Below, piece by piece: positions 1 to 64,000 of a DNA stretch of 64,000 nucleotides (position 1 is its first letter; every line of letters begins with the position of its first letter). Source of the stretch: Cirrosporium novae-zelandiae (lineage: Eukaryota); NCBI GenBank assembly GCA_026023565.1, contig JAPETS010000040.1:124001-188000 (forward strand), in the 5' to 3' direction. A program made the translations under genes and the position numbers. The notes under the pieces are model-generated. The model worked only from the letters and a program-made list of their open reading frames with translations, was not told where the DNA came from and ran no database searches.

Positions 1-1513
1 CAAAGCCCACGATGAAACACAAGGAGGAGACTGCCACGGAAATAGCTTGCGGTTGGATTATCAGACATCAAATTGGTAACACTCATTCTTCCCCGCATAA
101 TGGCAGTACGATTGTACTGACTATCCGCAGGACTTGCGGTCAATCTCCTTTCCTTGCTTTTCCTAACACATGGCATGATCCCTCGAGCCAGAAGGCATAC
201 CACCAAGTTTTTTACGCTCTCTTATTACAATCAGGCAACAGGCGAATATGCAATTGGCTGGAATGATATCAACATGATTTTTTTCTACATCATTGTTTTC
301 ACGGGACTTAGAGCTGTGGTGATAGATTATCTCCTTATTCCGCTTGCAGAATGGGCTGGTATCAACAAAAGGAAGGACAAGACTAGATTTGCTGAGCAGG
401 CTTGGATTTTTGTGTATTATGGGGCATTCTGGAGCTTAGGCATGGTCAGCAACTTTGGAAACCCCTCCAATACCATGAACCATTACTAACAGAGTATTAC
501 AGTATCTCCTTCTTCAACACGAGTACTGGCGGGACTTCAAACAATTATGGGCGCCCTGGCCATACAGGGAAATGGGTGGATTGTTTAAGTGGTACTATCT
601 CGTTCAATTCGCGTTCTGGTTGCAGCAAATTGTGGTGGTCAACATCGAAGAAAGGAGAAAAGATCATATCCAAATGTTTACACACCATATCATCACCTGC
701 GCATTGATTTTTGCCAGTTATGGCTACCACCAGACCAGAGTCGGGAATTTGGTCCTCTGCCTGATGGATTCGGTGGATCTGATTTTTCCAGTAAGCATTT
801 GATCCTTGCCCAAAGACCCTCTTCAGAATTGATATTGATTACTACGGTACCCACAGATGGCCAAAATACTCAAATACCTCCATTACCTGAAGGCCTGCGA
901 CATCGCATTTGGCGTTTTTATGGTAACCTGGTTCATCTCCCGCCACATCATCTACGTGATGGTCACCTATTCTCTCTATGCGGATATCCCCAAGGTGGTT
1001 GACTATGGCTGCTATTACGGTTCGAACACGGACCTTCACGGCCCCATCCCTGTCCCCAACGACTTTAATCATTTTATCCAACCATACATAGATCCCGAGG
1101 GGCTTGTATGTTGGGATGGTAGCGTCACTTTTGTATTTGTTTCCCTCTTGTGTGGTTTACAGGTCCTTCTTATAATTTGGTTTGGCATGATCATTCGTGT
1201 AGCAGCACGAGTCATATCAGGAAAAGGCGCAGACGACACTCGTAGTGACGATGAAGGTGAAGACTCTCACAATCAAAATCAACTTCATGTCCCTCGCAAG
1301 ACGGATCTGCTCCCAGCAGCATCAACAGCGCAGCCTGATCCCATAGAAGAAGAAGCAGATATTGAGAGTGTGAACTTGACAAGGAGGCAGAACGGCTCCA
1401 CGAATAGGGGTAAGGGGAGGAAAGTAACTGCCAACACAACCGGTCTGAGTATTGCGGGACAGGGAGATCGAAAGGAACTGCTAGGACGGATTGGATGTGA
1501 AAAACAGATTTAA
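1..1513 (+). CDS. LAG1: Ceramide synthase (sphingosine N-acyltransferase, TLC/Lag1p family, BarA/Bar1-like subtype); 5' end lies outside the window
   Basis: Spliced model with introns 76-130, 445-502 and 791-856 (all GT..AG with CTGAC/CTAAC-type branch sites) joins the ORF fragments. Motifs: RFAEQAW, Lag1p motif EERRKDHIQMFTHH..MDSVD, GADDTRSDDE and C-terminal DRKELLGRIGCE. The RRKDHxQMFTHH form matches the BarA-type paralogue. Confidence 0.93.
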
Positions 1514-1964
1514 GTCTGTATTTGTTTGGGTGCTTTCCTGCCTTGTTGTGTTGAAGCAGTGATGGGATTATCAAAGCTATCAAACAAAAGGAATGAGAGG
1601 ATTGATTCATGGATGGACGGATGTGTGTGTATGGGTGTTACGTGGGAATAGCACTTTTTCACTTTTTTCTTTATTTTTGCATTAGAGGTCTTGGATTCCG
1701 TTTCCTATTTAAACCTTAGCTACCCTAAAAGTTCGAGCCTTTTTTTTCATTTTCTCCTTTTCTCTTAGCGGACGATGATGAATGTTTTTGTATTGCATTT
1801 CCGAATGTTTATGAGATGCATTTTATGTTCTGTTTTTTTTTTCCTGCATGTGTTTTTTCCTTCTTTCTAAAACTCGGATGCGCTTTATTTTAACAAAAGG
1901 CTTGCTCGAGTTCTAATTTTTTTATCACCAAGGATACCACTGTCTGTTCAAGTGTTTGTTGTTT

Positions 1965-2006
1965 ATCATCATCATCATCATCATCATCATCATCGTCGTC
2001 GTCGTC
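1965..2006. repeat. Compound (ATC)n(GTC)n microsatellite
   Basis: About 10 ATC units followed by 4 GTC units, read directly; it explains the poly-Ile/Val spurious ORF 1956-2249. Confidence 0.95.
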
Positions 2007-3201
2007 ATTGTCGACCTCGTCATTCTTCAAATTGCCCATTCAACATCTTTATCATCATTATCATTCGTCGTCATCATTATCAATAATACCCCCTCCCCCC
2101 CACACCCACAAAAACCACAACCAAAGAGGCAAAAAAAGAAGCAAGGAAATAATGCAGCTCTTCTCTTCTTGGTGGGCAGAATAACGTTACCTAACCTCCT
2201 CTATTCAACATATGAGACTTTGGGTTTTGGGTATATTTTACCCTCCTGAGTTTTGAAGTTTTTTTTTTCGTTGTCGTCTAGGGGAGGGAGAGACGTTTAA
2301 TGGACGGATGAGTTGTGTTTGTGTCTATGTGTTGTTTGTGTTGTTGTATGTGAGAAATAGTAATAATGATGTGTATGTATGCGTGCGTGCGTGTGTGTGC
2401 GTGATATGTGACAGTGACAGTCTGTGTGTGCAGTGTGTCTGTGTGTGTAAATCTCACTTACCTTTCCACCCCTTCTTCCTTCCCTTCCATATATCCCTCT
2501 TCTCTCTCCAAATTCCCCAGTATATATATTTTAATACCCCCCCCCCTACCCTAAATTTCAATTTCTCATGCTCTTAAGACCCAGGAAGCGGAAGATATTA
2601 AATAGACCATATATAAAAAGGAAAGACCTCTATATAGATAGTTTTAATAATATTTTTGTTTTTTTTAAAGGGTTTTTTTTTAGAGTTTTGATGTGTGGGA
2701 TTCATAGGGTTGTGTGTGTTAGGGTAATGGCAGGGTTGTGATAATGGGAGAGAGACAGGTAGAAAGTGAAATTTTTAATATTGGTAGTGAGGAATGATGA
2801 TGATGATTTATTGTTTTTATGTTTATATGTTGAATGAAGAGGAAGAAGGAGTTGATGACGATGATGAGGTTTGTGTCAGGGTTAGGGTCTTTTGGACTTT
2901 TGAGACTTTAGGAGTTTCGGAGGTTATGAATAGAGATCGATGGAGGGATAAAGGGATAGGGGAAAGGGCATGTTGTATTGTAATCTTGTAATCTTGTAAT
3001 ATATAGTATGGGTGAGATGAGATAGGAATGAGATGGGGAGAAGGTGGGAGGGAGGGGGTTTAGTTTGGTTATGATTATTTTGTCGTCGTCGTGGCTGTTA
3101 TTTTTGTTTTAGATCCTTGAGCTTCACGTTACGAAACAAAGGAAAACACAAGAAGTTCATCCACATAACCAACTAGCTATGAACTACAACGGTAAAAAAC
3201 A

Positions 3202-6200
3202 TCACAACAAATCAAACTTTTTAAAAGTCCCCACAACCGGCGCCTTACCCGGTCCTCTCATCTCTTCCAAACTATCCCACACGACCCCATCCGCCCCCGC
3301 TGGTCTTGGATTCTCTATCCCCATCCCCATCCCCTCACCCCTCTCCACTCCTCCCTTCTCTCCTATTCCCACCTCCTCCTCAGGCCACACCTCCCCCACA
3401 GCCCACCCACACAACCCACAAACCTCGGTCACCAACCCCTCCAAATTCCTCGCCCGTTCCCACATCGCCCTCCTCACCAATCCCTCCACCAACCTTTCCA
3501 CCTCTTCCAAAACCCCATTAACTCTTTCTACCAATCTGCGTACACTGCTGACTAAGTATTCCTCTTCGTACACGCTTCCTTTTTTTCCCCGGGCGCGTTT
3601 GCGCTCCTCGCGGCGGCGCGATTTTGAGCTTCGGCGTGTGGTGTTGGTGTGTAAGGTGCTGTTTGTGGCATGGCCGGTGTAGCGGGTCATGAGGGTGGGG
3701 TTCATGGCGCTGGTTGCGTTGGTGCTGGCTAGGGAGATGTTGTCTGGGATGTTATTGTCGGGGCCTTCTCCTGCGAGGGCGGTCCCCTCGAAGAATGCGA
3801 GCGGGTCGGTTGCTTTTTTGATGCGGAGTTCGTGGATTCGCGGCACCTGAGCGTGCAGCTGGGATTTCATTTCTGCGAGCATGTCGATTGTTGAGGCTAG
3901 GGCGGAGGTGAGGCCCGGGTCGAGGATTTGGGGGAGGAGGGTTGGGTCGTGTAGGGATAGGAGTCGTGCTGCGTGGGAGAAGTGCGTTGCTTTGCAGTAT
4001 AGCCGGGCCGCGGCGGGGATGTCGTGGAGGTGCGTGAGGTGGATTTCGGCGGCTGAGAGGTAGTCGTGGGATTCGGCGAGGGTGGCTGCGAGGGTAGTGG
4101 CGAGGTTTGTGAGGGCGGTTTCGGGGAGGGAGATTAGGGAGGCCGTTGTGAGGCATGCGGACCAGTCTAGGGATTGTCGGTAGGAGTCTGTGGCTTTTTG
4201 GTATAGTGAGAGGGATTCGTATGCGATGCCGGCTTCTTTGAATTTGGAGTTCGTGTAGAGGTGGTCGGCGTATTGCTGCATGATTTTGTTGAATTTTTCT
4301 TGCTGGTATCGCAGGAGCGATAGGCCGAAGCTGTAGAGGGTGTGTTTTTCTACGTAGGCACTGAATTCGTTGAAGACGTCGAGCGAGTGGAGGTGCTCGA
4401 GTGCTTTGGTATGCCGACCTAGGTGATCGTCGATGGAGAATTTTCGGCGGAGAAGCGGTTGTGCCTCTAAGTTTTGTAGGAATGGCATGTATTCCTTGGG
4501 GTCTTTCTGGGATTGCTGGGCCACCAGAAGTGCCAGCTCGAGGTCGTAGAGACCAAGGGCGTTGTCGTAGAGACGGTTTACGTCCACAAGGAAGCAGATG
4601 TGCTCGATTGCTTTGGTGGCTAGGGCTGTGGATTCGGTCCCGAGTTTCTTTACGAGGAGAAGTCCCGAATCGTAATCCGGAGGGGATTTGCAGACGTGCG
4701 CCGTGATTACGTTCTGGAGGTTGGTATTTAGTCGCGTTTTTAGGACTTCGATTATGGCGTCGCAGATGGTGTTGACTTTGGATTTTGGGGTTTCTAGCTT
4801 GGTTGATGGAGGGCTGAGCTTGGATTCGCCGTTGCTCTGTTTGACAATACCGTTTGGGTCGTGTCTCCTTGAGGGTAATGTCTCTTTATAGAGAGTCTGG
4901 GAGACATCTTCTTCCTTAAGATGTGATAGGAACAAGTCGATATGCTCGACTTTCTTGAGCTGGTTCACGAATAGAACGGTATGGAAGAGAAATTGCTCTG
5001 GCGCATAATCATACAGCAGATTCATATCTACCCGATGATTTCTGCACGCTAAGAATGCTTTCCTGTAGTCTTTTGCTATGATACTTTCTCGGATACCTGG
5101 GAGAACAAGAGCTCTGGGATATATTGTTTCTAGATTACCCCGCGGCATTTGAAAAACTAATGCGAAAGAGGATGGCATAACCGTTACAAGACGAGCTCCT
5201 CGCTCGATGCTTCGACATCTTTCATCCGTTTCGGGGGCATCTGGCGGGATCTCTAGATCCTGCTCAAGACTAGACTCGCCTTGTGGAGATTCCGTCTTGC
5301 TTAGATGAACAAACTTGACCAAATGCTGTGATGTGGTGAAAATTAAGTGGGAAGAGGTGGCCAAGAACGAGGTGACACCCTTAACAATAGGGGTCCCTCG
5401 ATAATAGAGGGCCCCATTTGCCGATAATCCAAAAGCATAAGTCTATCTAGCTGTTAGCAATCTGTCATTGGGAGCAGAAGAAGCTAGCTATACATGACCG
5501 GGATTCTCAACCAATTCTACCCATGGTGTCTCGGGGTTCTGTGCGAGCATAGACGCTTCGGATATGGGTTGACCCGCTAATTTAATATCCATCCAATTGG
5601 TCACTGAACCATTGGCCTGTTGCTTTAGACAGAATGCTCTCTTGAAGGAGTTGTCTGGGCATATTCTACTTATACGGTCTGTGAGAGGGATCGTGTATAT
5701 AGTCTTTGCCTCAGTAGCGCCAGGACTTATCTCCAGAATGTTCTGGCCCTCAGAGTGAGACTGAAGAACATATATCAGCTCGTCTTCTAACACACAGACT
5801 TGCTGATTGTGGATCTTTGATGACGAGCTTGTTAGCTCTACAGATCGATGCAACACAGGAGCTGGAATAGGTTTGGCGTCATAGTTAATACCGTAAATGC
5901 TAAGGCTAGAATGGTGAAGTACAACAAGTTTAGTACCGTCCTGATTGAACGCAACATCCAAGGAATTCGCCGAAACTTCAAGTTCATGAAGTGCCATCGG
6001 TGGAGGGACATTAGCAAGCCTCAGAGGACTGAACTTGACCGTTTCTGTGATTGTCAGATTTGCCAATTCATTGGTGAAGTTACTTACGTCCATCTATAAC
6101 GGCAATCGAGCCTGTGTCATGTGGGGGATATATAGGCCCACGACAAATATCAAAAATATATTCAAGTCTTTGCAAGATGTCTACACGCGATTAGTACTCA

Positions 6201-7377
6201 AGCTCGGTCGATATTGCATTGCAAAATTAAACATACCTCCAGAGTTTATTGTAAAATGTAGAGGCTTTTCCGGATGCCATCTAATGTCAGGACCCCCTAC
6301 TAACCCTGATTGAAGCATAACCTCCCCCTTCAGATAATAATGATAATTGCCCATGGTCCAAAGTTGAACGCTGTCTAAGAAGCATACAGCCAGTACCGTG
6401 GAGTCAGCATTCCATTGAAGTTCAATCTTTGAGGTGAACATCTTCACATCCTCTTTGTTAATGCGTAAAGTGAATTGTCCATGCCTGAGCCCATTTCGTT
6501 CGAAGAATACAACATCAATGCGGTTTTCCAGGCGCTGGATGCCCGCAATAATATTCCCAGCAGGTCTCCAGCTTAATGCGCTGTCCAGGCCATCAACTGG
6601 CTCGCTGACGCTATCGAGAACACCGTCTCGAGAGTATACTCGAATTACCCTGCGCGTGCCGGATTCAATGCTATTCATGGCGACATATGCCCCATCTCCT
6701 CTCCAGGATATTGTTGTTTTTCCGGAATCGAGTTCACTTAAAACACCTGCATCAACCTTCTCGGGCATCGTAGGGTCACGCAGAGCGTGCGCTCTTTTTC
6801 CTTTGAATTGGGTTTCTGATTTTCCCCAACCAACAGATACATGTTTGGAAATCTTGAGGTCATCAGAATTGAAACTAATATCGTTGACATTATCAAATGT
6901 TCTTGTCATGTACAACAATGTATTGGCTCTGGTTGTAATAGTAAGAAGTTCTCCATCTGGAGACCAAGCAGCAGCTGTAAGGCCTGCATCCACCGAGCCA
7001 ACAATTTCGATCTGCTCTTCTCCAAGCTGTGGCTCTTCGCGTACAACAACGAGATCTCCACCTTCAAGCACAAGACAAGCCGACCTGTTGTCTGGAAAAT
7101 ATTGGAAGGAAAGAATATGATCACATTTGAGATCTGGTAAGGGACAAGGAGCATCCCAAGAAGCTAAGAGTACCGACGAATCCTTTAGAGGAAGTCCTGA
7201 TTCTGATATTTCAGACCCAACTCCTTCAAAGCGTCGAAGTTCTATGACAGCAAGTTCTTCGGTTGGACCATAGGTACATAAAAGGGAATCTGTGTCACTG
7301 TCCCAGGCCGTTCCAGTCAGAGGAAGCTCATCCAAGCAGGTAGCCACCAAGCGGCTGACACATTTCAGATTCCGCAT
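3202..7377 (-). CDS. ELP1: Elongator complex protein 1
   Basis: Starts MRNLK (ATG 7377); introns 6181-6236, 6045-6087 and 5443-5493. IKI3 motifs: HVSVGWGKSETQFKGKRA, SWRGDGAYVA, FFERNGLRHGQF, LWTMGNYHYYLK, RSIERGARLV, QMPRGNLETIYPR, AQQSQKDPKEY and the basic RRREERKRARGKKGSVYEEEYL. Confidence 0.97.
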
Positions 7378-7910
7378 GTTAGTTACCGGCAATCATTTAA
7401 TTTGCTATGCAAAGTTAGAAGAAATTGTAGTGGAGGAGTGCAGCCTTATCTGAATTTGGTTTAGGAATAAAATTTTGGGACGGAAGCTCTAAGCGAGTTG
7501 CTATCGAACGCTGCTTTAAACGTTGATTTAATTTAACCGCATGCTTTCACTCCTACGGCTTCTCCGGATTAAGCAGTACTCCTCCATGGCGAAATATAAA
7601 AATTCAAGTTAGATAAACATATTCAAAAGACAAATATACAAACATTACCCTAGGATTATACCACCTTTTTTGGCCAAATTTCCGTTGTTCTATTGCTGCA
7701 ACCAATTAGAACCGCTACGAAAACCATTACGTTCTACGTCGATATAGCACACGGACAAATTATTTAGTATTATATGCAAGATATCAATCCATTCTCTGTA
7801 CAATCTGAACTTGTGAAAATAGTAGTCTTGGCTCAATCTTTTGGGTATCCGACTAACACTCGCAAGTCCACTAATTCCATATTGCCGCTTGGGCAATAAT
7901 AGCTGACCAT

Positions 7911-8254
7911 TTACTGGTTCTTCTTCGTTTGCCAAACTACAATGAAATATAAGTATACGACCAAAAGCCAAATCAATCAGTGGATGCTTGCCTGCAATGC
8001 CGAAGGGTGCGAGGAATGCAGCGACTGAGACTTGAGTCAGCATTTGAAGCTTCTTCCTGGACCTCGAGCATACTCATTGAGCCCCAGAATCTGACGGCAA
8101 AGAACTTGGTCAATGGGTTGAAAGGAAGGTTAGATCGTGGTCCTTCTGGATAATGATAAGGGCTGGACAGCCTTGCCCTGGTGGCATGAAACCCGCGCCG
8201 GGCGACGAGAGAAGTAGTTGCCGAAGTGGCACGGAAAGCGGAGCGGGAAAGCAT
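7911..8254 (-). CDS. COX8: Cytochrome c oxidase subunit VIIc (fungal subunit VIII)
   Basis: Arg/Ser-rich mitochondrial presequence, then YHYPEGPRSNLPF. Introns 8025-8073 (GT-AG) and 7937-7991 (GC-AG) give the C-terminus MIAAFLAPFGIAVWQTKKNQ*. Confidence 0.9.
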
Positions 8255-8586
8255 CTATTTTGTATATATTAGTTCTCGAACTGGTTAATAAATGATGGTC
8301 TAAATAATGTTACTGTACTTTAGAGTGGTGTTCAACAATTGAGTGGAGGTTTATGGTGGTAGCGGTACCTATTGAATGGATGTATGGTATGATGTTGGAG
8401 AGTTGGTGAGCTTGGTTAGATTCATGATCGCACCAACGGACTGGACTAATCCTTGCTCGGCAAATTCCGCCTACAAACAACTTACCTCATTTAACCAACC
8501 AGCAAATTCAAAAGTTCGAGAGTTCGAGAGTTCGCCAAAATCACTCTCCATTTATAACTTGCTTCTCCCTTATCTTCACAGCAAGC

Positions 8587-11500
8587 ATGGACGAGCTGTT
8601 CGACGTTTTCGACGAACAGCCGGAAGCTGTCCAAGGCAATAACGAACAATTTAAGAGCAGACCAAAAAGAGACAAATCGAAAAAGCGACAAGCCAATGGT
8701 GCTGTGAAAGAGCATAGTGAATCCAGCAATGTCGTGGATAATGATATGCAAGTAGATGAAACCCAAACTGATGGAAATGATGCGCTGGTAGATGGACAGC
8801 AAGTACAGCCTGATGCGAAACGACAACGCCGAGAAGCAGAGGTTGAGCCAGTTGTTACAGATGCTTTCGAAACCGAAAAGTCGAGAGAAGTTGCTGCATC
8901 CGCGGGTCTTCAGGCAGCCCAAGAGGGCAATACTGTTGTTCTATCACATCAAGTTCGACATCAAGTCGCCCTCCCTCCAGATTATGATTACGTGCCTATT
9001 TCAGAACACAAACGCCCAGAGAAACCAGCAAGAGAATGGCCTTTCCAGCTTGACCCGTTTCAACAAGTCTCCATAGCGTCTATCGAGCGAGAAGAAAGCG
9101 TATTAGTATCCGCACATACTAGTGCAGGAAAAACTGTGGTGGCCGAGTATGCTATTGCGCAGAGCTTAAAGAAAAACCAACGAGTCATTTACACAAGTCC
9201 TATCAAAGCCCTAAGTAATCAGAAATATCGAGAGTTTGCCGCCGAGTTTGGTGATGTTGGTTTAATGACCGGGGATGTGACGATCAATCCAACTGCTACA
9301 TGCTTGGTTATGACTACGGAAATTTTGCGATCTATGCTCTATCGAGGGTCGGAGATTATGAGAGAAGTTGCTTGGGTGGTATTCGATGAAATTCATTATA
9401 TGCGAGACAAATGTATGCCCTGAAGTATTCTGTTTCCATTCTGTGCTAACATTTCTCCAGCTCGAGGAGTGGTTTGGGAGGAGACCATTATTCTTCTACC
9501 AGATAAAGTCCACTATGTCTTCCTGTCAGCTACGATACCTAATGCAATGCAATTTGCCGAATGGATCACAAAAATGCACAGTCAGCCTTGCCATGTCGTT
9601 TACACCGATTTCCGACCAACTCCTTTACAACATTACTTTTTCCCAGCCGGAGCAGATGGTATACACCTTGTGGTTGACGAGAAGGGAAACTTTAGAGAAG
9701 AAAACTTTCAAAAAGCCATGTCCGCAATTGCCGAGAAGCAGGGCGACGATCCTTCTGACCCAATGGCACGAAGAAAGGGCAATGGCAAAGACAAGAGGCT
9801 TAACAAGGGGGGCACCAAGGGGCCATCAGATATATACAAGATTGTGAAGATGATTATGATGAAAAATTATAATCCCGTCATCGTGTTCAGTTTCAGCAAG
9901 AGAGAATGCGAAGCGTATGCTTTACAGATGGCTTCCCTTACTTTCAATGATGATTCCGAAAAAGCAATGGTGAAAAACGTTTTCAACAATGCCATTGAAA
10001 TGCTTTCAGAGGAAGATCGAACCTTGCCCCAGATACAACACATCCTACCTTTACTCCGTCGGGGTATTGGTGTACATCATTCAGGACTTCTTCCAATTTT
10101 GAAAGAGACGATTGAAATTTTGTTCCAAGAAGGTCTTATCAAAGTTCTTTTCGCTACTGAAACATTCTCAATCGGTTTGAACATGCCAGCCAAGACTGTT
10201 GTCTTTACTAGCGTTCGAAAATTCGATGGCATTGCTATACGCTGGGTCACCCCTTCAGAGTTCGTTCAGATGTCAGGAAGAGCAGGCCGACGTGGTCTTG
10301 ACGATCGAGGTATTGTTATCATGATGATAGATGAAAAGATGGATCCTGCTGTTGCCAAAGAAATTGTTCGTGGCGAGCAAGACAAACTTAATTCTGCATT
10401 CTATTTGGGCTATAATATGATACTCAATCTTATGAGAGTGGAGGGTATTTCGCCGGAGTTTATGCTCGAGAGATGTTTCTACCAGTTCCAAAACACTGCA
10501 AGTGTATCAGGTTTGGAAAAAGGTATATTCTAATGCTTCTTTTTTACTTACTTTTACTAACACGTTTCTGAAGAACTCCATGAGCTGGAAGCCAAAAAAG
10601 CGAACATGCGAATTGAGGATGAAAACACTATCAAAGAATACTATGAACTTCGTCAACAACTCACTACCTATACCAAAGATATGCGGGATGTGGTCAATCA
10701 TCCAAATTACTCCCTTCAATTCATGCAACCCGGCAGGCTGGTGAAGATCAAATATCAAGACTACGATTTTGGATGGGGTGCGGTGGTCAACTTCAATCAA
10801 CGGAAACCTGCAAAAGGGCAACCCGCTGAAAGCATCACTCCTCAAGAATCATTTATCGTAGACGTCCTGTTAGAAGTCTCAGATAGCTCGACAGTTGGAA
10901 CCAAGACTCATTCAAAGCTTCCTCCTGGTGTCCGACCACCAGCCAAAGGTGGAAAATCCAAAGTCGAAATTGTTCCTGTGCTTTTGGGTTGCGTGGAGTC
11001 CATTGGTCACATAAGGATATTCCTTCCCCAGGACCTGAAAACCGTCAGCGATCGACACACGGTGAAAAAGGCACTCGATGAAGTCAAGCGCAGATTCCCT
11101 GACGGGATTGCCGTGCTAGATCCAATTGAAAATATGGGCATCACTGATGAATCTTTCAAAAGCCTATTGAGAAAAATTGAGGTTCTCGAATCTCGCCTGT
11201 TATCCAATCCTCTCCACAACTCTCCTCGTCTTCCTGATCTCTACAACCAATATGCGGACAAGATGGAAATTGCAAACAAAATCAAGGAGGCCAAAAAGAA
11301 GATCAAGGCCGCCTTTTCAATTATGCAGCTCGATGAACTCAAATGCCGTAAACGAGTCCTCCGCCGCTTCGGTTTCATTAATGAAAATGATGTCGTCCAG
11401 CTCAAAGCCCGAGTTGCCTGTGAAATCAGCACAGGCGATGAGCTAATGCTTGCAGAACTATTATTCAATCGCTTTTTCAACGAGCTCACCCCAGAGCAGT

Positions 11501-12031
11501 GTGCAGCCGTTCTAACATGCTTCGTGTTTGAAGAGAAAGCCGACTCCTCGAAGCCGTTACGAGAGGAGCTGGCAAAGCCATTCAGAGAAATCCAGGCTCA
11601 AGCAAGAATCATTGCAAAGGTATCAATGGAAAGCAAGCTACCAGTAAACGAGGATGAATATGTGCAAAGTTTCAAATGGCAGCTCATGGATGTCATGTAC
11701 GAATGGGCACAAGGGAAATCGTTTGCTGAGATTTGGTACGTGTTATCCCAATCCATATATTTCCCCCTTCTACCCTTCTACTACCAAACCAAACATCCCC
11801 CTCCCCACACCCCCACAAATATATGCACACACACTAACCCCCCCTCACAGCAAAATGACCGACGTCTACGAGGGAAGTCTAATCCGCACCTTCCGCCGCC
11901 TGGAAGAATGCCTCCGCCAAATGGCAGAAGCCTCCAAAGTCATGGGCAACGATGAACTACGCGAGAAATTCGAATCTGCTCTCTCGAAAATAAAACGCGA
12001 TATCGTTGCTGCGCAGTCTTTGTATTTGTAA
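8587..12031 (+). CDS. MTR4: Ski2-like DExH RNA helicase Mtr4/Dob1 (exosome/TRAMP cofactor)
   Basis: Motifs [56 protein letters not shown], a KOW/arch region and DSHCT end [11 protein letters not shown]. Introns 9413-9460, 10523-10573 and 11736-11850. Confidence 0.98.
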
Positions 12032-12198
12032 GTGGGAAGGAGAGAGTGGGTGAGAGTGGTTTGGGTTGGGGAAGGGGAAGGGAGGGATGGAGTAGGGGAT
12101 GGGGATTTTTGCATGAGGAATAGGGAATGAGAAATAAGAAATATTAATACCGGGTTTTACCGGCGTATAGCAATGGCAATGGCAATAGTAGTAGTAGT

Positions 12199-12231
<33 letters not shown>

Positions 12232-14239
12232 ACGTATCTACATGTATCAACTTATCCCATGTCCTATGCCTTGTGTTCCTATATCCTATATCCTATATCC
12301 TATATTCATTCCAAGATCAAAATCAAGGGCGTTAAGTTTGAAAAAAAAAAATTCGGAACTTAAGGAAACAAAGGGATCTTTACATACATACATATATATA
12401 TACATACAAATGATAAGGATTTTCTATTCTCATTTTTATTTTTATTTTTCAATCTCCCTTTCTTTTGAGGGGGGGGATTAGATACAGCAAGGATACAGGA
12501 AATGTAGGGTTATATTACACCCTGCGAAATATGTATATATGTATATATATGTATATTAGAACATGAAACAATCCAATCCTCTCAACTTCCCACCTTAAAA
12601 AAATCTCAAAAATTCTTAAAAAAATATACCTATCCCTATACCTCCATACAATTCACCATTCCTAACATTCATATCCCTCATTCTTCGATCTTCCCTTTCC
12701 TTGAAAAAAGAAAACTGGATATCTACACAACAACAACAATATCCCCTATCTCCTTCTTATACTCCAAAGAAACCAAATCAAAAATAGACATCTATGTTTC
12801 ACGAACGTTGCCTTTTTATTTCCCTTTTTTCTCCAAGGATGTTTTGGGACACGGTGGCGTTCGCGGTTCTTTCCAAATACATAAGGCATGGAGAGGAAGA
12901 GGGGGTATGGAACTAGAAGATCAGTAGTATGTGTTACGCGCTGGCTAAACTTTCAGAGACGTGTTTTGAAGATCCTTCTGGGTTGTCGATCACACACACA
13001 CTGGTACTACTCTGAGCATATATTTGCTATGGGCTAAAGCGAGTTGAGGAGGAATATGGGGTCGCACGTTGCTTCAAGCTAAGCGGAGAGGAAGGAAGCT
13101 TTTTGTTAGTTGTGATTGTGATGGTGGTACGTGCGAGGGGGTAGGTGATGAATTAGCTAAACCTTTTTTGCGAGTTAAAATCTAGGGACTTGTGTAGTTA
13201 GAATCCTTCAGGTTCATTCGAGAGGCTAAGTGATTCAGAGAGATGTGATGTGGTGTTGAGGGTAATGGTGTTGCGCGTTAAGGTTTTTGATAGTGGCGTG
13301 TGTACTCCAAGGATACCAGCCTTATCCTGGTATTTTGTGATATTCAATAGCTAAGGTTATCAAGCCTGTCACATGATTGAATATGACAATTCGGCTATAT
13401 TGAATTAGAGATAGTCTGGACAACTGAGCTCTTTGACTCGACGGCCCGTTTGCGTTCGAGGATTAACATGTACACGCTAGTGTCTGCAGACATTTAGCAT
13501 CACGCTGTGCGTGCCATTTTATGTTTATGTTTATTCCGACAAAAGGTTCAGGATGAAGTGGAGCGGTTGCATGATGTTATTAGACCTTGATCTTTGTTGG
13601 TAGGTTTGAATGGCCAAATGGATAGGTTAGTGGAAGGCGATTAGGATGGACCGTGATCCTAGGTAGTACATGTTTGATAAGCATGAAGCTAGAGAAGTCG
13701 GTAGTTATAATAATGCCCTGAAAAGAAACAATTCTGCTCACTGGGCCTAGAATAGTGTTGCTGCTATTTTAGCTTGAACGGTTAAACTAAAGAGACAGAA
13801 AGATGCAACATTGGCATTAAAGGGAGGACAATTAGTCAAAAAGGTCGGGCGAGTAATCCTATGGGGAAAGAGACATGCAGAGTTTAAAGTGTGAGGGGAA
13901 AAAATATACAATTTATGTTGAGATCTAGGGGTTAGGGATGAGATGGGATAAGGGAATTGATGATCCGGTGAGGTGGTGGAACGAGGAGAAATATCAATTG
14001 TAAAGTTTTTCTTCATCCTTGTAAAGTTAGATAATGTCTGGGTTAGAAAAAGCGGAAGGAATGGGCGGGCAGGGACCCGAGTCAGTTGATGCAAGGACCA
14101 GATTTGCTTGATTGATGGTTTTTTTTGTTTGCCATTTTGTGTTCAGCCGGAAATACAGAGAAAAATCAAGACAAACGAACATTGCAATATATTAAGAAAT
14201 GGAAGTTTATAAATGGCGGAATTATTTTCTGTCTTCGCA

Positions 14240-14240
<1 letters not shown>

Positions 14241-14274
<34 letters not shown>
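14241..14274. repeat. Poly-G tract (about 34 nt)
   Basis: Uninterrupted G run read directly; a poly-C run of about 22 nt lies at 15284-15305. Confidence 0.9.
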
Positions 14275-14280
<6 letters not shown>

Positions 14281-14420
14281 TGGAGTTTATTGCAATAGAT
14301 TTAGAAAAGGGAAAGAAGGAGAGGGAGAGGGAGAAGGGAGGGAGGACGCGTTTAAAGGCGCCAAAAATAAACCCAGTCGGTTCAGTCCCCACTGGACTAA
14401 TTACTGGGTAAACGCGGGCT

Positions 14421-14490
14421 ACTACTTGGGGAGTTACTTGGAGTTACTTGAGTTACTTGAGTGACTTGAGTGACTTGAGTGACTTGAGTT
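14421..14490. repeat. 9-bp minisatellite (GAGT[T/G]ACTT)n
   Basis: About 7 tandem units, source of the VTQVTQ translation. Followed by an 8-bp (TTGATGGG)n array at about 14551-14604. Confidence 0.9.
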
Positions 14491-15802
14491 ATTGAGACTT
14501 TTAGGAATCCTTCCCGAGGCTCGGTTCGGTAAGGTTTGAAGCTTTCACACGGTTGATGGTTGATGGGTTGATGGGTTGATGGGTTGATGGATTGATTGAT
14601 GGGGTTGTTGTACTCGCAAGTGGCCCCTGATTCATTACAAAACTTAGAAATTTTTGGAAAAATGATGAAGAGAAACGCGTGTTCCTCGACCACAGCCGAA
14701 AATTAAATATACAATGGACACGCGGCATTATATAATATTTTGTATATTGAGCGAAATATAATGTTTGCCTATTCCAATTGATTTGTCAGAGAGGATGGGT
14801 GTGGAGGGGGGGAATGATGATCAGGATGATAAGTTGTAGATAAGTGTGTCTAAGACATAGAAGAGTCATTAGATCATTAGATAGATGGAAAATGCAAAGG
14901 ACCGTTGGATGTACTCTACTACAGATACTATTAACCTAGGTAAAGAGAGATAAAAAAAAAACAAAAGTGAGATTCCGATCAAACGGGACTTGATCGAATC
15001 CATATTGGGATCATGGGAGGTAAGAAATGGATGATGGACAGGACAGACAGGGCGTTGGCGTTTGGCGTTGGCGGTCAAAGCTTTTCTTTGGGAAAATTTA
15101 CCATTTTACCATTTTTTACCCCTGAACCGACTTGGTACTAGGCATCTAGGAACCTACTCCAGTAGGCCTTAGACCACCACCACCACCCCCCCCCCTCCCC
15201 TCTATCCTAGCCCATCTTAGCCTACTTCTCGCCTATCCTCACCCATCCTCGCCCATCTTTTACCCATCTTTTACCCATCAAAGTCCCCCCCCCCCCCCCC
15301 CCCCCAAATAACTAGCTCTATCCTGGAAGACAAAAAAGCCACATCAGTACACACACAGCTCATGCACGACATCTAGCCTGGGAAAAATCATGTAATTGTA
15401 GTAATTCTAATAGTCACTAAACTAGGTATACTTTGCAAATAAAATATAAAATCAAAAAGATCAAATAAAATATTAAAAAAAGGTCTCGTCCGATAATGGA
15501 TGGTGAGATGTATAAATATAAATATATTTAGATATTTATATTTTTAACTCTTTATATTCTTCATGCCATGACTCGTAGACTAATTAATTGACATGATGAC
15601 TGACTGTGGTGTTAATTGTTAACATACATACTAACATACATATACTTGTGGATCGTACTCAGTAACTCTGAAAGGTCTTGGTAACCGCTAAATCATCCTG
15701 GTCTTGGCTGTCTCTTTGACCCTCCACCGACCCTCTTTCTTAACCAATCCTTCTTTTTGTCCGGCCCCATCAACCCATCAACCCCAAGCAGGCCCTTATC
15801 AG

Positions 15803-15930
15803 TACCTTGTCTACCTGGTCTACCTGGTCTACCTTGGTCTACTTGGTCTACTTGGTCTACTTGGTCTATTTGGTTAACTTGGTCAACCTGGTCAACCTGG
15901 TCGTGCTGTCTACCTGGTATTACCTGGTTC
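15803..15930. repeat. Degenerate 9-bp minisatellite (AC[C/T]TGGTC[T/A])n
   Basis: More than 10 imperfect tandem units upstream of the DENN gene; source of the STW/LVY/DQV periodic spurious ORFs. Confidence 0.9.
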
Positions 15931-16564
15931 AATTCGCTCTACGCAATTGTACCTTGGTTACCCTTGGCTTACCTCCTCACACCTTGCAGCCGCTGGAATG
16001 TCAACGGTGACCACACAACTTCCCCCCTCCCCTGCCAAAATCCTTTAAGCCATTAAGCCATTAAGCCATCAAGCCATTGAATTGATTGCATCGACCTCTC
16101 CGCCTCCCCCATACCTTGTCGTACCCAACCAGCTTTGGACGCAGAAAAAAAAAAAAACAGTAACCAGCCGATCCAACCGCTCTTCCTAAGGTTGTCTCCG
16201 ACTTATACTTCTGTACAAAAATATTGGTTCAGCAACTTCGACACTCCTTCCTTTTCAACCTTTTTGATATGATCCTCTACTTGTGTCCTCCTTCGCTTCA
16301 CTAGCTTCTTATTTTTCATTCTGGGCTGGCCTCTAAAGGCAAACGAATTCTTTCGCTCCTAAGAGTTTTTACCTTTTACCCCCCCACGTTACCATCTTTG
16401 CTCAAATTAATTGGGAGCTTGTGAGATGGATAGCGGGTTTGAAATATTGGCGGTGACACTGATCCAATGACTGACAACAAGCTGATGATTTCCAACCGAA
16501 CATTTGCCTGAATTTCCTTTCCATTCCTGGGGATTGATTCCACTTCAAGGCCCTGAAATCGTCA

Positions 16565-19500
16565 ATGGCGCCTCCTATCAAATCGCGCGAGCCCTCTCCC
16601 TCAGCACCTTTGGCCGATTATTTTTGGATCGCAGGCCTCGATGGTTCTGAAATCCTCGAAGCTTTTAAGAGTACAGAGCCAGAAAATCCTCCCCTCAGTC
16701 CTTTGCCAATTGCTCAAACCATTCAGGAGGATGTGGCAGAGGAAGCAGAACAAGAGGAAGAAAAAGAAGATGAGGGTCAGAGGACGCCTACTTCAGAAAA
16801 ACGCCATTCCTTTTTAAGACTTTCCAAAGTGTCCGATGACCTACGATTGTCCCTACAATCATTTAGCGACTCGTTTGGTGAGTCGTTTGGTGAGTCGTCG
16901 ACATCCAAAGGTAGGGCAAGCAATCGCAGCAGCAGGACCATCAAGGCAGGGGGGGATAATGGCTCCAAGACCCCAGACCTCAACGATGTCGACTTCGACA
17001 AGGCTCTGCGTGACTTTGCGTCGGGGAGAGATCGTTTTTTTAGCACCGATCTCTCCTTGGCTCCAGAGAATAACGCAATACCTAATCGGCCTAAACCTCG
17101 GCCAAAGACTCAAAAAATTGTCAGCGAGGAGGTTCCAGCAACACCAACCCTTCAACGAGGGATTGGAAGTATTCGGCGGCTGACCTCGTTTCGTGATACC
17201 AATAGTATGAGGAGACAGCCTTCTGTCGCGAGACATCGTATGTATTTCACTCTGGTACCTCGTAATGAGAGGTGATGCCCTAGGTCCTTTGACGTAAAGC
17301 TGATATAATTCGAGCTGCAGCATCAGTTCGGACCTCGAGGCGGATGAGCAACTACAATTCGGTCATTCCGACACCACAACCCCTCAAACCATCTCCCAAG
17401 GAGCACCCCCTTAAACGACGATTTGAACCCGTTCTACTGGATCGTTATCCTCCCCGACACATGGTCGAGGAAGCCAAACGAAGAGGTCCATTTCCCGATT
17501 ATGTCCCCATGTTCGCCTTTCCTAATGATATTAACATTATTTCTTCCGATGAACGGCCGCGGTCAACTTGGCATGGATTTGCAATGACAGCTGCAGATAA
17601 TGCCAAGATATATGGAATTTGTGTTATTATGTGGATACCTTTGGGTCAAGAGGCAGCAGAAGCCTTGGAGAAGCGATGCGAGGAATGGCGACGTGACAAT
17701 ATGACGGATGAAGAAAGAGAGTTGGCCGCAAGCTTGGGAGAGAGATTGGCGATTGAGAGGGCAAAATTGTCCCGATTACTCGCTCAGTTACCATCGATGC
17801 CCTCTGGTTTACAGCGGGAGAATTTTGAAGATGAAATTAGCGCCGTCGAAGAAAAGATTGGCCTGATGACAGATCTGTTGCGACCTGTGCGACATGGTGC
17901 ATCCTCGAAGATTGAAGGTTTGACCGATGGAGATACCGGTCTTTGGATACCTAGGGCGTTTGGGATTCTTGGAAAGGATGCCGGCCTAACAAGTTTCTGG
18001 AAGGAGTGGCTACGGGCCGTCGTTGTGCCTATGACCTCGGGAGGTATTCTGAGGGTTGCTCCAAGTTCCCCCCGAATAGGCATGTGGCAGCCCTTGGAAC
18101 GATACGTCGTCAACCTTTGCATGGAGGCCCTTAGTCCCATGTCATCGAAGACGCAGGTAGAGATTTCCATCCGAGAACTTCGTCTTATCGCGAGGAAGGA
18201 AGCCATCAATGAGCTACCGGGATCTCGAAACACGGACATATGGGCGCTGTTTCGCGCGCTGTCCATCCCTAATATTGTCGTTCTATTCGAATTTGCGCTT
18301 GCTGAATCCCGTATAATCCTACTCTCGTCGTATCCAGCCATGCTTCACTTGGCCAGCCAGGCTTTGGTGCATCTGCTGTATCCCTTGACCTGGGCCGGTG
18401 TCTTTATTCCTATCCTTCCGGTGCGGCTAATCCAGGCTCTGGAGGCGCCCTGCCCCTATATTGTCGGTATTCTGCGCCAATACGAAAATATCGAGCTACC
18501 TGAAGACGACTTCGTATTGGTTGATCTTGATCAAGATGAAATAGAGAGCACTATAAAACCAGCGCCAATGCCGCGCCACCCACGAAGAAAGCTGACATCG
18601 CTATTGCAGATGGCTGCTCCACACCACCTGAGATATGGAATACAACCTGGACCACCTGCATATGCCATGGAATCATATCCCTATAATGCGTTTGACTCGG
18701 AGGCAACCTCTGTGTACACACAGAATGCTCCCCCAAGTACGCTCGCAAAGTATGTCAATCTCAACTCAAACTCGTTTGGGGAGAATGGAGTGACGGGCGC
18801 ACACCGAACTCCAATCTTCAACGCTTTCCTCCTCCACAGAACCTGGTCCGAACGTCCATCTACCAGTTCAACCGTGAAAACGAACACGCCTCCTTCTCCT
18901 AGAATATCTCCTACCTCCTCGACATTTCCTCCTTTGCCGTCAACCCCTGGCTCTCGTAATGATTCCGGCTTTGCGTTGCAGTCATCCTTGCGGGAGAAAC
19001 GATCCGGGTATTTTGATTCTCAATCCAGGAAAGGTTCGTTGCCATTTGACCGGATCCCTACGGTAAGGCGACCTAGCGGTGCATTTACTGGGCACTCGTC
19101 AAATTTGTCGGTTTCCACGTTGGGCTACGATGGATCAATGTCTACATATGCTCCATCGACATATGCCCAGTCAACCTTGGCTGCCTCCACAATTGTTGGT
19201 CAGGTTCCAATGCAACAGGTTCACAACACCGATACAATGTCTTGGGTGGAAGGACACTGCGTGATTTGGAGGCCCCGAGACCAGACAACTGTCTGTGTTA
19301 TCTGCGACGAGAAGGGAGATGATGGCATTTACAAGTGCAATGGTTGCGGAATTGGAGTACATGGTCGATGTCTTACAAACGTCTCTCTCGTTTGTCCCGT
19401 GGCATTCCATGCGGATCAGGTCCGCGCTGCTTTTGTTCGGTGTTTCGCCAGTCTCTTTTATACCTATCGGAAACATTTGATGCCTGCAGTTGGTGATCAG

Positions 19501-20008
19501 AAGAAATCTGGGTTGCTGTATACACTTGACATGAATGGATTTCTCCGAGGGCTACCAACTGAAAATGCAAATTATATATCAATGCTACAACAAACTCAAG
19601 GTATATTTTTTGGTTCCCTTCTATTGATTTGATGACTTATATACTCTAGCATTCAACGAATTTATCCATACTCGCGAATCCCTCCCTCCAAACCATTCGT
19701 CCATAATTCTCTTCGACCAGATCATTCTTTCTAAACGAAACCGCGGCCGCACCTCCCTATTCTCAAAATCGAGCACGAATTTCCTCTCGGATATTTCGGA
19801 TCACCTCTGGCGTTCTGCAGCGGCCGTACCTCCTCACAGTCGATTCCCAGGTGATTATCGTACAGTGGTGTCGAGGGTTCCAGCAAAACTGGATCCAAAC
19901 CTTATCAAGGAACCAAGGATGATTGCAGGCGTACCAAGACTACAAACAGCAAATGCAAAGAGAAAGCCTGTGGCACAGAACGGCCATACTCCAAACTCAT
20001 CATCATAA
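16565..20008 (+). CDS. DENN-domain protein (putative Rab GEF) with an inserted C1-type zinc finger
   Basis: uDENN start LADYFWIAG, then LLDRYP, MFAFP, STWHGFAMT..YGIC, the DENN core ESRIILLS..GVFIPILP..LEAPCPYIVG, a C1 pattern H-x12-C-x2-C-x10-C-x2-C-x4-H-x2-C-x7-C and dDENN AAFVRCFASLFYTYR..QTQAFNEFI. Introns 17238-17320 and 19601-19649; stop TAA 20006-20008. Confidence 0.92.
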
Positions 20009-20399
20009 TTTGAATTGCCAAAATCTAAGGCAAAGAATAAAGAAATCTATCTTCTTGAAGTCAGTCATAAGGAAAAGAAAAATTGGATGTTTATGCATTG
20101 GATGGCCGGTGAGGAATTTTTTTTTTGACGCTCGATATGAAGGATGATTTGCGATTTTTGTGATTTGGATTTTGGATAACGGTGGCGTCATTGTTGGCTG
20201 GAAATGATGGTTTTGGAAAGGGGCAATTTTTCAGCGATGGAGCTGGACGGATTTGGGTAATATTCTCTCACTTCTATCTCTCTCTCTCTTCTGGGTTGAT
20301 TGATTGGAAAGGATGGTGCGGTGCAGGTGTGTGATGGGTCGATCATGTTACAAGCAAAGAAAGGAACACATGCGTGTGGATGTTGTACTACTTTCCTTC

Positions 20400-22097
20400 C
20401 CCCACGGGATATCATCATCATCATTATCGTTATCATAGTCGGTTTTGGTCTTTTTTTATCATTATGCTTTTAACGCGTTGTTTCTAAATTCAACCGAGAG
20501 AGAAAGAGGAGGAGAGGGAGAGAGAAGAAAAGAGAGAGAGGGGTAGTGTGTGTGGTAGATATAAGATTCCTTGCATGTGTGTGTCCGTCTTAGACTAAAT
20601 TTATTTTTATTATATTGTTTTCGTATGTGTATTTGGAATTTTTTTTACCAATTATTACATTTGTTCCTGTTGGTTTTTATTTTTATTTTTATATCCTAGG
20701 TTTTGTTGTGTTGTGTTGTGTTGTGTTGTTGGTGGAAGGGGGTGGGGGGGTGAGATGAGACTGGGATGTGAGATGAGATTGGATGGGATGAGATGGGATA
20801 TGTGTTGGACTATTACTACCTACCTACCTACCTACCTACCTATCTATCTATCCATCTAAATAAAAGTTGAAAGTTGGAAGTTGGAAAGATTAAATGAAGA
20901 AAAGGGAGGAGAAGAGAATAGAATAAAGAGGAGAAAAGAATAGAGGATAAAAACGCATACCTTTCCTCCTTCCTCCTTCCTCCCCTCCTGTATCTTCCCT
21001 CTATTTCTCCGTTTGCATTCTTTTATCTATCTAACCCTACCTATTTGAATAAAAGTTGGAAAGTTGGAAGTTGGAAGGACTAAATGAAGAAAGGAAGGGG
21101 AGGGGGGGAGAAAAGGAAAGAGAGAAAAGGAAAGAGAGAAAAGAAAAGAGGAGGAATACAATGCATGCTATCCTTCTCTACCTTCGTTCTCTACTCTTAT
21201 CTTCTTTTTACATCCATCCATATCCACATCTCCATCCATCTTATTCTATCCTATCTATCTATCTACGTTCCATGTATCCGTTCATGTGTCCGCTCATGTG
21301 TTCATTTATTGTGAATATAAATCAATCAAATCAATCAAAATCAGACATCCTTCCTGTACCTAAAATACATAGCCAAATAACCTATAGCTAGCTAGATATT
21401 TAAGTATATGAGTGTGAGTATATGAATAAGGTGGTGGTAGAAATACAGTTTTTTTTTTTTTTTTTTGGGATGTATCGATGTATTTGTAAAGTAAAGTAAA
21501 GTGGTAAAGTAGTATTATGAGAGAGAGAGAGAGGGGGGGGAGGATACGACAGTTGTGAATGCGGAATGTAATTAAATATGGATATAAATACGAATACAGA
21601 TACAGATATGGATACAGCTATACAAACATGCACAAGCATAGGTATGGGTATGGGTATAGGTAGGTAATTATAAAAAACGAATAACTAATTACAGATATAG
21701 ATATAAATACGAACCCGAGTCCCCGTATCCGTACCCGTATCCGTATATCCAGATATCCAATTGGAAGGGGGGAACCAAAGAAATAGATTAAATTTTTTTT
21801 TTTTTACTTTTTTTTTTTTTTTTTATTTTCATACCTATCTACCTAAACCTACTTACCTATTTAATCAACTTACAACTTCTTTCGAAAGATAAAGAAAAGA
21901 AAATTGGTTAATAAAGAGGGTTAACTTTATCTTCTTCTATCTTACATTTCATATCTTACATTCTTCCCTTTACCCTTTTGTGTTATTATTCATCCATCAT
22001 TCTATTATCCTACAATCACATCCATATATATCTATCATCCACGAGTTATAGTAGTAGCCCCAAAGACCAGAAACTTATGAACTTTTGCCTCCCTCTC

Positions 22098-22139
<42 letters not shown>

Positions 22140-22760
22140 TAAAAAATTTGATTTATGAATTTATAAATGCTTGTTTTGACTGTTTTATTGTATTCTGATT
22201 TTTGCTTTTCTAATTTTTGGATTTGTTGGATTTGTTGGATTTATTGGTATATGCTATAAGGCGATACGTAATATAAGTGGAGAGGAGTAGAAGAAAAGGA
22301 AGGGGAGAAGGGGATGGGGGGGTAGTTATGATTATGATTATGGGGTATATCTACTACTAAAGAGGAGTATAGAAGAAGAAAAAGAGAAAAAAAAAAAAAA
22401 AAAAAAGGGGAGGGAGAAAAATGAAGAAAGAAGAGGAGGATATTAGATATTGGAATTAATATTAGTATTAGAGGAGGAGGAGGAGGGGGAGATATAATAA
22501 CAATAAAACTAAAAATAATAATAAGAAAAATGAGGAAGGAGGAGGAGAAAAGGAAGAAAAAAGAAAAAAAAAGAAAAAAAAGGGAGGTTCTGACTATAAC
22601 TTTTGTCTATAAGCTTGATATTTGATATTTTTGGTTGATTTGATCTAGTATTCCATGGGAGGAGGAGGCAATAAATAAAATAAAAGCACACATATATAAT
22701 AGGGCTTGTTTTTTTATTTACGTTTTTTCAGATTGTTGGATTGTTGGACTAGGACTATTT
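20400..22760. repeat. Low-complexity, microsatellite-rich spacer between convergent DENN and MEF2 genes
   Basis: (TTGTG)n near 20703, (CTAC)n/(CTAT)n near 20815, GA-rich tracts, poly-T at 22103-22138 and poly-A near 22387-22406. Confidence 0.85.
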
Positions 22761-22839
22761 CGGTGCTAAGATGAGATTCATCAAGAGACGACACATCTCA
22801 CTCACCCCATCCCATCATAATCTGACCCTTCAATACCCC

Positions 22840-25832
22840 CTAAAACACCCCCCCAAACCTCACCTCCTCCAACACAGCCTTCTCCCTCTGCCCCCCCACC
22901 TTCTCAAACCGATCAACCTGCATAACAAACGTGCCCCTCCCCCCCGTCAAACTCCTCAGATGCTTCAAATACCCTACCATTTCCCTCAAAGGCACTCGGG
23001 CCTCTACATCCCTCCTGCGCTGCACGTTTCCCATTTCCTCTTCCGCGTTGGCGTTGGATGATGCAAAGGGGTCGCGGGGTGCGTAGATTCGGGCTATATT
23101 TAGGGGTGTGGAAGGCGAGGATGGGGAGGATTGGGATGTGGAATCCGTGTTTGAGGTTTCTTGGTCCATGTGCGAGGCTGATTCGCCGAGGGCGAGGACG
23201 TGGCCACCGCGTGCGGAACTGATGTCGTGGATTACCGCTCCCATGCTTGTTTCATCTACGGATATTGTTACCCGCATGACTGGTTCCATGAGGGCTGTGT
23301 TGCCGCCTGCCTTTTCGGTGGCGGCCTTCAGGGCTGCGACGGCGGTGACGCGAGCAGCTGAGACGAGGGAGGATGCGGTGGTGTCGGTGCCGAAAATGTC
23401 GGTGCTGGGGGTGAAGAAGAGCGAGATGTGGGTGGAGTGGATGGGAAAGTGATGTTTTGGACCGCGGGCGAGCGCTGCGAGGGCGCCGTTGAGCAGGGAT
23501 CGCTGAATCGTTTTGAGGGGGAGGTGGGCGGGGAGGGAACTAGGGTCGATTGCGGGAGTTGGATGGCGGTGATGTGGGTGGTCGGGGGGAAGGAGGGATA
23601 GGGTCACCAGGTTTCCTTCGTGGATCAGTGTGCTGTCTTTTGGTAGGGAGGAGATGTCCGAGTCTGGGTTCCAGGGTGAAACGGTCGCGGTGCAACCGGC
23701 TTTGGATGGTTTTCCTGCCGTGACCCGGTCGAATATGCGGTGGATTGGTTGGGAGGTCTCGAGGATCGATTCTCTGTATCCGATTTCAATCTTGCCCATG
23801 GTGCACTTGGCTTTAAAGTCCTTGACGAGTCGATCACGAGCGATTTCAAGATGCAGTTCGCCCATCCCACTAAGGAGCGTCTGACCGGAATCGGGATCGA
23901 CAGAGACATGGAGACTAGGGTCTTCACGTAGGAGGAGCGCGAGTGCGTCGGATACATTCTTTTCTTCGCTGAGACTGTTGGGCTCGATGGCCGCAAAAAA
24001 TACGGGGGGTGGGATATTGATGGGGCGGAGCTGGAGACTATTCAACGGTGCCGGAGGACCTGCCTTCTGGCTAACGTTACGGCATGATACAAGAGTGTCG
24101 CCGGTCCGAGCATGTTTGAGACCAACTATGACACCAATTTGTCCAGCTGCAATTGATGGAATTTCAATGGCATCGTTTGCGTACATTTTTAGCAGCCGTG
24201 GTGCACGTTCTGAGACGTGTAGATTCGTATTGTAGAGCAGAGCATTTTTGTTCAACACACCAGAGTATACGCGGACATAGATTAGAACACCCCTCTTGGC
24301 ATCGTTGACAACCTTGAATGCAAGGGCACATCCTTCCATCTTTTGGATGAGCGCCTTGGCTTGTGTTTGTGTGAGGGTCAAATTCTTTCCCTTTTCCTTG
24401 TGGTGTACCCCATCGCTGACTTCTCTAAGGACCAACTGTCCATTCAAAAGCTCTGTCAATCCCCCTTTTGTATCGCCGATACTGACTTCAGGATCCGGAG
24501 TCTCCGTTGGGTTCGGCAGGAGTTGAACAGCCCCATCCAGTAGGGGTTGCACGCCGATATTTCTAAAGCTAGCTCCTGCAAAAACAGGCACCACTGCTGC
24601 AGCTGGATCAAGGACGCACTTCCGTAAGCTCTTGGCTATATCGGCAGGTGGAATAGCGAGGTGATCTTCTCCAAAATTCAAAAACTGGTCAATTAATTCA
24701 TCATCGTTTTCACTCAAAACTTCAACAAGAGCAGTCCTCGCCTTCTTTGCTTCCTCTGCGAGAGCTGGGTCTTTGGCCTCCAGTTCTGCCATGTCGAGCA
24801 CCTTGCACGTTCTTCCATCGCCCCCCTCATCCCAGAGCAGGCCTTTCATTCGAACGACATCAACTACGCCCGTAAAACGCCCGTTGCCATTTTCAAACCA
24901 AGGAATCTGACAAACGGCTGGCCAGCTATGCAATCGAGATCCGATTTCTTTGACCGTCTTCCCAAATGCAGCGCCGTCTCTGTCGAGTTTGTTGATGTAA
25001 ATTATACTTGGTATCTTGTAATTTCGGGCTTGATGCCAGACATTTTCGGTCTGAGCCTCAACGCCAGCGACACCATCGAGAATACAGACAGCTCCGTCCA
25101 AAACACGCAAAGACCTCAGAACTTCAAAATTAAAGTCCGCATGGCCAGGGGTATCTATGAGATTGAGGGAGTGCTGGTCCGTTGACGCTGGTACTATTTT
25201 GGCATTGGGGGGACTACTATTTTTCAATTCAAGATCAGGATTTCGGGGAACCGGGGGCCATTCAAATGTTATCGCTGCTGATTGGATGGTGATCCCCCGA
25301 GCTCTTTCAGCAGGCAAGAAGTCTGTAACTGTTGAACCGTCGTCGACATCTGGGATTGGTTAGTCAAACATGTATCATAGTTTTCTTCATAAAGCATATA
25401 ACGATAGCCAAAAATGGACAGCAAGAAAGATGGAGTTGAATATAATGTCTGAATTGAAATGCATATAATGCAGGTATTCGATGTCTCAGAGCTAAACATT
25501 AAGAAACTCAGTCGCAATATACCTCCAATTCTTCTTGTATATCCGCTATAGTAGAGCATGCGCTCAGTTGTAGTAGTTTTTCCCTGAAAATATATCAGAT
25601 AACCACCTCTTCAATTGTCCCCAATCCATCGGGAACGTACAGCATCAATATGCGCAATTATTCCTAGGTTTCTGATCCGAAGAAGATCTGGGGTTGAATC
25701 TGTAGTATTCTGAGGATTCCATCTCAACGCCGAGCTTGAAAACTGCTTGTTCAATGGTCTAGTAGACCTCAAAAGCCTATGGCGACATGCATAGCAAATC
25801 CAATTGGACGTCAGTGTTCGTGCTATAGCCAT
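22840..25832 (-). CDS. MEF2: Mitochondrial ribosome-releasing factor 2 (EF-G2mt)
   Basis: Presequence, then [62 protein letters not shown] and LRSLTGGRG. Introns 25584-25640 and 25350-25522. Confidence 0.96.
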
Positions 25833-26165
25833 GTTTGCGACCCAAGTGCTCAACGACGCAGGGCCAAGTTCAAGTCGGAACGAAAAGGAAAGCTGGATTG
25901 CGACATTGATTTCAATAGTCAATCCATTAACATGTCATCCAAAGAAATTTCACTCTCAAGGGTAGGAAATTATTAACTGCCATGCCTTCATTCGCCAGAG
26001 CTTCCCCAGTTCCGATAATTAACGCGATAAACGCCTTAGGCGCAATTCGTTCCGACGCTAGAAGCTTGATCTTTCCACCTCCGGTGTACGACGTCTCAAT
26101 CAAATTGATTTCCCTTCTCCACAAAGACCAACAATCTCCTCTCCTCTAAGATATAGGCTTTAAAA

Positions 26166-26672
26166 ATGTCGGCACCTTCGTTTGCGGGGTATATAGTCAA
26201 GCGTCCTTGGCTCAAGAGCTGGATGAAGCCATTGGCAAATTGGTACATTGATGCGGCGGGTTACCGGAAACTCGGTTTGAGGTACTCAGGACCCCTCCAT
26301 GATCATTACTATGGATATAGACATTACGAATAGAATGCTGACTTGGGGATTTGAAGGGGTGATGATTTAATCCCCGAGGAGAGCGAAACCGTTCTTCTTG
26401 CCCTCAAGCGTCTTCCCCCGAAGGAGGCTTACGATCGAGTTTTCCGCTTACGTCGAGCATTCCAGGTCAGTGAAACCGATGTGAATGTCCAATGCATACT
26501 TGATACTGATGATCCCTTGTTCCAGTGCTCCCTTCAACACCAGCTTCTACCTGCCGACCAACAAACCAAACCCGAGGAAGACGTTCCATACTTGATTCCA
26601 TTGATCACAGAAATCGAAGCTCTGAATAAGGAGCGGGATGACCTTGACACTATGATAGTGAAGAAGAAGTAG
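26166..26672 (+). CDS. QCR7: Cytochrome b-c1 complex subunit 7
   Basis: Manual translation MSAPSFAGYIVKRPWLKSWMKPLANWYIDAAGYRKLGLR|GDDLIPEESETVLLALKRLPPKEAYDRVFRLRRAFQ|CSLQHQLLP..EEDVPYL..ERDDLD. Introns 26282-26356 and 26466-26525. Mostly missed by the ORF track. Confidence 0.96.
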
Positions 26673-26952
26673 TTGAGGCAGTAATCAACTAGTGCAAAAA
26701 CAAGAGTTACTGCAGTGGAGCCTGGAAACCGCCGTTGTACTTTTAGAGCCCTATCTTGGTGTGAATACAATCTACAATGTGCTCATGATATCCATAGTTC
26801 AAAAAATGCAATATGCTTTACTAGGATTATATGGCAACTAGGCCTAAACTATGGGCGGAATTGATGAGGTAGATATAAATATGTACTACATTTTATTCCT
26901 CTCACCCAAAAATGTCCATCACTCATATAACTCTGGAGAGTATAACTTCTGG

Positions 26953-28373
26953 TCAGCCGGACATTACAGCTACGTCGACCGACTCAATGCGCCAAAGGTA
27001 CCACATAAACACGCTCCTGTCGCTCTGTCAGATGGAATTTGCAAATACCAAAAGGGTGATTTGGTACCTGTATGGAGCGAACTTTGCAGAATAATCTAGC
27101 ATGTCTTTCTCTGACATGTACTTCCACTTTCCTCCTTTAGCCTTCTTTAGCTTACTCACATCCTTCCCTAGGAGTGCAGCCATGCCTCGTCTTTAAATCA
27201 AGTTAGCAATGATCCCACATATCATACTCCCCAGACCGACGTTAGAAATTAGGGGAGACCTATCCCAAGGTATTTAACCCTATCTATTAAGATAAGAGTT
27301 TTGCGTTTGGGAGTTTTCCAACAGGAGAGCATGTTATGGCAGTCATAAACGAATTGAATCGACCCAGATACACTTACTGTACTCCTAAATCTCCACAGGA
27401 AAACACATCCAGTCGTTTAAGACTAAAACACATGAACCTATCTATAGTTAGCATACTGTCATAATAAATATTCCCCTATCCACACATACATTTCTACAGA
27501 CCATCGTCCCAGACCCCGGACAGCCGTAAGAAGCTCGATAATCTCCTCATCAGACCCTTCGATCAGTTTCTTAGCCGTAAGCTCACGACTTGCAAATTTC
27601 TCCGCAAGTCCTTTGATATATTCCGCTTTCCGCTGTGAGAGTCCAGCGGTTCGAAGCGTGGTTATGTCCGTCTCCGCAACCTGCTGCGGAGTTGGAAATG
27701 GTAGAGTCTTCTCATCTTCTGCGCCATTGGATGATTTATCAAACAATGCTATGAATTTGTTCTTTATCGAGTTGGCTGCAGCCCCGGACACCTGTTGTGC
27801 ACATATACTGCTGACCAAGCTCTTGAATGGCTCAACCTCCTCTGCTAATGCCTCAGGAGAGAATACTGTACAGGGATTGTTTCCAATGACTGCTTGTAGC
27901 TTGGGCTCAATGTGTACGAGATGAGCACAAGCTTTTGAAAGGAGGGTACCAGCAGTAACCGTAATTTCGTTGTCACCTCCTGAGAATGCCAAGACTTGTG
28001 ATGAAGACGGTGTCTTCAAAAGCGCATTGGTGCTGTGCGGCTCCACAGGCCTGTCGAGTATGGAAGGATTGTTATTCTCGCCTTCGGGTAGGGCTGTTGT
28101 TATGCTATTTCCGGTTGGGGTAATAGGTATAGCTGTAGCTATATTCGCATCCTGCGTCTTCCTTGATCTCTTCGATGTCGAAGGTGGATTTGTCGTTTTG
28201 GTTGATTTGGTTGTCCTTGGCTTTCGTATCTTCTTTTGTATGCCATTTTGACTAGCGGGTTTAGTCGTGGCTTTGGTGCTCTTTTGCCTCACAATTGTAT
28301 CTCTTTTCAATGCTGTTGCGATGGCGGTAGCGTTATCCGCAGCCTGAATTCTGGCCGAACGCCGCAAGGTCAT
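26953..28373 (-). CDS. MAG1: DNA-3-methyladenine glycosylase (AlkA/HhH-GPD family)
   Basis: ICAQQVSGAAA, LRTAGLSQRKAEYI, HhH motif VRGLGRWSVEMF, R.DVFSCGDLGVQRGM and APYRSVFMWYLW. Introns 27438-27489, 27191-27377 and 27017-27067. Confidence 0.95.
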
Positions 28374-30547
28374 TTTGAAGGCTGTTACGCCTATCCGTGT
28401 AGTTGCCAGTGTGCATACCTCTCCTCACTTCCACCGTGGGATATAATCCTAAGATGAAACAAAGAATCAAATTTTATTTTCTCCATTTGGCTGAGGTCAG
28501 CCATCTGAACCAATACTGGATTAGTAATATTTGCACCACTCTAGGCTACAGGATCTACCCGTCCGCGCCGCCACACTTAATGATTACTGTGTGTGAACTT
28601 GGGCAGAACTTGGCTACTGACAAGAAGACGGGCAAGAAGACGGACAAAAACACCCTTTTACTACAAACTAATTTATATCAGAAAATACGGGGTACATTTT
28701 TCGGTGTTAAACGTCATAATAGACATAACCATTCATAGATAGTTTCTCTCACGCAAGCCAAGGCGAACCAGTTTAGTGGGACCAAAGTTATAATTCCTTG
28801 GCCCGAGAAACCATCAGAAGAGTATTTGAACGGTACCCAGTACCCATGGATTTGAATTCTCTCTATTGGGGATTGCTCATATCACTAAAGCTCATGCCCG
28901 ATCTATTGATAGTGTTGCAGATACCGAAAGGTCTTTATCTGATAGTCATTGGTCTCTCCCATGAATGACTCTGAGTTGGCAAAAATACCCTGTTTCATAT
29001 TTCTTACCGCAGTTGTAAGAAGAGGATATTATCAACCATAGCTTCAGCGATAGGACTTCAGCGACAGGACAATACGATGGGCTCCATTGGCTTATACGAA
29101 ACGTGTAGCGATATAAACCCCTTAGCATATCTTGATGTTGGCCATTGTAGGAAAGGATGCGAGAGAGGACTGCCGAATATATTTGATTTGTTCATTGGTG
29201 TCCTATTCTTTGGCAATGAAAACTGTAAAGTTGAACTGTGATTGGCAGGGAAATATTCCACCTATTATACATTAATTCACCACTAGCCTTCTAGGGAATG
29301 AACAAAACCATGAAATTTGTTATTCGTGTTAAGACCAACCGACAACACGATTCAAAAAAAAAAAAAAACAATTGGGCTAGTAACTTGGATCAACTTGGAT
29401 CAACTGTTGCGTATTCAAGAGATCGCTAGAGGGTGGAGCAGAGATGAATGTCTTGTATCGTTGGAGGCGAGCCAAGGCGATGGAAATAACAATGTCTAAG
29501 CATTCAACTATGGACAACTAGTCAAGACATCGTGGAGTTGATTGAGATTCTCGAAGGAAGAATCGAGATAGGAGGGTAGAAGCGTAAAAGGAGATGGCCG
29601 GGTTCGGTAAAAACGAACCCCGGGAAAGGCAAAAACTGATAGACATTGGATTGATTGAAGTTTTCAGGGATATTATTTGGATTTGTTTCAGTTGCCGTAG
29701 GTGAAAGAGGTAAAGTGGCGGGCTCCAGAGAAAGATAACGGGGAATTTCTCCAATAATAACCATCAATGGTCGATTTGGATCATCAAATGATAGAGGATC
29801 ACTAAAAATATGTGATTAGATGTGGTTAGATTTGGTCTAACATCCTAGCAAAAAGCCAAGTTTGCCCTTCGTGCGTGTCCTGTGTGTCCTGGCGTGATGT
29901 ACACGGATGGATGCAAATTGAAAGAACGGCGGGCGATCCTCCTTGTGGAGACGTTTTGACGCTGGGCTTGATGCATCCACATCTGCCAACGCCCTCGGCA
30001 TACATACGAGCATGAAGCATGAAGCATGGAGCATGGAGCATGGAGCATGGGGATAATAACCAAGTTTATGCAGGAGACCGTGGTGGCTACTGTACTCGAG
30101 TACGGATACATATCTCAACAAACATTTGGTCAAGGGAATTGAATTTGAACCATGACAACAATCAACCAACAAGTGTGGGAACTATCTAACAAGTGTCGAG
30201 TATATCGGTGGGGTTTAATTCGTATAAAAAATACGAAAATAAGAATCTCGATTTGGCTATTTTCAAGAACCATTCCCCATTCTAAGAAAATAGATCGGAA
30301 ATGAAGGATGGAAAGTTCGTTCAGAGTTAACGGCGGGATGCAAATCCTAATACTAATTATGCAGGATTATGTTATGAATGGAGATTTCCCCGTGACATCA
30401 GGGAATATGCCAGATACCAGATGCATGCCAGATGGAGAATTAAAAAAAAAAAATGATATAAATTGTAGATCCAGACGAGTTAGCTGCAGAAGATGACAAT
30501 TATTCACTCTCTGTCTATCTCTAATAGCATACGATTTCAAAGCAATT

Positions 30548-30578
<31 letters not shown>

Positions 30579-31989
30579 TAATTAATTAAAAGTAAAGGCA
30601 TAGTTAAGGTCTACTGAGCTTGTCAGATATATGAAATTATGAAGTTATGATATTCCGGAATACAAGGCAAAAAGATGGCTCGAGTCCTTCATCATCCATC
30701 GTACCAAGCACTTTCCCTCAGATTAATTGGATATCATCTTCAGGCCGTGGTGATGATTCGTGCATTGAATGACTTTGAATGACTTGGCAGGTCCCACAAT
30801 AAATAGACCAGGTACCATTGGACACCATCGAACCATTTCGACTATTTTATCAGACTTAGATAGAACCTTGCTTGTTCTGTGTGTGTATGTGTATGTTGTC
30901 TGTCTATCTGTATGTGTGTGTGTGTGTTTAATGGGTGGGTGTATTTTCAGCCAAAGTTAGGGGGTGGGAAGTGAGGCGTCAATTTTTCTCACAAACCAAG
31001 TTCTATGACCAAGTTCCATGACCAGATTGACCCATTGGACCCCCCTCCTCCCAAAGCTAAATGGGGTTGAATCTCAAATGTCTCTCTTTTTTTACCATTT
31101 GCTTGTGAAATTTTGGGTTAATGGTGGTTGGAAAGTCAAAGGGTATTTTTGTTTGGCAAGACAAGTTTCCCTGAAAATCCTTAAAAAAGAATTTCCTTTT
31201 GAAATCCGAACCTCTTAAATTACACAGTCCAGGGTACTAAATTAGATGTACTTGAGTAAATAGGAAGCTAACGAGATTGCTGTTTATTGTAAAGTGGGTA
31301 ACAAAGAGGGAGAAAAAAAAAGAAAAAAGGTACAAGGAAAGACATATGGAAGCTAATCAATCAGTGTAGTTTTGGGGGTGGTGATAGTAAGTAGTAGGAA
31401 GTAATTAGTTTAGTGTTGGTAAAGTACACGGAATTAAAGAAAGAGAGGGGAAGACCACCACACCAGTCTACACCAGTCTACCACTACCAGAGAGAAAGAG
31501 AAAGAGAAAAGGTGAGGGATGAGAGAGTAAAAAAGTGGTGGCAAGTGCTATCCCGGTATGACCGGTCTATCCACCGGTACCTTAGGCCTAGTACTAACCC
31601 GAAACGCCCCAATACCTGCCAAACCAAGCCAAGCCAATCCAAAGTAATCCAACATTACCAGGTCAATGCTCTCATCCGACCTCCTGTCCTATTTCCCACC
31701 CCTTCCCCAAAACTCCTCTTCTCTCCTTCACTTCTTCAACGCTTTTACTCTCGTTTTGAACTCCAGCCTACCCAACGCGTACTTTCCATATTCAAGAACG
31801 TGCGTCCCGTCTCCAGAGGAACCTCTTTCGTTCGTCATCTTGATTTGGTATTTCTTCTCTTCTTCTTCACTCGCTCTCCATCATCTTTTCATAACACAAA
31901 ACTTTTTTCTTCGGACGCGTAATCACTTTAGCAATCCATCGACTCTTATCCACCTTCACAACATAGAAGCTTGACTCACTTCTACAAAG

Positions 31990-32139
31990 GTACGTTGTCT
32001 ACTTGATTGACGTTGCTGCCATTAAACCATTGCTTCTTCCCATTGCTTGGCTCATCATCCCCTCCCCCCCCCTGAGCAGCAAGCTGTTGCAAAGTCTCTC
32101 GTTGAACATTTTACTAACAAGATCCTGCAATCAAAACAG
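31990..32139 (+). other. Probable 5'-UTR intron of ECM33
   Basis: AAG|GTACGT donor, perfect TACTAAC branch site (32112-32118) and CAG acceptor about 50 nt upstream of the ATG. Confidence 0.75.
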
Positions 32140-32188
32140 TGACGAAAGATCAATCAAGCAATAATTTTCAGCGAGTCCTTTAGTCACA

Positions 32189-33493
32189 ATGAAGTATCTT
32201 CTCCCAATTCTCGCCGGTGCTGGCGTGTCAGTTGGTAAGTTGAGTTGCTATATAGCTAAACCTCCAAAATAACAAATACTAATATCTTCTGTGTGTAGCT
32301 GCCTCATGCAGCGGAACAACCACAATTGAAAGCTCGGGTGATGCCACGGCCCTTGCCAGTTGTTCAACATACAGCGGATCAGTCGTCGTTGCGACTGCAG
32401 TCGCTGGAGATATTGCATTGGATTCAGTTCAGTCCATCACAGGAAGCTTGACGTGTGAGGGTGCCACCAACCTGACATCTCTCTCCGCCGATAGCTTGAC
32501 TGAGATCGGCAAGACTTTTCAATTGAATGGTTTGACCATTCTGTCAACATGCAGTTTCCCAGTGCTCACGAGCGTGGATGAGATCAACTGGGAGGCTCTT
32601 CCTGCGTTGCAAGAATTGACCTTCACCTCTGGCATCACCACAGTCTCAAGTGTTTTGATCACCAACACCCAGCTGAATGATCTTGATGGTATCGATCTTG
32701 AAACCGTCGACGTTTTGAACATCAATAATAACCCATATCTTACATCTGTCGACATGCAATTGGGAAATGTCAGCCAATCTCTTAACGTTGAAGCCAACGG
32801 CCGCAACCTGAAGGTTTCTTTCCCCAACCTTGAATGGGCCTACAACATGACCTTCCGAAACTGCAGTGAAGTTCTTCTTCCTTCTTTGGCTTCCGTCAAT
32901 GGATCCCTTGGATTCTACGAGAACTACTTTGAGACCTTCAGCGGCCCCAACCTTACTTCTACCGGTGGATCTCTTGCCTTTGACAACAACCCAGATCTCA
33001 CCAACATCTCCCTTCCTGCGCTTACAACCATCGGCGGTGGCTACCAAATTGCCAACAACTCCGATCTCAAGACCATCGATGGATTCAAGAAGCTCAAGAC
33101 CGTTGCTGGTGCTCTTGATTTCTCTGGTGACTTCAACAAGTAAGCAGTTCAGCCATGTTTACGAATATTCATTGTTCTAATCTGTCTAGTGTTTCTCTGC
33201 CCGCTCTTTCTGATGTTCGCGGTGGCTTCAACATGCAAAGTTCCGGAACTGTCGACTGCTCTACCTTCAAGGCCCTCAAGACTGATGGTACCATCAAGGG
33301 TACCTACACTTGCAAGAGCAAGACCAAGAACCCCGAGACTGCTGATGGCTCAAGCGGAAGCTCCTCCTCCAGTGGAAGCTCTTCCTCAAGCTCATCTTCA
33401 AGCAGTGCTGGTGCTGCTACCCATTACGAGGCCAATCTTCCTGTCTGGACCATCTCTTCAATCCTCGCAGGAATGATCTCTCTTCTCTTGTAA
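32189..33493 (+). CDS. ECM33: GPI-anchored cell wall organisation protein Ecm33 (Sps2/Pst1 family)
   Basis: Signal peptide MKYLLPILAGAGVSVA, receptor-L-like repeats (INWEALPALQ, FPNLEWAYNMTFRN, SLPALSDVRGGFN), Ser-rich stalk and hydrophobic GPI signal. Introns 32235-32298 and 33140-33189. Confidence 0.95.
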
Positions 33494-35454
33494 TGGCATA
33501 AGCCCTCGGCGTTTTCTCTTTGACGGCATAGACATAATCAGCTTGTGTGGAACGATTTCCTCTTCTTCGGCAGTTATCGGGCTTTTGAGCGTTCATTCTC
33601 TGTCAGGTTTAATCGCGACCAATCATGTTCAGCATGTTATAGGCTCCATGCAGCAGTCTGCTGGAAGGCCTCTGATATGTAATTAAGGCAACAAACAGTG
33701 CAAATTGGAGATATGGTTACACATACATGGTGTCGAGCAATTGGTGGCATCTGGCTTTGGACAGTCCGTTAGGGGTTGACCGTGGGGATTGTCTACTAGT
33801 CTTGCTTGTCAGGAGGTGATCAGCGGCACGAATAATGGGACATTCCTTCGACGTTAAAGAACCTCTGTTATCTTTTTTCATGTTGATATTGTGCGCTTGG
33901 TTTGTATGCTAGAAAAGCTTGTCATTCGGCCATCTACGGCGCTGAGACAGCATTAATTCCATGGTGATTCCATCTGAGTAACTCAAGTAGCAATTCCAAT
34001 GCAACAAGTCAGTCAAAGCGCATCGTTTGGGTAAAATGTGAAATGTAGCGGCATAGTTACACGAATAGCCGGGCACGCAGGTAACAGTTTCTGTTATCTC
34101 GTCCCTACTGGGTAGCACTAACTCTGGGTAACGTTGTACAGAAAACATCTTTTTTGCTAGTAGAACTTGACTGGGGTTTGATGAAGGTAGGGTCTTGGGG
34201 TCCGTGGAAATGGTTGCCCCCGATTCGATAAGGTTGTACAGCTACCCCAAGTTTGAGATGGTATAAAATCAACAACTATAATGTGGAGTATCTGCATTTA
34301 ATCGGCAGCCTAGTGCATGTCCTGACAAAAAAGGACAAGAGAACACAAAACGCAACGGATAAAAGTTATTCAGCATATTCAACGATCAAGCATGGATCAC
34401 AGGTTCTAATGTGCTGCAGTTTATATCTAACTATTGCTGGGTGAGAAAACCCCGACCACTACCGTACTTTGTTTGCCTATTGCCAAATCTAAGAATGTAA
34501 TGCAGTTACCCCCATTTCTATCTCTGGTCTTTGATCAGGCAAATCTCGTCCAGTCGAATTTCCCTCGTCATCACAAACTATAAGTCAAGGGTAATGTTCC
34601 AGGATGGTCGATTCAAATTCTCATCTCGTAAATTCTCCTAAAGTGGCGAAGAATGCGATGATTCGACCGAGCAGGCTTGGCTTTCTGGGTTGGAGTTGAT
34701 TCAAGGACCGGCTAGAGGCGTTCAAATTGAGGCCTGCAGGTCCTAAGTCCTGTTTAGCCTCTACCCGATAACCGCAGGTAGGTTATACGCACGCTTTTCT
34801 GGATTCCTATAGCCTCATTGGGTTTATTCAAACTAATGACAACTTTTGCAGAAAACTCTGGAGACATGTTATCTTGGCTCTGTCATGTTCGCAGCTCTAT
34901 CTCACTCCTGAGACATGCACATGCCGATTTCGTATATAACTCGAGAGACGTTACCGATTCCGGCTTTGGTCGAACCCCCTTGCATATCGCATAACCTTGA
35001 ACGTTCTCGATATAGAAGCGGGGAAATAGGGAAATAGAGAATTGTAGGCCTGTAAGATAGAACGAAGCCACCTACCGATGCATTGGTGATCTTCCCATCT
35101 TCCCCGATCAGATCCCCCCTCGTTCTGGCGTAGAAGCAGTCTAAAGCAGCCTTTTGCATATGGTGAGTCAATATTTCCATCTAGTTGAGTTGGCTAACGT
35201 TGTCCATTGACAAGTAACATTCTATCCAGAACCTTCGCTCATTTTTACCTATTCTGTAACATTGCAGCCAAGGTCCAAAGTGCGGGATACGATGGAGCCA
35301 ACTCATTCTACTCTTTATAGAGTCCTTCTGACCCCAATGGAATACAATTTAATCACCACTATTTGTGCAGACCAGCGATTTCTCTCATATTTTATCTGCT
35401 ATATATTGCATTGACCGAGGATAAGCCTATCGCAGAAGCTGTTACCATATCAAA

Positions 35455-36513
35455 ATGTCGAGAGATGATCATATCGGCCACCCATTTCTTCCTCCCCCTT
35501 GGTTAACTGGGCAAAGCGAGCCTCTGCCTCCTACTTCTGGGTACTTCCACCGTATGCCGACGACGTGGTTCTCTACTGACTCAATATCAAGCCCTTTCCA
35601 CCATGGGTCTAGATTATTAAGCCTCGAACCAAATGCCCATAATCGCAGGCATTCTGATATTGGTCATTCTCAACGAGGAATTCCATACTTGCCCAACAAC
35701 GCAAGTGCAAGTTTTATAGCTTCGATGCAGACATTCTCCTTACAAGCTAGACCGCAGCAATCTCCAGCACAACCATTTCCCCCAACCCCGGTGTACGAAG
35801 GACATTCCTTCCATCAAGGTAGCCCGGCTGTCGTCCAGCAAACCCGGGGTTCTCTCAACACGGCCTCACAGGGATCCCAAAATAAGCGCAAACGCGGTAA
35901 AGGGACCCATCCAGAAACAGCAAAGTCCATTGCACACAAGGACCGCGAAAAAGATCGCCGTGACCGCATTCGCGGATCAACAGAAGAATTGCATGAACGC
36001 CTCGAGCCGGAGGATTATGCATTATTAGAGGCACGGGGAGTGGATCAAGGGAGAGATAAAAGAAGACCTGAAAAGATCAATAAAGAGCAGGTTTACGAGT
36101 GCATGGTCATCCGTAGCGATCGCCTCGTTGGAATAGTCAAGGGACATAAAAAAGATAATACGAGACTGATAGGGGAGAATGAGACGTTGAGGGGAAGACA
36201 ATTAGAAGCCTATGAAGAATGTGGAAGGTTAATAGAGAGCTCGGAGGGCAGAGATTACATAATTATTTCCGTGAGTAAGCTAATGAGAATAAGAGACATG
36301 ATCGCTCCCACCACAACCACATATAATATGGAGACTGAAAACTCCGGAAATAATGAGCGTGATCATTCTGCATCTGTGGCTCCATCCACTCCGCTCACAC
36401 CACCGACGCTCTCAAGCAGCACTAGTGTCGTTGAGGATAGTAGTGACAGCTACTCTCTCGATGCTACCTCTGAGCGCAAGTCGCCTGTCTTTTCTGACTT
36501 TGAGACTAGCTGA
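35455..36513 (+). CDS. Divergent bHLH(-ZIP)-like putative transcription factor
   Basis: 352-aa ORF with NLS KRKRGK, basic region/helix 1 AHKDREKDRRDRIRGSTEELHERL, a long loop, helix 2 KINKEQVYECMV and a following coiled-coil-like stretch. A further exon ending at 36627 is possible. Confidence 0.65.
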   Translation: MSRDDHIGHPFLPPPWLTGQSEPLPPTSGYFHRMPTTWFSTDSISSPFHHGSRLLSLEPNAHNRRHSDIGHSQRGIPYLPNNASASFIASMQTFSLQARPQQSPAQPFPPTPVYEGHSFHQGSPAVVQQTRGSLNTASQGSQNKRKRGKGTHPETAKSIAHKDREKDRRDRIRGSTEELHERLEPEDYALLEARGVDQGRDKRRPEKINKEQVYECMVIRSDRLVGIVKGHKKDNTRLIGENETLRGRQLEAYEECGRLIESSEGRDYIIISVSKLMRIRDMIAPTTTTYNMETENSGNNERDHSASVAPSTPLTPPTLSSSTSVVEDSSDSYSLDATSERKSPVFSDFETS

Positions 36514-38209
36514 CAATCATGGTGCTTGATTGAGGTTAGCATAACTAATCAAGATATCATCTGTGAGTGTGGGCGGTATCAAGATTCTGTGGATAGTGAT
36601 GCGGATTGGGTCGAAGTGAAGAAGTGACGAGGGGAGTTATTTGTGTTTTGTGTTTTTGTTTTTGTGGAGTGGTTGTTCTCATTGCCGTTCTTGGCCTGTC
36701 CCAACATACCTATCTAATCCGTCCTTGGTTTGGACTTTGGCTTGCTTGGCAATGATGTCTCTGCTCTACCTGCCTACTACCTGCTTATAAGTCTGGTACG
36801 ACACCATCATCCTCATCCTCATCCTCATCACCACTTGACTCATGCAACCAACCCAACCTCAAGGACACGACGTCTCAGTCTCGGTTTCGGTCTTAATTTC
36901 GGTTTCTACTTTTCCTTTCTCGATCTTGAATCTTATCCATCTCCTGCCTTTTTTTATCATCTTTGCGGGTTTATTTATGAGTGGAGAGGGAGAGGGGTGG
37001 TTAATGCCCATTACTATATCATCACAACAAACAAAAAAAGAAAGAAGAGAGAAGAAAGGAAGGAAAGCAAAGTGCAAACGCAAAAGGGGTATTTCATGTA
37101 TGGTTAATCAATCAATCAAGCAAGCATATCTTAATTATTCTATGAATTATGACAAACATCCCCCCCCAAAGAAAACAATCACCGTAAGGCTAGAACACCC
37201 ATAGATCGGTCCATCTAGAAAAACCGAAATACGAATTTTATCCCAGGTGCGATAGAGGCCGCTAGCCGAAAGAGGAGGGGGGGTGATTGATGGTACCACA
37301 GTAATTAATTAATTAATTAATTAAACGGCTTCCCCGGGAAGCGACAAGCGAGATCAGAGAGGGTGTTGCAATTTACTAATTAAGCGATTAATTGAATGCA
37401 GGAATCCGTAGTTGCTGGTCTATGGAAGAAGTGATATGTGGTATTTGTGTGTGGTGGTGTAGGACCGACTGGTCATGTGACTTTTTAACAGTTTGGACGG
37501 GGCTGGGGAGGTTGAGCAGGGCTGGATAGGTTAGGTAAGTATAGCAAGTATAATAAGTACTTTATTAGTTAAGGATGTATGTATGTATAGATATACTTTG
37601 TTGTACGTGGGTGGAAAAAATTGTGATAAGGATGGGTGAAGGTTATATATTTTATTTAAATAATAGTAGATTTATATCTTATAAGGTTTATTATTATTAT
37701 AATGTCTTGAAAATGTTTTGAAATTATTCGAAATGGAAGAGAGGTAAGAGGAGGGAGGTTAGGAGATGGGAAATAGGGGGATTTGAAGGAAATGGTTAAT
37801 AATATTATTAAAGGGGAAGGGAAGGATAGGATGGGATAGGATGGGATGGGATGGGATGGGGATGGGGATAAGAGGGAGGAAAAGAAAGAAAGGGGGTAAG
37901 AAAGAGGAAAGGAATGAGTATACGATATACGATATACGATGGAAGTTTTATTTTATTTTTTTATTTTGAGGGGGGGGGGGGAGTTATTTACGAAGGAGAA
38001 GTGGATATAATAATAAAATAAACAAGTTCGTGAGTTCGTGAGTGAGTAGATACATTCGATATTCAATACCAACATTTTTCTCCCTCTCTATATATATATC
38101 CAATCACGTTCATAGCCTATGATCTTAACCACTTAGCTAATACCAACCAACTCACCGCCTTCCCATCCAAGCACCCAAGTACCTATCCATCCATCTCCCC
38201 CCAAGCACC

Positions 38210-40036
38210 CTACACAACCTCCCATAACCACCTTCTCAATTTCCCAAAAACGCCTTCTTCGCATTCACAGGGTTCGTATCGCTGCCGTTGTTGCTGCTCT
38301 CTGTTATCATAAATTTTGGGATTGTGATGGTTGTGATAATGACGACGATGACGGTGGTGATGGTCAGGAGTGTTCTTATAAGTCGCGGTAGCGACAGTGG
38401 AGGTGGGGACGGTGGTGGAGACGGTGGAGGGGGGAATGAAATCGTAGTTATGATCATGATTATAAGCATGGAAATATACGTCTCTGTATGACGGAGAAGG
38501 AGAAGAATTTTCTTCTGGGGATATGAATGTGGTGGGATGTTGTTGGTGAGGTTTGGGGATGTTGGTATTGTTGTCTCCTCCGTCGGATGGTATGTATGAT
38601 CCTGGGATGTTGTAATATTTTTCTTGTTTTTCTATTTCTTCCTCTTTCTTTTGTTTGATTTTGTGTTTGTGTTTGGGGGGTTCCTTTTCTTTTTCTTTTT
38701 CTTGTTCCTCTGAGGAGGCTTCCTGGGGTTTGAATATCGCGTCCCACCACCCGAGGCCTTGGGCTGTCGTTTTCGTTTTCGTTGTCATTGTCGTTGGTGT
38801 GGTTAGGTTTTTCGTTATCCTTTTTTCGAGACCATTCTTGCGACTCCTGGTGGGGCTTTCACTTTCATTATATTCTCCTAGGACTGAGAGGATTTTGTTT
38901 GAATCCTTGTGGTGGTGATGTCTCCCTCTTCTACCACTTTCGTCGCTCATGATATCGACATGTCTTGATAATGTCATCCTCGTTGAAATTAAATCATCCT
39001 CGCGTTCGCCTGCGAGCTCAACGATTTCCTGTCTTTGAGAAATTCTCTCTTTTGCGGCTTTTAGAGCCTTGAGGATTTCTAGCATGGTCCATTCGAGGGT
39101 TTGGTCCATCGAGGCATCGGGGTTGGTTTGGACTAGGAGGTTTGCGGCTGAGCAGGCGGGTTGGTTCATGGTTGTAAGGATAGGAATGGAAATAGGGGTG
39201 ATGCTTGAGGAGGTGGAGGTATGGCTCGAGGCAAAGAAGATAGCGTGCTCGTGTGCAAAGTCGAGAGATCGTGAGATGTCGTCCTCGAATCCGCCTACTG
39301 GTGAGGCACCTTTTGGTTTGGGAGGGGATGTTATGGTGCTCGTGGTTGGAGCGCGGAGGAATATCTTGATGTCGATTTCTTCTCTTAATTTCCGGATTGG
39401 ATAGAGAAGCGGTCCCTCCACAAGAGCTAGGATTATGTCTGGCTCGAGTAGTTGGAATGGTGCAACATGCTCTAGTAGTGTTTTCTTAAAACTGTCTAAG
39501 AAATCATTTGGAATAAGCTTCTTCGCTGCGGCTAGTTGCTCCGGTGTCGTGTGTACGGAAACAACACCTGTTGGTAAGACAGCATGGGCGTGGAGATAGT
39601 GTAAGTTATGGGCGAGGGCAGGGATGTCGAGGGAGGTGCGGTAAGATGGCTGGAGGTGTAGGTTGAACGTTGCGGATGGAGGGGTTGGGAGGAGGAATGC
39701 ATCCTCATGTAGGAGAAAGCGAATGGGAAGGACAAAGGAAAGAAGGTGGGATAGAGGAACTACGAGTGAGGATGAAGGGCCAGAGAGGCCGATGATGAAA
39801 ACAGTGGGTTTGAGCTGTCTGAAAGTGGGCAGAATAACTGGCTTGATGTTTGGCGGAATGCTTTCCGATAGACTTCTGTGTGCTTGATGAGGTGCAGTCA
39901 GCGAGGCGTCTTTTGATGAAGCTGCATGCTTGGAAGAAGCAGCTGAAGGCGAGACGACGATGGAAAGAGTATTAGAAGCGTCTGAGCGAGGGTTTGCTCC
40001 CACGCTCTGGGGCCTATTCGATTTGGTAGACTGCAT
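38210..40036 (-). CDS. Nicotinamide riboside kinase (Nrk1)-like P-loop protein with degenerate Walker A and a long low-complexity C-terminus
   Basis: 608-aa ORF. IIGLSGPSSS, LLHEDAF, ALVEGPLLY and IDIKIFLRA occur in the order of fungal Nrk1 motifs, but GKTT is replaced by LVVP. Confidence 0.7.
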   Translation of the reverse strand: MQSTKSNRPQSVGANPRSDASNTLSIVVSPSAASSKHAASSKDASLTAPHQAHRSLSESIPPNIKPVILPTFRQLKPTVFIIGLSGPSSSLVVPLSHLLSFVLPIRFLLHEDAFLLPTPPSATFNLHLQPSYRTSLDIPALAHNLHYLHAHAVLPTGVVSVHTTPEQLAAAKKLIPNDFLDSFKKTLLEHVAPFQLLEPDIILALVEGPLLYPIRKLREEIDIKIFLRAPTTSTITSPPKPKGASPVGGFEDDISRSLDFAHEHAIFFASSHTSTSSSITPISIPILTTMNQPACSAANLLVQTNPDASMDQTLEWTMLEILKALKAAKERISQRQEIVELAGEREDDLISTRMTLSRHVDIMSDESGRRGRHHHHKDSNKILSVLGEYNESESPTRSRKNGLEKRITKNLTTPTTMTTKTKTTAQGLGWWDAIFKPQEASSEEQEKEKEKEPPKHKHKIKQKKEEEIEKQEKYYNIPGSYIPSDGGDNNTNIPKPHQQHPTTFISPEENSSPSPSYRDVYFHAYNHDHNYDFIPPSTVSTTVPTSTVATATYKNTPDHHHRHRRHYHNHHNPKIYDNREQQQRQRYEPCECEEGVFGKLRRWLWEVV

Positions 40037-40215
40037 CTCTTAAACTATGGAGTGTATGAATCTTGCAGTTTGAGTTTCTGAAGAGTTGAGAGAAGAGAAG
40101 AAAAATGATGCGTTTGCAGCGCGAGATGTACAAGCCATGCTTCCATGATGTACCCAAGGCCGTTACAACCATTCACAATTTCTCAGCCCTTCACCGTGAA
40201 CAATTTCTTCATTCT

Positions 40216-42305
40216 CTACCATGTCTCCTGCTTGTATCTTCCATTCTTCTCCATGGTCATGAGTAATTTTTCTGCCTGATCTCTCTCAATGTTTCCCTCT
40301 TTCTCAAATGTTTCAATCAGGGCTTCGCGAACAGCCTGAGGCATCTTTCCAGATGATCCACAGATATAAACAATACCACCCTGATTAAAGAGCAAATTGT
40401 ACACCAGTTTCGACTGTTCTCGGATTTTGTCCTGTACATATATCTTCTCACGTTGATCTCGAGAAAAGGCTGGATAAACTTCTAGACTCATCTGGTCATG
40501 GAGCTTGGCCCAATCATCATGGTAGAAGAAGTCTGCATTTTGGCTTCGACAACCAAAGAAAAGAACAGTTTTTGCGACAAATTCATGACCATTCGCATTG
40601 TTCATATTGCCATTTTCAACCAACTTGAGCTGCTCAGCCCACTGATACCGTTCCCATATCAACGATCGCATAGGGGCCACACCAGTTCCTGGACCTACAA
40701 GCACAACTGGACGATGCGCTTCGGCTCTAGTAATGTTAAGACCGCCTTTCTGAACAGTTATATTAAGTTTGGATCCAGTGGGAAGAGATGCCAGATATCG
40801 AGTGCAAACACCTTGGCGAATCTTTCGAATCACTGTTTGATATTTGACTATGGCAACTAAAAGATCAATACTGGTGTTTCCTTTTACGTTGTGCTTCAGA
40901 GCACCTCCGCTTGCGATGCTGAATTGTCTTCCTCGAAGAAGAGGAAATATTGAGGCTGCCCATTGAAAGGGGATATTAACACTCGAAAATTCCTGTAGAA
41001 CCTCTAAGATACTTCGTCTAGGTCTAGTTGTATAATCATATAACTCATCTATCAACTCTGGGTTGGTGAATTCTAATAGGCGCTCTTTGTGCGAGTCATC
41101 AGAAGTAAAATGGGCCAAGTTTGAAAAGAATGTGCGACGCGGTATTGCAGTAATGTCCAAGTAATTTAAAAGTAGGCTTCTTAGTGTAAGTTTTGGATAT
41201 GGGAGGACATGCATTATCGGAGGTGGAGGATACAGTTTTAGATCTAGGACTTCACCACTTGGGATAAACTCGACAGGTCGGTCGGCAAATTGGGTCCAGC
41301 CCATGTCGGAGAGTAACTCGTCAACATCTTTCGGGAAGTTCTTTGGGTATATGGTCACAATATCTCCTGGAGTATAATTTGATGACTCTCCTACCGAGAG
41401 ATTTAGGTGCCGAACATCTTGATAGTGGCTTTCTGGTGTTATTCTTTTATTTGCCGTTAAAACCGCAGTCAATGAACCTTTGATAGGCAGGAGGTGGTCT
41501 GGCGGGAGCAATCTATCCTCATTGATCTGAACCGGCCTTGCAAAATTAGAATCCTCAAGAAACCTTAGTTTCCATTTTGGTTCGAGAAACTCGGTATTTG
41601 ATCTGGGGGATAGACCATGGGGTAATGGATAAGCACCCAAAAGATATTTTCGAAGGCCAATGGACCAAGGTAGGAAACTAGCATCGAGACTATACAAATG
41701 TTATCATCCTATATTTTCTATCAAGACAAGACTTGAGATAGGATACCCTTCTGGATGTTGCTCATCAGCTTCCCCACGAGGATAAACTTCCCGTGCTCCA
41801 AGTTGAACAAGGCGTTTGTGCAACTTTCTAGCTGCCCAATTAAATCTACAACCCGTTAGTCTGATGTTTAGGATTATGGGAGAAGGATCAACGAAACTTT
41901 GGATAAGAACTGTCACCCAGTCCGAAAATAGCAAAGTTGACGCTCTGGAGATAATTGGGAGGCAATCGTTTCCTTAGCAGAGATTTCCAGAATTTTCGGG
42001 CATTAAGTGGTAGATCGCCTTGACCTGTAGTCGATATGACAAATATGACAATTGTATAATTACCCAGATTACTCTGTTCAGGCCATAGTCAGTGTTCAAA
42101 TTCTATGGAAAAATCTACATCTACAAGACATGGGATGGCTTACAAGGTTGGCAGCATCAAGTTCTGAGATAGTTGTAGAAAACCAAAGCCTTTCTGTGAT
42201 GCGGCCCAGTTCATCAGCAGCATCCTGGGAATTTCCGGTTTCACTGCCATAGACAATAAGGGCGTTTCGGGGACATCGGGTGGCTGATAGGCTGTTTGCT
42301 GCCAT
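40216..42305 (-). CDS. TAH18: NADPH-dependent diflavin oxidoreductase 1 (NDOR1/Tah18)
   Basis: Flavodoxin motifs YGSETGN, STTGQG and GLGDSSYPKFNWAARKL; FAD/NADP motifs RQFSIAS, GVCT, GPGTGVAPMRS, FFGCR, AFSRDQ, YICGSSGKMP and terminal RYKQETW. Introns 42074-42143, 41846-41897 and 41690-41746. Confidence 0.96.
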
Positions 42306-43143
42306 GGGCGCAAATGTGATTGAAAACCGTTTGTCGGCTGAGGGCAATGGAAGAAAAAGAAATACCAGCCAAAAGCCGAATTAGAAATTTGATATTTTGG
42401 TTTGGTTGAGTTGAGCTGAGATGAGTCTATTTGAGTCAGTCACCAAAGAAGAGGAAGATTGAAATTGACGTCATTGAGATATTTATTAATTACATTTGGT
42501 ATTACTTTGGTATTACTTTGGTATTACTTTGGCATCTTAAGGTGTTTGGTCCAAAGGTTGTTTTAATTTTGTAAAAAGTTTCCTAGTCACGATTGTCTAA
42601 CAATGTTAGATACAGAGATACAGAGATACAGAGATACAGACCATGTCACACAAAGTAATTAATCAATCCGGTGATGAGGTATCCAAACATTTTAGGGCTG
42701 CATTGTGGCTGATAAAATGTTGGGGGCTAGACACGCCATGTTTGTTGACATCAATCACTCCACCCAGTTCCAAAGACGTTTTGATTTTTTAAAGAAATTC
42801 ATCATCAATCAAGTAGAAAAGAGGGGAAGAAGAGGGGCAAATTGAGAAAGTTCAAAGAAAGTAAAGAGTGAAAGAGGATGGTGACCACCGAAATGCATCA
42901 AATAGGAGATTCGGTTCTTGAAAGTTGGTATAGTTTGTGTGTAATATGGTTACTTATCCAGGTATCTAAGGTATCAATGTGTAAATAGAGATAGAGAGAG
43001 ATGAAATCTGGTAAATTAGCGGTGTATCAATTCAATCAATAAATGAATTATAAAGATCGATTGATTGGTGATTGGTGGTTAATATTTGGAAAGGCGTTAA
43101 TGAAATACGTTGTAAGATATTGATTATAATTACTTGTGTACGG

Positions 43144-43260
43144 TGTGTATTGTGTGTATTGTGTGTATTGTGTGTATTGTGTGTATTGTGTGTATTGTGT
43201 GTATTGTGTGTATTGTGTGTATTGTGTGTATTGTGTGTATTGTGTGTATTGTGTGTATTG
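43144..43260. repeat. Perfect 9-bp minisatellite (TGTGTATTG) x13
   Basis: Read directly, in the divergent TAH18 / RRM-gene spacer. It generates the CVL, CIV and HTI spurious ORFs. Confidence 0.97.
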
Positions 43261-43850
43261 TGTACGTGTATGTATCGGTGGTTATTCTTGCCGGAGAGTT
43301 TTCTAGGTGTTTTCTGGTCTCCAACAGTAGGCTTTCCTACGGGTTACCAACTACCATGACTCCCCCTAGACTGCCTAAAGCTTGTTGGTTCTTTCTTTCG
43401 CCCTTGCAGCCCAAAATGACAACTTTGCCATCTTTGGTCGCCATCACTTGTAACCAGCAGTATATATTACACCCATTACCACTCATTAGGTACTTGACAC
43501 TGCCTCGTTACTCGTTGTTCCTCGTTCCTGCTGGTTCCAAAATTCACACCCCCAAAAATTAATCCTGGTCATTTTTAATTTTCGCCCTTGCCCCTTCACC
43601 GGCTTCTTCTATTTCTTCCTTCCCTTCCCTCTTCTTTTGAATCATCAAGCAGTTCAACCCCCCCAATTCCAACCTATCTTGACAATCAAAACCTCTCCGC
43701 CCACTTCTCAAGTCTTTTGTATCTAGGGCACCAAGCTACCCTATCTCCCTCGAACAGAGTAGTTCCATAAGGCGGCCTAAGCTACCTGAGCCTATCCATT
43801 TCAAGTTACGACAACTCATCTCCTCAGATCTCACAACTCAACAGCTAAAT

Positions 43851-45080
43851 ATGTCTTCAACTGCCGCCGACAACATCACTGAAGCTATGGCCAGCGCCTC
43901 CATTAATGATTCTGCCAGTACTCCCGCAGCTGGTGCCAACACTACCACTGGTGGTGACAAGCCCATCAACGCTGCTCAAAATGAGGCTGTTATTGCAAGT
44001 GCTGCCGAAGGTCGCCGTTTGTACATCGGTAACCTGGCCTACGCAACTACTGAGGGAGAACTGAAGGATTTCTTCAAGGACTTCCCCGTGTAAGTGGTCC
44101 TCAGAACCCTCACCTGAACCTTACTTCTACTTTGGACAGGTGTCCTGACATAATTTTTTATAGCGAGTCAACTTCTATTCCAGTCAACCCACGTACTACT
44201 CGTCCCGTCGGCTATGCTTTCGTCGATCTCAAAACTGCTGAGGATGCAACCCGCGCCATCTCTGAACTTTCCGGAAAAGAGATCTTGGAACGCAAGGTTT
44301 CGGTTCAACTTGCCCGCAAGCCTGAACCTGCTGGAGAGAAGGGCGAAGGAACCGATGGAGTAAATGGTGGAGAGGGTCGCCGTCGGTCCGGACGTGGACG
44401 TGGCCGTGGCCGATTCCGTGGCGGTCGAAGTGGCCGTGGTGGTCGTTCGGTACGTAATATCCTTCTTTCCTTTCATTTACCTTGAACAGTGCTGACCCTA
44501 CGGCAAGCGCCAGCAGAATGGCGAAAACTCTCCAACTGAAGGTCCTACAAATGTCGCTGCTCCTTTGACCGAAAAGACTAACGAGACCCTCAATGCAGAG
44601 GCTGGCGCTGCTGGAACTACGGATGCGTCCAAGTCCAAGCAGCCACGTGCCCCCCGTCGTCAACGTGGACCTCCTGAAGATGGTGTTCCTTCCAAGACCA
44701 AGATCATGGTTGCTAACCTCCCTTACGACTTGACCGAAGAAAAACTCAAGGAACTGTTTGCCGCTTACGAACCATCTTCGGCCAAGATTGCCCTTCGTCC
44801 TATTCCTCGATTCATGATTAAGAAACTCCAATCCCGCAACGAACCCCGCAAGGGTCGTGGCTTCGGCTTCGTCACCCTTGGTTCCGAAGAACTGCAGCAG
44901 AAGGCTGTCAGCGAAATGAATGGCAAGGAAATTGAGGGTCGCGAAATTGCGGTCAAGGTCGCTATTGACAGTCCAGGAAAGGAGTCGGATGGTGAGGGTG
45001 CCCACGAGGAGCAGAAGGAGAACGGTGTTGCTGCTGAAGAGCCAGCAGAGGCTGCTGCTCCTGTTGCCGCTGCCGAATAG
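43851..45080 (+). CDS. RNA-binding protein with RRM-RGG-RRM architecture (Sbp1-like)
   Basis: RRM1 has RLYIGNLAY and GYAFVDL; RGG box RGRGRGRFRGGRSGRGG; RRM2 has IMVANLPY and RGFGFV. Introns 44090-44163 and 44450 to about 44507-44516. Confidence 0.9.
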
Positions 45081-45623
45081 AGGCACTTCGGTTCTCGGAT
45101 CAAGTCTTGCTGCCAGGCGATCCTTGACAATTTTTCTTTTTTCTTCACCAGCCACTGCGCGCTAGTTGCCTTTGCTGTATCTTAGGTGGTAAAATGTATT
45201 GGCGGTTATCCTAGTGAGAATCATAGTCCTCGGTGGATTCTCCTGAAGCAGGAGAGGGTATCGTGGGTTCTATGTGTTGGCAGCTGCTAATGAGGTGCTT
45301 TCTGCTGGCTAATGATTCTACTTCTTCTAAAGTGTCTTTACTTGTACTTTTAGAGGAAAAACTCTCTTGGCGGGCACGAGAACACATTTTGATAGGTATG
45401 CAGATAATGGCAGCATATGATGACCTGACAATGCACTATTGGCAATGGCGCACCTCGACTCCTATCCCTTATAACGTAAAGGGTAAGTAGGTGAAACTAC
45501 TGCCATGTAAAGTATAGAAATTGGCGTGGGTAATTGGTAGGGTCTGACCCTTGTAATTACCAGGTAATGTGGGTAATTAATTAACGGGAGCTTGACGATG
45601 TTATTTTGGGAGACGCTAAAAAT

Positions 45624-45639
45624 CGCTTATCGATAAGCG
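45624..45639. promoter_or_regulatory. Perfect 16-bp palindrome CGCTTATCGATAAGCG (inverted GATA pair around TATCGATA) upstream of GCS1
   Basis: The palindrome is read directly, about 80 nt upstream of the ATG at 45718; its regulatory role is inferred. Confidence 0.5.
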
Positions 45640-45717
45640 CTTAGCGCCTATATTGGGATATCCCTCAACATCACAAGAATGGCATACTCCTTTCTTTGAA
45701 AAAAACAATTAAGCAAG

Positions 45718-47199
45718 ATGTCGCATTGGGAGGTGGACCCAGAGACGAGGACGAAGGTATGTTGTTTTGGAAATTACTTTGATTCTGTCGAACAATTACC
45801 GAGTCCCATTCACTGAAATTCCCCTTGAATTCGAGATTCCAAGATCCTTCGAGCTAACCCCTAGCTTCTTCAAAAACTACACAGCTCCTCACGCTCCAAC
45901 AACAACCCGCAAACTCGAAATGTGTCGACTGCAACGCCCCCTCCCCGCAATGGGCCTCCCCCAAAAACGGCATCTTCATGTGCCTCACCTGCGCCGGCAT
46001 CCATCGCGGTCTCGGCGTGCACATCTCCTTCGTCCGCAGCATCACCATGGATTCCCTCAAAACCCCTGAACTGAAACGCATGGAGCTGGGTGGCAATGAT
46101 CGGTGGAAGGATTTCTTCAACGCGCATGACGTCAACAAGAGCCAGGGACGGACATTCGAAGAATTAACTATCAAGGAGCGGTACGAAGGCGAAGTCGCAG
46201 AGGAGTGGCGGAGGCGTCTGGCAGCACGAGCTGAGGGGAAAGAATTTGTACCACTGACGGTAGAGGAGAAAGCTAGACTAAATGGAAGCATCAACTCCCC
46301 CGCAACCTCAAACACAGGTGTGGGCGTCACCAGAAGCAGCTCCATAATCCGCCAATCGCGATCCCGCACAGCTAACTCCTCCTCATCAACATCGCATCTC
46401 CGAAAAAACGAATCCATATCCTCATCTTCGACGCCACGTTCCGGGTCCCCCCAAAAACCATCCCTTCCCCCCTCCCAAAAAGAAAAAAACGAAGCCTATT
46501 TTGCGAAAATGGGTGCTGCGAATGCGGGACGTTCGGAGCATCTGCCTCCCTCGCAGGGAGGCAAGTATGCTGGGTTTGGGAGCGATCCGTTTCCGGATTC
46601 GAGGGGGGATGAGAATGGGAATGGGGAGGGGCCGCCGGGGTTAGATGAGTGGCAGAAGGACCCTGTGGGGGCGCTGACAAAGGGGTTTGGGTGGTTTACG
46701 ACTACGGTTGGGAAGGGGGCGAAGCAGGTTAACGATGAGTGGTTGGTTCCTGGGGTGCAGAAGGTGAGTGGTGTCTATGAGATTCCTTCTTTTCTCTTCT
46801 TCATACCCCCCCCCCCCCCCAAATCCAAGAAACTAACCTCAAATTCAGATCCAACAATCCGACGCCCTATCCCAAGCCCGTCAAACCGCCGCAACCGCCT
46901 CTCGATCCCTAAACCAATCCTTTAACAATTTTGTCGAAGGTGGGGGTAACCCAAACAACCACAACTCCTCCTCTTCCCTTTCCTATACCTCAACTCGAAG
47001 AAGAGAACCGGAGAAAAAAGACTTTTGGGATAGTTTTGGTGCTGCTGATGCTAGTGGTGGGAATGGAGGGGGTGGAGGTGGAGGAGCGATGGCGGGGGGT
47101 GCTATTGGTACGAGTACTATGAAGGGGGGGAGTGGGAACGGGGGTGGGAATGGGGGAAATAGTGGGAAGGATGGGTGGGGGGATGATGATGATTGGTAA
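45718..47199 (+). CDS. GCS1: ADP-ribosylation factor GTPase-activating protein (Gcs1/ArfGAP1 type)
   Basis: MSHWEVDPETRTK|LLTLQ.., zinc finger CVDC-x16-CLTC, AGIHRGLGVHISFVRSITMD, MELGGN, PPSQGGKYAGFGS, ALPS-like DPVGALTKGFGWF and KDFWDSF. Introns 45757-45884 and 46764-46848. Confidence 0.95.
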
Positions 47200-48406
47200 G
47201 AGAGTGAGGGGGGGTGAGAGGGGGTTACTATACTACTGGCTGTGGCTGTACTGTATTTGATATTTGACATGGAAAGAGGTGGATGGGGGAGGGAGGGGTG
47301 GGTGGATGGATATAGAGGATGCTGGAAAAGTGCTTGAGTCGGTTATACGTGTGCGTGTCCAGCTGTCAGTGCAATAAACAGAGACAAAGCAAAGCAGAGA
47401 CAGAGACAGAGCAGACATGGGACATATGGCCTATTTTCTTCTATCCATACTTGTCCGTTCGGGATTCTTTTTCATTCAGGCTGTTTTCTAGGGAAACGGA
47501 AAAGAAAATATTCCCCCTTTTTTTGTTGTTGTTATTGTAATAGTTTATTATTATATTATACTAAATAGATTGTGGAAATTAGGACCTTTCTTTTTTGAGA
47601 GAGAGAGAGGGAGAGAGATTGAGTTTAGGATGGGAGTTTTTTTTAGTATATAAATAGAAATAGAAATATACATACATATATTAGGAGAGTGTTTTTTTTT
47701 AGTATACAAGAATTTAAATATACATACACACATGGTAGGAGAGTTTTTTTTTTTTTTTAGATATAGTACATCTATTTGCTTCCCTTGCTTTGCTTTTTGC
47801 TTTTCCCTCAAAATTGAATTGAGATTGAGATTGAATCGAGACCCTTCTTTTTCTTTTTCCTTTTTTTTTTTAAGGGAGAGAGGAAAGAGGAAAGGGGAAA
47901 GAGGAAAGAAAAGAAAAAATGTAATAAGAATGGAATAGTAATTAGGGGAGCGGGGGGCGCGGAGGTATATATATCGTACACGTACAAGAATCTGCAAAGA
48001 TTATGTGTGCCTTTTTTTTTACTAGGCAAAGAGTAAGGAAGCCATAACGTGACTTGAAACTTCCATCCATAGAAATTAAACCAAAGAGGTGGGGAAGGAA
48101 GGGAAGAAAAGAAGGAAAGATGGAAAGAAGAAAGAAATGGCTTACCCGTTGTACATGTACATGCATGTAGGACTTGGTGATTCAGGGAGTCTGTAATGTC
48201 ATGGAATGGGATTGGGATTGGGGTTCGACCATCACCATCACCATCAATCACCATCGATGAACCTCCCCTCTCCTTCTCCTTTTCCCTCTCCCTCCCACAA
48301 AGCTCAAGACATCATTATACCCGTACCATCCAACCCATCCACATAACCTAATCCCATCCCCAGAACCAAGTATCCAGATATCCCGCATCTCAGACCCCCA
48401 TGGAAT

Positions 48407-50998
48407 TCACCAGGCATTATAAAGGAGTCCTTCATGTCTCTGGTTAATGGCAGTGGTGGCGGGAGTGGCGGAGATGGAGATGGGGTTGGAGTATGTACCC
48501 TGTCGATATCTTGGTATTTGATCTTCTTCTTCGTCCGAGTCATCATCATCATCATCTTCGTCCGAGTCATCTTCTTCCTCCACCACTTCCTCTTCTTCGT
48601 CTGAGTCTAAGTCTTCTTCGTCCGAGTCTGTGTCTTCGCCTGTGGTTGTGAGGTCGTGGAATTGTTGTTGACTTAACCAGTAGGCTTCTGATGAGTCGTA
48701 AGGTTCGGCTTCTGATGATGATGGTGATTGCGATGATTGGAGCTGGGAGTCCATATCGTCACCATATCGCAAATAACTTCCGAAATAGTTTTCCGCTATA
48801 AGCTCATTGAGAACCTCCCCTCCCTCGGAGTAAGAACAACCTGGATAGATAGCGGTTACTATACAGTTTTCTTCTTGGGCTGCTTTTTTATTGGAATCTG
48901 GGAGATGTGACATACCAAGTTCTGTTTTAAGCTCTGTGAGGCCAGGTGAATTTTTTTGGTCACAAAAATAGTCCTTGGTACGTATAATGTGAAACGCTTT
49001 CTTGTACAGATTTTTGTTGGAACTATGTTTTTCCAGGATCTTTCTTTCAATTGGGGAATAATTGTCGTCCGATGGTGGGTCTAATATAAACTCTGATGCC
49101 ACTTCTAGTTCCGGTCCTGGTTCTGGTTCCGGTTCTGGCTCTGAGTCTGAATCCGAGTCTGAATCCGATCCTGCCAAATCGATTACCGAGACAGTCGATA
49201 TATTCACCTCATTTTTCCTGTCCAGGTATGTTGGATGCTCTAGAAGCTCCCTCCGCTTCTCCCGTCGAATGAATTTATGCACCAGCTCCCGGGTTTCCCA
49301 ATTGGTTGTTTCCAACGTCTCATTCTTTGCAGTCTCGACGGCTGTTTGTCTCAATTTTTTCCAGATATCTTCTTTAGATATGTCCTTTTCCATATTGTTC
49401 TTGGACAGGCATCGGGTCACATAAATTCGGAAACTAGGCGGAAAATCCATGACACTCTGGGCATTTTCTAGCCTGTCAATCTCAGCGTCTGAATAACGAG
49501 AAGACGCTCGGACTGGTCCTTTGGTGGTGTGAGGTGGATCTGAAGCACGGTGCGTCTGAGAAGCTAATTCCTTTCCTCTACTAGCAGATTCTTTTCGGGT
49601 ACAGTGTATCTTTTGCGCTTTTTTATTGATGAGGGTGTCTGGTTTATCTTGTCCTTCTGAAGACTCCGTCCCTCGTTCCTTTCGTTTTCTGTTCAAGTAT
49701 GAAGTTGAGATTCGTTGTTCCAGCCCAGGATACTCTTCCTTCAGGATACGAATGCAAGGTGACTCATGTTGATCCCAATCAATTGTCCACACTGTGCCTC
49801 TCTCGACCGCACCGTTGACGATTTCTTTCAGTTTCATTTCTTGAGCTTCTTGGCTAATATTGGCCAACGAATTACGAAAAAGTGGCTTCCTGATAAATCT
49901 TCGTAGGGATTCAGGCCATTTATTCCAGTTAGGAGAAGCAAATAATTCAATGAGACTATCGGATGGAGGATTCAGTTTCGGCTCCAGCTCTGGTTTTGGT
50001 TCTGGTGTTAGATCTGGCACTATAAGGGTACGAGTATTTTGGCTAGTAAGTTTTTGATGGACGGGAAGTTTTCCTCTACTCTCACGTGCCAAGGAAGCGC
50101 GCGATTCCCTTTCTTCCTTTTCTTCCTCTTCTTCTTCTTTCTTCTCCTCTTCCACTTCCTCCTTCTCTTCCTCCGCTATTTCTTCTTCATCCAAAAGCAA
50201 GTCAGTAATGGTATATCTTGAAGAGTCGCACATAATATATATAGCTTTTACTAGGTCTCTGAGCTTTGCATATGATACGGTGTTGATGGCGATTAGGAGG
50301 TCAGGTGGGATGCTTATAAATTTGTTCGGAGCCTGTTGCATGAGGCCGATATCGAATCGTCTAAATTGGTCCTCCCCTCTTTTCACCATTTTGGTGACTT
50401 CAGGCGTTAAGCTATTCGACCCTAAAGATTGGGGGGTTGAATTAAGCTCGGGAAGTTGACGCGAATCCCTGTCATTTACGGGATATCCATCACTAATGTG
50501 GTACGCGTTCTCACCACCAGAACCACGAGTTGGACCTCTACTCTTTGGAGCTTTATGTCTTTCCTTCCTTCGACTAGAAGCTTCACCAACTAAGTCATGG
50601 CTGGATTTTCCAAGCTGCCTTTGAATTTTCGCATCCAAGTGGTGCCATCGCATCGAAGTTGACTGAGCGTTGGACCCGTAGAACTTCCCAAGTTCTCCCC
50701 ATTTAATTTGACGCAGGTCAAATGATATCTTGATGAGACGCCAGAAGAACAAAGTAGAATCAACCACGTCCTCATCCTTGGTAATTAGTTTATCTCCATG
50801 TGGGCCTGATGCTTCTTGGAGCTTTTGATCTAGACGGTACCATCGCGAGCGAGCTGCTGGCTTAGTGATCTTGTAGAAATCTGCAAGTGCCTGCCAATTG
50901 GCTTTGTTGTGATCAAAAGATACCTTTATCAGATGCCATAAGAACAGTGCGGACTCGGTGATAATAGTCCCCGGGTAGAGGATCTGTTTATTGGACAT
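48407..50998 (-). CDS. Uncharacterised 863-aa protein: two Myb-like repeats, two Thp3/LENG8-like helical modules and acidic tracts
   Basis: Long uninterrupted ORF with two internal repeat pairs. Pair 1: FLWHLIKVSFD..NWQALADFY..ARSRWYRLDQKLQ and FFWRLIKISFD..KWGELGKFY..TSMRWHHLDAKIQ. Pair 2: WPESLRRFI..KLKEIV..GTVWTIDWD and FPPSFRIYV..KLRQTA..ETLETTNWE. Confidence 0.8.
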   Translation of the reverse strand: MSNKQILYPGTIITESALFLWHLIKVSFDHNKANWQALADFYKITKPAARSRWYRLDQKLQEASGPHGDKLITKDEDVVDSTLFFWRLIKISFDLRQIKWGELGKFYGSNAQSTSMRWHHLDAKIQRQLGKSSHDLVGEASSRRKERHKAPKSRGPTRGSGGENAYHISDGYPVNDRDSRQLPELNSTPQSLGSNSLTPEVTKMVKRGEDQFRRFDIGLMQQAPNKFISIPPDLLIAINTVSYAKLRDLVKAIYIMCDSSRYTITDLLLDEEEIAEEEKEEVEEEKKEEEEEEKEERESRASLARESRGKLPVHQKLTSQNTRTLIVPDLTPEPKPELEPKLNPPSDSLIELFASPNWNKWPESLRRFIRKPLFRNSLANISQEAQEMKLKEIVNGAVERGTVWTIDWDQHESPCIRILKEEYPGLEQRISTSYLNRKRKERGTESSEGQDKPDTLINKKAQKIHCTRKESASRGKELASQTHRASDPPHTTKGPVRASSRYSDAEIDRLENAQSVMDFPPSFRIYVTRCLSKNNMEKDISKEDIWKKLRQTAVETAKNETLETTNWETRELVHKFIRREKRRELLEHPTYLDRKNEVNISTVSVIDLAGSDSDSDSDSEPEPEPEPGPELEVASEFILDPPSDDNYSPIERKILEKHSSNKNLYKKAFHIIRTKDYFCDQKNSPGLTELKTELGMSHLPDSNKKAAQEENCIVTAIYPGCSYSEGGEVLNELIAENYFGSYLRYGDDMDSQLQSSQSPSSSEAEPYDSSEAYWLSQQQFHDLTTTGEDTDSDEEDLDSDEEEEVVEEEDDSDEDDDDDDSDEEEDQIPRYRQGTYSNPISISATPATTAINQRHEGLLYNAW

Positions 50999-51058
50999 TT
51001 TGCTGTAAGAGCGTTTAAGATTGTTGGTTAATGATTTCGTGATATAAACCTAGCACGG

Positions 51059-51068
51059 ATCACGTGAC
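51059..51068. promoter_or_regulatory. E-box ATCACGTGAC (Cbf1-type bHLH site)
   Basis: RTCACGTG consensus on both strands, about 60 nt upstream of the start codon of the 48407-50998 gene. Confidence 0.45.
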
Positions 51069-51297
51069 GAGATATCGTCATATCAGGGGACAAATGCTAT
51101 CATTGCAGATATCCCAAGGAAGTATAAATTATCAAGTATTTATGCTTCATATCCAAGGTACTATAAAATATTCTACGTGCATAGACTATATCTTGCTACA
51201 AGCTAATTATACCTTTGACGCTTAACCAGCTTCCATCTTTCAATATTATTTAAAGCCTAATTAATGCTCAACCCCCTGATAGATCGCCAATCTCTAA

Positions 51298-53220
51298 TCA
51301 ATAAATATACCGGAAGCTACCAAGAACCAAATTAGTATATCTCTTCCAGCAACGTTAAACAATAGTCACGTACTTGAGGTTTTCCCGATCAGTCATGTCC
51401 GAAAAAGCGGTAGCATCCAAGTCTCTTCCGTCTAATCCACCCTCATTTTCTGACTGTATCTTATCGCGCCTTCGATTCTCCCGTGCAAGCAGGAACCATA
51501 ATGTAAGTATCACACAGACCTCGAGAAGATGAGAGACAATCATTGACCAGATACCAAGCTGGTAAGATGGTCTGTTGTGGTCATTAGTAATCAGTAAATT
51601 ATCTTAAAGGAGTAGGAAAAGCTCACGCCTGATCGGTCTTGTAGAAGAAGGGTCCTGCAATGTTACCTATACAATATCCCAAGAAAAGGCAAGCGTTTGC
51701 TATAACTTTCTTGGTATGGCCGGCCGTGTTTGCTGTTTGCAAACTGAGGATCATTACAAACCCGGCATTGTACGAGCCAGTGAGGTAGTAGCAGATAAGT
51801 CGTCCGACTTTCTGATGGACAGGTAAAAAACGAAGACCAAATGCTCCGGCGATGTTGGGGCAGAGGAAGATGAGGATAAAAAGGCAGCGTTTGTTGGTAA
51901 AACGATCATTTAGGAAGATGCAAACCAGGATACTGAGGGATATGAAAGCTCCATACGGAACCTGCATGAGGGTGGTGACGAGAGTGGAAAATCCAAAACC
52001 TTTGATGATTATGGTTCCGAAATTGCTGATCCCCCCGTTTGGGACGTTGGCGACGACACCAATGATGAAAAAAATATAGAGTTTGTAGTCAAGGAATGCT
52101 TCTTTGACCTGATATGGTTTGAAGCGCTTGTTCTCTACTCCAGTCTGGTTCCCTTTAAGGCGTTCGACTGCCATACGACGTTGTGTCTGAGTAAGAAGTT
52201 TCGCCTAGTAGATTGTCAGCTATGGGCTGCTGTCTTGAAGAGGGTTCGAGGCTAACAGTGACGGGCGAATCTGGAAGGAATACGTATAGAATGATGCCCC
52301 AACCACAGCATAAGGCACCACTTTATAGGATCTTTGTTAGTTTGGGTTTTTCTTTCAGGGTTTTTTCTACATACATAATTATAAACTCATATTTCCATGA
52401 TGGTAAAGATCCCTTGATATGTCCAATACCATATCCAAGAAGACCCCCACCTGCGATGCCTAGACCATTGGCAGTGTACCATATCCCTATCCGAATAGGC
52501 TGCTGCCGTCGAGTGTACCACATGCTTGTGATGAGTATAAAGGATGGATCACTGCAAGCCTCTGCAGCTCCAGCAAGAAAACGGAGGACAGCAAGACCAG
52601 CGAAATTGCTAACCGTACCTTGAAGCATTAAAAATATACCCCTAAGAATTACATTTATCAGATCTAGGTATCATTCGTCTCAACGGAGATAAAGATTTCC
52701 TACCACATAAAGATATTGATGCCGAGGTATTTCGCTAAGAGTAACAATTAGCCATGTTTCTATCACCTCAAGCAGTTGTCGTACCTATCGGGAATCTTTG
52801 CATCATTAGGTTTGTCGGAAATGCCCATGCCAAAAAACCGAAATAGAAGAGGCTACTGAGCCAATTGTATTGTGTTCCATGCAGGTTCAAATCATCTCTA
52901 ATTCCAAAGATAGCAGCATACGAGAGAGTGGTCTTGTCGATATAGAAAAATGCATAGCAAACGGCAATATATGGCAGAATCATAAAATCGATTTTGCGTT
53001 CGAGTCTCCTGAGTTCTTTTGGATCAATAGCTTCTTCGAGCTCGTCAGGGTTGTCAAAGAGAGCCATGGCAGTGTCGCCATCTCCAGCGCGGGACATCTG
53101 CCATTTCCCATGTCGAGCTCGTGGTACCTCTTCAGCATGCGAATAGGTAGGTTCCAAGGAAACATCGTCCATAGCTGGAGTACCTTTCTCCGGATCGGCA
53201 TTAAGTTTAATGTCGGCCAT
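51298..53220 (-). CDS. MFS transporter, allantoate permease (Dal5 / anion:cation symporter) family
   Basis: LERKIDFMILP..FFYIDKTTLSYAAIFG, YNWLSSLFYFG, LRFLAGAAEA..SMWYTRRQQPIRIG, LPDSP, NTAGHTKK and terminal DMTDRENLNFRYIY*. Multi-exon, with several short GT-AG introns. Confidence 0.94.
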
Positions 53221-53259
53221 ATTGACGAAGCAGTAGAACTGGACTTTCAAGACAGAGGA

Positions 53260-53825
53260 AATTGATAAGGTGAAGAAACAGCCCTTTCAGTTATGGAAAT
53301 GTATCCAGGTATCAACTCGACCCTTGTCATTAGTAGCTTTGTATTCGGGATGGTGAAGGGACAAAAAAATTCTAGAGAAAGGAGGAAGACAAAAGGATAT
53401 TTAAATAGACTATGCACAGGTCTTCTAGAAGACGAATACCCATAGAATTAACAAGTACTTTTGCACTTTAATAAAAATTGGACCATTGCAAGAGATGACA
53501 GAGGATCGACGGGGGATCTCGAAGTGACAACCGGGCCATTGTCAATGCGAAATGCGAGAAGAAGAATACTGTGTATTCCAATTTGAAGGAGCAATGGAAA
53601 GAGAATTGATAAAAAGTCTTCCCCGCATATGCAGGAAATAGTGTGGGGGTTTTGTGGGGAGGAAAGGAAGTAAAGGTAGTAAAGAACCATGTCAATCCAA
53701 CTCCATGCCTTGTAAGTTGTGGCAAGGGAGGAAAGAAGTGCGGAATTTTGCCCGTCAACAAATCCGATACTGTTATCAGTTTTTCTGTTGGATAAGATGA
53801 AAGCATTTTTCAGCCATGTGGGGTC
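53260..53825 (-). promoter_or_regulatory. Cluster of HGATAR (AreA/GATA) and SYGGRG (CreA) motifs upstream of the Dal5-family permease
   Basis: GATAAG at 53264 and 53791, GATAAA at 53608, TTATCA at 53773; GTGGGG/CCCCGC at about 53621, 53643, 53654 and 53818. These are short motifs, but consistent with nitrogen/carbon regulation of this family. Confidence 0.35.
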
Positions 53826-54250
53826 AACATCCCTTTTACGTTCTGAACCCCCAAGTACTGGATTTTACATAGGGGTGTCATCGGTGGATCCCTAGTACAT
53901 TATACACAGTAATAGAGATTAAAAATGCTGATGACTCGAGACCAGATGGTCGTCCGAGGATCCTTGAGTATCATTTCTTATTGCTGAGAATTCTGCCAAA
54001 CACCCTCTACAGCACAATTGTCCCTAACCACCACTAGGAACACTTAATAACTCCATGCCTAGCCGAACTAGTTGGTATCCCAAAGTCAGAAACTTTCAAT
54101 CAAACGCCGTCTGGATATCTTTTCATAACAGTCTCCCTAATCTTTCACCTCTTAACCCCTTTTATGACATTAACTTGTGCAGTCCCACCGTCGAGTATCC
54201 ATCTCACTTCTGGGAATCAAATTCAACAATTCCCAAAGGTGATAGAACAC

Positions 54251-55508
54251 TCATTTTCGTGCCCTTACTCTTCGCTCCATATGTGGGCCTTGCGTGCATC
54301 CCTCTGCCAGTCCATCTCCTCCGCAACAAGTCCACTTGTATTTCCTTGGGAATGCCTTCCGTAGTTTGATGGAACTGATGCTATCATGAATGTCTTCATC
54401 GGGATACTCTTCGTGGAACTGAGCAGAGGCAATGACGGCAGTAATTTCTCCGTCATGACCTTTGAAGCCATTGTAGTCTGGTTTCGCTTTGCCTATCGGA
54501 AAATAAAAGCGAACATTAGCTCTAAGTCCTTATCATAGGCAATCAAAACAACAGCTTTATACTTTGGAAAAGATGGCAAGCGTGCATACCTGGATGATAT
54601 AAACAATCCATAGTTTCATTGTTATTCATGTCAAAAGTGTCCTCACACCTCTGACAGATGGCATAATGAGATATAGGCGCGGACCCTTCAGCAACTCCTT
54701 CATCTTCGTCTAGCTTGCGCTTCAACGACTTTCTTTCCTCTCCATCGCTAGATTCTGCTGCTGATTCTCCCGGAGTAGATGCCTCCTGACCTTGAACGGA
54801 TGGTTCATTATGCATATTCTCCTCCTTCCGTTCTGCCATCAGTCTCTCGGCACATATCAAGGTCTGCGGAAGTGGATGCGCGTCCCAATTGGTATCCTGT
54901 AATGCATTTCTTTCCTCCGCATCCTTCAAAATATTCTTTAGTCTCTTCTCCACAGATACACATCCAATTCCAGGAATTTTGTGGACTTCGGAAAAGGATC
55001 TCGATACATAATCATATAGAGCGTTAGGCCATTTATCTCCATGTAGTGGCGCAATACTATTTATGTGAGAGATGATCGAGGCTTGGGATGAAGGTTCGAG
55101 CCGAACTTTTCCTCCCGAAGGAGGTTGTGATGCAACTTGGCTTTCATCTGAAGTAGATGGAGTGGTCCATGATTGCTCTTCGGTCCAGGTGAATGAGGAC
55201 TCAGCTACATCGATAACTCTTTCCTTCCCCTTGCCAGCAGGGGAAGGAGTGTCTTTCTGTCTTGAGGGAAGGGTTTCTGTCTGGTTTGAAGTGATCGGTA
55301 CATCCTGCAAGAGAAGGACAGAGATATCCTTAGCTGTAGCAAGCGAGCATCTAACAATGGCAGTTTTTAAGACGTGACGGAGACGAGCAGGTGACGCGGT
55401 ATCAATTCTCTTGAGCAGGCGATCAATGTTGAGAGAGTTTGATGGAATGGAGGATGAGGATGAAGATAAGGGGGAACCATGACCCGAGAAGCGATATCTG
55501 TTGGACAT
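54251..55508 (-). CDS. Uncharacterised protein with a Thp3/LENG8-like helical module and a C-terminal CHORD-like Cys/His zinc-binding domain
   Basis: Exon 1 is 55508-54590; intron 54493-54589 (GTATGC..GCTAAT..TAG). Exon 2 completes CQRC-x13-CLYHPG..FPRKYKWTCC-x8-C-x4-H, with stop at 54251-54253. Confidence 0.8.
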
Positions 55509-55882
55509 GGTGCAGTTTATTGCAGTTGTATGTTTTCTATCACGTCTTCCAGGTCGTCCAAGTCCAGGTCATCCAGATGGAGTATGGAGAGCTTGCAGTA
55601 ATTAGAGGTCACAGCATTAGTTACAGGAGCAGCAACAACAGTAGGGGAAGGAGGATCGACCGATGGAGCTCCATATCTAAAGGCTGCCGGGATGGGTTGA
55701 ATGCCACGCCACTGTATCAACTGGAGGACCCTTGGTGATACCGAATGAATCAAATCCCAAGCTCAGGAGATCAGGACGCGTACAACGGTTCCTTGTCGAG
55801 TGGTTTGGAAGGAAGCTAACAGTGCGGGATCCTGACCTTGGCATATCTTGGTGTATCTTGGTGCATCTTGGCACTAATTAAA

Positions 55883-55918
55883 TTGCTTAACTTGCTTAAC
55901 TTGCTTAACTTGCTTAAC
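55883..55918. repeat. 9-bp tandem repeat (TTGCTTAAC) x4
   Basis: Read directly; preceded by a short 10-bp ATCTTGGTG-type repeat. Confidence 0.9.
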
Positions 55919-57612
55919 GCTCTTCATTTCTCTTCATACAGACGAGGTTAGCTACATTACTACGCTAAACAAAACTATCAAAACTCTACCTTTGCCACTA
56001 TGCACGATGGTATAAAATATATATAATGATGTTCGCTTATGGATCACTTTTTATTTTTTTATTTTTTTATTTGAACCCGTCCAGCTTACCGCCAAAAAGC
56101 CCCGGTCTTACAGCCTTGGACCTCTTGCTTTGAGTATATTCTTCTATCATAATTGTCTTCTACAAAAGTGAGCTCTCAGACAAGTACTTGTTAAATTGTT
56201 ATCTGCTTCAAAAGGTCCACTAGCACGCCGAAAATCATAAATATAGATACCTAATTCAGGCTTGTAATCATCCGATCCGCCATAGTTTACTGCATTTAGA
56301 GTCCTTATTCACTATTTTTGCCTTCTTTTAGAACTTGACTTCCATTTGCATCCTCAAGGCCTATGCTCCTATGTAAAATGCGAGGCTTAGACTATGGCAC
56401 TACCCCTTTTCTGTTTAGGGCGCTTTTACCGATTCTAGTCGGTGCAGCCAAACGGCACTTTTACAACAGCCATTCCCCATCAAGGTAAGGGAAAGTATAA
56501 TTGATGACAGAAGTTTTGATATTTGATAGGTCCATCATGTTTCAAGTCTTCAATCCAAATCTTGTGGTTTTGGAAAACTATCGTGAACATGTGGACCTAC
56601 AATTGGACAAGAATTCGTAGAGAAAGGTAGCTTAGAACCTGTGTGTCTACCGTTGATTGTGGTCATGTATCATTGAGCAGATCTGTCGATTATCTGTAGG
56701 CTTGAGATGATAAAATTTCTCTAGGGTTTGATAAGATCGAAAAATTTATCGATAGGAATGAATCTAAAAGACCTGACACACCTGTGGAACGACGCTATAA
56801 GTACACAATGAGGATTATAAATATGTTCATTCGGTAGCAGAAGTGTCGCATTGGAGGATAAAACACTCGCTTATATACTTTGTGTGGAGGCTGCAGTGAA
56901 TATGAATATGGTGCGCCACATTTATCTTGCATTCCCCAGCGGGTCAGGCTGTGCAGCGTCTATCTCTTCGAACAGAATGCTAGAAGGATGTGAGAGGAGG
57001 ATCATCATCGCTGATGGTGGCGCAGTCATAACGGTCATGCTGGAAGGTCAGACGTCATCAATCAACCCTTCTTTGAATGGCAGTGAGTCCCGAGAATGTG
57101 ATTAGGCGAAAGACAATATGTTGACAGGTAACATTTACAGAATATCGGTGGTGATAACTAGAGGTCAAGCGGTTAGAAGACAAATGAGGTTCGAGAAAAG
57201 CCGTAGAAGATTTATTGCCGAATGATCGGCGTTTCAATGTTTCTATGTTTCAATGCGGGGACTTGGATTACAATGGTGCAACAACATACCCAGGGAATGA
57301 ATATATCAATCAATGGTGTTGGGCATGTAGAGAAGAAAAAGAATGCCACCGGCGTCAGTAGTCATTTATCTCGAGGGGTTTTTTTATTGCCAGGCAAAAT
57401 CCTCCGCTGTTCCACCAGCCAGTAAAACTTTTGTTTAGTATTTCCGAAGGGTTTGGGCAGGACTCTTAGATTGAAATATGTCATTAATTTGAAACCACCT
57501 GGCAAGTCATGAAATAATTATTATTCTTCAGTTTTTATCCAAGACAAGATCAACCCCGCAAAAGAGGCCCATGGGTCACGGCACACTTGGGCCATCCCGT
57601 GCTTGGTGTGTG

Positions 57613-57661
57613 TTTGTGGTTTGTGGTTTGTGGTTTGTGGTTTGTGGTTTGTGGTTTGTGG
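57613..57661. repeat. 7-bp tandem repeat (TTTGTGG) x7
   Basis: Read directly. Further short arrays lie at about 58101-58141 (GCAGAGGAG) and 58643-58674 (ATCCTAAGGT). Confidence 0.9.
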
Positions 57662-59908
57662 TTTGTGTGTTGTTCAGCGGTTAAGAAATTGATGATGATT
57701 GATTACAGCAACAATACTTCTCGTCATGCTTTATTACTTTATTACGTGCCTTGTCTTGCTCTCTTGTCTTCTTGCCCCTCCCCCGATGGCTTTGTGCACA
57801 ATATTGTGTACGAGTCTATATAATTGGTTCAAATTCTCAAGATGAAGATAATTTTCTTCTTGGCAGGCACCCCGTGTACAAGAAGGCTTGAAAGGCTGAA
57901 AGATGGTGATACCAAAGCATTTTTTTCTTTGTTTCCTACGAGGCATTTTCCATTTCCTAGACAGAGCTGACGAGAGAAAGTTGGAAGTAGCCTCCTTGAA
58001 CCAGCAGCAAGCCCCCTCTTTTGCCGAGGATTCGATTCTACTTATTGGATGATGAATGGACCTGGGACGAAGAATACTTGGATGAGTAAGAGACGGAAAT
58101 GCAGAGAGGCAGAGGAGGCAGAGGAGGCAGAGGAGGCAGAGAATCAGGAAAGGCAAAATAATAGAAGAGTAGAACGTAGAAAGTGGAAAGTGGAAAGAGT
58201 GGAAGAGTAAGCGGTAGGACAAACTCTGCATCATCAGCATCATCAGCATCATCATGATTGTTATTGATTTATTACTATCATCCCATGTTATAGTGTTGGC
58301 ACCCTAATCACCCTATATTTGGAGATGAGAGGAACTGAATATCCACTGTAATGTAATTACACCCTCTTCCACATCATTACCTTATGAAAACATGATTTAA
58401 AAAATATATAAATATACATTGGATACATAGATATATATCAAAAAAGGGGGGGAAATACAATAATTAGTACTAGGTTGATGGTAATGTGTTGGTAATTATT
58501 TGTATATTGTTTCTTGTACTTTATCTTCATTGTTAATCATCTAACCAAAGAAAGTAATTCAAAGGAAACAATGAGGGACTTGGTACTATACATAAGTTAC
58601 AATCTTAAATGACTTGCCCACTTTAATACCCAAAGTAGTCTACCTAAGGTATCCTAAGGTATCCTAAGGTATCCAGTAAAGAGATACTTGCTACTTACCA
58701 CTTACCATTTACCCTTAGACTACTAACTTACCCTTACCATTTACCACCACTTACCTTACCTTACCTTACCTTACCATACTCCCCCCCCCCCCAGTATTCC
58801 CCCTCTTCTACTCTTCCTCCCTCTCATCCCTCCCTCCAAAATTGAACCCCCCCCCCAAATCCGCCTCGGCTTTTCGGCCCCTGCATTGGTTCTGCTTGGT
58901 TCTATTTCGCCTTGTCCTGAACCAGTCGTAGTACCAATCGAACACTACAATACGGAGTAGAGAAAACAGACAGAGTCCTACTACTCATACTCACTTAACC
59001 ACTAAACTACTCTACTCTATTCTACTCGTACCCTCCCCCAAACCTTCCAAAACCTCCCCCCCAAACCAACCATCTTAACTTCTTGAACTTGAACCCGTTC
59101 CAAAACGCAATTCACACCACAGCTCATATTTACATTCTCCAACCTCCCTACATTTCTGTTCACTAAATTCTTGTACAACTTCCTTTTTCAACTAACACAT
59201 CACCTGGCTTTTGTTCTCATCGTAGACGATCCCTCGCTTTACCGCGACCCCTCCCCCGACCAACACTACCCCAAAGAAAGGGAGACAGACCACCACTATT
59301 TCGACTGCCATTCAAATACATTGATACAACCACATTCGATTCAACCTTCACCGTAATCCCCCAACAATACCTACAATATACTTCACGCTCCTTCCCTCGC
59401 TGATAACCTTTCAACGCCGCGCCCTTTGTTGCTTGTTCGATTCCGACGGGTCTCGGACATCTGGTGGGCATCCCATTCCGACTACAACTCCCTTTCTTTG
59501 GCCAGCAAGAGAAGTCGTCCGATTACAGATCAGACAAGGACCTTCGTTTTTGCCATCGGCAACGAGCTAGGATACCCATAAATACACCGAGAGACGTATT
59601 CGATAAAAAGTTGGAAATAGCATAGCTTGCACGTCTGCTCTTCCTGGTTGCTTAGAAGCCATCTACATCTCCGTACTATATAATTTCTACGGTTGACATC
59701 GACCGTGGCGCATCACAAGGAAAAGTTGTCTCAACCCGCCCCCTCTTTTACTAAAACAGTTTCCCCTTCTTCGGCACGTCGTGCAACGTCGAAACGCAGT
59801 GGTGGCCAACTTTCACGGTCACCGCCACTGGCTGGAAATATCCATGGGACTAATAGCTCCAAATCAGGAAATGGTGACCCGGCACCGATAGCAATCCATT
59901 TGAGAACA

Positions 59909-62900
59909 ATGGCAGATACACTGCGGGAGGAGACAGGCCGACTGCAAGGCCGGCCAGGTCTTCAAAGCCAACATTCAAGTTCGCTTCCCTCTACCCCATA
60001 CCAGCATCCTCGAAAATTATCCTTTACATCTAGATCTCCATCTCCAACAAAGCGCAATGCTTCGCCGAGATCTGTTTATTCGGAATCGAATAACCCGTTG
60101 CCCTCCCTACGAAGACCAGCTGCTGGGTGTGAATTCGAAACAGGCATGGCAAACTTCAAGCGCAGGATGCCATATTCATTAGGGGGAGACAAATTAGAGA
60201 ATGCCAAGACAACACCCAAGAAACATTTAGATCAAGCTGAAGAAGCCAAGGTTACGAAGGACATGAACGCCCTCTATGATGAAATAGTACCGTCTAATGA
60301 AAGTGACCAAAAGAGAGTGGAGTTTGTGGCCAAATTGGAGAAGCTACTCGATAAGCAATGGCCTGGGAAAGACATTAAAGTTCACGTATTTGGATCAACG
60401 GGTAGTCGATTGGCTACAACCGACTCGGATGGTATGTAAATATAATCAGGAGGTTGGAATCGAAGACTGATAAATTAGTTGACATATGCATCACAACCAC
60501 GATGAAGGAGCTGGAACATGTTTGCACATTAGCGAAATTCCTGGCAAAAAGTAAGTATGCTGTTTGGAGGCATTGTAACATCTCTGACGGACTTGACAGA
60601 TGGTATGGAACGAGTAATATGCGTGTCCCATGCAAAAGTGCCTATTGTGAAGATCTGGGACCCTGAGTTGAGCGTTGCATGCGACATGAACGTAAACAAT
60701 ACTTTGGCAATCGAAAACACGCGGATGATCAGAACCTATGTGGAAATCGATGACCGAGTACGACCTTTGGCAATGATTATAAAGCACTGGACGAGGAAAC
60801 GGAAAATCAACGATGCCGGTCAGTTATATTCGCTAGTGTTGACATGGGACTTTATTAATTCGATCATGGGACAGCTTTCGGTGGCACATTGAGCTCTTAT
60901 ACTTGGATTTGCATGATCATCAACTTTCTTCAAACACGTTCTCCGCCAATATTACCGGTTCTGCAACAACGGCCTCACCAGAGACGAATGACCCCTAATG
61001 GCGAGTTATCTTCCTTTGCGGATGACATCGAATCGTTACGAGGGTTTGGAAAACAAAATAAGGAGACGCTCGGGGAGCTACTATTTCAATTTTTTCGAAG
61101 ATATGGCCACGAGATAGATTTCGAGAAACTTGTTATATCTGTTCGACAAGGAAAGCTGATCTCTAAACACGATAAGGGATGGCATCTGCTTCAGAACAAT
61201 CGTCTTTGTGTAGAAGAGCCTTTCAGTACAACAAGGAATCTAGGAAATACGGCAGATGATATTTCCTTTCGGGGGTTGCATATGGAAATTCGTCGTGCGT
61301 TTGATTTGATAGCTGCTGGAGATCTGGATGCTTGCTGTGAAGAATATGAATATCCACTAGAGGAGGAACGTATCTGGGAGAAACCGCCTCCGCAACCTCG
61401 ACCAGTTATTACCCAGGCGGCTCCAACTCCTAGGAACAATAGAAATGGGCGAGGTGGAAGACATAGCAATGGTTATCGTGGAGGGAATTCGAACCGGCGT
61501 GCCTCTAGCGCGACGACATCTGGTCGATTCAACAGCCCTCATTACAATCAAATGGCTTCCCCTTCACGCGAATATTTCTTACAGACGCAACAATATCAGC
61601 TTCATGATCAGCTCTTCCAACAATATCAATTCCTGCAAGCCCAAGAGCAGGAGTTACGTATTCAACTTCATCGTCAGGCTCAGAATCACTTGCTCGCACA
61701 AGCACGAGCACGAAGACGAGAGGCAGAAGGTGACGACGAATATGCCAACGCGCAAGATGATTATCATGGTCGTCGTCCTGGTACAATTAATCTCCCACCT
61801 CTGAGTGCACCTCTAAGATCAACCATGTTCTCACCTCCTATTGGGTATTTACCAATTGGAATACAGTATTTTCCTGGAGTAAATACAAACCCTCCCTCTC
61901 CTTCACTACCGCCGGTCGAATCGGACTCGAGACGCAGCCTTAACCGCCAGACATATTCAAATGGAGCTTCTGGGGGAAGCGCAAGAGCACAGTCTCAACC
62001 TGCTAGACCCGCATCGGGTTCACATTCCGGTCAGCGCGTAAGTCCAACGGAGCAGGCAAACCCAATTTATGGACATCATCTGCAAAAAGGTAATCAAAGG
62101 GTCGCTGCTGGATACGGCACTACGGCTCAAGATCCAATACACTATATGAAAGGAGGGATCCCTGTCACGAAAGCGGTTACGGCCGAGGATCCTATACCAA
62201 AAGAATACGTCGGCTACTTCTTCGGTACTCCTTATGGAGCGCTACCCCTCCATTACGGGCAGATGCACTCCAAACTGGCCGCTTATGGAGATGGTTCAAA
62301 CCGAGGAAGACAGATGTCTCCGGCTATTGACAGAAAGGGCGTGGAAACATTTCACTTATCTATGCCACCAACTCCACAACAGCAGTCTCATCGTCATCAA
62401 AACGGAAACTCTGTCAACTCTGCCAACAGCCGGAACACTACGAATGTGACTTCTGTTTCCAAGTCGAATGGCACACCTAAAGCCCACATCGCAACACATT
62501 ACGGTGGCCCTCTTGTCGTCAACGGGACTCTAGGTGCAGGAACGCATACACATCCGACTTTACATTCTCTGGAGAACAACCAAGCTGCTATGAGCGAAGG
62601 GACAGTTACTTCTGATGATCTATTTGATACTCCCAGCAGCAATTCCGACACAATGTCCCAGGTTGCGATCGAAACGAGCTATCCTGATGTCATGGAGACG
62701 CCACACTATCCCCACCCCGTTTACGATCCTTATAGCCAGTCAAAGCCCGTTGTGGATCACCTCGGGATCTCAAATGGGCCATTGATGGATAATGGGGTGT
62801 TGGAAAACCCTATAAGCTTAATGGCGCAGGAAAACCAACCTGAAACTCGGGAAAGTTTGGTGTTTAGGCCAGCTCCGAATGGTGATATTTTCCGAGATGA

Positions 62901-63327
62901 GGTGCTGGCTCGTGCTATTCAGCCAGAACCGAAGCGGTCAGCCTTGGGGGATCAACTAGCTAAGTTGTCTGCAAAAACAAATGGCATCCCCTTCAAACCT
63001 GTGGATAATCAGAGTCCTGGAACGAAAAATAGGATCGGGATTGAAAAATTGAATCAATTTAGAAGCAACGGTAGCGGCCCAGGTCCAAACATGCCCAATG
63101 GAATATCACACAAGGATGTCTCGAATGAACATCCGGCAGAGGCTCCGAAAGGACCACAGCACACTTTTGCTAAAGCATCCAACGTCCTAGCGAGCCCTGG
63201 TGGTTGGCAACAGACGACAAAGAAAAGGGGTACCCGGCAAAGAGCAAAGTCTCTTAGTATCTCCAACCTCCCTGCCAATGGGCCAGAACCGCTACCTGCC
63301 GATATTTCAAAACGGAAGGGCGGCTAG
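59909..63327 (+). CDS. Non-canonical poly(A)/nucleotidyl polymerase, Cid11/Cid13-like (Pol-beta NTase plus PAP-associated domain)
   Basis: VFGSTGSRLATTDSD|VDIC, AKVPIVKIWDPEL..CDMNVNNTLAIENT, IKHWTRKRKINDA|AFGGTLSSY, ETLGELLFQFFRRY and LCVEEPFSTTRNLGN. Introns 60432-60478, 60551-60599 and 60819-60874. The first in-frame AUG is 59909, but the frame is open back to 59684. Confidence 0.93.
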
Positions 63328-64000
63328 TTTAGGATATGAAATTAACTCATATCTCATATGGTCAGGTCCGGCATCAATACACGATCCAGCAGAGCATCAA
63401 CCCAATGAGGCCATCATCGTGCCGAGAAGCAGGTCGATCCAGCGAGCAAGTCGAGATGGTTCCTCCGGGTTTATTAGCAGTCTCATAGCCGTGTATATTT
63501 GCAAAGAACCTGCTCTCGGGGTAAAGTGATCTAGAAAGCTTAACGCTGTGCGAAAGGTTTTTTTATATTTGGATTCCTGTATCCATTCCTGAACGCAATG
63601 GCTCAGTGAAAGTGAACCTCAGCTCCTTATGAACGAAGATGGAAAGAAAGGCTTTGGCTGCATTATTTTAGGCGTATTTAAAGATTGCATTTGTGTGAAC
63701 GATAGCATCGTTAAACAGCCTTTGTGCATTATCTGTGACACATCCTCAAGAGTATAACAAACGACGTAATATCGTCAAATGGCATGTCTTTTATCTATTT
63801 TTTCCTGCCTTCTTTTTTCTGGATGGAGTGGATGGAATGGGAAGGGTCAGGCACAACACATATATCTGGCGTTAAAAGGGAAACAATCATCGAAGATGGA
63901 ATCACGACCTCCTCCCTCCCACATGAGCGGTGGGTGGTGTGATGGCGGTGACGGTTGATTCCAATGGGAAATTGGGCAAAGGGAGGATGCATTCGATTGA

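Follow-up and report, generated by a model that had tools for sequence, protein, structure and literature searches.

A Thp3/LENG8-type module without its SAC3 domain in chimeric genes of Cirrosporium novae-zelandiae

What might the N-terminal module of Thp3 and LENG8 do in proteins that lack the SAC3 domain? The question is raised by two minus-strand genes, G1 and G2, in the window, the 64,000-nucleotide stretch of Cirrosporium novae-zelandiae DNA analysed here. An earlier note described them as orphans flanking an MFS permease and sharing two modules, A and B, in the same order. BLASTP of G1 against G2 exon 1 gives E=2e-9 across A and B1, the first of the two B copies of G1, and E=0.002 for the second, B2. 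None of 2000 shuffles was as good for module A (z 6.7), for B1 against G2-B (z 12.7) or for B2 against G2-B (z 9.1), and the shared order holds. The two B copies in 48407-50998 and the single copy in 54251-55508 were recovered by profile and THP3 searches, and the permease is indeed a multi-exon MFS_1 gene, with no sign of membership in the G1/G2 system. The features are as follows.

48407..50998, minus strand: G1, a single 863-aa frame
49247..49456, minus strand: G1-B2 (aa 515-584; THP3-module search E 5e-8, profile 48 bits)
49721..49930, minus strand: G1-B1 (aa 357-426; THP3-module search E 1e-5, profile 44 bits)
50180..50308, minus strand: G1 module A (aa 231-273; BLASTP and shuffle test against G2)
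50624..50758, minus strand: G1 Myb-like repeat 2 (about aa 81-125; self-match to repeat 1)
50819..50953, minus strand: G1 Myb-like repeat 1 (PF22980, aa 16-60; Pfam E 1.2e-10)
51298..53220, minus strand: multi-exon MFS permease (MFS_1 on two exons; ends read by eye)
54251..54492, minus strand: G2 exon 2 (completes the zinc motif; phase matches exon 1)
54493..54589, minus strand: G2 intron, predicted from sequence (GT-AG, 97 nt, phase 1; within the HPG codon of the zinc motif)
54590..55508, minus strand: G2 exon 1 (A, linker, B and first half of the zinc motif)
54834..55043, minus strand: G2-B (aa 156-225; best-kept copy, THP3-module search E 1.4e-10)
55296..55430, minus strand: G2 module A (aa 27-71; BLASTP and shuffle test against G1)

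G1, of which an exact entry is present in an NCBI-derived collection, runs from two Myb-like repeats through A, an acidic stretch, B1, B2 and an unassigned region to an acidic tail. Its first repeat, a putative DNA binder, matches Myb_DNA-bind_8 (PF22980) at 41 bits against a curated cut-off of 27; the second has no Pfam stretch of its own and is 37% identical to the first over 60 aa (E 3e-8), in line with the tandem Myb-like repeats proposed earlier. Residues 636-765 gave no paralogue and a sub-threshold Pfam match only, and a single-sequence fold of the A-B1-B2 region (pLDDT 46, low confidence) was set aside.

The cassette is not confined to the window. A third gene on the same contig (C64), G3, lies about 89 kb away, and alignment shows A plus B to be common to G1 (Myb-like+A+B+B), G2 and G3 (A+B+B+SWIRM), a small family of three genes that are domain-shuffled paralogues, as had been supposed for G1 and G2. 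No further A or B copy occurs in the 141.5 kb of C64 searched; a sixth B-like place, on C60, was rejected (E 0.24, contains a stop). A Pfam scan found SAC3_GANP (PF03399) in none of the three genes, as the earlier note had it for G1 and G2, and placed the two matches of the genome on contigs C62 and C46; the expected intact THP3 is the gene on C46. Neither G2 nor G3 was returned as a protein in protein library searches, and both may thus be unannotated. For G2 exon 1 we found no orthologue outside this genome, only one Thp3 being returned, and no usable match in the Atlas. The window and the four other loci compared with it share no common DNA, and neither terminal repeats nor a RIP signature were detected, giving no support to a transposon-type capture.

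The relation of B to Thp3 was established by profile. With the THP3 module as query, five copies were found on C64 (E 1e-10 to 7e-5), and an HMM built exclusively from foreign SAC3-bearing Thp3/LENG8 rows scores these five at 36-68 bits and THP3 itself at 96; the highest score among the five belongs to G2-B, which is 40% identical to THP3 in the module search. Over 70 columns the copies share 26-37% identity with THP3. These comparisons show module B to be, at the sequence level, a diverged copy of the N-terminal helical module, about 65 aa long, of the Thp3 encoded in this genome, which bears out the proposed homology to the Thp3/LENG8 segment. Fold and structure-database searches did not recover this relation: Foldseek with the G2-B model gave no match, a VIA fold search with the same model led to unrelated helical proteins (best Z 5.1, rmsd 3.4, 64 aligned), and a PDB sequence search returned designed repeats and weak rows only. 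The module has no Pfam model and no solved structure in the libraries searched. The G2-B model itself, computed with the family alignment (pLDDT 94), has helices at 7-16, 28-44 and 59-69, including the two-helix core of the ZFC3H1-binding module. In the tree, the branches of the five copies are 1.0-1.5 long compared to 0.13 for THP3; the best topology leaves the copies ungrouped (4 changes; bootstrap 3-4), and its starred branches are compatible with one origin. The simplest history would be a single capture, with local duplication and shuffling afterwards.

Across the five copies, the THP3 residue is matched at 56/98 family-conserved positions and at 50/222 others (p=2e-9); on their own, G1-B1 (p=0.07) and G3-B2 (p=0.25) have no significant excess at conserved columns. 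Identity at codon positions 1-2 is 0.48-0.64, compared to 0.32-0.44 at position 3, and the copies carry no RIP signature. Conserved residues have been kept while third codon positions were largely randomised, indicating that the fold was under selection and, as judged from the alignment, that the copies diverged under protein-level constraint. The conserved columns appear to be largely core hydrophobics and prolines, which would indicate a kept fold rather than a kept partner.

Module A and the split zinc motif, earlier taken for orphan sequence, belong to a widespread ascomycete family, automatically named 'C2H2-type domain-containing protein' in the Atlas and with DUF8254 on 12% of one Atlas cluster. 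A paralogue on C85 (P0161) matches G2 weakly in A (E 0.045; 9/2000 shuffles), at 1e-4 in the first zinc half and at 9e-8 in the second, encoded by exon 2, and has an intron in the HPG codon at the same place. Judged by these alignments, G2 is shown to be a gene of this family with B inserted. The zinc motif of G2 matches no Pfam model, and the likeness to CHORD noted earlier is a loose one: PF04968 has no Pfam match on either G2 exon, scanned separately, or on whole P0161, and the Atlas rows for P0161 (CHORD 0.76, BTK 0.78) fall below the 0.9 bar.

Detachment of B from SAC3 extends well beyond this genome. About 27 of the 149 profile matches carry B in non-Thp3 proteins, among them F-box-like, PHD and ankyrin proteins, spread through many filamentous ascomycetes and stemming from at least three captures; other carriers include DUF7730 proteins, one named purine/uridine phosphorylase and one named IBR-domain protein. 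The genera concerned are listed here.

Villophora, Teloschistes: F-box-like carriers of B without SAC3
Phialocephala, Cadophora, Penicillium, Exophiala, Fusarium, Rhypophila: other carriers of B without SAC3

The F-box-like orthologue in the C. novae-zelandiae genome is without B. Many detached copies lie near the Thp3 consensus, with F at the key interface column in 17 of 23 rows, and their repeated capture points to a module able to function by itself. The hosts are mixed and not all are nuclear RNA proteins, a point that counts against a docking function. We found nothing on detached copies in our literature search. The label 'lineage-specific' therefore does not suit the detachment; the A+B cassette alone was not found outside this genome.

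The SAC3 domain binds PCID2 and Sem1, and that of Thp3 loads Csn12-Sem1 and Sub2; as it is absent from G1-G3, the earlier expectation of Csn12 and Sem1 as partners falls away. Red1 is the fungal ZFC3H1, and the genome encodes THP3, SAC3, a Red1-like protein with zf-C3H1 (on C107), and MTR4. According to PMC13391367 and PMC13322074, residues 288-342 of human LENG8 bind a single helix of ZFC3H1, which scaffolds PAXT, with F301 involved, and this contact recruits MTR4 and the exosome; the TREX-2-like role proposed for the module is thus narrowed to ZFC3H1/PAXT binding. Among these papers and PMC12363940, the fold is reported to be conserved to S. pombe. The Red1 alignment showed nothing that clearly corresponds to the human ZFC3H1 peptide, and the literature searched contained no report of Thp3-Red1 binding in a fungus. 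A complex prediction for G2-B and Red1 exon residues 200-575 scored 0.00, with alignments unused and an uncertain partner fold, and carries no weight for or against docking.

The interface residues vary among the copies. F301 was placed at column 17, as numbering this F as 301 in the LENG8-like P0123 puts E, K, D, E and K at 307, 310, 311, 314 and 318, the interface residues named in PMC12363940. G2-B keeps 17 of 20 conserved columns and has F172, E187 and K191 as equivalents of F301, E314 and K318, with C and V in place of K310 and D311. In the other four copies the key column has a residue other than F: G1-B1 has L, with F one residue further on, G1-B2 has L, and both G3 copies have Y. G1-B2 also has W at the E314 equivalent, and neither G3 copy keeps a counterpart of E314 or K318. 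The 46 orthologue rows have F (37), L (4), Y (4) or M (1) in this column, so that the G1 and G3 residues have precedent in 8 real orthologues.

The explanation we tentatively prefer, at a little short of an even chance, is that nuclear proteins would have acquired B as a portable module for docking to Red1/MTREC. G2-B, at least, would still bind Red1, and MTREC and the exosome would be tethered to the targets of the zinc motif, Myb-like or SWIRM domains without the Csn12-Sem1 and Sub2 loading that SAC3 provides; for the G1 copies, and more so for those of G3, binding would probably be weak or the partner a different one, and tandem copies may add avidity. A wider version is doubtful: a mobile 'recruit nuclear exosome' tag would have been grafted many times in filamentous ascomycetes onto chromatin-, DNA- and ubiquitin-related proteins, giving lineage-specific MTREC adaptors that aim RNA decay, and perhaps exosome-linked heterochromatin, at chosen loci, with G1-G3 as one young such family. 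The loss of F in four copies and of charged interface residues, the long branches and the mixed hosts in other fungi would fit a kept fold with a lost or changed partner. In that case B would serve chimeric, rapidly evolving nuclear proteins as a small helical domain for generic interaction or scaffolding, unconnected to the exosome. We consider this somewhat unlikely given the F, E and K and the conserved columns retained in G2 and the near-consensus state of many detached copies elsewhere.

It is improbable that these are old chimeric genes now decaying, at least one of them silent, in which the constraint records past function. The failure of library searches to return G2 and G3, the lack of an orthologue outside this genome and the strong divergence would agree with decay, whereas frames of 863, 306+81 and 419+ codons (G1, G2 and G3) remain open with GT-AG introns in phase, despite third positions largely randomised relative to THP3, and no RIP signature is present. 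Quite improbable, too, is a decoy whose copies would bind Red1 and, having no SAC3, act as competitors of Thp3, so that MTREC-mediated decay would be damped. A single site could be beaten by the tandem copies of G1 and G3, and in human cells the link to the exosome depends wholly on a single LENG8 contact (F301A; PMC13322074); yet the tandem copies are the most diverged, and each gene keeps putative DNA-, chromatin- or zinc-binding domains that a pure decoy would not need.

Descriptions of the LENG8-ZFC3H1 contact date only from 2025-26. B is present without SAC3 in three genes of this genome and in about 27 further proteins, which suggests a domain that is autonomous and mobile. Copies that still bind Red1 would offer a simple way to evolve new specificity of nuclear RNA decay, as well as naturally occurring variants with which the fungal interface could be mapped; if they do not bind it, they represent a clear case of repeated domain capture. 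In addition, a profile built on the module would supply annotation for many proteins now called hypothetical.

Compared to known systems, fungal Thp3 (C46) is the source of module B in G1-G3, which are without the rest of Thp3, so that Csn12-Sem1 or Sub2 binding would not be expected. The ZFC3H1-binding domain of LENG8 (LENG8-PCID2-SEM1, or TREX-2.1) is a homologous helical module with equivalents of F301, E314 and K318 in G2; in G1-G3, however, it is severed from SAC3 and has Myb-like, zinc or SWIRM domains as its new neighbours, with two copies each in G1 and G3, and the filamentous-ascomycete copies differ by a lengthened loop and an additional, third helix at the C-terminus. With the A plus split-zinc family, G2 shares A, both zinc halves and the intron of the C85 member, but it has about 200 extra residues, including B, between A and the zinc motif. 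Finally, the other SAC3-less carriers resemble G1-G3 in having the same module in a foreign host protein, whereas none of them has module A and they are annotated as hypothetical or by host domain.

Two minus-strand genes of the window (C64:124001-188000), G1 and G2, have an MFS gene between them in the 31.4-Mb assembly of Cirrosporium novae-zelandiae (Xylobotryomycetes), and a third family member, G3, is encoded on the same contig:

48407-50998, minus strand: G1, one 863-aa frame
55508-54251, minus strand: G2, with a predicted 97-nt intron
C64:81.6-83.5 kb (L004 1447-3379), plus strand: G3, with A, B, B, a predicted intron and SWIRM

The short helical module A and the ~65-aa helical module B, proposed earlier to be common to G1 and G2, are real common modules (BLASTP E=2e-9), and the A-A, B1-B and B2-B scores between the two genes (B1 and B2 being the tandem copies of G1) were matched by 0/2000 shuffles. 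No library protein was returned for G2 or for G3, and the architectures of G1-G3 were not found described in a literature search. The window also contains two short tandem arrays at 55844-55918 (10 bp x2.8 and 9 bp x4.6), ~350 bp upstream of G2, and a ~110-bp direct repeat (78% identity) at 20837-21136. A Cid1-family non-canonical poly(A)/(U) polymerase gene (59684-63324, plus strand) lies 4 kb from G2, and an MTR4-like exosome helicase gene (8428-11952, plus strand; DEAD, MTR4 stalk, beta-barrel and DSHCT) lies 36 kb from G1, probably by coincidence, the host being a eukaryote.

Module B is homologous to the Thp3/LENG8 N-terminus, as the earlier note had proposed. Built only from foreign SAC3-bearing rows, an HMM gave 44, 48, 68, 46 and 36 bits for the five copies and 96 for the genome's own THP3, in a test that is not fully independent because these rows were originally gathered by a profile containing the orphans. 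Exon 1 of G2 matched the N-terminal end of a C46 gene (E 6e-10), the expected intact THP3 with SAC3_GANP (6e-21); a second, stronger SAC3_GANP match is found on C62, in what is presumably SAC3. The THP3 module had seven matches in the genome at E<=1, comprising itself, five on C64 (E 1e-10 to 7e-5; three in G1 and G2, two in G3) and one that was rejected. The C64 genes reflect local duplication. For each B copy of G1 and G2, THP3 gives a better score than the remaining orphan copies do, and the two of G3 score highest with each other. The predicted fold of the G2 copy has three helices (pLDDT 94, 44-row alignment). G1-G3 thus lie outside the Thp3 family as carriers of a Thp3/LENG8 module, and C88 has a separate gene with a SWIRM part 42-47% like that of G3.

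Exon 2 of G2 led to a gene on C85 whose 189-aa product, P0161, has A immediately ahead of the same split zinc motif, with an intron at the identical codon and phase. P0161 was grouped in Atlas with ascomycete clusters (0.93-0.94), so that the term orphan does not hold for A and the zinc motif, and G2 is an A+zinc gene into which B was inserted. Orphan status is in part a sampling effect, since close relatives appear scarce (the best Red1 homologues found have 32-39% identity). Module A is weakly conserved, its pairwise scores being reached by 0 to 251/2000 shuffles; in a profile search among 163 proteins, left-out copies were recovered at E 1e-5 (G2), 0.016 (G3), 0.034 (G1) and 0.18 (C85), and A was found in none of the other proteins collected. 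Three of the eight Myb_DNA-bind_8 matches genome-wide fall inside 10 kb (C58 85.8-95.5 kb).

Detachment of B is more widespread than the lineage-specific event first proposed. A six-row profile searched against 1.84 billion representatives gave 248 matches at E<=0.001, with 149 besides G1 among the 150 matches listed. Among these, 46/149 have SAC3; the 103 without it comprise 15 with Thp3-like flanks, 44 too short to judge and 44 others, which by eye divide into 17 apparent Thp3/LENG8 fragments and 27 with foreign flanks. Such flanks are common to two to four of the listed proteins in six groups, which argues against mere gene-model errors, although some singletons may be chimeras. Among the SAC3-less hosts are F-box-like, PHD, Zn-cluster, ankyrin and DUF7730 proteins (41 scanned, most without any family), from Villophora, Teloschistes, Phialocephala, Cadophora, Penicillium, Exophiala, Elasticomyces, Fusarium and Rhypophila (12/29 matches looked up were named to organism). 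In the clearest case, B sits within a loop of an F-box-like protein of two lichen fungi, whose orthologue in this genome lacks B and is 43-48% identical either side of the loop. On a poorly resolved tree (71 rows, 67 columns; rows <50 aa and unclassified matches excluded), the 17 foreign SAC3-less rows required 11 changes (bootstrap 10-12), at least three of them forced by well-supported branches, and the five own copies required four; the shared A+B order nevertheless favours a single capture of the latter. Among individual proteins, P0030 (272 aa) combines B with a weak match to zf-C3H1 (E 0.005), the zinc finger type of Red1; P0056 has three tandem B copies without SAC3 and groups with LENG8-like rows; P0127, P0131 and P0113 have two tandem copies each and bear SAC3; and P0142, an IBR-domain protein labelled as from the tree Carpinus fangiana, also contains B and possibly represents fungal contamination.

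According to PMC13391367, human LENG8 288-342 is a conserved two-helix motif binding ZFC3H1 730-747, the peptides bind in vitro, F301A abolishes association with ZFC3H1, MTR4 and the exosome, and the predicted fold is conserved as far as S. pombe. PMC13322074 describes a three-helix bundle with F301 at its centre and a K318-K739 cross-link, and notes that budding yeast lacks PAXT; PMC12363940 names E307, K310, D311, E314 and K318 as contributing, and nothing further on the contact was found in the bioRxiv paper 10.64898/2026.04.13.716336. P0123, which is LENG8-like and bears SAC3, served to map the numbering: once its F is taken as 301, all five named residues fall in place.

Residues at alignment columns 17, 28, 29, 32 and 36 (LENG8 F301, K310, D311, E314 and K318)
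THP3: F, R, E, E, K
G2: F, C, V, E, K
G1-B1: L, Q, E, E, K
G1-B2: L, K, E, W, R
G3-B1: Y, M, D, T, D
G3-B2: Y, L, E, T, I

The B copies diverged under constraint, being identical to THP3 at 56/98 family-conserved positions vs 50/222 others (p=2e-9). Singly, G2 (17/20), G3-B1 (11/19) and G1-B2 (11/20) are significant at conserved positions, and G1-B1 (9/20) and G3-B2 (8/19) are not; identity is 0.32-0.44 at third and 0.48-0.64 at first and second codon positions, and no RIP signature, shared DNA or terminal repeats were seen. B was captured long ago and its fold has been retained, which does not show that its partner was. A retained fold with a changed partner is a rather unlikely reading, and decay of the genes is improbable. 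That the modules act as decoys seems quite improbable. The points against docking on Red1 are that the key Phe is missing in 4/5 copies, a search for the binding helix in fungal Red1 did not identify it, B has a mixed set of hosts elsewhere, and the library searches returned neither G2 nor G3 as a protein.

In fungi, the counterpart of ZFC3H1 is Red1, and that of PAXT is MTREC. C107 carries a Red1-like gene (zf-C3H1 8e-14, a domain also found in its best named homologue); by eye, an RRM-looking stretch lies ahead of its zinc finger (L020 ~5150-5600, plus strand) and is seemingly absent from the aligned homologues. While the homology of B is solid and timely, its function is an inference. In LENG8 the module is a self-contained binder. 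It is a tentative reading, with somewhat less than an even chance, that the G2 copy still docks on Red1, as those of G1 perhaps do weakly. The docked module would then bring MTREC and the exosome to the targets of the attached domains, as LENG8 engages ZFC3H1 in human PAXT, and with SAC3 absent, the Csn12-Sem1 or Sub2 step would be absent as well.
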